A stretch of DNA of 64,000 nucleotides from Syncephalis fuscata S228 (lineage: Eukaryota; Fungi; Zoopagomycota). The notes under the pieces were generated by a model, which had not been told where the DNA came from, searched no databases, and saw nothing but the letters and a program-made list of their open reading frames with translations. Each line of letters opens with the position of its first letter. The stretch's first letter is position 1. Shown in pieces: positions 1 through 64,000 of the stretch. The stretch covers positions 62,001 through 126,000 of the forward strand of contig JAHLTZ010000015.1 of the NCBI GenBank assembly GCA_025786725.1, in the 5' to 3' direction. A program made the position numbers and the translations under genes.

Positions 1-304
1 GAGGTCCACAGTCATGATGTTGCTGTGGTGGTGGCTGATATTGTTGTGGCGGAGGTTGATACTGCTGTGGTGGTGGTTGATATTGCTGTGGCGGAGGCTG
101 ATACTGTGGTGGTGGAGGCTGGTATTGTTGTGGTGGCGGATAAGAAGGATAACCTTGCTGGTAGCCCTGTTCTTTCTGGGCATAGAAAGCTGGGCGTGGA
201 TCCTCCCAGGTGCGGTATTGTGTAAGTGTATTGGTGAAGAAAAGACGCTGTTCACGGTCGTCGTACTGGCTGGTCCAGTCGGGTGGCAATGGGCGGCTTT
301 CCAT
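1..304 (-). CDS. WW-domain protein with Pro/Gln/Tyr-rich repeats (Wwm1-like); 3' end runs off the window
   Basis: Not in the ORF track (no stop in window). Manual translation from ATG at 304: MESRPLPPDWTSQYDDREQRLFFTNTLTQYRTWEDPRP..., matching the WW pattern LPxxW...FF.N..T..TW.DPR, followed by PPPQQYQ repeats. Confidence 0.8.
   Translation of the reverse strand, partial: MESRPLPPDWTSQYDDREQRLFFTNTLTQYRTWEDPRPAFYAQKEQGYQQGYPSYPPPQQYQPPPPQYQPPPQQYQPPPQQYQPPPQQYQPPPQQHHDCGP
20..137 (-). repeat. Coding tandem repeat of about 21 nt (PPPQQYQ, about 5 copies)
   Basis: Repeated tgtggtggtggctgatattgt-like units on the + strand. Confidence 0.8.
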
Positions 305-1119
305 GATAGAAACTAAGATAAAGACTCAAACAATAGAACAAGACGAAAAAATGAAGCAAAAAAGAAAGATGTAGATACGGCCGGCAACGGGACAGATGCT
401 GCTGCTTTAATAAGGCGGAAACGGTATGGCGTCGATATCATTGCTGCAATCGTCACATCCTGTATCTTTACAGCTAAATAAGATAAAAATAGATTGATGG
501 GGCACCAATAAATCACTATTCCTCCAATCTTGGCATTGTTCTAACTGATATTTATTTTTCCACACCTTGATCAAGATATACACGTGTCGCACTAGTCTAT
601 CAACGTATTATTTAGTCTATTGTTGCAATGGCTTACGTTTATTTTGTGTTTTATAATTTGTATAGTACTTTATATCTACTATACTAGCAAAAACCTTTCT
701 TTCATTATATTAAGTAGAATTAAAAATATATAAAACAAAACACGAATAAAACAAATGCTACCCCTTTAATTGTGATATTTTTTGCATGACCACGAGAACG
801 ACAACGGAGCAAAGTGCAAAAGAACTCAAACAGCAGAGAGATAAAGTTGTGCGTGGCAGTATCAATTATGCAAAATAATATACAATATACATTTATTAGT
901 GTGATAACACTAACATAAATAAATACATGAAATCTAAAGACTATTATAAATTACTGTTACAAACGCTGTATCCAGTAATAATTACGATTACGATGTTGAT
1001 GAATACGCCGTTTTTGTAATGCGTAGTGCTTTCATTCACTTTATTATATCTAAACAAAACATGCAAAGGCACCATTGATAAAGAATAACATATACATATA
1101 TTCATTGGTAGGCAAATAG

Positions 1120-1440
1120 CTACACTCTGCGTGTAAGAAGACCCAGTTCCGTCTCCTCTAGAATAAATTCGTCAAACGAATTGGCATATCGTGTTCGGTT
1201 TTCTTGTCGAAGCAGCTCTTCATTACTACCATGCTCGTCCTCATCACTAGCATAAGAGTTCCTACGAGCACGACGGGCATACTGTGCCCATAATTCTCTA
1301 CCAAAGCAAGTGCCACAGCATATGCACCACACTAGGGCAGACAGCAATATAAAGCCGCTAAGTAGTCCTACTAGTATCAGCGCTGTCATATCATCCGTTG
1401 TTAGGGGATGATTTTCATTTTTATCAGACGCTGGTGGCAT
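1120..1440 (-). CDS. Small single-pass membrane protein with juxtamembrane Cys cluster
   Basis: Intronless ORF MPPASDK...: TM helix LILVGLLSGFILLSALVW, then CICCGTC, basic RRARR and an acidic tail. Confidence 0.6.
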   Translation of the reverse strand: MPPASDKNENHPLTTDDMTALILVGLLSGFILLSALVWCICCGTCFGRELWAQYARRARRNSYASDEDEHGSNEELLRQENRTRYANSFDEFILEETELGLLTRRV

Positions 1441-1932
1441 GATAGCTTGCTTTATATAGATAGACAAAAAGACGGCAAAACCTATGTTGAAGATGGAAAA
1501 AAGACCTTAAGAACAACGGTCATTCAGCAAGTAAAAAGTAAAGAAGCAGAGCAATCTAAGAACCCAATTTGGTCGATGTACAAGAAATAGATTTAATTTT
1601 TTATTGTCATAATATAGTATTGTTTTTACAAGCAACTAATGCACAGCAGCTGCTATTGTGTGTTATACTACCCTTTCCGTCTTATGTTATCCAAGTTATG
1701 TAACAAACTGGGCGCTGTATGCTCGTTTAAACAAGCTTTGGATATAATAGTGTAAAGTAAATTTGTAGAATAAAGAAAATAAATACCCGCCCAAAAATAC
1801 ACTCTTCCCTGTTACACTACCAACAACATAGTCATATTCCTGTAACTGTATTTCCTTTTGTTAGCTGCTTACAATTCCGTTTATTGTTTCAATCAACACA
1901 ACAGCAACAACAATAACATATAGCTATTAATA

Positions 1933-2596
1933 ATGTCCTCTGGAATGCATGTCGATAATGAGCCAGCACCGGCTCCAGAGAATTGCTATAACCTTAGTTA
2001 TTTTAAAGGTTAGCAGTATTGAACTACGAAGGTCAATTAACCTAATTATATACGCGTCAATAGAATATATGAAGGAATTACGCCGAATAGATGATAATAT
2101 TATGTTGCGCATGAACACGACCAATACGTATTCAGAAGCATCTTGTGCTGACTTTTTCCATCAGTTGGCAACGGCATATCAGCGCCGAGAACGCGCTGTA
2201 ACTTATTGTCAAAATGTGCGTTTAACGCTATAATGGATTAATTGGCAATACTGACAAACAAATATATATGTGTGTGGGTGTATTGGTTTTGCTTTATATT
2301 TTTAGATTTTGGACGAAAAGCTTGACAAGACACGGCAAGAACTTACAGACGATCCAGACGATGTACGCGTCAAATCGCGCTTGTTTGCTGAGGAAACACA
2401 GGTAAATATAATATATACTATATACATATATTTCATTAGAAAGTAGGCTTATTGATTGTAGCGACGACTCGTTACAAATGAGCTTATTGTAGAGGATATT
2501 GTCCGGTCCCGGTCGATGAAGGTGTTTCGCGATCGTTGTCGAGCATTTCGTGTACCGAATGATTTTGAGGATTTTCTTGCGCATCGCTTTAAATAA
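1933..2596 (+). CDS. MIX23: Mix23/CCDC58 (Cid2 family) mitochondrial intermembrane-space protein, 4 exons
   Basis: Spliced product ENCYNLSYFK/EYMKELRRIDDNIMLRMN...SCADFFHQL...RRERAVTYC/.../NELIVEDIVRSRSMKVFRDRC has the family motifs R.IDD.I...N and ELxVExIV..RS...F..RC. Confidence 0.85.
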
Positions 2597-3881
2597 AATA
2601 AAAATACTAATAGCTATAGTTATTATGCTGCTATATAATCGTTGTTATTTTTTGTAAATATATTTAAAACAGTTTTTTTACTTGTTAGTAAAGACTTGCT
2701 TACCTAAATACTAGCAGCGTACACAAGCAGTAATACTAAGTCGTCAAACCTATAATTATACTAATTTTAATCATGTTTATAACATATTTGCAAATAAATG
2801 TAATCAACTAATTACTACCATGTATTACTACAATTTAGATAGGCATCATTGTGTTTTAAATAATAAAACTGTTAAACCCACTTGAATATATTTTGATAAT
2901 TAATTATATATATATTCATCCAGTTGACACATCTGCTTAGTTAACGTTTAATGATCGGAGGTAAAAATTAAACGGACATGAACATAGCAATCGTATTAAA
3001 TTCAATTTTGAAAACCATGCGCTTATTACTACAAGTATGAATAGTTGAATAGACACGACTAAATGTAGGTATGCTGTTAATACAGCAAAATCATTGATTA
3101 AAGGCTGAATGAACAGGGTATTGGCTAAAACTTGATATATATACATAGAATGCATTGAACTGGCAGAAATAGTCATGCTAGTGTCTTAGAAGCGCCGGCT
3201 ACCCTATATTTATATAACTACAGCGCATATCATTTAATCAGTGTATGAAATAATTGTATATAATGTCATCTACGTTGTATCAATACAAGTTATTAAACAA
3301 GCCCGGTAGATAACGTATGCCTAGCGTATAATTAATTAATATTAAACGTCGCTTACAAGCTATGAATGAGAATTCATTAAATGCACACAGTGTGTATCAT
3401 GTACTTGGTGCATAGTTGCTAAATACACAATGTTATCTAAGAAAGCCTTTTATATTTAAAATATTATTACTTTTTTCAGTACGAATTAATTATTATGCAA
3501 ATTGCTAGTAAGCTGTATCTTATGTTTTATGCCAAGATTAATTACAACAGTTAAATATCAAATACATATATTTGGTTCAAAGGCCAAATCAGATTTGGCT
3601 TTTGATAATAGATTTACGTCCGTCATATTCATAGAAGAAAACTAAATATTGGCAAGGATAAAATGCGTTCCGGTGCTTTAATCAAATACTGGTTTTTGGC
3701 CTAAGTGTTTGCTGCACAAGCCTTGTAGGCGTTGCACCATGACTAAACTCGCCATAATATTTAAATAACGAGGTAGCAAGTCAAATATGATACGTCATTT
3801 AAACATCTCCACTTTTCATACTATCCAATATCGTACTGACATAGCTTGTTCCTATATTCTATTCAAGTTTTATTTATCACT

Positions 3882-5139
3882 ATGACACTTCCTACCGTCA
3901 CTCAAGGTGTTTGTCAAGTGGCTGCCAATCGTGGCGCTTGTCCATTGAATATATCATATGAACTATATGGCACTGGAACACAGCGAGCAATCTTTGTCAT
4001 GGGTATGGCATCAATAATACTACTTGTGATAAGTAAAAATGGTAAACAACATCTGCTAATAAAAAACAATAGGTTTAGGTGCTATTGGTAAATCATGGTT
4101 ACCACAAGCACAATTTTTACCACAGCACGATTTTCAAGTATGCATATTTGACAATCGCGGCGTAGGTAGCTCCGGTAAGTAGTCTGTATAAGTAATTGAA
4201 TCGAATAGCTAATTTCTTTTAAATGACTAGATGTTCCTGATGAGCCTTTTACGTAAGTATTGCATAGATATTGAAATATACATTTTATCTGATTCTTTAT
4301 TATAACACAGTATTGGTGACATGGTAATGGACACCATCGAACTGCTTGACCATCTAGGATGGACATCTGATGTACATCTTATTGGAGCCAGTATGGGTGG
4401 ACTTATTTCACAAGGATTGGCCAGCGAGTATCCACAATACTTTAAATCTGTGTGCCTAACAAGCACTTTTCGCACTATTGAAGATCCAGATGTAATTAAA
4501 GCAGCCATAAAATATTGGTGATTTGCTGCTTTGTATAAACCATGCTGATTCAAGATATTAGAACTTAGATATAAAGGAGCGTTTGAAATATGCAGCACAG
4601 CTAGATCCAGTAACACGTTTTAAACAGGGTCAAGAATTGATCTATCCTGTCGTAAGCTGCTAATGTATAATGAAAAAATAGCTCAATACTAATTACATTT
4701 AGCAATGGCTAGATTCTTCATCAAGAATGGATCCTACCAAAAATAATCGAGAGCTTTTACTAGAGGTACTTAATATGCAGTGCTATTTACTAGTTGTAAT
4801 ATTAACAGTTAATACATAATATTTATTCAGATGGTGCTTTCAATTGATCCAAATGACTATGCCAAGATAAACAAAGGTTACGAGAGGCAGGTTGATGCTA
4901 TCACTATTCCTTACATGACTGAGGAAAAACTAATCAAGATTCGAGATAGCAATCTAAAGGTGCTCATTTGTACAGGAGACATAGATTATCTTGTTGCACC
5001 TTCCAACTCTGAAGATCTTGCCAATATCTTACAAGCACCGCTAAAAGTGTTTAGAGGCTGCGGCCATTGCATTCATGCGGAGAAGCCGGACGAATACAAT
5101 GAGGCCATTTTGGAATTTATTCGCAGTTCATCAAGCTAA
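3882..5139 (+). CDS. Alpha/beta-fold hydrolase, multi-exon
   Basis: FDNRGVGSS motif, nucleophile elbow GASMGG, acid in TGDIDYLV and catalytic His in GCGH. Confidence 0.85.
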
Positions 5140-5245
5140 AGTTCGCTCATTATTGCACTTAATATATGGTGAAATAATTGAATAAACATTACTCGTTAAA
5201 AATATTCAACATTATAGTGTGTATATTTATTTAACTGTTTGTTTT

Positions 5246-7101
5246 CTATCGAGCAAGTGTCTGTTCAGCCAATTGCTCTTCAATCTTGTTTGCTTCAATC
5301 ACTTCAGCGCGCGATTTTGCTAATTCACGCATTACTCGGCGAAGAATTTTACCCGATGCCGAGCGAGGAATCTCAGGCACAAACTCAATACCGCCTCGTA
5401 ATTTTTTATAAGGCGCGGAACGAGTAGCCGCAAACTCAATCAAATCCGTATCTTTAATTTGATCAGCGTATTCGGATTTAAGCGAAACAAAAGCCATCAG
5501 CAACTCGGTGGCCCGTTCCGGGCAATGATAGCCAACAACACAGGCGTCGGACACCGCTTCATGCACCTGAAGAATTTCCTCGATTTCCGCAGGAGCCACT
5601 TGAAACGCGTTGTATTTGATAAATTCCTTAAGGCGATCTACAATGAAAAAGTGGCCTCTTTCATCGGCGTAGACAACATCACCCGTGTGCAAAAAGCCAT
5701 CTTCATCAATGCAGGCTGCAGTAGCATCAGGACGATTCAAATAGCCTTTCATGATGTTTGGTCCCGAAAGGCACAATTCACCTCGTTGACCATATGACAA
5801 AGCTAATCATTCATATAACTAGTTATTTAATAAATAATGACTATATAAACACCTAATTACCATTTCCATCTTCATCGATGATTTTTGCCGTCATATTTGG
5901 AAAAAGACGTCCAATACTGCCTTCGATTAATTCGGAAACCGGTACCGAATGTGAAAGCGGTGCCACTTCAGTCATTCCGTATCCTTCACGTATCGTGACA
6001 TTCAATCGCTTTTTTAAAACATTTGCTAAATCTGCACCGAGTGGTGCAGCAGCAGAGAATACTTCGCGTAAACTTGATATGTCATATTTATCAACCAGCG
6101 GATGTTTAGATAATGCTAAACAAACAGGTGGAACAATATAAGCCATAGTAATCTTGTATTGCTCTGTGAGTTGTAGAAATTTTTCAAAATCATAACGTGG
6201 CATAATAACTGCCAGTGAGCGACGTGTCACAGTACTGAGTAGGATAGGACCGAGTGCGTACATGTGGAAAAACGGTAGGAATATAATGTAGCGACCATTA
6301 TCCGGGTGCATAGCCCATGATTCCTTTTCTATTTCTGAATACTGATGCATGTTGGACACGATGTTGTAATGTGTAAGCAGCACACCTTTTGGTTTGCCTA
6401 AATAAAGTGCGAGTTAGCTAAATTCTAATATATCATACACATAGCTGACCTGTTGTACCAGACGAATAGCATATCAATCCAGGCATTTCTTTAACTTCAT
6501 CTTCACTCAGACGTACTGCTTCCATTTCCTCATACGTTTCTATTAGACTATGTATCGATGGATGTCCTTCAAACGGTAGATCGGCCAAGTTTCCTTTGTG
6601 GATACCAGATATAATAACATTTTCTGGCAAAATACCCGCCTTGGCCGCTGCCTCTTTACCTTTGGCGGCAAGCGAACGGTCGACAAAAATGATGGTAGCC
6701 TCAGAGTCGTGTAGTTGGTGCACCACTTCATCAACTGTATAATAAGAGCTAATGGTAGTGACGGTAAGACCGGCGGCCAATATACCAAATACCATAATCG
6801 GATAATCAAACTGTTACATTCAAATTAATTCTAAAGTGTATTATTCGTTTTTTACACCTACATCATTAAACGAGTAAATTGCCACCCTTTGACCGCGCTT
6901 TACATTATATTTCGTATGTAGCGCATTGGCCAGACGTTTGCTCTTTTTATGTACATCAGATACGGTCATTTTTCGATGATTTTCACCATCAACAAAAATT
7001 ACTTTGTCGACATCTTTTTGACGTCCATCGGTTTCAAATAAAAAATGAAAAATATCTACCTGTGGAAGCAGAATATCAGGATATAATGAACGATGCAACA
7101 T
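5246..7101 (-). CDS. 4-coumarate-CoA ligase/luciferase-like acyl-CoA synthetase (ANL superfamily), 4 exons
   Basis: YSSGTTG/KPKGV P-loop, LPFFHMY, GYGMTE, GELC, LHTGD, DRLKEFIKY and PRSASGKILRR motifs. Confidence 0.92.
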
Positions 7102-7419
7102 GTTGATACAAAAATAAAGCAAAGAAATAGTAGCAATAAAGAATAGCACAAGTAACACGATAATGCACAGCTAATTTATTACATATTGAATGATGTTAAA
7201 AATAAAGGCCTTTCTCATTCATGCAACTATGGTTACACTTATTACGCATGTGTCGATAAGAAAAATATTATTATGACTATTTGATTAATGTGAAAAACAA
7301 AAAATAGGCGACTGTAAACCGGTTGAACGCGTCAGCCTCAAATGGCACGGCAAACATAGACAAAAAACATATAACTATCATCATTGCTACGACGATATAA
7401 TTATCTATACAAAGACCAC

Positions 7420-9378
7420 TTAGATAAGTGGACGAATTACCATGCCATCAAGCATTTGTTGTAGTAGTGCTTCATTGCGAAAGGCCAGTCGGATATCGTC
7501 TGGTTGGGCGTTAAGTTGAATACGCTGCGTTCGTTCCTCTTGCAAGTGTCGCTTTCCAAACGTCACAAGTCCATTAGATGCTTCCAACATACCAAGCAGA
7601 TCGTAGAATTCGGAACGAGTCACTGGAGTAATTGCCTTTTGCGATTGACATAGTGATAAATAGGCATCGAATAGCTGAATAATTTAAAAGGTGGTTAGTG
7701 TGTTAATCTAGTTACAATAGATAAACTTACCTGACCAACGGTAGCATCTCGACGACGATGTGCCTCACTAAGTCGTAAAAAGGCTCCCAGAACTAATTTT
7801 TGTTGAAATCCAATGGTACGTATCACTTGTACGGATGCCGAGCCAAATACGCCCGATAGCACTTTGAGCATATGGGACACCGTTACTGATGGTCGCGGCT
7901 CAGCAAGTGGTGCTGATACTGATACTGGTGCCGATACTGAAGGCTGAGGTGTTGCAATAGCCTTAAGAGGAGTGCTACTTTTAGTGCTAGCACTAGATTG
8001 GGCCGCACGTTGTTTTGTCATATAGTCATGTTCAGCTAGTTCAATCGCTTGGCGGAAAACGTCCATAGCTTTGCGTAGATCTCCCGTGGCGGATGCAACC
8101 TTACGAGCACATAATTCAATGGCTGTTCGTTGAATTAATAAAGATTTATCACTTTTCTCAGTGGCCGTTTTATCAGTTGACTGAGTCGCTTCTTGTAGGC
8201 GTTCATTCAAAATGCCAATAATATCATTGACAGAATAAGGATTGAAGTTTAGTAATTGTGGTTCACCTAATCAGCCATTAATAAATATAACGTAGTATTA
8301 TCAATTTTATAATACATACAGTTTTTGGCACATAATAAAGGCAAAAACCTTTCTGTAAGATCCAAGGCATTAGCAATACCCACCAATACTAAATGCGCAT
8401 TTGGTTGGGCTGCCCATTCGAATAGTCGATATAAAACATTTTGATCCTTTGTCAGTAGATGATCAATTTCATCTAATATAACAACACTAATAAAGTGATT
8501 AATACATGATAAGTATGGCAATAAAATTGTTATAGCTACTTACATTAGTGTTTTGCGACGTTCACCTAGTACAATTTGGCGCATTGCTTGAACTGGGTCA
8601 TCCAAAGAAATGCCATTGCCAACACAGCTATTTGGTAATGATTCTAGCAATCGACGATAAACATCTTTTGGATCCACTAGAGACATACAATTAAGATAGA
8701 TTTTGCGCATTCCTTGTTGTTTTGTAGTCGTTGTCATTTCTTGGTCCATTTCTTTTACAATTTCCGTCAATAGCGCTGTCTTGCCAGTGCCCGGTTGTCC
8801 AGAGATGTAAAGTGCACCTGGTTTATTTTCATGCACGTGTGTCGCCAAAAAGTTTGGATTTTTTGACGTTCTTCAACACGTCCAATAATCTTTGTTGCAG
8901 CCACAGATCGTGTTAACACTTGTTTTGCTGCGTAAAATGGGCTAACTGGTGCGGTAACGCGTTTTTCTCCTACTATAATAAATTAATATAATCAGTTAAT
9001 ACAATCAATAAATATTAATATTATTAATAATAAATTACCTAATGGCTTATTTTCCGTTTGTTTTGTTAGTAATTCCAGCTCTTTTTTTACTAATGGTTCT
9101 TTTTTATTACTGTTGTTATTAATGCTGTTGCTGTTACTAGTTGGCATTTCGACGCATGCCACACCTGTTGCTACATTTTCCTTATTGACACTTTGATGAC
9201 GACGTGGCAAACATACTTTAAGCGCTGCTTTATCTGTCTTTACCGTCACAGTAACCGTGTTATGCTGCATACGGTTGGTTGAACGAACACCTAGCGGGGT
9301 CACTGCCGGCTTCTGAGCAATAGATCGAGCGCGTTGACGCGTCAATCGCAGCGCTGTCGGTGTTTCAATAGGTGGCAT
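7420..9378 (-). CDS. CDC6: Cell division control protein Cdc6/Cdc18 (AAA+ replication licensing ATPase); apparent 1-nt frameshift near 8849
   Basis: Walker A LYISGQPGTGKT, YLNCMSL, Walker B ILDEIDHL, GIANALDLTERFLP, ARKVASATGDLRKA and a C-terminal winged helix. Confidence 0.93.
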
Positions 9379-9718
9379 AGTGTATCTGGTGTATTCCGCG
9401 GGAATAGATCGTAAACGCGTAAGCAACGGCCCCTTATACAACTAACAAGATAATACGCTGCAATCCAGGTAAAAGCAAAAGAATAATGACAGGTAGACTT
9501 TGATAGGATACAGTAGGATCGTAAGATGAAGAAGCAGTAGTGTGAAAAAAGGACAGAAAAGAAGAGACTGACAAAACGCGAATAATTCGCTCTGTTGTCA
9601 TTTGTACACCAAACAAATACGCGCGTATCTTTCCACACAAACAATTAGTTGATTTAGAGTTAAAATAAAACAACAATTAAAAAGAAATATCAATGCAAAA
9701 CAACCAAATAATACAGCT

Positions 9719-12817
<3,099 letters not shown>

Positions 12818-13096
12818 ACTGAATGAGATCTACGTGTTATGTGTATGGGCTATCGTAAAAAGCGGGATTAAAAAGAAAAAAAAAGAAAAATTAAAAGTTT
12901 TGTGCCAGGTGATTAAAATGTGTGTACAATTATAAATAATGTTATAGCTCTATAACTAATTGATATCACAAACATGCTACAACGCCAAGTGTATTAAATT
13001 TATAAAATAGACTATTGTAATAATAGTTAACGTTATTTATTGTATTTATATTTACATCCAAATATTTGTATTTATTCTCTTTCACTTATATTGGAT

Positions 13097-14372
13097 CTAT
13101 ATATTAAGTAACCATTTCATGTGATCATACACTGTAAACGAGACTGCCACCATGGGTGTCACTTTGATGTAGCCAATACTTAGTCCGACAAAAAAGCCGC
13201 GGAAGCCACGGGCTGTCCATATTCCACGAGCAACACTCAGAGCGCTAGGTGTCGAGCCGGGATGTTGCACACCAAACACTTGAAGTCGTCGTCGAATTAC
13301 CTCAGTGGATAGGAGACTGTCTGAGCCGTGGCACCGGCCAAGCCACCACATAGCAGTTCTGCCCATACACGCAATGGCACACGTTCTTGCTTAGACTTTT
13401 CAACGGTCGTATCAGTGGATGGTGATATCAACGGGGACTGTGTGGTAAACGAAGCAAATCGAGTTCGGCACAAGTCAAGCAAGGCTGAATGCGTACAAAA
13501 AGAAACGCCAGCATATGGAATCATACCCGTAACGGTCATGAAGAATCCTCGATAAAAAGCCGATATCGATGCAGGCCATATTGATCGGCGACCATTTGGA
13601 TCGCCCATTGTTTTACTTTCCTGTAGAATCTCTCGACAGGTGGATAATATACCATGCCGACTGCCAGTATCTACACTATAGGCCATACGCACACGTACCA
13701 ACTCGGTTGGATAGGTAAATGCTACCGAAGTTATGCCTATTCCAAATAAAATCATTATTACACATTAAAGCCAACATTTATTTCCATTAATCATTATAAT
13801 TACCTGCAAATGAACCTGCCCAAAATCGGCGGAATGCAGTTTCGTCGTTTCGTGTGGGCATTAGCCACTAACAAAAATAGTTTGTGCTTATTAATACTAA
13901 ATCTGCTAACACAGCAATAATACCTACACCATGATATTGCTCATAGGCCATAAATTTGATGGCAGCATATGGAAATATACGTAATAGCGTTGCAGCATGG
14001 CCTTGAAATAAGCCGCGTACACCATTATGCTGCCAGATATCTCGAGTAGCGCCCCATAATCCACGCATCGATCCTACAGCGGAAATAGCACACCCAGTTA
14101 ATATACAACCAATACGCAAGTATTCATTCGCTTCATTACCTGCATACTGCGCAAAATGAGCATTATTTGTTTGAAATAAAATCTTAACTCGGTCCAGTGG
14201 CGCAATAAGTGTTTTAGCTATATGAAGGAATGTAAATAGTCGATTCATCGCCAAATTGCTGTTCTTTTTCAATGCAACGGCATAACTACGTACCGGCACA
14301 ACCGGCAATACCGCCGGCTATAAAAGATTTAACCACATAGTCGGGCGAACCGCGACGTGTACCAGAACCCAT
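13097..14372 (-). CDS. LEU5: Mitochondrial carrier, CoA transporter Leu5/SLC25A16-42 type; apparent 1-nt frameshift near 13303
   Basis: Three carrier signatures [22 protein letters not shown] and YPL[E]VIRRRLQV, plus [22 protein letters not shown] and [11 protein letters not shown]. Confidence 0.88.
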
Positions 14373-14577
14373 ACCAGCAACGGTAGTAACAACAGTAGCC
14401 ACTCAACTACTACAATGTCAACGCTTGCACGCGACAGTTGTACTAAAATGAAAAGAAGCGGAAAATAGTGAGAAACGCCGACCACTAATAATAACTAATG
14501 CACGTGTGTTTAAATTAAAGCTTGGCCGCTTTATTACTAATATCAAGTCATTAATATTACTACTGCTATCGATGTAA

Positions 14578-16114
14578 CTAAAGTTCATCACGTTCCTCGT
14601 CATTTTCAGTCTTTGTATTCGACTTGAAGTGACGAAGAATGTTTTGACGAATAGTGAAAAAGTCGATTTTATCATCGGCAATATTGCCAGCATGTACCAC
14701 GTTGGTAAGACGCTGCAATTCTTTTGCGGCATAATCCGGCACTTTCTGGATCTTGTTCATCACTTTAATGTAATAGCCGGCCGCCCTACACATGTACTAG
14801 TTAAGTAACCAACCATCCATTTAAGACCGTAGCACTTACTTTGAAGTTATGGTATCGGCCAATTTCGTTGCCTCTTCAATGATTGCTGATTGGTCATCCT
14901 TAAGCGTCGCGACAAACTGTTTTACCAATGCATCCAAAGATTCAATACGACCCGCCTACAAAGTATAAATTAATAATGTGAATGTTTCAGTTATTGCGAT
15001 AACCTACATGTTCACCAAGCCCACCGCCTACACGACGATCTGTGTTGGATTGTTCGTTAATAAAGCTAACAAATGCCTGTTCACTACGATCGCCACTGTA
15101 GTCCATAGGCAACTTGGAGCGACCTGGTCGTGTTGCCTTGAAAAACTTGATGGTTGGATATCCAGAGATGCCGTAGCGTTTGGCAACGTTAGCATGCTCA
15201 ACAGCATCTAGTGCGCCAATAACCACCTGTTATAATAAACAATTAACTACTATTTATAATTACAAATAATAAATAACTACTTACGTTTTCTTCTCTGATA
15301 AAATCAGCTGCCACTTTCTCATAGGTAGGTGCTATATTAAATATTACGTTTAATCATTTACTACTTTGCTAAGTTGCTATCTTAATTACCTAATTCCTTG
15401 CAATGACCACACCATGGCGCATAAAACTCGACCAAAACATTTTTTGTACGATCCATGACTATTTCATCAAAGTTGGCAGCAGTTAAGGTTACAACATGCG
15501 ATGGCGTCTTCTTGACCTTGGATTTAACGCCTAAATTGATATTAGCAACTTGTCTAGCAATACAATAATTGTATCTACCTGACTTTTTGCTTATAAAGTC
15601 GGATAGATCATCAAGAGACCGGTCGCCTTCGTATTCATCGGGACTATCAACATCTCCACCTTTACCAAACCACTTGAGTACAGGAAATCCTTGAATACCA
15701 AATCGATTGCCTAGCGAGCGATGCTCGTCAGCATCTAACTTGGCGATAACTACTTTGTCTTTAGCATGTTGATACGCGGTCGCTAGTTCATCAAAAACCT
15801 AATAGCGTTATAGTTATTATTGGTCATCATACTCTTCATTTTACTAAAAAGACTTACTGGAGCTAGTCTTTTGCAATGACCACACCATGGAGCATAGAAT
15901 TTTACAAGTACATCCTTGCTTCCATTGACAATCTATAGTTATAGTATAACGAGTAAATACATATTGATTGTAATTAACCAAGTCTTTTTACTTTATCAAA
16001 ATTATCTGGCGTCAATACCACAGTATGTCCTTCTTCTTCACTGGCTGTGGCTGTATACGCTGAATATAGCGCAACACCCAGTGTTATGACTGTACGAAAT
16101 ATACTATATTTCAT
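14578..16114 (-). CDS. Protein disulfide isomerase, Erp38/TigA type (two thioredoxin domains + ERp29-like C-terminal domain)
   Basis: Signal peptide [22 protein letters not shown], two [10 protein letters not shown] motifs, helical C-terminal domain (YYIKVM..I...PDY..KELQRL) and C-terminal RDEL. Confidence 0.92.
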
Positions 16115-16449
16115 AGTACTAAGCAAGCTTATTGAATATGAGCAATTGGTGGGAAGTGTACGGAATAAGTTGGAAATTGGTGACGAATCTGTGTTAGTGT
16201 GTAATAAACTAAATAGTACACTTACTATTGTACTACTACTACAGATGATCTAAACAAATAACAATTGCACACGTAGCTTGATTACAACAGACCAACAATA
16301 TAAAGATATATATTAATAAATAGTATACTGCCACAATCCTTTTAAAAAAGATATATAAATTAATAGTTAAATAAATGTAATAAAATAGATTGTTTATTGT
16401 TATTAAAACGAATAATATCTTTATTTAGCCAATTGTATCGTACATTTTA

Positions 16450-19400
16450 TTAAACAAATGGAAGTGAATTAGTATCTAGACTGTTTTCATCATCTTCATC
16501 ATTACTATTATTACCATTATTACTATTAGTTGTATTTTGTCGTTCTTGTTGTTGTTGTTGTGTATGACGTCGATAACGATGCAATTCTATTAATTCATCA
16601 TTATCTATTTGATACTCTTGCGTAAATATTGGTGATCCTAATGAAGTAGATTTATAAGATAGCGGTAAAGTAGCACTTCGTGGTCGTATTCGCGATATAG
16701 CTGATGCTCTACGTCGAATTCGATGGCGCTGTCGTTGATTTAAATGACCTCTTGCTGCAATGTTCTCGCTATTCTACTTGACTCGTGGTCACTTTGATCG
16801 CTGTAACTATCATGCTCCTGTGGAGGCATCGTCTCTTTCATCACCGTGGGTATCGGGCTATGAATCTCTATTGGTTCAGTAGTGTTAGTGTTCGTGGTGG
16901 ATGGTCCTGAATTGGGCGGTGATGCCATCGATTCAAATGGAGATTGTGCCGATCGAGGTGAAGCCGGTGCCGATAAAGTACGAGCTCGCAAGAATGGCGA
17001 TACAGATACTTGTCCTGACATGGGTGTCCATGACATGGCTGTGTTGCCGGCAGCAGTCGGAAACCATACCGATACTGGTACATAAACAATACCGACCAAG
17101 ACTACAACGGCAAATATCAGCAATAACTGAACAAAGCCCATACGTTTCTCAAACATAATCTAATAATATGGTTATTTATAAAACACTGTAAATGTAGACT
17201 GCCATTTACCTCATCAGCTAAAACGTGAACTTTAATGTTTAACTGTTGTATTTCCTCTATTAGTTTGTCTGTTTGCGTTTGTTGTTTCTCTAAACGCTGA
17301 GCCAAATCTAATTCAACTCGATTTTTCTATTTTCTATTTAGTACGCCTACCACATATTAACTAGCTCTTAATGTACTTACTAGTGTTTCAAATTGGCCTT
17401 CTACCTGGCCAAATACTCGATTAAGTTCACGGCTTTGCTCTTCCAGATAGCGATGCGATAAGGTTAGATTCAATTCTAGCGCCGATAGTCGTTTAGTAAT
17501 GGTACGGAATATACTTTCTTGTGTTGTGGCTGTAGGTGCCGGTGGAATAACTGGAATGACTATTGGCGGTACCGATACTGGTGGTGTAGTTGGTGATTTG
17601 GCTGATACATAACTAGAAACAGTAGTAGAAGCTACATTTGACATATTACTATCTGTAGCTGACACACTGGCACTAGAGCTTGGAGATATCACTGTTTCGT
17701 CAATGGTCGCTGTTGTTGTTGGCTGTGTAGTCGTTGTAGTAGTAGTCGTTGCTATTGATGTCGTTTCTGCCACTACAGTTTCTGCTGTTGTTATTGGGCT
17801 GGTCGATTGATCTGTTTCTTTGCCATCAGTTATCGTTTTATCCTCTTGTGGCAAGGTAGCGTCCAGTGTTGTAGGTGTAATTTTAGCTTCAATAAAATGG
17901 CCAGTGTTGGTTTGACTTCAGAGTGATTTGTATGATTAGTATCCACTTCATTGACTGTTGCCGTCGTACTATTAGCTCTACTGGTGTCTCTTGCAATAAA
18001 GGATCTGTCGTATTGAATGCGTTGTTTTCCTTTTCTGTACTTGTTAAAACATTTGTTTTGACGTTATCAGCCGTTGATGCCTTGTTATTCTCTATCGATT
18101 CATTTAATTGTGTTGTCACTGTTGTCTCAACTTGTCCTGTAGAATCTATAGTGTTTTGTGCGCCATCTGGTAATCGATTGTTCTGTTGTTGTTGAGTATT
18201 TATAATCTGTGAATCTTTTATTAAATCAGCAATGGCCGATTCGGCCGCCTGTTCTTCTCGCCGATATTGCTCCATCATTGTAGGACCATATACTTTAATC
18301 ACGCTAACTGGACAATAATATTCGTTGCCATAATGTGATAAAAAGTCAATTCGAAGATAGCGTGTCCATATAATAGGATTCTCTATATGAAATGCCTATA
18401 CATCATGATAAATACAATATTTTTGTTTAGTCCATTTTAAATCTGATTACCTGAATATCTCGCGCATTACGTGCTTGATAATGACCCAATGTACGCCAAT
18501 TAGTATTACCACTACGTATATACTGATCAGTTACAGAAATACGGAAATCTTTAAACATTGAAGAGAAAAACTCATGATTGGCCAGCATTACTGTATCGAC
18601 AAGAATTTCATCGCATAGTTCGATAACGACAAACTTGCTAGCTGAACATCGATTAAGCATATACTAGCAGGTATAATAAGTAGATGTACTATGTATATAT
18701 ATAGTCATATAATCATCCTACCTGTTCTTTTGTATCAAATAAAATGGCTGTTGAACCTTTCGCTTCACTATTTGATGCTAGAACTGTCGCACCACAATCA
18801 AATGATGCGTAATTGGACTGATCCCGCATATCTTTCATATCAATCGGTGGTGTAGGTACAGGTACACCCACATTTGTGGAGGTGGCTATTACTAATTCTC
18901 CTGTTGCATCCGTTTCTTGTAATGGTGTTGTAGTTGATGCATCATCAATTGATGACGTGTTTAATGATGTAGACTGTTCATTATTTTCATTATTGCCATT
19001 ATGAATTTGATCCGATACTGATGTTACTGTTGGATGAGCTTGACGGGATCCAGCATTACGTCGACTTGCCGCCATATGATCAAGGCGTTCATCGGCATCC
19101 AAGAGATACGCGCTATCTTCTCCGTATCCATCATAGTCTTCATTAGCCAATCTATTATGACGATCATTGGTTGTATCTTTTTGTTCTTTTGGCGGTAGTG
19201 GATTATTTTTAGCTAAAGGAAGCTGTAGATTGTGTTTTAATACGGCATCCCGCCAATCTTCAAATGAAGGAAAATGTGCCCGATCTGGTGTAGCTGTCGC
19301 AGCAATATCAGGTGCTGCATCACTTTGCACAACTACTGGTGATGCTATCATTATTGTAGTAGCTGCTGCCGTCTCTACTACCATCGTTGTTGTTGTTGTT

Positions 19401-19684
19401 GTTACTGTTGCTATCATTGCCGGTGTTGGTAAAGGCGTATCTATAGTGTTTGTAGCCATAGTTGTACTCGCTATTGTTTCAATAGGTGCGGCCACTATTG
19501 AGGGTGGCATAATAGTTGAAGTATTGGCTGGACAGTTAAATAAACACTCTAGAGCCCATTGTGTGACACCGCCACTATCGCGACATACGTAGCGGCCATA
19601 GGACATATTCGTCCTGGCAAATACAAGTAGTAGACGGGAAACTACATAAAGAGCAGCGCGTGCTGCTTGAGGCGATAGATGCAT
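16450..19684 (-). CDS. SLP1: Mid-SUN domain ER membrane protein (Slp1/SUCO-like); several apparent frameshifts
   Basis: FPSFEDW, NYASFDCGATVL, YMLNRC..KFVVIELCDEILVDTVMLANHEFFSSMFKDF, HYGNEYYCPVS, QESIFRTITKRLSALELNLTLS and a C-terminal TM helix. The end coordinate assumes correction of a frameshift near 16760. Confidence 0.88.
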
Positions 19685-20083
19685 AATAACCGGTCTAGAT
19701 TCACCCACTCACAATATACGCACGTGTATATCAATGACTATCGAATAAACAAACATACGCGTGGCTTCTAATAGCGTGTAGCTTATAAAAGCATAGAGTT
19801 AAAAGCGAAAGAGCGAAAGAGCGACCGTTCGTATAAGGTGGTAAAAACAGTAATAGTGGCGGTAATAAAGGTAAAAAGAAGAAGCGGTCGAGCAAGTAAC
19901 ACTTTTCTACACACCGCTTTGACATCTGTCGCGCATGTTACTCGAGTAACTTGTTTTTGACTTGACGTTTAGTATCAGTTTGACCGTTCAAGTAGCGCTT
20001 GATTCCTTTGGGCCCACTTGGTAACTGTCTTTCTAGGCGTACGTTTAGTTTATATGAACAATCATTGACGACTACAGCCAAGT

Positions 20084-20563
20084 ATGGACCATAAACATTC
20101 AACTACCAAACCGTCGACTGCACGCCAAAAATCATCTAATAGCAAGGCGGCCATACAGATTGATTCAGACGAGGATTCAGTAGAACCATTAGAAATAAGT
20201 CGCAGTACAACAAGGTCGTTAACTTTGGTAAGAAACCCGTTGATGTATATAATACAATAGTAAGTGTATATTAACACTTGGCTATTAAAGAAAGCAACAA
20301 AACCTTTAACCCAAGATAATGGACATTTGCAAAAGTTGATGCCTAATATGACCAGGTATATACATAAATATATATATATATATATGGATACATAATGATA
20401 TAACATGCTATAATACTTGTACATAATAGAAATAATAACTTATCTGATCGACTTTCAAGACCGGCTGTGCCTATTTCATTACCAACCAATCCAACACCTA
20501 TTTCAAGTCCACCAGTCATCAGACATACTGTAAGTAGCTATTTAATGACATTAATTAATAGAC

Positions 20564-20595
<32 letters not shown>

Positions 20596-23419
20596 TATAT
20601 GTGTGTGTAATATTAGCGCACTAGAATGAGTTGGCCATATCAACCACGCAATACATTGAATTCAAAGCGCCGTTCACAGGATAATAGTTCTAAAAGTATA
20701 CCAAGTAATCGTAAGTATCGTAATACGTATCAGTTATATAGATTTTAATAAGTACTCAGTTGTTTTTACAGCCTCAGTAAAACGAGTAAAGAAACCAGCT
20801 ACTAAGCGTAATATTACTCTAGAACAGTATTTAATTAATGAAGATGCATCACCAGCAGAAGTTATTGGTATGGTTGATAGAAAGAACAATAGTGTGCCTA
20901 TAGTTGAAGTGCCCGTTACTACTAGAAGTAGCCATTTAAATAGTTCTATGCTTATTCAGCAAGTAACAACATCGCCACTATCTGTTAATACTAATAATAA
21001 TAACAACAACAACAATACAACATCTAAACCAATATCCATTAACTTAACATCACCATCAATAGAATCCAGCTCATTACCAATTATTTCTGAGTATTTATCA
21101 AGTGATGAAGATACGACTATTCAAAATGAAACAACTAGAATCAACGATGGCAGTGTTATCTATGATAATAATATTGATATTGATACCGATTCTATTAATG
21201 TAAGTAGATCTATAGCTAAATATTAATAGATCTATAGTTATTAATTAAGCCGTATATATATATATATTTGTGTGTGTATACTAATGTTAATGGCTATAGA
21301 ATAAGTTAAAAGAATCAGTACAAGCAAGTATTTTTATTCCACTATCTTCATTGTTTATTGGACGACATGAAATAGCAACTGGCAGTCTATCATTAGAAGT
21401 AACACCTAAATGTCGATTGATATTACATACAGAAAGTGAAGGAGTAATTCATATTCGACAAAGACATATTAAATATATACAGGTAATTCATACTAATAAT
21501 AATAATAATAATAATAAGATTAGGATTATATTAATATAATACAATATAGTCGTATATGTTGCAAACACCATTTATATTACGAATTAGCACTACTCAACAA
21601 CTAGATAATCCCAAATATGCAAAAGATTATCGACCTTGTAAGTATATACATATATATATATATACTATATATATACACTATATATTAACTAATGAATGTT
21701 TAGTTGTTCGTTCTTGCTTATCAAGTTGGATTGTTTGTATAATGGATTCTATAAAAGAAGAGCTATGTAATGTTATACATCGATTAGATCCTGAAGGGGA
21801 AAAGCACTCATCTATATCGTATGTAATCTGTAATAATTAATTAATTAATAATATTAAATATTATTAATAATAATAGACAACAAGATTGGAGAGAAATGAT
21901 AGGAGAACTTACATTTAACACTACAAGGTATAGTAATAACTAATAATAACTATTATTAATAACTATGGAATAGTGAATCCACATCTAATATAACAGAAAT
22001 GCCATCAACACCAGTGGAAAGCACAACACATCATGTAACATCACCAGTTTTACTACTTCCATCATCTCCAACAGGACAACAATCTCCTTCGATAGCTTCA
22101 TCGTTGGCATCTTCACCATCTTCACCATCCTCGCCCTCTCCTCCTTCTATATCTTCATCGCCATTACCTCCAATAAGGTAAGAGAATGACTATTTACTTA
22201 TTAGACATTAATACTGTTGTGTTATTAGCTCATTTGTATATCCATTTAATGGAATTAAAGCAATGGAAATCAACAATAATGATTATCAGAGATTAAGGGA
22301 AGGTGAATTTATTAATGATACAATCATTGATTTCTATTTAAAGTAAGTAGCAATTAACTAATAGTTATAAATAGTTACAAATATTATAAATAGATATCAT
22401 TTGGATACGATGGAGGATATAAATCCACAGTTACTAAAACAAACCCACATATTTAATACGTTCTTTTATCATAAGTTAACTCAACGGTATGATGGCGACA
22501 AAAGGTAAGTAATATGGTATATATATATATATATATACTGAATTGATACAATCAACTAAATGAGTAAATAGTGATGGATATAAAAATGTACGGCCATGGA
22601 CTAGTAAAGTGGATTTATTTTCAAAACGTTTTATATTTGTTCCAATTAATGAAAAGTAAGTATATTTATTAATGACTATTTGATTTAACATGTATTATAT
22701 TATTACTATGTTATTCTAATAGTCTACATTGGTATCTTGCATTGATTGGTAATCTTGATGAGTGGATAAAACAATTGATGCCTGATAACCCGGATCAAGA
22801 CAATCCAACCTTGGATACATTAATGGAAACAAGTACTGGTCCAGTAACACGATCAAGTACTTTAGATACCTATAAGACGTAAATATACATGACTATCGTT
22901 ATTATTAATAATCGTTACTAATACTAGCTATCTAGTCCATTTATTGCTATATTTGATTCATTAGGAAAGACATGCTATCAAACGGTATTAAAACACTGCG
23001 TGATTATATTGGTGCAGCAGCAGCCGATAAACTTGGTATCACTGATTTAGATACTAAAAAGATGCTTGGTCGATATGCCAAGGTAGATAATGGTTGTTGT
23101 TACTTAATCAATTAATTAACCAATTATTACTTAGGTACCTGTTCAAGGCAATTATTATGATTGTGGTATCTTTCTTTTATCCTATGCTGTACGCTATCTT
23201 GAAGACCCAAATCTACTTACTTACCACTTATTGGTATGTATTAACACTATTACAAGTGATTGATGATTAATTAATAAGTAATTATGGCCAATTTAGCATA
23301 AGACGGATACCAATGAACTATGGTTTAATCCGCAAGAAGCGAGCAACCATCGCGTTATTCTACGCCAAACAATTGCTCATTTATCACGCGAATATATAGA
23401 ATATAAGAAACAAGTATAG
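20084..23419 (+). CDS. ULP2: Ulp2/SENP6-7-like SUMO protease (peptidase C48), many exons
   Basis: YPF...DYQRLREGEFINDTIIDFYLK, HIFNTFFYHKL, WTSKVDLFSKRFIFVPINE, catalytic HW, FDSLG and QGNYYDCG. The start codon is tentative. Confidence 0.85.
20564..20593. repeat. (TAA)n microsatellite in an intron
   Basis: About 10 consecutive TAA units. Confidence 0.85.
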
Positions 23420-23527
23420 CATGTGTACACTAGTAGTATAAAAGATAGCATTTCTTTGAGGAAAAAAGACGAGTACTGTCTAATCGTTCTCGACATCTTC
23501 ATTTCATATTTGTAACCAATTCGCCGA

Positions 23528-25435
23528 TTACCATACTGTGTGATATTCCTGCTTTGATTTACTCTTGCGGAATTCGGCAGTCTCTGGTGGTGCCATTTCG
23601 TAGTAGATGGCACTGCGGTAATTACGGACAAATTGCAGCGCCGCATCTTCCAATCGAGTGGGCTCCACGTATAAATCGGCAAAAGTCAGGGCCGAGGCGG
23701 TTGGTTTATCATCGATGTATAACTAAATAGCAACAACAATAATAAATAAATAAATAAAGTTATAGTTTAAATGGTCATTTCTACGTACTCGAGTAACTTC
23801 ATCTGCTGACATCATAGGCCAAGGTAGTTTTTCTTGTAGACGTGCTATGAATCTGTAAAAGAATGTAATCGTATAAGTATCTATGTAATGAATTGCTTGA
23901 GTAGATCTTACAGCGCAAGTGGTTTCGATAGACGTAGACGAGATCGACGCTCCAACAATAAGCTGTATACAAGTTCTTCAACTTGACCATATGTAAACTC
24001 ATCAGGACTATATTGTCAATGACATCAGTATTGGATATCTATTAGATTGATGTTGATTGCAGTACAATCATCATTACTTACCCGTATAGCTCATAAAGGT
24101 TACCCATGGTAGATTCGGCCTTTAGCATAACCTCCAAAGCAAGAGCAACATCCATTACCTAATTAATTTAAAATATATAATAGCACTTATTATTAATAAA
24201 AAAATCTGTAATAGTTAATGTACAATTCTTCTTACATTAACAGGACGAATCCTTTGATTTGAATTATGAACAAAAATACGGTTACCACGTCCTTCACCTA
24301 ATTATGGAATTAATAGCGGTTACAATATATCCATCTAATATTATTATTGCTATTACTTACGAGCAATAATGTTCAACAAGCGATCTTCATGGCCATACAT
24401 AGTAGCAGGACGGACAACTGTAGCTTCTGGATAAATACTTTTTACTATCTTTTCACCTGCCGCCTACAGTACATTAGCTACAAATATGTGGATTAGTATC
24501 AATTATCTACCTTGGATCGAAGAAAGTCTGACTCAGACTTGTCATTGGCATTAAGCGCGGATACATGAACAAGTCGAGGTACTTCATTTTCAGCACATGC
24601 TTCAGCGATGGCTCCTGCTCCATGTACATGGACTTTATCAAATGAAAAGTTCCTAATTAATGCAAATATAGAGATATATTCGTCAATAGTACAAAAACGA
24701 TTGCTATTCTACCTACTTTGTTTCATAGTCGCGTCCAATTAAGTTGTAGACAATATCCGAATGGCGAACACATTCAGCAATTGATTCTTGGTTACGCAAA
24801 TCAAATCGCTAATCAATAAATTAGTAAGAAATGTATTCTTTTATTATCATTTGCTTAGAGTATTTTTGTGGCAATAAATATACAAATTTACGCGCATATA
24901 TCCTAACTTACCAATGGCACAACTTGACCAAGATCACCTGTCACTCGAAGATGACGAATCTCGTCGTATTCACCACGATATGGAACAATTACCTGCGTAC
25001 CCTTGCGTGCTAAACATTACAATAGCCGCGTTAGAATAGATTCGACTAATTACTATCTATTATCTTACCAAGTTTACTGACCAAGTAGCGACCAAGAAAG
25101 CCGGTACAGCCAAATACCGTAGCCACATTACCGCTCACTGAACTACGACCACCCGTACCTGCACCCACTACGACTTTACCGGTGTTATGACGGATTGAGA
25201 GATCGTGGGCAAAGCGCTAAGAATCAACGAGATCAGCTTTGTGAAGAAGTGGTCTTATTGTTGTTGTTGCTCTATGTAGATTGCCGGTCGCGCGTCTTAC
25301 CTTGCTACCCGCGAACACAGCAGCCACGCGGTGTTTTGGCGTGGTAACTCCTAAAGGACAGCAGTCGGTCAGTAGGCTATCGCCAATAATGTCAAAGCGT
25401 CTTTTACCTCGCCAGCAAAGTTGGATAGTAGCCAT
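23528..25435 (-). CDS. NDUFA9: NADH:ubiquinone oxidoreductase 39/40-kDa subunit (NDUFA9/NUEM)
   Basis: [54 protein letters not shown] and [17 protein letters not shown]. Confidence 0.95.
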
Positions 25436-25813
25436 TTTAGCAGCGAAAACTATTGTGTAGCACTAATGGAATAGTGTAAAAAGGGGATGAGGAGAAAGAA
25501 CTGGTGGATCAAATAGAATCAACAGTTAAAGCGATAATACACTGTTTGCTATTATCAATGTGTGGCTTGAGTAGCATCCAGATTTATTTGGTTAATGTAG
25601 AGTTAAAATTACTTGCGATATGTTAATTAGCTGTAATAAAGACCATCAGAGTATCGTGTAATAGATCTATTAAAAAAGTATAAATAATACTAATGCATCA
25701 ATGACAATATACACAATAGTAATAGATTGTATTCAAAGGCTTAACGTTCCACTGCAATAAGTCGCGTATAGCTTTTTGTTCCAAAGTTCTTTCTGTTTTC
25801 AATTAAATACAGG

Positions 25814-27346
25814 ATGCTAACATATACGTTAAAATCTAGCTTTATTACGCTTCCACTTGAGATCTATCGTGAATTGGCCAAATTTCTTGATGGTCCCGAT
25901 CTTGTTGAGCTGCTTTTTACACATAAGCGAATAGGATATTTTCTTATACGATCAACCAAGCAATGGCAAGTGTTATATCAGTGCCGATTTCTCTTACAAG
26001 ATCCCAAGGAGCGCGACTGGCTGCGCTGGTTTATTGGTGGTCGTCGTGGACCCGATGGTCTAGTGGTTCATTGGGGTCATGCCTACGTTTTGCGTTGGCA
26101 AACTGAACAAAATTTGCAACAAGGACGCTACATCAATTATTCGATATTACTGCCCGACAACAATGAGCTGTCGGATGTCGTGTTGTCGGCCGATCATCAA
26201 ATGGTAGTCGATACCTGGACTACAAAGTCGGAAATGCTAATAACCTTTTATCCACCTGCATTTTCCGAATCAAGTCTTTATTTCTCGCCGGTAACATCGG
26301 CCAGAATTGATCGATTTGATTATTCGCGTTTTAATTATTTGGAAGGTAGTGACTTTCAACTAAGTGATTATTATTTGGTCGCTTTTGAAAATCTTAATCG
26401 TCAAACTTTGTATGCCCATCCGTTGAGACGAGGTGTGCCATTCCAAGTAGAGTGTGGATTTAATGAAATTAAAAGCAATCAAGTGGGTTGCTTTTATGAT
26501 CAATTGCAATCTTGCATCTAACTTTTGTATTTGAATTATTGACTAGAATGACAATCTTGATTCTGAAGACATTAGTATGACCATTGGTGTAAATCTATCT
26601 ACTGGCAATCATATGGATATTGGGACGCATTGGAGCTTGATCATTATGTTGGATAATCGATCCAATTCCTATATCAATCGTATGTATCATATGGCATCAC
26701 GCCGTTGGTGTAACGGAGAGACAACAACGCCCGGCAAGCGTATAGGCTTTTGGGGTGCAGCAGTATGGCGAGAAACTCTATATCGGTGACAATAGCCCAG
26801 TTGGCGATAAATCAATCGAATCAGGAAACGGACAAGATTTTAATACAATTATGGGCCTTTTCATTAGCGGCTCCAATAGCACAATGTAGGCACTCCAACT
26901 TGTTTTCTGTTAGTGATGATATTCAAACAGACGAGAAATTTGATGTATCAATTACCTTATTGCACAGCGACTGGCTGTTAATAAGTGCCGTAATTACAGC
27001 AATATCATGTACCGTGGAGATATTCTACAAGCCAGTTATTAACGATACTATGCCTACTTCATTCTCAACTACCACCAGTGACCTGTCTAGTGGCAATAGC
27101 TGGCGTATCAGGCGTGACGGACTACGTAGTTCTGCTCCGTTTATGATTGGCACGGATAAAGTTGGAATACAAAAGAATAGCAGCAACATTTCTATCCATT
27201 TGCTTCAAGATGGGGCACTTTTATGGAATTGCCCAGTCAGTACTGGCATGTATTCGCCTCTTCTTAGTAATATTTTATTAACTAGAAGCAATAATATAAC
27301 TCAATTTACAGATATTAATCAGCGCCGGAACTGGATACAAAGTTAG
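25814..27346 (+). CDS. F-box-like protein with lineage-specific C-terminal region; one intron and an apparent frameshift near 26770
   Basis: N-terminal FITLPLEIYRELAKFLDGPDLVELLFTHK...WQVLY..RF fits an F-box. The remainder is Trp- and beta-strand-rich and unrecognised. Confidence 0.6.
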
Positions 27347-28264
27347 ATATTAGCAATCCAAGCGGTGCAGGAAGATATATAGCTAGTTATGTTACCGAAA
27401 CTAATAGTATCAATATATATGACTTTTCGCATTATAGTTTACAATAAATATAACAAGTTTTAATTGTTTACATCCAAAGTGCCCAGTTATTACATGTTAT
27501 AATGATTACAATAACCAAATCATTTGTGGATTAATGGCATCATGGATTGATATGGCATGCATTGCAGCAGCGCATTCAAAACCAATGATATCTGAGTGAG
27601 ATGACTTGATGGATGCTGCTCAACCTCAGTAGATTATGTGCAACGGCCAATAATGCTATTTTTCGATTCCACCGTTTATTATCAAAATGTTACTATTCAG
27701 CATGTAATAATTAATGTCAGTAATTGGTTGTTAAAAATAAAATCTATATCAACAGTTGATAGTGCAGTATGAAAATCAAATGCTAATTCATGTAGCCAAC
27801 CCATGATGCCCAATTGATGCATGTACGAACCAATCAATATATTTTTGTAATTCTAAGGAATGGCAATCTGTTTATACGCAACAGCAAGTCATTGTGAAAA
27901 GTAAAAATTCAATGTATTAATGTCGTTATATGGTAGGATGCACTGTCTAAAGAGAGCAAATGAGACTAGTTTGCAAACTATCATTAATAATTGTAATCAT
28001 TTGTAAAGTTAAGAGATGGAGGCATAAATTTATTACTACAAGTTTGTATAGTTGCATAAAACAACTAGCTGCAACCCTGTTGATAAAATAATGATTCCAT
28101 TAATTAAAGAGTGGATAAACCGGAGCATTGGCTATAACTTGATATATAGATAGACTGAACGGTGTAGTTGTCAAATAATCTTGCTTTTTACCGAATATAT
28201 ACCTAAAGTGTATTGGACTAGCGATCTAATTGTGCCACCAATGCCAATTTCTTGAAATCATCGA

Positions 28265-28486
28265 TTATTTTGGATGACAAAATACACTACAAGAACTTTC
28301 ACATGTACTCTTTTGTTCTTCTCTACATTCAGCAGGCTTATTACGACATTGGCTGTTTAAGCATCTTTTAATGCATCGCTTTTCACATATATCACGACGG
28401 ACTAGAGCTGGTTTAGCATCCACTATGGCTGCAGTGGCCACAAGCGCCACGAGGATGGTGCAAACGACGGCAATAGAAAGCTTCAT
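28265..28486 (-). CDS. Small secreted cysteine-rich peptide (signal peptide + RR propeptide site + 42-aa, 8-Cys mature peptide)
   Basis: MKLSIAVVCTILVALVATAAIVDA-KPALVRR-DICEKRCIKRCLNSQCRNKPAECREEQKSTCESSCSVFCHPK; intronless. Confidence 0.85.
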   Translation of the reverse strand: MKLSIAVVCTILVALVATAAIVDAKPALVRRDICEKRCIKRCLNSQCRNKPAECREEQKSTCESSCSVFCHPK

Positions 28487-29159
28487 AGTGATATTGATTT
28501 GTTAAGACAAACAGATAAAATAGACAATAGAGTGTGGTAATATAAAGTGGATAGTAGTAAGTATTTGGCAAAAAATAGAGAGAGAGAGGTGGTTGTAAAG
28601 TGAAGAGATACAGCTTGTTCTCTCAATTAATTACTTTTGCTTTTATACAGTTTTTTCAAGACTTATTTAACAGCAGTGCAGTATTTTTGGATATACGCTG
28701 TTTGGGATACATGCAGATATTGAGGGTTGAGGCTGCTAGGAAAATCAACATCAAAGACATAGCTTCATGCCATCACAACTTCTGTAGACGCCAATAGACT
28801 GTTGTGCTGTGTGTTCGAGTTGTGTAAAATATAATAAACTTGAAAGCAAAAACGCAGCGATGCATCAACACTACTTTTTAAAAACCAATAGATTATATTT
28901 GCGTCGTATAGGCGAGTTGTGTCACAATAAAATACGAACTAATAGGTGCATTTTTAACACATATACTAATTAAGACTGTCATCTCATCTATGTAAATGCT
29001 CAGCAGATTGAAATAAAGGCTTGGCTGCACAACACCATATCATCGATGTGTTGGTATACGTATGCCTCAAGACATTATATGGATGTGTTGCTATTGGTTT
29101 ACATTACACCTCAATTCTATAGACCATGCAATAGGCACGACTAACCAACATTAGCGCCA

Positions 29160-29810
29160 TCGCACTCTACTTTTATCAAGTACTTTCTACCATCTACTCT
29201 ATGTTACCACTTTTACTGTTTATTTTACATGCTTGTTCTAACAATTCACTCTCATTATAAAGTTTTCTATTGCCGTTGTAGCATTTGTAGCCAGTGCAAA
29301 CATGATGGATGCTATGTTTAATTAAGTCTGTCGTGGTATATTGCAACTAAAGCAATCAGTTAATCGGCTAATTAAACACTGTTTATTTAATAATTTATGC
29401 TGATGGGCTGTAAGCTTCATTTTAGATTGATTAACTATGAGTTAAACATAGATCATATATTGTTTATGCTTAACAATATGTACCAATAGCCCGTAAGCGG
29501 CATTGTATATTAGTTAATCTACGCTAAACCTATGCCATGTAACGGGGGTGCTTAATAATCTGTATTGATAGCTGATGAGTACATTGTATATTATTACTTT
29601 ATACACTAATTATATGGCATGCGTTGCATGCGTTTTAAACATAATCAGATTCATCAAAAAACATTAGCATTGGTATTGTAACTGTATTTGCTAGCTCAAT
29701 ACACTTTAGACATACATTCGGTAAAGGGCAAAACCATTTCATCACTACCATTCAGTCTATTTATATTAAGTCTCGATCAATGCTCAGTTTAATCAACTTT
29801 AATCAATGGA
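29160..29810 (+). pseudogene. Decayed inverted paralog of the secreted Cys-rich peptide gene
   Basis: 29253 cattataaagttttctattgccgttgt aligns with the gene start cactatgaagctttctattgccgtcgt. ATG is changed to ATA (29257), there is a 15-nt in-frame deletion and a TAA at 29323. 29663-29810 aligns with the reverse complement of the gene's 3' flank (about 28100-28250). Confidence 0.8.
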
Positions 29811-31834
29811 TAAATGCGTAAAATGGCCAATAATAGTGTTAGAAACAAACAAAACTATTATGATACAGCTGAGGGCGAATAAAAATGGGTGGCATAAAAT
29901 GTTCGACACTGATCAACATAATGTAATTTAATCTTTTTTGTTATGGATTGCTATAATTGTTGCTAAATATTTGACCCGATGCAATTGTGCACTTATCTCT
30001 ATGCTCCTTTGTTCTATTTTTTATTTGTACTGGTGTTTAAATGTAATCAAGTCTTTAAAATGCTTCTTTTCTAAATTGCGCACCATGTCTTTATTGGTAT
30101 AATGAAATATCTTGAGCATATATCATAATTTTATAAACATTATATATTAGTATAATGTCCCTTTTTAGGTGTGGATCAGTATATAATGCAACTACTGTGA
30201 CGTCCATTAAAATTAATCCAAAAAATTACTATTCCAGTAATGGGTACAATAGTTAACAATCCAAACGCTACAACTGAATAACAAACGACTGTTGCTAGGC
30301 TAGCTTGTACATTTATTATCCATTAGAAACATATTATAATATTAAATAAATAATTGCTACTTGGTTATTGTATAATCCATGTTTGTTATGTAGCACATTT
30401 GCTAAATACTTATTATTTCAGTCTATGGTAAATCGTTTAAATCAAAATATTTGGATGCCGATACTGATAAGACGCACAATGACAGCCTATTTACCGAAAA
30501 TCGATGGTCATTGGTTAGCCCCATTATCAGTCTGCATCAAATCAGCTGCAATAAAAACAGTCATGCATAACAAACACAAATAGGTATCAAGATTTTGTAC
30601 TAGTTATTGAGTTACATTCAATTTTTTAGAGTTTAACTATATTATCAAAAACTATTTAATTTTTATCTTATATAATCTGTACAAAATTAAATACAATTAG
30701 AGACAAATTGATTTGCAATAAGTCTGTTTATATTAAAGTACATTGCATAGCATAAAAGGTTATTATAAATAATAGATACTGTAGACAAATTACTTACAAA
30801 GTTATAACCATCTTATCAACAAGCCAGAATGTATTATTTACTTTTATAACTTGCTATAAATCTTGTAGACAGTTTCAATAGGTATGTATACCATACTTAA
30901 ACCATTTTAGTATAATGCGCAAACTAGATTTTAAAGTGTGCATTTGATCAATCTATACAATCAACCTTTGCGGTGCAGATTTTCTAGTCATTCATCACTG
31001 TTATGATGTACAAATAGTCAAAGCATTATTCAATACTGCTTATAGTCTATCATTATCAGTATACACATTGTTTTCATTAATAAAACAGCCACGATCTAAT
31101 ATGCTTTATCAAAACGCCCCCTGTTACAGTTGCAATCATATAGAAACCGAACGTCATATATTAGCAATATCGGAGTTAAAATACGTAGAACTAAACAGGA
31201 AGCGGAGCTGCATCGGGGATAATACAAGCTCAATAAATATCCGTATTTTATCTTCAGTCAAGTAACGATTAATATAAGCATGGCAATCATTATGGCCATC
31301 AATAGTGCACTGACCTTGTGCAGCGGCCAACATATGGTAACAAAAAGAATAACAACACAATTATTTCTCTACACCACACACACACATATATACAATACGC
31401 ACAACTCAGATACAATGTGTCTACTTATCATTACACGTGCTAATGGTATTTTAGTAAAATAACATGTGCTCTAGATACAACTTGATACGTCTATACTCTC
31501 ATACACTACGGGTCTTGGTTGTACAATCATGGCATACTACTCAACACTCACGCATCCACACAAATAGATTGGACCAACCATACTGCCCCACCTCAACGCT
31601 TTATACTTACTCAATTGTTTCCTTTATTCAGCAATTTTGTGTTTTCACTACGGCGAAATAGCCAAGATTTATTGCGTTATCTCTCTCTTTGTCTCGTTTA
31701 TTTGTCTCGGTCTCATATATCGTTATCAATTTATTGCTTACCTACTGTTGTGTCAGTGGTCATTGTTGTAAGTGTTTCTAAAGTCATCTCTCTACGATAG
31801 CTTAGCGATAAGCCAACAATATCAACAACACTAC

Positions 31835-31869
31835 GACGACGACGACGACGACGACGACAACAACAACAA
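31835..31869. repeat. (GAC)8 followed by (AAC)n microsatellite
   Basis: Read directly in the region upstream of the coiled-coil gene. Confidence 0.8.
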
Positions 31870-32292
31870 CACCTTTATAACAACAATAACAACAACGATA
31901 TTGTTCCTTGATTCTCCTGGAGTTGACTCTTCTCGTCATACTCGTTCATCTTTGCATTCGTGTATTAGTAGCAATAGTGCTTTCGATTGGAAGGCCAGCA
32001 TCGTTTTTCTTTTTATACTTGCTTTGAAAGACAAATATCAAGCAAATATACCTTACTAATCTACATTGGTTAGGCTATTGTGACTAATTACTAGTCATTT
32101 TATTAGTTTGTTTCAACATTTACTGTCTGCCTACGTATATCGGTTATCCAAGACAGTATATCGTCTCCACGCTGTGAACTATTAGGCCTTATTATATTAT
32201 TATTCCTATTTTATATACCCCATTAGCTTCCTATGCAAATCTATTTTTGATCTGCTTGTCACTCTGACGACTTTATTTCCACTTTATTGGTT

Positions 32293-35200
32293 ATGTCTAC
32301 TGGAAACTACTCAGCTACCGCGGGTGGTACTTCACCTCGCCTTTTAGATAACCGTTTGAAATATCGTTTAGGCGGCAACAACAACAACGGTAGCAACAAC
32401 GGTAACAACGGCAACGCTGTTAGTGGCCATCGATCTCGTATGTCATCTGGTGGCATTACCGAAGATGATATATACGGCAATAGACCGTCAGCCTCGTCAC
32501 GTATCCCATTGGGTGGTCGAGGCCGTAATAGCTTTGATCAAGAGACGGCCAATTCAAACATTGGTGGATCCTCAATAACTGTATCAACGTCATCGATTGG
32601 ACCAAGAAAGTCGATACGAAACCGCAATAATACAGATGCCAAGGGTCCTCCTTCTCCTTTAGCAATGGGTATGCCGGCCAGATCCCGTACATCTTTACCA
32701 GTTCAAGCTTCAAGAATATCTCCTCCTTCTTCACAACGACAAAAACAGCAACAATCATTCTTCACTTCAAGTGTAGCGGTTGATCGACACGATCGTCCTA
32801 GCCATACGCGTGGCAGTAGCGATATTGGCATATATGCATTCTCCGACACTAATCTGGCAGCTAATTATCGTGATAACCAATCCAACGTTTACACTTCGTT
32901 GGAAGACGATCTAGATATGTTAAAGGAGCTTGATGCTATTCAACAAGAAGCTGATCTACAATTGGATATTCAGTCACAGTTATTAGCACGACATCGTACA
33001 CCAGAGATGGGTGCCACTAAAAAGACATCAAACACAAGTGGCCATACTAACAACAACATGAATTACGGCTATCGACAGACTGAATCGCCAATACCAGATG
33101 CCGGTGAAGCTAGCGACACCACCAATGACGATGGATTTGGCTTCCTTGATCGCCGTATAACTGGCATTTCTGGACTTAGAAATCAGCATTCAATAGGCAG
33201 TGGTGGTGGCGGCGACGAATTTCTATTCGATCTACATGCAGAACAGCCGCCTTGGATGGCCGACAATATCGATGAGCCACCATCGCCTACATTCAGTCCA
33301 GCCAATCCAAGCGGTAAATCGAGTACCAAAAAGAAAAGCACTGATAAAACTCGTCGTAAAAAGCTTTCTGTATCGACCAACTGCACAAATGAAGGTGAAA
33401 CCAAAGAGCGATCGATTAAATCGCCAAAGTCGTCAGCAAGATCAAAACAAAAACAAGGCCGTAGTGAATTACGATCACCACGTTCAGCGGCTATTAGAGA
33501 TAGGCCACCAACACCGGCACCAGCTGACATGAACGATGGCATATCACCCAACGATGATACAAATGATATTCAAGACATTGCTATGTTGCCACCATCAGCT
33601 GTAAGCAATATGGATACAGCTGCTAATACTTATACACAACACTCTACTATGAATATACAAACATCAATGAATATATCGACAAATGACAATTCAACTAATG
33701 ATCAAACTGGACATAATAAATCAGATAGTCGTCCATTCTCGCCATTACCTCCAGATTCATCACTCGCCACTCCACCAGCTGAATTACGGCAACAATTACG
33801 TGATAGATTAAAAGAACAGAATTTGCGTAAACAATCATCATCTACATCATCGACAGTTGATCAATCGGTATTAATTACACCACCTATGGCAAATGCGTCA
33901 GATCCGATAAATATGATTAGTACTCAGTTGAATGATATGTCAATTGGCTCATTCACTACAAGATCAGCACCTTCAAGACATCGCTCATCAGCATCGCACG
34001 ACACATTTATGACTATGCAAACAGATACGGCGTCACTAGGTGTATCTACTCACTCGAACGAGGAAGGCGAACATCATAGAGCACCCTCCATTGCTTCTAG
34101 CCAGCACTCTGATTCGGCTATCCAAAATGGTGATACTAAACATAAGCGAAGTGCAGCATCAGCCGCCAAAGCAGCTGTTCGTCGTATCTCTCAGATGGCC
34201 TCGCCATTCCGTTCTTCTAAATCATCATCCACCGGGTCAGAAGATAAAAAGAAGGGCGGCAAGAAAAGCCGATCTAACGGTGACTCGCAACGAAGCGGCG
34301 CCACTAGTCCAACCATAAGTCAAATCCCCGTGCCTATTTCTTCTTCTTCGCCACGGGGTCCGTTTGCTACACCAGCTACCACACCGCAAATACCCACATC
34401 CGATATTTCACGTTCAGTATCGGTGCCAATTGATGGTATAATGTCCACTTCGCCAACTATTCCGGGCAGTAAACCAGTTCATATGTACGAGGCAGAAATT
34501 GCTAAATTGAATGCCGAATTGGCTGGTCGCAGTGCTGTCATTGATGACATGCGTTTACAGCTAAATCGTACATTTGATGATGTTAGAGCCAGTAGAGATA
34601 AGGCTTATGATGCTGAACGACAAGTGGCCCAATTAACAGATGCCAATGCCACTATAATTAAAGAAAAAGAAGAATTAGCAACTAAATTACAAAAGGTTGA
34701 AGATATTGAATCTAGCTTGACCAGTCAAGTAAGTAGTTGTGCACGTATAATAATAACAACAATGCGTATTAACTCATTATAACTATTAGTTATCCACTGT
34801 TAAAGCAGAGCTATCGAAACATACTAGCACGGAAGAAGAACGTGCGCGCTCAACCAGTGGATTAAGAGAGGAGAATCTGAGTAAGTATCTATATATTTAT
34901 TTATTGTAGAGTAATAGCTAACAAGTGATTATTAGCTTTAAATGAAAAGAACAATCGATTAAAAGAAACCATTGAGCTATTGAAAGCAGAAGTACAAGAA
35001 GCAAAGACCGGCGAACGACAACGGGCTGAGGCCAATAGTGGTGAAATTAGTATACTTATGGAGAAGATTACACAAATGCAAGCAACCAATAGGTAAGTAT
35101 ACAGTAATATATAGTAATATACAAATATTTATTAATTATTATAATTAGCAACTTAATGGTAGAGAATGATAAAATGCGCGTTGAAGCCGAGGTATGTAAT

Positions 35201-36762
35201 AATGTGTAAATACCAAATGATAATAATAATTAACACTATTTGAAATAGCGGTTCCGTATTGAATTAGAAGAGTCAGATGATAAAAAAGAATTGGCCAGAT
35301 TGACTGAAGAGTGTACCACACTAAAACGCGATCAAGAAGATTTAAAACAACAATTAGCGGGTGAAAAGGTATTTTATTACAATTACGCAATAATCCATTT
35401 AACATCTATTGTAGATTGAAAAGGAACGATCACTTGAAGAAGTAGATGTTCTTACTTGCAATTTGAAGCGTATGAGGGCTGCACTAGAGTAAGTTATCGA
35501 GTATATTGGCTATAATCGATTAATAATCGATTAATTAATATTTGATTGTAGAGGTGTTACCGAAGAGAACGATTCATTGCATCGTGAAGTCGATGTAAGT
35601 ATAATTAGATGATATGTAACATAATAACTTACATTCATTGTATAGACACTACGCGTTGAATTGGACCAAGCAATGGAAAATGCGGCAAAGATCAAGTAAG
35701 TAGACAATACAAGTACAATGATTGATGGATTTCTAATTTCTATGTTTAGTGAATTGACCTTTTACAAGGACCAATTTGCCAAATTGGCTGCCGAGAATAA
35801 TGAATTGAAGGTAGATTGTAATTAGTTAATATAAATCAATTGACTAATAATGAAATACAGCGGTCATTGGACAAGACGACAGCTCAATTAGAAGCAGCGC
35901 GTGATGCTGCAGTTGCTGCAGCTGCGACCTCTGCTACATCTGGCGCTGGCGTACAAGATAACTACCGAGGTCGTGCTATGACTTATGAAGAGCGCGGTGG
36001 TGCAGTAATGGTGGTGGTAGCGGTCATGTACGCTCTAGTTCTCGATCATCGCGCAAGTAAGTAGATCTTAGTTTTAATTATTATTATTATCAATTAATCT
36101 AACCATTACACTGTCATATTTATAGCTGGTCAATGGATATTCCAACAAATCCATCAATGGCCGGATTACGTGCAGATGCATTAGATGCCATGTCTACATC
36201 ACCTGTACGTGATCGCTTTATGTTTACCGGCACGCCAGATGCCGATGCTATGTCTAGTTATAGTGGTGGTTCTAGTCAAGAATTCCGCTCGACCACCACG
36301 ATTGAAGACCGGCCTATGGGCGGTGGTATTGGCAGTGGTAGTGGTAATAATAGACATAGCACACTTAGTGACAGCCATAGTATTGGTGGCACTATGATTA
36401 CCGTACTGAAGCTAGTCCGGATACATCGGCCACTTCAGTGGGATCCACGCGTAACTCGCCACTCCTTAATCAACGTCGCTTCTCTGGCAGTTTCCGTGAC
36501 ACCGATCGTTCAAGCGATGAATGGAACGATGAACTACATCGATTACTAGCCGAACGAGAGAAAGTAAGTATATTGTATATAATTGCTGATACAACTAATG
36601 AATCGATTTAAATAGCTTCAATCTGATTATGCTCGCATTCCATTAGCGGGAGGCGGTGCAGCTATGCGTCGTCGTAAAGATAATCTAGAAGCAAAGATGG
36701 ACGAAGTCGATAAGGAACTCAGTAGTGTCAAGGCTCAAATTAAAAGTCTTAATCCTTATTAA
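32293..36762 (+). CDS. Large disordered Ser-rich + coiled-coil protein with an MPHOSPH9/Enkurin-like C-terminal helical hairpin
   Basis: First exon of about 810 codons, then many short coiled-coil exons. The last exons give LLAEREKLQSDYARIPLAGGGAAMRRRKDNLEAKMDEVDKELSSVKAQIKSL. Apparent frameshifts near 36002 and 36390. Confidence 0.75.
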
Positions 36763-37003
36763 TATGGACCGCTAGTCATATTACAATGGCTTAGCTTTTA
36801 TTAGCTATTCATTCTCGCCAATGCTCTTTTTTCTCCCCCTCCTTCCCTTTCTTTCCCCTCTTTCCTGATTATAAGCGAACATTTGTTAATTAATAAAATT
36901 GAATAATCATCCAGATTATATAAATAAATAATTTCGTAAATTAAATGAATGTTATATTTTAATCATTTGTATAATAATAATAATAATAATAATGCTAGTA
37001 TTA

Positions 37004-38388
37004 CTATTCCTCCATAACAGTGCGTCGACGTTTTGGCATAGCCTTTCGTTCTTTAGTAGCATTGCGTTTGCGTCTCTTTTCCAAAATACGATCCAATTTA
37101 GCCGTACCGCCATTGGCACCCGTTAATTTTTCGTATTTATCAACCAATTCCATTCGTTTAAATTCAGCTAAATAACAACAATTATTATAGGCAAAACCTA
37201 TCACTATTGCAATTGACTTACATCGCTTAAGAAGTATGGTTTTTTGCCTTGTTTCACCTTTTCTGCTTCCTCCTTTCTTATTCTACTTTTCAACTCTTGT
37301 CGACGTTTTGTATCCAATCGAGATGCTTCTTTAGATTCCTAATAATTAAAATAAATAGTTGGATTGGTTCATATCATCGTTATAATAGATAGGGTGGTTA
37401 GCCACGTATTATACAATGAACAAGCTTATTACCAAGCGTTTAATTGTCTGTTGGAGTGATTCCGCTTGTTCTGGTCGTTTTGTCTTTCTAAGCTCTTGTT
37501 TCATTTGTTGTAGTTCTGATTGACGATACTCGTCAATAAATCCATATGCTTTTTGAAATAAATCTTCATTGAAATGGCCTGACAATCGATCAAATCGCGG
37601 ATCTCTTGATTTCTATTAAATAGTCATGGTTATTATTACAATACTTGGTAATACTAGTATTTAAAGCTACCTTTTTGTCGCTTTCTACTACTTGACGAAA
37701 TCGACCCACAGGCTTTTTAGACGTTACTTCTATAGGACTAAATGTAATAGATGGATCAATATATAAAGTGATGCTATCAACCAATAACTACTTACCGATG
37801 TTTACCAGTTGGCTTAGCAGGTATTTTAATCTCTCGCGAGTGTTCCTTTTCCAATCGATTATGTTTATAGTTTGACATGTCATCGCTATCTTCTTCACTA
37901 TCCTCCTCACTATCACTTTGTTTATTTGATTTCAACTTTGACTTTGCTTTAGATTGGGCGCCAAATTGTTCATTATAAGCCTTAATGCCCATTTTCTTTT
38001 GAATGGCCACTAACTGGCCAAATGGTACATTGGCCAATGCTATAACTAATAAATAACAACAACAGTGACCTGTTTATTTACTTACCATTACGTATACGTT
38101 CCTAATACAATATTAACTACTTTAACTAACAAATACTACTATCTATTTACCTCTTCTGCAACCAATTCATTAGACTCATCGTCTGACTCGCTTGATTCTT
38201 CTTCTTCGGCTGTTTGTTCCTCTTCCTCTTCTTCCTCTTCCTCTGACTGACTCTTAATAAAATGTTGTACAATCCAAAGAATAGCCACTTACAGTTACAT
38301 CAGATTCCACCTCTTCCTCTTCATAAAGTCGTTTCGGTGGACCAGCAGTGGATGGCGCAGTTGCGCGACGTCTGTGTAGATGAGACAT
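37004..38388 (-). CDS. RRP36: rRNA biogenesis protein Rrp36
   Basis: LANVPFGQL, KHR/PIEVTSKKPVGRFR, DPRFDRLSGHFNEDLFQKAYGFI and LEKRRKRNATKERKAMP. Confidence 0.92.
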
Positions 38389-38473
38389 TGTGGAGTGGAA
38401 AAAGTAGCACTGTTGTTTTTTTTCTTTTTTATGGTTATTTGTTTGTCGATTCTTTTACAACAACACGCTCACC
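38389..38473. promoter_or_regulatory. Very short divergent (bidirectional) promoter region between RRP36 and the F-box-EF gene
   Basis: The inferred ATGs at 38388 (-) and 38474 (+) are 85 nt apart, with a poly(dT) tract between them. Confidence 0.55.
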
Positions 38474-39650
38474 ATGGCCAGTATGGACATTGATACACCG
38501 GCACATAGTGCATTCGTACAACTACCAAAGAAAGTGCTACAACATATTACACAATATGTTAGTGCTCATGATGTATGTCAATTATCGCAAACTTGTCATT
38601 CGCTCTGCTGGTTGGCCAAGGATAATACGGTGTGGCATAGGTAGGCATGGATACTATTAGAGGCGATATACTAAGTTAACTATGGACGATAGGAAATATA
38701 CGGATATCTATGGAGATTTGTACGCACTGAGACGTTGTCTGAGTAAAGCAGGATTGGTACTTAGCAAGGAAGCGGAAATAGAGAGCGTAGCATGGTGGCA
38801 GCGATATTCAGAGCGCTATCAAGTGGCCCGTGATGTTGACCACGATGAGATGGCCGAAGAAGAACAAGCTCATAATGCAGTAGAGCGTGTAAGGGAAGAT
38901 TTACAACAATTTCAATCCAGTGCCGATATTAGTATATTACAACGATCAGCAGAGACATTAATAGAACTATTAGGTAAATATAAATAATTATCTACCGATT
39001 ATTATTGATTAGTTAAATTAATTAGAGCACTTTCCACAAAGCGGCGATTGTTATCATTTACTATCATTTATCTGTTTTATTCTTAATGCTTTTGACCCTG
39101 CACTTTGTGTATTATCGATGGGCAGAGCAATCATGGATGATGACTACCCGCCCATGGATGGTAAGTTGGCATATTAAATTAATCATGAGCGATTGTTTGA
39201 CTATCGTTGATTAGAATTGGAAGGAGAGATTACCCAATTGCTTGACAAGGCTGAAGGTAGCTATAATACTAGTTATGGCCTAGTGTAATATATTTAATTG
39301 TAATTGGAATTGTAGGTCAAGATGTACCTTTATTACAGGGTCAACAGCTATCACCGGAACTGATTCATGTATTAACATGTATCTTTGAAAAGTTTGACAA
39401 TGATGGCGATCAGCATTGGTCGGCACAAGAGCTAAATGTCTTTATTACTGCTAGCAATGGACAACCAGCGCCGACAACATTTATACGTCAATTCATTAGT
39501 AATTACGGTGAGAGTATGGGCCGCCTTACAATTGATGGATTTCTTTCTTTCTTTTTACAGCAAACACTGGATGACCCGGAAGAAACACGTCAAGATTTGG
39601 TAAAACATGGCTGGGATGGAAATACGTTGCAGCTCATATCGGATGAATAA
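38474..39650 (+). CDS. F-box protein with C-terminal EF-hand / Miro-like EF-associated domain, 5 exons
   Basis: Exon 1 (not in the ORF track): FVQLPKKVLQHITQYVSAHDVCQLSQTCHSLCWLAKDNTVWH. Last exon: LTCIFEKFDNDGDQHWSAQELNVF...GRLTIDGFLSFFLQQTLDDPEETRQDLVKHGW. Confidence 0.8.
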
Positions 39651-40764
39651 TATATAATAAATAATATAATAAATAATAAATATTCTATTATAAGATTGAT
39701 TAAAATATGTAATTGTTTACGATTAATAGCTGTCTTTTGTATAAGAGGCTAAATTTTGTTATAAATATTTAATGCTAGTTCACTAAGCTGTACGTTGATG
39801 TTCAAAACAATATCACAGGTCGAATATACTATAAGTGTGAGTTAATCGAACATCGATTATTATTTAACGATAAATGGTACAAGTACATTAGCTATTGGTT
39901 TAAAAGAATAACGAAGCAAGAAATAGCAATGGATTTGCTTTTACGTATTTTGTGCAAATAAAGAAATATCAATTGAGGAATTACCAGTTAAAGTACAGCT
40001 TTAAATGGATAACAATGTTGCCATTGTTTTTACAGAATTATTAATTTAACATCACGTGATTACATTGCATTATAATAGTGGATCATCAAATTGATTTTGA
40101 TATAGTTTTAATGATCAATATTAATGCATAATCCATTTGATTTTAGAACTTAACGACTGGGCAGCATCCTTCATTTACTACAAATAATATTCTTCAAGGG
40201 CTTAGTACAATTGCTTCCAAGTTTTAAAATGCTGTTTCTAAACCTAGCTTGCGCTCAAATGAGCCAATCCTTAATTTTTAAAATAATAATACTAAATATC
40301 TATTCTAGTAAGTTTGGGTCGTGATTATATTCACAACCCATATTTTTATTAAAGTGGTGTATAGCAAGTATGTGTATCAGAAACAAAAACAGTTCAGGTT
40401 GGTTGCAGAATTGGTGCTACCATGCTGTTAAACACTACTTTGTACGAGCTTGTGGATGATGCAATGGCATGAATACTATGGTATATTTCTACGCATACCA
40501 TATTTAGCATATTTAACAATAATCTATCTCGCCACTATTTTATACACAATATATCTATTTTCTATGATCAAACAATAAATTAACTGCTCATATATAGTCT
40601 TGATTATGATATTATCTACCAGCAAGAGTATCAAACATTAGTTTCCTGATATCGTGCAGGCCAATGTAAAAGGCCTGCTCAAAAACCGGTTTTTAGCTAC
40701 GTGCAGCTTTCCTTGAAAACACACGGTTTCTTGCAGTATAATGGTTAATTTAGCCCATTCGAAT

Positions 40765-42657
40765 ATGAATTAACGCTTTTCATTCTAGCTTTTAATATGT
40801 TTTTTTAAAATACCAACAGCTGATTTTACTTTTAGTTATTTGTATATTTGCACAGATCAATCATACTTGTGCAAAAATTACACTTTTTAATAACACCAGT
40901 GATCCAATAGTTCTTTCTTCAAACGACGTGTTTCTTCATCCAGAATCTTATTACCGCTATGAAGGCATCGCATTTGTATGGCATTTTGCTGATTATAAAA
41001 ATTCAAGCATAAAGTGCTCTTTTCCTCCAGTCAATGTATCAAATCCAACAATTCAAAATATAGCCAAAGATGCATATCAACATAAAGATTTTGCTGTAGT
41101 TATAGGTAGCCAATCTACAAATAATGCTAATTGCGACACTAAAGAACAAGTAAGTTTTTTACTATATTACTATGTGTATTAATTGTATTTTAGATTAGAC
41201 AAGCAATAGATAAATTGATTTGACAATTATCACACGCAGGATTTCCATCAGTCAAACTGCTCATTCTTGCCTCAAATGCACCACCAATATTTTCCGTAGA
41301 TTACGACCAAATTAAATATAAAGTTGACATACACTCGCTGCTTTTATAGTTTCAGATGCAAAAAATCTACCTGTAACAGCTTTATTGGCTCCATCAGTTT
41401 TTAATAAAAATTCTAACAATTATGCAAGTTTCCACTATATTGCTGAACAGGGTAGGTCATTTAAAACAGCTGTTATAGCAACACTAAGCTGTTAATAGAG
41501 CCCAGTCCATGGAATATCGCATTTTCATCAAATACATATATTGCCTACAAGTGGATATACTTTACCATAGTAAGTAGCAAAACTAAACACATATATAAAG
41601 ATCTTACTGTGTTGTTACAGGTATTAGCTACTTTGCTATATGTGTTTGCTCGTGTAATAATCCTGGCAAAACTAAAGCTGTTAAAACGAAACCTACTTTT
41701 GATCGCATTTGGCATTGGTTTTATATACAGTATTTGTAAGTAAATCCAATCTATACTAAAATATACAACTCATGATTATTTACTAGTTTTCCTCATACAT
41801 CTGGCTGCCCTGTATAAAACATACCAACCGCTATTTTTTTCAATTTTTATAATTCTTTATCGGAAATATCCTTTTATATAACAATTTGGCATTGGTATGT
41901 AATTACCAATCTTAATTATATAATTTTAATATCTGCTTTTTAGGTCAATTGTCGGCAAAAAGCTATTTACAAAGTTATCAATTATACTTGTTCGACTTAT
42001 TGTTATTATCAATGCTATAGTCAACATTATTGAAACTGATATTTTTTGAAATACATTGTTCAATATAAATACTACAATTTTCTAGCAGATAATGATAGCT
42101 ACTTATTGGATCATTTGTGGGATGCATTACCATGGATCACTATTGCAATTTTCTGTGGATCTGGTAAGTTTGTATATCAATTAAAACATTTAATTTAATT
42201 AATTGCACTCAATAGCATTATGGTTTGGATTTACCTCATACAGGCTTAAAAGACATCATGAAGGGCGTCGCAAGTTTATACAGGTAAAGCATTTAATACA
42301 TTTACTACAATGGATTCTAATTATATATCACATCAGCTGGCATGTATCACTTTACTAGCACTTTTCACATATGTATTATTCCCAATATGTTATATATTTT
42401 CTCCCGTGACTGAAGCAGCACCAAAACCTGATGAAGTATTTAAAACGGAATTCATGTTTGATACAGTATATATGATTCGTGCACTCATATTTTCAACAAT
42501 TCTCGGTTTACAGTGGCCATATTCATCAAAGCTAACTGAGCCAGAAATACGAGAGCCACTTGGTGGAATGACAACCATTGGATATGAATCAAAAGTAGAG
42601 GAAGTGCCGATACAATGGCGGCTGACCCGAAAAATTACAAGAATGATTAAACGTTAG
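40765..42657 (+). pseudogene. Receptor-like gene (extracellular PA-like domain + about 6-7 TM helices) disrupted by stops and frameshifts
   Basis: Clear GT-AG exon series with a Cys-containing N-terminal domain, linker EPSPWNIAFSSNTYIAYKWIYF and successive hydrophobic exons. In-frame TGA at 41221, stops near the 5' end and several frameshifts. Confidence 0.55.
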
Positions 42658-43074
42658 AATATTAGCGCGAATAATTAATTAAACTATATTTTGAATGCAA
42701 TAATAAATAGAAATAATTATTGCTGTATTTCATAATTAATTCTGTATTTTACATTTGATTATTTATTTATAAATTAATGTTTGTCGATAATAGCTGCAGT
42801 TATGAAAAATTAAATTATATAAACGCTTAGCTTAATAATTTTACTTATAACTAAAATTGAAATTAGTCAGTTTATTGATAGTGAAAATAGTCTAGCTGTT
42901 ATTAATTATGAATCTACAACTAAAATCGAATACAAAATTAAACAGATAAGCTATTACCAAATTAATTAAATGCTGCATCCAAGTATAACGTGTGGCTCAA
43001 AACGATTTAATTCAATCATTGCATCTTTACTCAGTATTTTAATCTTGTTTTTAACATTTCTGTACTTTTCATCT

Positions 43075-43714
43075 ATGGACTGGAATGAATATATTAATCG
43101 CTTAACGGAATCCGGTGTTATAAAACATGCAGCTATATTCAGTCTAGAAAGCCAGCTACTTGCTGCATCTCTTAATTTTAATGTAAGCCATTCATTACAA
43201 TTCAATACATTACGTGTAGCGTACCATGTGTACGTTTCATATGTATTTACGGCAAACAATTTATTCAACTATGTTAGTTAGTGCTATTGACCGTACACTT
43301 GCTTTAATATTGTTATTGTGTAATAATCACGTATTCTGATATAATTAGATTGACGTGGATGACGTCAAGAGATTATTGGTCAGCTTCCAACATGTATCAA
43401 ACATCTACATAACGGATTTGATCTACTTGGAACTAAATATATACCGCTTTATTGTACCAAAACATTTATTTACGGCAAAAGTGTAGGTATTAATGGCTTT
43501 ATATTCGATCGCTAACCGGTATTTAGTCTAATAATAGTGCAATATTTGTAAAAACAAACACCATAATTATTATCAACTTATATGAAGCACCGAATAAAGA
43601 TCGTGAAGCTATTCGCATAGTTAATGGTGTGGCTGATTACTTGCGTAGCATTGATTTAGTAAGTCTATTAGTTCCCTACTAAATGGCTATTTATTTACTG
43701 CAACTATTTAGTAA
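43075..43714 (+). CDS. Divergent profilin-family protein; apparent frameshift near 43405
   Basis: MDWNEYINRLTESGVIKHAAIFSLE.../...NGFDLLGTKYI...FIYGKS/..AIFVKTNTIIIINLY...VNGVADYLRSIDL matches the profilin fold motifs (W..Y, AAI, G....G.KY, IYGK, KT, ADYL). Confidence 0.8.
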
Positions 43715-43819
43715 AAATAAGAAGAAGAATAGATTATTTGAAATGTCAAGTAGCGTTTATAGCTTTAATTTTAACTTATTATAATCTATTTATTTGATTA
43801 AATATTACTATAAAGCCTA

Positions 43820-44795
43820 TTATTGCTTTCGCATAGCTTTCCGTTTTGATTTAGTAGCGCGAATCTTGGATTGAGCTGCTTTTCGAACGGCTTTTGTATC
43901 ATATCTAAACTTTTTGTTGGTTTCTTCTTCCCTTTCTCTCTGGAATGTATAAATAGGATAAGTAGCAAATCTTTTAATTGTTTATAATCTTACAATTTTT
44001 CTAGTTGTGCTTGAATCTTTGTGGCTTCTGCCGCTTGTTCCTATTGAATAATTTAATATTGATCATAAACATATATAACTCATTGACTTACACGTTCGAC
44101 AGCCGCTTTTGCTCTTGCTTTGACTGATTGTCGTGCCACTTCATCTACACTTTCTTCATCGTTGATGTCGGTAATTACCGTGACCGTTGTTGTTGAAGTC
44201 TTGCCACTAAATGAAGCAGTACTTGGCTTTTGAACACTCCATGGGTCCTGCTCGCTAGTTTCTTCGGCTTCTTCTTCTTCTTCTTCTTTGTCAGATCCAG
44301 ACTCTTGCTCTTCATCGTTGGACTCTTCATCTTCATTATTGGGTATAAATTCTATATATATTTCCGTTAGAGATACCAACACATTTGAGTAAATAAAGCA
44401 TCTGTCTTACGTTTAGCATAAGCTTCATATTCATCTCTACGTTGCTGTGTCATTTCATCTTTCGCTTCTCGTCGCTATTAATACAGCATGATAAATAACA
44501 TATCTCTTGACGTTATTACATAGATTTACATACCATTTTACGCTCTTCTATACGTTCCAGTCTTTCTCGTTCTAGCGCTTTCTTTTTGCTAACGCCTTAC
44601 GATCCTGTTTTCTTTTTTGAAATCCGTCAAGAACGATCTAGCATTATAGTTAAGCATTTTGTTCATAGTATCCGTTTGCTACGCTTACTTTCGCACATCA
44701 TCGTCAAATTTGATTTCTTGGATCTGTTCTTGTCGTTGCTTGCGTTTCTTTGCATAGGTGCGTGCACCAGCCGTAAGAATCTGCGCGTTATCCAT
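43820..44795 (-). CDS. RRP17: Rrp17/NOL12 (Nop25) pre-rRNA processing protein
   Basis: NAQILTAG, EIKFDDDVR..FLTDFKKRKQDRK, TTTVTVI and C-terminal KKFRY.TKA.RK. Confidence 0.88.
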
Positions 44796-44918
44796 AATCG
44801 TAACCGTACACTTGCTACAACTATTGGAAAGCGAGAAGAGAAAAAGACGGTTGTATTTTTTTCTACTATTGTTTGTGAATTCACGCCATTTCGTCACAAT
44901 AGCCACAATATACACACT
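44796..44918. promoter_or_regulatory. Short divergent promoter region between RRP17 and ARD1
   Basis: ATGs at 44795 (-) and 44919 (+) are 123 nt apart. Confidence 0.55.
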
Positions 44919-45716
44919 ATGAATATTCGCCGGGCTACAGTAAGTACAAGCTAGACGCAATTACTGCCTACTATACTTTGTATATATGTCTAACAATACT
45001 TTTAGATCGATGATCTACCAGGAATGCAACACTGCAACCTGATGAATCTACCGGAAAACTATCAGTTAAAATATTGCAAGTATTTCACGTAATACCAGTA
45101 GATAAATAGACTTATATATCAGTCTAGATTTATACCATGCTCTTTCATGGCCACAACTCTCGTATGTAGCAGAAGACCATCGTGGCCATATTATCGGCTA
45201 TGTATTGGCTAAAATGTACGTTATAAATATAGTTACCACTTATATTACTGCTAACTATTCATCTAATAGGGAGGAAGACGCCAAAGATGTCTCACACGGC
45301 CATATCACCTCGCTTTCTGTTATGCGTAGTTATCGTCGATTGGGAGTAGCCGAGAAACTAATGCGACAATCTCGTAAGTCTAACCAATAGTCTAGAGATT
45401 GCTGTATCTAATATCAAGTATTTATAACTGTAGAACAAGCTATGGTCGATTGCTTTGATGCTAAATATCTATCGCTACATGTACGTAAAAGTAATCGAGC
45501 AGCATTAACACTTTACCGTGATACATTAAAATTTGAGTAAGTAGTAATAGATAATATTAATATTAATACATTTTATTACAACACAGTAATTAACTACGTA
45601 TTATTAGAGTGAACGACATTGAAAGTAAATACTATGCTGATGGCGAAGATGCCTATGCCATGAGGTGCGATCTATCTTTCTTAAAACGTTCCAATGATGG
45701 CACCGTTACTGCTTAA
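44919..45716 (+). CDS. ARD1: NatA catalytic N-terminal acetyltransferase Ard1/Naa10, 6 exons
   Basis: [69 protein letters not shown] and [12 protein letters not shown]. Confidence 0.97.
45076..45127 (+). other. Non-canonical GC-AG intron in ARD1
   Basis: AAA TAT T|gcaagt...tctag|AT TTA TAC restores the invariant KYYLYH. The nearby GT at 45080 would shift the frame. Confidence 0.85.
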
Positions 45717-46074
45717 TTCATTACATTTACGGTATTGACTGCCTGTAGAAAACAACACTACACGCATGAATAAACAAAACAATGGATCCTTAATTCAACT
45801 CGATTATGTGATGTGTGTGTGTATATATGTTGATGATGCATGGATGCATTGGGACGATGAATCATTCCCACCAATACCTTTTCTCCTCCTTGATCTCTTT
45901 CGCCTTCGTCGCATATATACTATTTACCATTGTTGTTACTCTACTGTTGACCCAGACTTACATCCGTTAAAAATAACCATTATTTTGGCTGTGGCCACTA
46001 TATTAGTAGTTCAGAAGCTTATTACAACTACTAGTAAAAGCACTGGTGTTAATCATCGTTGGCCGTAAGACGCG

Positions 46075-49000
46075 ATGAGGTAAGCGCGAATATCCGCTAT
46101 GCCGGAGAGACGATAGTATATGAACACAGCTGATGTTCGTTTACTTGCTACTTTGCCTTTCCAGTGACGACGGCAAGCCCGATACGACTGGCTCATCGGT
46201 CGATCGGCCGCATTTAGCCAATATTATGCTTGATTTTGGCTATAAATGCTGTTCTTCGCCCACGGCTATCCGCGATCTCTTTTCGCACTACGATGTGAGC
46301 GAGTCAAACCCGTTGCCAGTCGAGGAGATTGCTCGTATTTTAGGAATGATGGCTCGGACACACGTGAGCCTAGAGGCCACTACAGGTGTAGATGGCGCTT
46401 TGGCTAAAACGTGGAATCCAACTATATTTGCCAGTGCATTGGCTGAAGTGGTAAGTTACAGTGAGGTGGACAGCATATTGTCTATTATAACTACAGCGAC
46501 TTTATGGTTAATGTGTTGATATTAGCAACCAAGCCTCGATTGGGACAAGGTTTTGGAGTGTTTGGACTATCCGGATTTTATGATATTTGACCAAGATGGG
46601 CTCTTTTTAGTAGCTAATGCTTATCGCACAGGCTGTAAAGTAAGCATGACTCATACTAGTGCATCAACAATAACTTGTTACTAACTACTAACTATAACTG
46701 TGTAGGATAACCGTCCATTGCCAAACTCTTTACTATTGAAAAACTGGGAAAATCGACGTGGCCATTATAGCTTATTGAAAAATGCTATATTCTGTTCACC
46801 AGATTTGGCTGATTTTGCATCTGATGCATCTGAAAAGATTTTACAACCAGACGATGGATTTGAATTAAATGCCAATATGAAAGCCATGGCTGTTACTTTA
46901 TCCTCTCATAAATGGAATTCAATAGCACTATTTGAGACATTAACGTCATTTCATGATACGGAAATGGCTGGTGATCTACGCTCTTTACTAGAGAAGATGG
47001 CCAAAATGTCGGCCGAACTGGTGTTTCTTGGATTACTGCAAGTGGATGTAAGTACCTGTGTGTTACCTGTATGCATTCATTCTAATGCGCTGCATATATG
47101 CATAGAGAGAGAAATGGAGTGAATTGCACCAAGAAATGCTTTCAAAGCTACTATTTCTATTCCTTACTGGGCATCCAAACGCCAGTTTAATTCTATCACG
47201 TCTATGGACACTTAATGGCGATTTATTGATATCAGGCTTACTTGAAATGTATAAGAAGGATGCCAATTCTTTATCGCGTATTCTTGATATTGCCCAGGAC
47301 CTTAAGGTAGATAGCAAATATATTATCTGTATTTAATGTTTAAATACAGTTAAACTAACTGTTTGTCTTTATAGCTTATTACAACGTTATTAAGCGTAGA
47401 ATCGTTTGGATTTGCCATTGATTTAGCAGCACTCGCTTCACGTCGTGAATATTTGAATTTAGAGAAATGGCTGCAAAATTCAATTACCAAACATGGCGAT
47501 AGCTTTGTTGTAACTTGTTTGGCCTTTTTGAAGCAAAAAATGACTGAGGAAATATCACGGCAAACTCGAAATGTGCCATCGCAATCAGTGCCGTTATCGC
47601 TTGAAGTGAATGCAATTTTTCTTCGTGTTTTAGAGCGCAGGTATGGCTATTGCGCAACTATTTATTGACAATCTAACTTATTTGAATGATCTAGCACTAT
47701 GTCGCCTGAAAACAATAGCCACTTTAAAGAAATTCGCAATATATGCTTACAAGTGCATCCACGTCTTATGAACGTTGGTGCTGCATCAGAAGAATTGGCC
47801 AGTGGATCAGAAATGACCTTTTCCAAAGATGTAGACGATGAAGTTAATACACAATATGAACGCATTTATCGTGGCGACATGTCAATGGAAGCGGTAGTCG
47901 ATCTATTGACTCGTTTAAAGAATTCACCAGATCCATGGCAGCAACAAGTATTTGCCTGTATGGTGCATAATTTATTCGACGAATATCGTTTTTTTCCAAA
48001 GTATCCGGATAAGGAACTAGCTATTACTAGCGTCTTATTTGGATCATTAATTCGCTATCAATTAGTGTCTTACACGCCATTTGGCATTGCGTTACGCTAT
48101 GTATTGGATGCACTACGTAACCAGCCAGGTTCAAGAATGTTCCGCTTTGGTATACAAGCATTGGCGCAGTTTCAGTCTCGTTTAGCTGAATGGCCACCAT
48201 TTTGCGAGCATTTATTGCAGATTCCACATTTGCTTCAAGTTCATCCGGAACTAGTTCAATATGCTCGTTCTGTAGTATCAAATACCAATCAGCCTGCTTC
48301 GTTACCTCAATCGTTGCAACAACAACAACAAAAGCCACCGCATGTATCACCAATCACACATGCTGCTGCTACACCACAATCGGTCGGTGGCAGTAATATG
48401 GCTATGACGCCTGAACCGCATCTACCAGGACCATCTGGACCACCAGCACCGGCGCCGTCTATTCGTGGCCCTACTCAAGTGTTCAATTCAGTTCATGCCG
48501 ATAAAGACGGAGAAGAAATCCATACACCACCCGAACAGCTACAGGACTGTATTCTATTCAATATCAACAATTTGGCCGACAATAATTTAATGGAGAAGCT
48601 GAATGAATTACGTCAAGCAATTGAAGAGCCGGCATTTGCATGGTTTAGCCAGTATTTGGTAGTTAAACGTGCCAGTTTGGAGCCGAATCAACATGAACTT
48701 TACTTGAAGATGCTAGACATGCTAGAAAAGCCTGATTTGATTAAGAATGTACTTCGACAAACATTGTTTAATATTCGAATACTTCTCAATTCGGAGAAAA
48801 CTGTTGAATCATCGTCAGAACGTGCTCTACTTAAAAATCTTGGCTCCTGGCTTGGTGGTATGACGCTAGCTCGTAATATTCCTATTAAGCATAAGCATAT
48901 TGCTTTTAAGGATTTGCTGATTGAAGGCTACGACAGCGGTCGGCTTATTGTAGCCATTCCATTTGTAGCCAAAGTATTGGAACAAGGCAAACGGAGCAAA

Positions 49001-52000
49001 GTATTCCGTCCGCCCAATCCATGGCTAATGGGCATTCTTCGTCTATTGGTTGAATTGTATCATTTTGCCGATCTAAAATTGAATCTTAAATTTGAAGTTG
49101 AAGTGTTATGCAATGCATTCCAGATTAAAGTAGATGGTAAGTGATTTAGCATTACTAATTGGTCGGCTAACCTAATATAACATGGCATTTATAGATATTG
49201 AGCCGACTGCAATGCTGAAAGATAGGCCACCCAAAGAGCTATTGGACTCATTTACAGCAGCTGGTGCTGTGGATCCATTATCATTCGGCTTTCCAGCGCA
49301 GTCTAATGGCACTTCAGCCTCTTCGGCTCCATTGACTCAGCCGTTCCCATTGCCACAAGGATTGACGCAACAACAAGCACAAGCCATTTCCACCTCTCAA
49401 ATACCAGCATCTGGCGATCATCGTGGCTTTGCCAATAACACTAACACTAATAATAGCGCTAATCTTGCTGGACTTGATGATACAACAGCAGCAAGTATTG
49501 GCCTGTCTAATCTGGCTACATTCCTTCACTTTGATCCAAGCTTTTCATTGTTTATGGCCCAGCCTATGTTAAAGCGTATGTTCCATATTGCTATTGACAG
49601 AGCTATTCGTGAAATTATTGGACCAGTGGTTGAACGATCGGTTACCATTGCCGGTATTTCTACTCGTGAGCTTGTTGTTAAAGACTTTGCTTTAGAACCA
49701 AATGAGGATAAGATGCGACATGCTGCCCATGCCATGGTACGCAGTCTAGCGGGTAATTTGGCTTTAGTTACTTGTAAAGAGCCATTACGGGTTAATATTA
49801 TTAATCATGTACGCACATTACTACTTCAAAACGGCTATCACGAATCCAATTTGCCCGAAGATTTAATTAGTGTTACTGTGGAAGACAATATTGAGCTGGC
49901 CTGCTCTATTGTTGAACGAGCTGCTGCTGAGAAGGCAGTGCCAGAGATTGATGACATTCTTTCTACATCGTTTAGTAATCGCCGCAAACATCGCGAGGTA
50001 AGTGTAAGCAATGGTACAATTAATGAAATATAATAACGTATATATATATATAATGTTATTAGCGTATGGGCCAGCCTTATTATGATATGACGGCATATTC
50101 TGCATCTCGTTATCCAGCCAACTTGCCAGATCCACTACGACTTAAACCTTCTGGCTTATCGGCTGGTCAATTGCGTGTTTATGAAGAATTTGCCAAAATT
50201 GTATGTGATATTACAGCTTAATAAGTTATGACTAATCTTTATTACTATTATTCTAGTACGGCGCAGCTGGTCCAGATATTATGAGTGGAGGCAATACTGC
50301 TGCTGTTGCTGCCGCCGCTTCATCACAGTCTATGCAGCTACAAGCACAGCAACAGCTTCAAATGCTACAGTTGCAATCACAATCACAATCCAGTGCTCAT
50401 GCACAAGATCCATATCGTGTATCAGCCGATGAACAACAAACTTTAGAACGTTTTGCTGTAAGTGATTTAAACTAATCATTTATTATTTCTTTTATTCATA
50501 TGTTTTAATGTTTAGCAATATGTTGCCGAGTTGGATAGCAAGATTAATGCTAATGCTGATATACCATGGAAGAAATTACCAGTTCATCATGATATTAACG
50601 TACTAATGCGACAAATCTCATTACTGGCCGGCCAGTCACGCCAACGAGACGATGTAGCATTGACCTTTTCGCAAAAAGTGGTTCAATTGCTATACAAGAA
50701 CGATTTGAATTGTCGCGCGATGTTTACGTGATGCTTTTGGAGCATTTATGTAAAATATCCGTCAAGGTCAACAAAGAAGTTACCGCATGGCTTTTATATG
50801 CTGATGATGAGGTAATGATATAATGTATATATATATATATAGTCGATCAGTACTAATAATCTAATAATAGCGCAAATATAATGTACCCGTCACAGTTGCA
50901 TTAATTAGAGCAGGCCTAGTTCATGTAACCGAATTGGACGTTCAATTAGCCAAACTAATGGAAGCCAATCGACCAGCGGCTATTGAATTTGCTGCCAAAC
51001 TAGCCCGTCAATGCCTGTTTGATCCACAACAGCCATGTGCAACGCGTAACCAATTTGCCAACACGCTAGCTTCATTGGCACGAATTGCCCAACGTGGTAA
51101 TGTATCTGAAACGTAAGTTATCTCTTATATATCTCTTTACTTATTAGTATATCTCTAACACCATTACATTTAGTGTTGAAGAATTGTTAAAAGAAATCAA
51201 GTCAGGTCCTTCTCAGCCTAGTGATTTGTCCATGGCTGCCATGACCACCCAAAACGGACAGTTAACTGTCGGTGGTGATTCCATGTCCAGTATACGCGAT
51301 CAACTTGTGTTTATATTCGGTGAATGGGTGCGTCTCTATCAACATCCATCATCTAATGAAAAATCGCTTAATGCATTTGTTGATCAAGTAAGTATTAATT
51401 GCTTAACGTTGAAGTGAAATAGTTTATTTACATTAATGTATCTAGGTTCAACAACAAAATATTCTACAAGATGAAAATACATTTTCACTCTTTTTCCGTA
51501 TTAGTATTGAATTGGCCACAGAGATTTACCAGAAACAATCTACGGTACCAAGCAGTTCAAGCCAGGCCGCCTATCAACCAGTGGATGCCAATGCGAAATT
51601 GATTGCCCTTCTTGTCAAAACATTTAACGAAGAAACTGGCGGTATTAGCCGAGCTGCTTATTTCCGTAAAATACTATCGATTATCGTTCTAGTGCTAGTG
51701 AATGAGCACGAACTACGTCGACAGGAATTTAACCAAAAGCCATTCTTCCGTTTACTAGTTGGCCTTTTGACCGAGTTGAACTCCGGCGATACTCTGTCGA
51801 ACGATGAACATTTTGCACTATTACAAGCATTTAGGTAAGTCTATAGTTAATGTATTGAAAGTAATTAATTATAATGTTCTAGTGAAACATTCCACACTTT
51901 GCGACCATCTTTCTTGCCTGGATTTACATTTGCCTGGGTATCGCTTATTTCACACCGGCTATTTATGTCCAAGTTACTATTGGCACCAGATCGTCGTGTA

Positions 52001-53168
52001 AGTTGAATATAATTATCGCTACTTGAATATAATACTTACATTATGTACAGGGATGGCCAATTGCTCTTGAGTTGCAAATGGATCTATTCCAGTTCTTGTA
52101 TCCCTTCTTGGAACACGTAGAGATGAGAGATAGTACACGATTACTATACAAGAGTGCACTACGTATTCTGCTTGTTTTGTTGCACGATTTCCCCGATTTC
52201 CTCAGTGCCTATCATCTTACCTTCTGTGACAACATTCCTGTAGTGTGTATCCAGTTGCGTAACTTGATTCTAAGTGCATTCCCCCGTGATATTCGCCTAC
52301 CTGATCCATTTATGCGCAATTTGAAGGTTGATTTATTACCAGAAGTAAACCAGGCACCGATTATTCTATCCGATTATACTGGCCTATTAAGCAGCACTGG
52401 GCTTAAAGAAGATATCGACAATTATTTGAAGACACGTTCGCCTGTTTCATTCCTACTTGATCTACGTAGCCGTCTTACGATAGAATCATCGTCTACGGCA
52501 GTGGCAACGAGCACATCCGACCCATTAGCACCGACTACCGAGTCTACAACTACTGAGACTACCTCCATTCGCTATAATATACCTATGATCAATGCACTAG
52601 TTATGTATATAGGTATTCAAGCTGTAGCCCACCTTCATCACAAGGGACAAGAGGGTGTATCGCCAATTACTCATAGCGTACCTATGGATATCTTCCAACA
52701 GCTACTTATCGACATGGATCTAGAAGGTAAGTAATTACATGTTGTTTATTAACCAACCACGCTATACGCTTTTATTAATCAATATATCTATATATCTATT
52801 AATTATAGGACGATATCTGTTTATCAATGCCATTACTAATCAACTACGCTATCCTAATAGCCATACACACTATTTCAGCTGTGTATTATTATATCTATTT
52901 GCCGAGGCCAATCAAGATATTATTAAAGAACAAATTACACGGTAAGTTAATAATATTATAAATCAACAATTTTACTAACAATAACCATAATTATAGTGTT
53001 TTATTGGAACGTCTTATTGCTAATCGTCCTCATCCATGGGGCTTAATGATTACATTAATCGAATTAATGAAGAATCCATGTTATAAATTCTGGGATCATC
53101 CATTTACGCGATGTGCACCAGATATTGAACGACTATTCCAGTCAGTAGCACGTAGCATTAACATTTAA
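46075..53168 (+). CDS. NOT1: CCR4-NOT scaffold Not1/Cdc39 (CNOT1); apparent 1-nt frameshift near 50704
   Basis: [85 protein letters not shown] and RPHPWGL. Confidence 0.97.
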
Positions 53169-53370
53169 TACAAGGATACTATTTATCCTACAATGAAGGA
53201 TACAAAATAATGGCTACAACAACAATTGCAACTATCATTTCCAGTACTGTTTGCATTCTATTATTGTTTTGAACCACGCACTTTTTTAAACACTTGCATA
53301 AATAAATCGAATTGCTAATCAACTATTATTACTGTTCTTATATTATAACTATTTGCTACTACTATTAATA

Positions 53371-54833
53371 CTATTGAATACGAGGTAATGGTAATCGTGG
53401 TTTCTTGGGGCGATTTGATGTCTCTTGTAAATCCACTGGTAATGGTTTTGCACCTAATCCAAGTAGACGTGGTCGTTGTTCAGTGCCAATGGTGGTTGGA
53501 TTACTATTACAAAATAAGTAGACAATTCACTATATAGCCATATGAATTACTTACCGATCTCTATGACCACGTCCAATACCTTGACCCTCTTTCCATCCCA
53601 TACCACGCAATAAAGCAGCACCAAATTCTTCAACTGGTACATCTTCGTAATCCTCTAATGTACTCTATATAAATAAAAAGTTAGTCATTCCTATTTATAC
53701 ACAATATGTGTGTATATAGAATATACAACTTACAGAATCTGGACAATTTGCATATTCATCTCTAAACGCATCTACTTCTAATCGATGTCGATCTTCAGCG
53801 TTAATATTATTCATATTGGCATCCGACATGGCTATAACAAGCTTTGATTTACTACTATTTTCATCTTCATCTTCATCTTCACTATTATTCATCTTTTGTG
53901 CATCTATATTATATACATTAATATACTATCTATTAATTTGATAATAAATATGACTTACCTGAATATAACGCCTTAATTGCTTGTTCTTCAATAGATAATT
54001 CCACTTTAGACACCTCTTTGTCTAATGACTCTGATACCACTGATACCACTTCATTTGATACTATTTCACCTTGATCTTCATTAATTAACTTTTTCTTTTG
54101 AGTTAATTGTAATCCAAATGCTGTATTTTGTACAACACGTTCTACAGCACCTTGTACAGGTGATAATGTAGATGCAGTGGCAGCTGCTTTTGACCCACTT
54201 AATGTACTGCCTAGTAATCGGCGTTTCATTTCTTCTCTCCAATCTTTATTTTTGACTGCTTTAATAACTAATGGACCTTCTGGTTCCTCAACTGGATGTA
54301 ATCTACATAATCAATACTATTAGATACAACAACAACAACACCTATTATTATTATTTAATATTACAAAACACTTACCGTTGTGCTTCATTGCCTTCAAATC
54401 CAGTTAATGCAATCACTTGGTCCTTCTTTTCATGAATACTAGCGTCTTCGTCGTCTTCGTCGTCTTCATCCGTACGACGACGACGTTTTCTATTACTGGC
54501 GCTGTTACTTTTAGATGCTGCAGCAAATACTGAAGACGATGCCAGTATCGGTTTACGATTCTTGTTCAAGTTTAAATTAAATCCAATCTTTTTTGTTGTT
54601 GTTTCCAAGCTATTCAATGTATTACTATTGCTACTACCGCTACTGCTATTGCTACTGTTGATATTGGCGGTATTATTGTTGTCGTGTTTATTATGGTCAT
54701 TATGGTCATTTTGGTTGTCAGCAGACGTGGTTGCCGTTAGTTTATCCTCATTGCTACTACTGCCACCACTTTTACTTAGTGTAAAACTAATCTTGGCCGT
54801 AGTTCCTGGCCGTATACGCTTCCCACCATACAT
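53371..54833 (-). CDS. SPP2: Spp2/MOS2-type G-patch splicing factor
   Basis: G-patch [26 protein letters not shown]...RPRLLGLGA, plus ALTGFEG and [13 protein letters not shown]. Confidence 0.88.
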
Positions 54834-55290
54834 AGTGCAATCCTAATGTAATAGACCACGACAATAGCAAGACTAACAGTGTAATGAAAGGTGTGAAACG
54901 AGGTTGGCCATTACTAAAAAACGAATAGTCTACTATTTTGTAACCACTTTCTCTCATCACACTACAGACACAAAGATTGTCACATCTAGTTACAGATTGC
55001 ACACTTCTACTTACTTCTCTTATTGCCTTGTCTATTCAATATAGATCAGCTTAATAGCCTGGTCTATTTTTAATAGAGACAGGGGTGTCAATACAAAAGT
55101 ACACTTAACTATTAGAAGGATAGTCTTGTACTTCTCCTTCATCCTATTGACTTGTCCACACCTATTTATTAGGTAAAGCAGGCACTGTAGAAATACTCAT
55201 CTACAGTCCTTGCACTTATCGTTTGATTAACGTCTTGACTATCTATTAAGTTCTTTTCTACTCTTCTTCTTCTTTTGCTCTACACTTTGC

Positions 55291-55310
55291 GTGTGTGTGT
55301 GTGTGTGTGT
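55291..55310. repeat. (GT)10 microsatellite
   Basis: Read directly, upstream of SGF73. Confidence 0.85.
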
Positions 55311-55545
55311 TTGTGTGTAGTCGCCTATACTTGGTGGTGTTTACACCTTAGTAGTGAGCGTGTGAGTGAAGTCTATTATTGTTACGGAAATAATCTCCGA
55401 TATCTACTTGTCAGTAGTAGTCTATTCAATAGTAGTGCTATTATTATTATTGATAGTAGTACTCTACTCTACATGATACGCACGAGTATTATTCGGTTGG
55501 TATAGTGTTGGCTAGTTATCAGTACCGAATACATCTTATAACATC

Positions 55546-58320
55546 ATGGCAAGTAACACGGCAACGAATAACCATGGTCATAGTGGCAGTAAAAGCGGCA
55601 ATAACCATGCAACTGCTACGGCAACAACAACAACGCCAAATAATAACAATCGAAAGTCTAAACGAGACCACGATAATAATCACGCGACAGACAGTCGAGG
55701 TAAACCTTTAATGGCAGCAGCAACCACAGTTCTTGGTGCTGAAATGGCCAGTGATCGTTTATCATGGCGTAGTATTCAATCATGGAGAGATTTAGTTACC
55801 GGCTGTGATCCAGGTAAATTAATTAAATGTATTTAGTAATAATTATAGAATAATTGACCATATCTATTATCTATTATCTATTATATATTATATATTATTA
55901 CATTTAGTAAATCCGCCACCAAAGCTGACTGATAAATTACCTGTCACAACAGGCCTTGATGCACGAGATATCCTTTAAACGTTTAAATAGAATTAAATAC
56001 TAAGATAAGTAGCTACCTTGACTATAATTGAATTACAGATGAAAGTGCATGGCGATATTCCAATGGAGGATAGACGTGTTATTATGTCGTGCAATGGCTG
56101 TGGTAAAGCATTGTTAACAAGTAGTGTGACACGGCATTATGGTAAGCCATCCGTATTAATAATAGTATAAAACTAATAGTGTATAATATTTATTATTGTA
56201 CAGAGGAATCCTGTCCTGCAACTGAACCAGATCGGCCACATCTTGAGGCATTGGCACGTAAACGAGCCGAGGAAGAAGTACGAGCCCGTACAAATTTACA
56301 AGAGAAACAACGCATCAGGTACCGTGAACGTGAACGTGAACGTGGTCGAGGCGATCGTAGTCTATCACGGGAAAGAGATAGAAAAGATACTAATAGTAAT
56401 CATGGTGATGGAGACAGTGCACCAAATACACCGAAGAAATTAGCAAATCGTAAAAGGCGTCTGGTTAATAAGGAAGAGCATGATTCACCGAATAGCGGAT
56501 CTAATAACAATTCAGGTAAGTAAATGGAATTAATAATAGCAAGCTACAGTATTAACCCTTTATTATAGATACGCCCAAAGAGGAGAAAGTAACTAAAAGG
56601 CTCAAAACACGGGCACCGGGTACACCGTCCAAGTTGAATCGGAATAAGATACCAGAGAACAACGACGATGAAAACGATGAAGATAATGAAAAGTCAGACT
56701 GTCCACCGGCTAATGAATCTGAATTAGAAGAGCCGAAAGCAAAACCAGAAACAAACGATGAAAAACCAAAGAATTCAACAAAGAAACGAAAGAAGGCCAA
56801 CAATGACAACAACGATGACGCTAAAGTTGGCGATAAAGAGGCGACACCAGCGGAAGAAGGACAGAAACAAAAGGAAACAGAGGAAACGCCACAAGAACCA
56901 ACATCACCGCCACCACCAAAGAAGAAGAAGAAGGCCAAAGCCAAAGCAGCACCAAAATCTAATCGAAACAAAGGTAAAAAAGCTATTTGATATTATATTT
57001 ATATATTAATGATTTATATTTATTAGGCCCTATTGATCTTGATAAACAATGTGGTGTTACGCTACCTAATAATCTACCTTGTTCTAGATCACTTACCTGT
57101 AAAACACATTCAATGTCATTGAAACGTGGTGTGGTTGGTCGATCTCAGCCCTATGACGTATTGTATGCTGCCTATCAAGCACGTGCTCAAGCTCTTCGAG
57201 GTAATTTAGATTAATAGTTATAAACGCGAATCACTTTATTTATATTCGTACAATTATTTGAATAGCATTGCAAAATGGAGGCGTGGTACCCACGGCAACA
57301 ACAGCTCGTCAACGGGCTACTGCCAATGCCGCAGCTACTGCAGCAGCTCTCGCTAATAACTCTGGCTATGATATCGATATGGACTCGGAAGAGGAGCTTG
57401 ATACCATTGTTGAAGCTATGCAAGTGGCACCACCCCAGCCACTGGCAGTTCGTCCCCGGCCTGGCGCCTATGGAAAGCGTCGACGGCAGTGTTTTCGTAT
57501 GCGAGAGCTATTACTCGATGCTTTATGCGGTCAAACGCCTGATCTGGTCCAATACGTAACCCGATGGACAAGTCATAGCGAACGCATTTTAAATGCACAT
57601 TCTCCAGCGTCATTAGAGGTGAACGACATGAATAAGCATGCCATGATGACACCGGTCACACCGACGGCAATGACAACAATTGCAACCACACCCATTACTA
57701 CACCGACGGCCATGACCTCGCCTACTACCATCATGGCCACACCTATGACTACACCGACAACAACGATGCAAACGATACCCTCACCCTCTTCACTTATACT
57801 TACATCGTCGCCTTCTATTACTGGACTAGTATCACCAACCCATCCATCACTTGTTCTACCCACTTCTATGACTAATGATAATGGCAGTAATTTAACTGTA
57901 CTATCACCGGGACTCACTCTACCACTGTCGTTACCACCACCATCCACGTCATCAAGGACATCTACACCGGCCCCTTCATCTGCTATGCCTATTGATGACG
58001 ATTTGCCTATTTCTATGCTAAATACAAATATGGTACTCTCATCGCCTACAGCAACAACAACGCATGCTATGGCTGCTGTTGCTGCGGCCACCGCCAATCT
58101 ACAATTACAACAACAACAGCAGCAATCATACCAAAACTTCCATGTAGGCTCTTCTACCAGTAATACACATCCATTACTAGCCGGTCTTACGATGGAACAA
58201 CTTACAAGTGGATCGGTCCAAAATGTCGTTGGTATGAACAATACCAATGTATTAGGATCACCTACACTGCCATCACCGGCCACACTAACCACCGGTCTAT
58301 CATTTTCTGGTGGCTTTTAA
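55546..58320 (+). CDS. SGF73: SAGA deubiquitination-module subunit Sgf73/Ataxin-7
   Basis: N-terminal zinc finger CNGCGK...RHYEESC, SCA7 domain [39 protein letters not shown] and DSEEELD.IV.A....PQPL. Confidence 0.93.
55968..56036 (+). other. U12-type (minor spliceosome) AT-AC intron in SGF73
   Basis: 5' splice site ATATCCTTT (55968-55976), branch site TACCTTGAC (56014-56022) and 3' end TTAC (56036). Splicing gives CGA G|AG ATG AAA GTG, in frame with the zinc finger. Confidence 0.88.
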
Positions 58321-59486
58321 TTTTATCCTTGAAACACCCAATTTGTACACTTATTATAAATTACTATAATTAGAAGTTAGAATGATAAGAATAGAGAAGG
58401 GAAGGAAAGGGGATTGTGTGTGTGTTTAAACTACAAATATACTACAAAATGTATCAAATAGTTGGATACAATGTAACATTTGAATGACCATCGTCATAAT
58501 AATCTATATATACATATATATATATTGATGCGTAAAAAGATCATGTGGATTATAAAACATAGCATGCGACTTTTTATTCCATCACTTGTCTATACATACA
58601 CACATACACACACATTTCTATTTGTGACTAAATAGACGATTCCATTCATAGAGCAAGTCATAGAATGATGTCCACATGAATAAAAGCAACCATGCACTCG
58701 TGGTATGTAGATGGACACCACGTGGTCGCTTGTTTATTCGTCGTAATTACGATAATACACCGAGATATACCATAATACAATGATAGTCATTGGATAAACA
58801 AGTATTGAAGCGCGTGTTAAAGGAAAGGGCAAATATGCAATGTGGCTACTTTCTTAACGCAGTTACAGTTACTGCTGGTATGGTTATTACTATTACAGGT
58901 TCTCCCTTTTGTTGTTACTATAGTTAACTAACTAACTAACTACTAATCCGGTTCATTCTATCATAATTGATGGACACTCATTTTATTACTCCTACTGTGC
59001 CACTAAAGTCTTTTTTAATTTCTTCTTTTCGTACTTGTAGCGTTTACACCTCATTCTACTCCTTTCTTCACCATTGCTATTACTGCTTTGAATAGTGCGG
59101 TGTCACTAACTGTCGTGCGTAATATTTGTTGTTATTGTTATTATTATTATTGTTATTCGAAAGTGTGGTGCGTGTCTCCTATCTTCTTTATCGGCTTTTA
59201 GTGTCTATCTACCTTGCTTTGCCTATGGTCATCAGCTATTTATAAAAGACTGCCCTCTTTCTTTCTTTTATTCCTCCTTCATAATAGTGGCCGCCCTTAG
59301 TATTGCTCGTTGATTGCTCCTTTTTCGTCTTTTCCTTTAGTCGAATCACTACATCATCTACGGCAACGGTCATATTATTGGTACTACTACTGCCACCACC
59401 ACTATTACTTCTATTACTTCTACTACTATTACAGCAAGATTGCAACGATACGTCTTTTGCTTTATCGGTGCTATTCTCTATCCATT

Positions 59487-59525
59487 ATTACTATTACTAC
59501 TACTACTACTACTATACTACTACTA
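59487..59525. repeat. (TAC/TAT)n microsatellite in the CHS7 upstream region
   Basis: Read directly; it accounts for the poly-Tyr/Leu/Thr ORFs in the track. Confidence 0.8.
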
Positions 59526-59923
59526 TTGGTATTTGGCCCATCTACAGGCCTGTCATAGCAGGATAAGGTAGCGTTTATTAGTTAATAGGTGGGAAAGGGG
59601 GATCAATATGGTGGTTACACTGCTTCTAGTACTTGTTCATATGGGGAAGTTGAAAAGTGATACAGTCTACTGAAATGGATATTAGACAAGCATGATTTAA
59701 TGAATATGAAATATTGATTATAAATATAACACAAATATACTAGACACCCTTTATTTACTAATATTTACTGTTTATTTATTTAGAGGTTATTGCCTGTATC
59801 TAGCTTATAATCCAGTATCCAGCGTAGTACAACTTTTATTTAGACAAAAGTAGCTGTATACACCCATATATACATCTTCGTACATCCACGCCGCTCCTAT
59901 TTCTACTATCCAATTGCCGCAAT

Positions 59924-61121
59924 ATGAAAGTGGAATTTGGTAAATTCGGTTTCTGCGAGACGGCCAGCTATCCGATATGTCTGCTATTTAGCGGTGTAGT
60001 GCCAAAATGTAGTGTGCAAGTGGATGGTGCAAAGTTTCCAAAATCTGCAGATCTGGCAAATTTTGTAGCCTCCATTCTATTGGCGGTATTAGCGTTGTAT
60101 TTGATGTTTCGCTCTTATCGTAAATACGCTGCAGTAGGTAAGTTGAATTGATCTGTTGATGTAATGGCTATTAATTGCTATTGTTTGTTATAGGTCGTAA
60201 GGAAATGTACATTATGTTTGGCTTTCTTTTCTTCTCCTCATTACTTCAAACCATCTATACTACGGGAGTTGCAGGCAGAGCAAAGAACGGCAAAGTAAGT
60301 TAAATGAGTCATTGGATAGAGTACAGTTACTAATCTTCTAATCATGCTATTGCATTATTATAGGTTGTCGTGGCTATACAAGCAGGCTTGTCGGTTGCCA
60401 CATTTTGGACACTATTGCTTAATGGTCTTGTTGGTAAGTGGGTTGTATTTATATGAAATGATAACTCACGCGTTATTAATAGGTTTCCAGTTGGCAGAAG
60501 ATGGTACATTACTATCTACTTTAGTAAGTTATATTCATTAGTGGATATTAGATATAGCGTAATTAATAGCTGTTGATTATAGTCGGTGTTTGGTAGTGGC
60601 GGTATTGTAGCTATTATTACCGCTATATTCAGTGCAGATGCCGGACTTGATATTGGTTTATTGGGAACATCCCCATTGGCTGCGGATCCCGACTCGCCAG
60701 CCGTCTGGATTCTTTACTTCCTTATTCCAGCTGCATGTATAGTAGGCTACTTGATCTGCAAATAATTATGGTGTTGCGTCTACTTGGTACCCGTCGTCCA
60801 TTAAGTAAGTTGTCTTTATTAATCATAGATTGCTATATTAATTATTATATTCTAGTCACACTATTATTGGCCGTGGTAGCCATTGCTTTGGCACAAGTCT
60901 TTTACATTGTTGCCAGCAATCCGATCTGTGCCGGTACCAATAGTAAAATAGATGGTAGCTTTGCCGGTACTATTCTCACTGGTGTTGCAGTCGTCTTTCT
61001 ATTTCGCTACTGGGATAGCATTACAGAAGGTAAGCCATACAGTGTGAATTATAATATACATATAGCTAACTATATTAATGACAACTGTTTAGATGAATGG
61101 GATGAATTCGGTACTGTTTAA
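59924..61121 (+). CDS. CHS7: Chitin synthase export chaperone Chs7-family 7-TM protein; apparent frameshift near 60756
   Basis: FG.F..CETASYPIC, RKYAAVG/RKEM, LLNGLVG/FQLAEDGT, KIDGSF and YWDSITE/DEW. Confidence 0.9.
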
Positions 61122-61319
61122 TCATTGGAAGAAGAATTTATACGTACTTTCTATATTATTTCCTATCATTGTTTCGTACAAACAACTGGATATACACTAA
61201 ACTATCCAAGTTACTAAACATATAAACATATTTACATTGGTCATTTGATAATAATAGTAATAATAATAATAATTTGATTTTATTCTTCTATACTGCATAT
61301 TAAGCAGTTTAAAATAAGA

Positions 61320-62099
61320 CTACACAAAACGAACACACTCGCTTAGAATGTGGTAGCCATCAGGTGAACTAGAATCTTCACGTAATGTAAATTGATGCGA
61401 GAATACACGGTTGTCAACACCGTTAACACCAAGTCGGCTACCTTGAGTACGTCGTGTAGATGCCGATGTAGTCTTTGATGCTTCTTCAACGGCTGCATCG
61501 CCATGTCGTACCTGACCCGATACTAGGGCAATTAACTGTAGAGCAGTAGGTGGTGCGCCTGGTCCATCAAACATGGCCGGTGCTATCCAGTTTAGCGGTT
61601 ATTAGTTTTATGACGAGTCGATGCACGATGGTTGTTACGATAATCTTGCATATTGCTACTTACCCGGCATTGGATGACAATCAAGTGTTTGTACATCATG
61701 GATTGTAGGTGGCATTCTAGCATAGAATTCGCTTAAAGCAGCGGTACCCGTCAATATATTACCTAAATAAACGCGTTAGTATTTTCTTTTGCTTAATAAA
61801 TAAATTCACTTACCATTCCATATTAATACTGAATGATCGCGATAATAGCCTGCAAGACGCTATTCGTAGTTTGGCAAGGTGTCGATTAGTCTTCCTGCGC
61901 AACAGGGTTATATAGCTGTACTTACTTGACGATCTCGATCGTATGCTTTGTAAAACGATTCAATAAAGCCTTTAATGGCTGCGTCTGTATTAGCAAGTAC
62001 AGCTGCCACATCTGGCGTATGAGATTGATGTAGCTGTTTATTGTAGCGACTATGAATAGACGTGCAATGTATAAACGATGTAACACTTACTGAAGCCAT
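61320..62099 (-). CDS. NXT1: NTF2-related export protein Nxt1/p15, 5 exons
   Basis: FIESFYKAYDRDRQ/RLAGYYRDHSVLIWN/GN, HDVQTLDCHP, VSGQVR, FSHQFTL and C-terminal ILSECVRFV. Confidence 0.85.
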
Positions 62100-64000
62100 T
62101 GTAATAAATGTAGAATCTTTGAATAAAACAATAGCAAGCGAAACGAGAAAAACTAGAAATGCTGTTTTGTAATACGACAGAGCTACTGTACTTTGACTCA
62201 CATTTTTATTATCCATTTCACCTCTCAACACTTTTAAATACAGTTAAACACTTATTCATTACTATTCCATGTATAATATTATATTTAATATTAATTAATT
62301 ATATGTAATTATCAGTACAATAATTAATTAATTAGTTATCTTTATTATTGCGTTAATATATATATATACTGTCATTATGATATTAATCGTTCAAAATGCC
62401 ATTTATTTAGTCAGATGGGCTATAGGAAAAGTGGCTGTTTAATAAACGAACTTTGTATAGTATTCTATTGATATTAATCTTACATCACAAATATGACCAA
62501 AATGCAACAGTAGAATATTAGGAAATAGAGGAGACCATTTAGATGCAATAATCCATACTGTACATAGATGCAACGACTGCGGAACGATATGGAATCGCGA
62601 TCATATGGCTTCTATTAGTATTCGATTAATCTTTCTAAATATGGTCAATAACAATAATCAACCTCAAATATTTCAAAAAAATCAAATGGTATGTTATATT
62701 GTTTATTTAAATGTATAATATTATTACTGATACAATGTTCTGTCACATTCAATTCTGTTTTATGGAAATGATAATATTATTGTATTACATTAATATTTAT
62801 TGTAAATGGTTATTTAAACATAAATTAATCCAATCAACTTGTAATTATTTACATTGTTACAATTGGTTGCGTAAAATAATCTGCTGCTTTGGGAGCCAAA
62901 TTACACTTCAGTCATCACACGTTAACTATTTCAAACAACTAATCAATTAATTGAAATCGTGTTAATAGCAAATGTTAGTAATACAATTTTATTATTAGTA
63001 TTGTACTACTAGATAAACTTGTCAATTATATTTTTTAATGCTAGATAATATAATTAGTATTTATTTACACTATAGCCTTGGTAGCATGGCCAGGATAATG
63101 TAAAATTATTCAATTATTTGAAATGGATATTTGTTGTGTATTTCATTAGAGTTAGTATCGATGTATTTTACAATTATTAGCTAACAATTATTCGCTGTTT
63201 TTATGCCTGAAGAGCATTTTATACTACTGAAGTTTAGAGTTACGTTAAGGCTGCTGTAAAATACTCGATATTTACTGCTTTGTATAAATTGTGCTGCTTT
63301 ACAATGCTTAAGACTTAGATATAAGGAAATGTTTGGAAATAAAGTGCCGTTAGATCCAGTAACATGCTTCAAACAAGCTCAAGGTTATGTTTACCCTGTC
63401 TTAAGCTACTAGTGTTTTAGTACAAGGCGGCCAACTAATGTTAGTTACATTTAGGAATAGGCCGATATTCCGCCAGTTATAAATTTTATTAAAACTAATA
63501 TAGAGTTTCTACTAGGGGTACTTGATACCCTATGCTGTTTTATAACTTTAATACAAATGTCTAGTATGTGCTATCTATCCGGATAACACATTCAATTGAT
63601 CCTAGCAATTATTCTAAAGATAAATACAAGTTACCAAGGACAGTCCAATGCCATTATTACTCCCTAAATTACCGAGGAAAACTAGCCAAGGTTTAATATA
63701 ATAATCCAGATTCAATTGGCTACCCGTTGCTTCTAACATTGAGGGCACCATTACTGAGTTTGGTTCTGCGCCTGGATACCCCATTCCTTTACTTGTTTCC
63801 AGCAGAATTTAATTGCCATTAATTTTAGTAAGTTTGGGTTGTGACTACATTAATAAAACCGTACAATTGTGGCGATGATGGTGTAGAATTATGCAGGCGT
63901 TTCAGGGACAAAGAAATCATTCAAGTTGGTGCTGGTACCACCATGCTTTTTGGACACTGTCCCATGTGAAAATGCAAGTACAACGACAACATAGATATTA

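What the first reader, a model, noticed from the sequence alone, without database searches (positions are those of the whole stretch)
55968..56036. U12-type AT-AC minor intron in SGF73/Ataxin-7, implying a working minor spliceosome in this fungus
Seen: exon 2 ends ...GAT GCA CGA G and is followed by ATATCCTTT rather than GT. TACCTTGAC lies 15 nt (branch A at 56021) before a TTAC end, with no polypyrimidine tract. AT-AC splicing gives [15 protein letters not shown]...CNGCGK, whereas the AG two nt downstream gives a stop within about 10 codons. Established: RTATCCTT and CCTTRAC close to the 3' site are the U11/U12 recognition sequences; Dikarya lack the minor spliceosome and only some early-diverging fungi keep it. 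Inference: this compact genome must retain U11/U12/U4atac/U6atac, and at 69 nt this is a very short minor intron. It is the only minor-type intron among the introns I read here. The phase-1 position just before the M..(F/H)G..P motif may match an intron in animal ATXN7-family genes (from memory, unverified), which would make it an ancient opisthokont intron.
Basis: partly seen in the sequence, partly recalled or inferred. Interest (0 to 1): 0.85.

Follow-up and report, generated by a model that had tools for sequence, protein, structure and literature searches.

The report
Conserved AT-AC minor intron in SGF73
The 69-base gap in this fungus's SGF73/ataxin-7 gene is almost certainly a real minor-spliceosome (U12-type, AT-AC) intron. 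Four other early-diverging fungal lineages carry the same intron at the same codon, but such introns are already known in these fungi, so the find is sound rather than surprising.

Summary
Window 55968-56036 starts ATATCCTTT, carries CCTTGAC with its branch A 15 nt before a terminal AC, has no pyrimidine tract, and interrupts the gene in phase 1.

Joining 55967 to 56037 gives [21 protein letters not shown]. This fits the conserved Sgf73 motif of other fungi residue for residue. The only frame-keeping GT-AG alternative would delete conserved residues.

New here: an AT-AC, phase-1 intron sits in the same codon in Basidiobolus, Diversispora, Paraglomus and Jimgerdemannia. It is absent from Gongronella, Phycomyces, Umbelopsis, Mortierella, Dimargaris and Batrachochytrium. 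It is therefore old and was lost repeatedly. Three public gene models are wrong at this spot.

The genome encodes U11 and U6atac above Rfam thresholds, a full-length U12 candidate below threshold, and PDCD7/59K-type and SNRNP25-type domains. U4atac was not detected. The U12 motif pair occurs 38 times genome-wide against 3 in the control.

The animal ATXN7 comparison could not be run.

Minor introns are already documented in Zoopagomycota and Glomeromycota, and this scan had already noted several in this same genome. Sixty-nine nt is ordinary here. This is a new member of a known kind, of modest interest.

The parts
55546..55813 (+). Exon 1 of the SGF73/ataxin-7 homologue (ATG at 55546; ends in phase 1)
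   Evidence: Reading; ORF.
55814..55907 (+). Intron 1, ordinary GT-AG (GTAAAT...TTAG).
55908..55967 (+). Exon 2, encoding [20 protein letters not shown] plus the first base (G) of the split Glu codon
   Evidence: In alignment A1 PVTTGLDAR lies on the conserved P-V/A-T-T-x-L-D/N block of other fungal Sgf73 proteins.
55968..56036 (+). U12-type AT-AC intron, 69 nt, phase 1
   Evidence: Orthologous introns seen.
55968..55976 (+). 5' splice site ATATCCTTT, a perfect match to the minor consensus RTATCCTTT
56016..56022 (+). Branch-site box CCTTGAC (context CTACCTTGACT); branch A at 56021, 15 nt from the 3' end of the intron
56035..56036 (+). Terminal AC of the intron. The AG at 56037-38 belongs to the exon and completes the split codon G|AG = Glu.
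   Evidence: AC is conserved in all five species, whereas the following AG is not.
56037..56141 (+). Exon 3, encoding (E)[34 protein letters not shown], most of the Sgf73-type zinc finger
56204..56515 (+). Exon 4. It begins (E)ESC, the last zinc ligand, followed by a charged linker. Preceded by the GT-AG intron 56142-56203.
56569..56973 (+). Exon 5, a Lys/Glu-rich linker. Preceded by the GT-AG intron 56516-56568.
57027..57200 (+). Exon 6, the SCA7 zinc-binding domain. Preceded by the GT-AG intron 56974-57026.
   Evidence: Pfam PF08313, E 6.4e-27, 93.7 bits.
57266..58320 (+). Exon 7, ending in the TAA stop at 58318-58320. It contains the conserved DSEEE...PLA...[15 protein letters not shown] block. 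Preceded by the GT-AG intron 57201-57265.

Best explanation
Window 55968-56036 is a genuine U12-dependent (minor-spliceosome) intron of the AT-AC subtype in the gene for the SAGA deubiquitinase-module subunit Sgf73/ataxin-7. By analogy with the established pathway, the steps are as follows. The U11/U12 di-snRNP recognises the intron as a unit: the U11 5' end (AAAAAGGG) pairs with ATATCCTTT, and the U12 box AGUAAGGA pairs with CCTTGAC, bulging A56021. U4atac/U6atac.U5 then joins, and U6atac (AAGGAGAGA) replaces U11 at the 5' splice site. Two transesterifications join G55967 to A56037 and create a Glu codon (G|AG). This restores the conserved ...LDAR-E-MKVHG... entry into the Sgf73 zinc finger. 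An unspliced transcript would terminate three codons into the intron (D-I-L-stop). The intron is inherited, not new. An AT-AC phase-1 intron occupies the same codon in Basidiobolus, two Glomeromycotina and an Endogonales species, and has been lost in several other lineages. Shown here: the sequence anatomy, the frame and protein conservation across the join, the positional conservation in five lineages, and the presence of three of the four minor snRNA genes plus two minor-specific protein domains. Inferred: actual excision in vivo and the order of snRNP steps.
For: (1) Anatomy: a perfect 5' splice site, a branch box 15 nt from a terminal AC, and no pyrimidine tract.
(2) The join gives [21 protein letters not shown]. 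In alignment A1, exon 2 and exon 3 flank exactly one column, which is D in the Mucoromycota Sgf73 proteins, e.g. PVTTRLDVK-D-MDIFG and STKLNAR-D-MKTFGNMPMED.
(3) Among all frame-keeping donor/acceptor pairs, the only GT-AG options start at 55943 (GTCACA) and delete the conserved VTTGLDARE. The gene's five other introns all begin GTAA.
(4) The same site, phase 1 and AT-AC ends are found in four other species:
- Basidiobolus, L013 2532-2602: ATATCCTTG, TTTCCTTGACT, branch A 11 nt from the 3' end.
- Diversispora, L014 2865-2963: ATATCCTTT, AATCTTTGACA, 15 nt.
- Paraglomus, L019 2790-2948: ATATCCTTG, CTTCCTTAACA, 11 nt.
- Jimgerdemannia, L022 1986-2085: ATATCCTTT, TCCTTAAT, 11 nt.
The deposited Basidiobolus protein model P0043 (...IQYEYMSSVGG) already uses the AT-AC join.
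(5) Machinery in the same genome: U11 at 47.5 bits (cut-off 39), U6atac at 37.8 bits (cut-off 33), and a full-length U12 candidate at 34.6 bits that keeps AUGAGUAAGGA and an Sm-like site. PDCD7 scores 29.2 bits and the SNRNP25-type Ubiquitin_4 domain 38.1 bits, both above their Pfam cut-offs.
(6) The genome holds a population of like introns: 38 motif pairs against 3 in the control.
(7) Literature: minor introns are documented in Zoopagomycota and Glomeromycota (PMC10639083).
Against: There is no transcript evidence. The only run that holds the locus is of uncertain type. U4atac was not detected. The U12 candidate is below Rfam's gathering score, and zf-U11-48K gave no hit. Duplex energies of this intron's motifs with the U11, U6atac and U12 candidates are no better than those of shuffled motifs, so the pairing is canonical by eye but is not evidence in itself. 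The branch box has A where the consensus has T/C (ACCTTGAC rather than TCCTTRAC).
Confidence: 0.93

Rival explanations
1. The interruption is removed by the major spliceosome as a GT-AG intron from 55943 (GTCACA) to 56038 (TTACAG), possibly using TACTAAG at about 56000-56006 as a U2-type branch site. The ATATCCTTT and CCTTGAC motifs would then be coincidental.
For: This is the only GT-AG pair that keeps the frame. A TACTAAG string lies 32 nt upstream of that AG. In Paraglomus, annotators modelled a GT-AG intron ending at the equivalent AG.
Against: It deletes VTTGLDARE, which aligns with a conserved block in other fungal Sgf73 proteins. The donor GTCACA is unlike the GTAA donors of the gene's other five introns. 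The AG after the AC is not conserved in Basidiobolus, Diversispora or Jimgerdemannia, whereas the AT and AC ends are. A chance motif pair at this exact spot is very unlikely, given 3 control hits in the whole genome.
Confidence: 0.03
2. The gene really starts at the ATG at 56039 (MKVHG...). What are called exons 1-2 would be untranslated leader or a separate small ORF, so no intron needs to be removed from the coding sequence here.
For: An ATG immediately follows the proposed acceptor. Some database models begin at or just before the equivalent M: P0134 and P0069 at the M, and P0195 within the unrecognised intron.
Against: Exon 2's PVTTGLDAR aligns with coding sequence upstream of the M in full-length homologues. 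P0134 begins at the M only because it is the first ATG of an ORF that continues upstream on a contig with no intron there. P0195 begins inside an unrecognised U12 intron, and P0069 has a longer cluster partner, P0273, whose locus carries the intron. Exons 1 and 2 are open and phase-compatible.
Confidence: 0.03
3. Assembly or sequencing artefact: the true ends are GT...AG, or the gene is a decaying pseudogene.
For: Raw reads could not be inspected.
Against: Two independent errors would be needed, and they would have to create perfect minor-intron motifs. Five species from independent assemblies show the same AT-AC architecture. The 792-codon frame is intact.
Confidence: 0.01

Closest known systems
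U12-type (minor) introns of early-diverging fungi, as catalogued by Larue and Roy 2023 (PMC10639083): Basidiobolus meristosporus n=249, Rhizophagus irregularis n=205
   Same: Same splice-site and branch-site consensus, a location away from phase 0, residence in an old housekeeping gene, and the same fungal groups (Zoopagomycota and Glomeromycota).
   Different: This particular gene and intron are not discussed in that paper's text, and the one supplementary file held for it has no Syncephalis, Piptocephalis or Thamnocephalis entry. The survey worked from annotated introns, so introns that public models mis-annotate would be missed, as in the three SGF73 models found faulty here.
The orthologous intron in Basidiobolus meristosporus SGF73 (protein model P0043, assembly GCA_002104905.1)
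   Same: AT-AC ends, phase 1, the same codon before the conserved Met, about the same length (71 against 69 nt), and a TTCCTTGAC-type branch box.
   Different: The split codon is Tyr (T|AT) rather than Glu (G|AG), the interior sequence is unrelated, and the branch A lies 11 rather than 15 nt from the 3' end.
Animal AT-AC U12 introns (human and mouse lists in PMC6717393)
   Same: Identical recognition motifs (for example ATATCCTTT with ...CCTTGAC...) and, by inference, the same U11/U12-U4atac/U6atac pathway.
   Different: Animal minor introns are usually hundreds to thousands of bases long. ATXN7, ATXN7L1, ATXN7L2 and ATXN7L3 are not in those lists, so this host gene is not a known minor-intron gene in mammals.

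Membership tests
U12-type (minor-spliceosome) intron, AT-AC subtype | 5' splice site matching RTATCCTT(T), starting at intron base 1 | tested here: met
   ATATCCTTT at 55968-55976.
U12-type (minor-spliceosome) intron, AT-AC subtype | Branch-site box (T)CCTTRAC close to the 3' splice site (branch A about 10-15 nt away), with no polypyrimidine tract | tested here: met
   CCTTGAC at 56016-22, A56021 15 nt from the 3' end, and an AT-mixed tail. The position before CC is A rather than T/C.
U12-type (minor-spliceosome) intron, AT-AC subtype | Terminal dinucleotides AT...AC, with a join that preserves the reading frame and the protein | tested here: met
   The join gives LDAR-E-MKVHG, matching homologues column for column. 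The total coding sequence is 2379 nt and in frame.
U12-type (minor-spliceosome) intron, AT-AC subtype | Host genome encodes the minor snRNAs U11, U12, U4atac and U6atac | tested here: inconclusive
   U11 (47.5 bits) and U6atac (37.8 bits) are above Rfam cut-offs. U12 is full-length but scores 34.6 bits against a cut-off of 53. U4atac was not found by the model or by a pattern designed from U6atac.
U12-type (minor-spliceosome) intron, AT-AC subtype | Host genome encodes minor-spliceosome-specific proteins | tested here: met
   PDCD7/59K (PF16021, 29.2 bits) and the SNRNP25-type Ubiquitin_4 domain (PF18036, 38.1 bits) both exceed their cut-offs. zf-U11-48K gave no hit. 65K, 35K and ZRSR2 were not tested.
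U12-type (minor-spliceosome) intron, AT-AC subtype | Positional conservation as a minor-type intron in orthologues | tested here: met
   Same codon, phase 1 and AT-AC ends in Basidiobolus, Diversispora, Paraglomus and Jimgerdemannia.
U12-type (minor-spliceosome) intron, AT-AC subtype | Spliced junction observed in RNA, and excision dependent on U11/U12 | not testable with these tools
No functional assay is available.
SGF73 / ataxin-7 family (SAGA deubiquitinase module) | SCA7 zinc-binding domain | tested here: met
   PF08313, E 6.4e-27, on exon 6.
SGF73 / ataxin-7 family (SAGA deubiquitinase module) | N-terminal Sgf73-type zinc finger (C-x2-C-x11-H-x4-C) preceded by the M-K-x-[YFH]-G-x-x-P motif | tested here: met
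   Exons 3 and 4 encode [11 protein letters not shown]...[21 protein letters not shown]. This aligns with Mucoromycota Sgf73 proteins, and the profile matches Sgf73 and Ataxin-7 chains in the PDB.
SGF73 / ataxin-7 family (SAGA deubiquitinase module) | Physical membership of the SAGA deubiquitinase module | not testable with these tools
   Inferred from homology only.

The most novel reading that the evidence does not exclude
The SGF73 AT-AC intron is an ancient minor intron. Its presence at least in the common ancestor of Zoopagomycota and Mucoromycota is strongly indicated here. It may go back further, to the opisthokont ancestor, so that an intron at the same phase-1 position before the M-x-x-[FH]-G motif of animal ATXN7-family genes would be its descendant, now converted to U2-type. 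That would give a traceable case of minor-to-major conversion in a disease gene family.
Probability: 0.2. Interest if true: 0.45.

Novelty: new member of a known kind. Interest (0 to 1): 0.3.

Why it matters
The result confirms that this fungus splices with a second spliceosome, but that is already the published expectation for its group.

The practical value is in annotation. Gene predictors that allow only GT-AG or GC-AG introns break SGF73 at this point. Three public models are demonstrably wrong there (Diversispora epigaea P0216, Paraglomus brasilianum P0273, Jimgerdemannia flammicorona P0195), and the same will hold for other minor-intron genes in these genomes.

The five-lineage conservation and the scattered losses add one clean, datable marker for how minor introns are retained and lost in fungi. 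They also point to SGF73 as a gene in which minor-to-major conversion could be looked for outside fungi.

Tried and rejected
- RNA evidence. The look-up of sequencing runs found one run of uncertain type holding 69% of the words. Queries used coordinates up to 55812 or from 55907 onwards. One local regex in a script scanned the whole window file.
- U4atac. The Rfam model gave nothing at the default setting and a meaningless 21-bit hit at E 2.8. A pattern complementary to the U6atac stem II found only U6atac itself and chance sites. Rfam scans of those loci found nothing.
- zf-U11-48K (PF05253) gave no hit.
- Duplex energies of the intron motifs with the snRNA candidates were no better than those of shuffled motifs, so they were dropped as evidence.
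- Other RTATCCTT sites in the window (5979+, 41866+, 53172-, 53196-) lack a branch box and are not minor introns.
- Animal ATXN7 gene structure. No animal seed sequence could be obtained: the hit lists are filled by fungi, the literature search gave no exon map, and the look-up of encoding contigs is exhausted.
- Close relatives (other Zoopagales) and the genome's own annotated protein did not appear in the listed hits.
- The ZnF exon of Geosiphon was not found in the locus fetched.
- The joined (spliced) protein was never built for, or sent to, any search. Exons were searched one by one, by reference.

Full report
**Observation**

- Exon 2 (55908-55967) ends ...GAT GCA CGA G.
- The next nine bases are ATATCCTTT, a perfect minor-spliceosome 5' splice site.
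- CCTTGAC lies at 56016-56022. Its branch adenosine (56021) is 15 nt before the last base of the intron (56036).
- The intron ends TTAC, and the tail between branch box and 3' end is not pyrimidine-rich.
- Joining 55967 to 56037 creates a Glu codon (G|AG) and continues [23 protein letters not shown]...
- Using the AG two bases further on with the same donor shifts the frame into a stop at the 12th codon.

I re-derived all exon borders by reading. The exons are 55546-55813, 55908-55967, 56037-56141, 56204-56515, 56569-56973, 57027-57200 and 57266-58320. With the AT-AC join they sum to 2379 nt, that is 792 codons plus TAA. All six introns are phase 1, and the other five begin GTAA.

**Is it more than chance?**

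The 8-mer RTATCCTT alone is not significant: there are 5 in the window against 5.8 expected. The combination is.
- In the window, only this site couples the 5' motif to a branch box at a usable distance.
- In the whole 29.4 Mb genome, RTATCCTT-N25-55-CCTTRAC occurs 38 times against 3 for the backwards control.
- This copy sits at the one position where the reading frame needs a splice.

**The gene**

Exon 6 is an SCA7 domain (PF08313, E 6.4e-27). A profile of fungal homologues plus the window's exons matches Sgf73 chains of solved SAGA complexes and human Ataxin-7. The best homologues are Sgf73/SCA7 proteins of Mucoromycota, Glomeromycotina, Basidiobolus and Dimargaritales.

**Which join is right?**

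I enumerated every GT/GC/AT donor and AG/AC acceptor pair that keeps both exons open and in frame. The only GT-AG options start at 55943 (GTCACA) and would delete VTTGLDARE.

Homologues show that these residues are coding and conserved. Examples are PVTTRLDVK-D-MDIFG (Mucor), STKLNAR-D-MKTFGNMPMED (Gongronella) and SPSTTRLDMN-D-MKIYG (Pilobolus). In alignment A1 the window's exon 2 and exon 3, entered as separate rows by reference, flank exactly one column, which is the split codon. The AT-AC join therefore reproduces the family's sequence and spacing, and the GT-AG rival does not.

The joined spliced protein was never submitted to any search. Exons were searched one at a time, by reference.

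**Orthologous loci (the main new result)**

I fetched genomic loci for eleven homologues and read them. An AT-AC, phase-1 intron sits in the codon immediately before the conserved Met in four other lineages:

| Species | Locus and position | Length | 5' splice site | Branch box | Branch A to 3' end |
|---|---|---|---|---|---|
| Basidiobolus meristosporus | L013 2532-2602 | 71 nt | ATATCCTTG | TTTCCTTGACT | 11 nt |
| Diversispora epigaea | L014 2865-2963 | 99 nt | ATATCCTTT | AATCTTTGACA | 15 nt |
| Paraglomus brasilianum | L019 2790-2948 | 159 nt | ATATCCTTG | CTTCCTTAACA | 11 nt |
| Jimgerdemannia flammicorona | L022 1986-2085 | 100 nt | ATATCCTTT | TCCTTAAT | 11 nt |

- The intron interiors are unrelated. 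Only the recognition motifs and the AT and AC termini are kept.
- The AG that follows the AC in the window is not conserved, which argues for AC as the real 3' end.
- The deposited Basidiobolus model (P0043, ...IQYEYMSSVGG) already uses the AT-AC join.
- The models for Diversispora (P0216), Paraglomus (P0273, which reads through as ...DILVNAIV) and Jimgerdemannia (P0195, which starts inside the intron) are wrong at this point.
- The site is continuous coding sequence in Gongronella (L012), Phycomyces (L015), Umbelopsis (L016), Mortierella (L023), Dimargaris (L018) and a soil metagenome contig (L011).
- Batrachochytrium (L017) has a long intron without minor-type motifs about eight codons upstream, and none at the site.
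- The Geosiphon locus (L024) did not show the zinc-finger exon, so it says nothing either way.

The simplest reading is an intron present in the common ancestor of Zoopagomycota and Mucoromycota that was lost several times.

**Machinery**

In the window's own genome:
- U11 scores 47.5 bits (cut-off 39; C112:215199-215380). Its 5' end is AAAAAGGG.
- U6atac scores 37.8 bits (cut-off 33; C315:4451-4610). It has AAAAGGAGAGA.
- A full-length U12 candidate scores 34.6 bits, below the cut-off of 53 (C157:67826-67997). It keeps CUUAA, AUGAGUAAGGA and an Sm-like site.
- U4atac was not found, either with the Rfam model or with a pattern designed from the U6atac stem. The search scores only a subset of candidates, so this is a gap, not evidence of absence.
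- Two minor-spliceosome-specific protein domains are present above their Pfam cut-offs: PDCD7/U11-59K (29.2 bits) and the SNRNP25-type ubiquitin-like domain (38.1 bits). zf-U11-48K gave no hit.
- The base pairing of this intron's motifs with the snRNA candidates is the textbook one by eye. Duplex energies do not beat shuffled motifs, so I do not count them as evidence.

**What could not be done**

There is no transcript evidence. One run of uncertain type holds 69% of the locus's words.

The human and mouse minor-intron tables of PMC6717393 list ATXN10 but no ATXN7-family gene. If the position is shared in mammals, it is therefore not as a minor intron.

**Comparison with what is known**

Larue and Roy (PMC10639083) report minor introns across early-diverging fungi.
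- Basidiobolus has 249 (0.554% of its introns), which they place in Zoopagomycota.
- Rhizophagus has 205.
- They find none convincingly in Ascomycota or Basidiomycota.

Earlier notes of this scan record several other AT-AC introns in this same genome. One follow-up names the organism as Syncephalis fuscata and another estimates 100-200 minor introns genome-wide. I did not verify the species name. My motif count agrees in kind with such a population.

A minor spliceosome in this fungus is therefore expected, and 69 nt is an ordinary length for its minor introns.

**Verdict**

Its sense of rarity was overstated. The added value of this work is the five-lineage conservation of the intron, the pattern of losses, and three faulty public gene models. 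This is a new member of a known kind, with interest of about 0.3.

Noticed in passing
L014 2501-4340 (Diversispora epigaea, P0216); L019 2001-4210 (Paraglomus brasilianum, P0273); L022 2001-3644 (Jimgerdemannia flammicorona, P0195): The public gene models of SGF73 in these three genomes are wrong at the unrecognised AT-AC intron. One skips to a false GT-AG intron, one reads into the intron, and one starts translation inside it.
   Followed up: yes
window 47699-49141 (+) and L017 5536-7171 (-): A CNOT1 gene (CNOT1_TTP_bind and CNOT1_CAF1_bind domains) lies about 6 kb upstream of SGF73 in the window. A CNOT1 gene is also the immediate neighbour of the SCA7 gene in Batrachochytrium dendrobatidis. 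This may be old synteny.
   Followed up: no
L014 4729-5318 (-): In Diversispora epigaea an EnY2/Sus1 gene (PF10163) lies directly beside SGF73. Its product is a partner of Sgf73 in the SAGA deubiquitinase module.
   Followed up: no
window 55546-58320: All six introns of this gene, five GT-AG and one AT-AC, are in phase 1. All five GT-AG introns start GTAA and are 53-94 nt long.
   Followed up: partly
window 55290-55320: A (GT)n microsatellite of about 30 nt lies about 230 nt upstream of the start codon of SGF73.
   Followed up: no
window 53172-53203 (-): Two GTATCCTT strings lie 24 nt apart on the minus strand, followed by a TACTGAC branch-like box and an AG. This looks like an ordinary U2-type intron whose donor happens to resemble the minor consensus, and it has no CCTTRAC box.
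   Followed up: partly
G000:C153:5684-5700 and C316:59030-59046 (L009, L010): Two near-identical loci in the genome share a (TA)n-centred hairpin that weakly resembles a microRNA family (28 and 24 bits, far below the cut-off). This is probably a repeated element.
   Followed up: no
L012 5591-7734, L015 4809-6222: In Gongronella and Phycomyces a GATA-type transcription factor gene follows SGF73. In Rhizopus the two are merged or clustered in some protein models (cluster 9).
   Followed up: no
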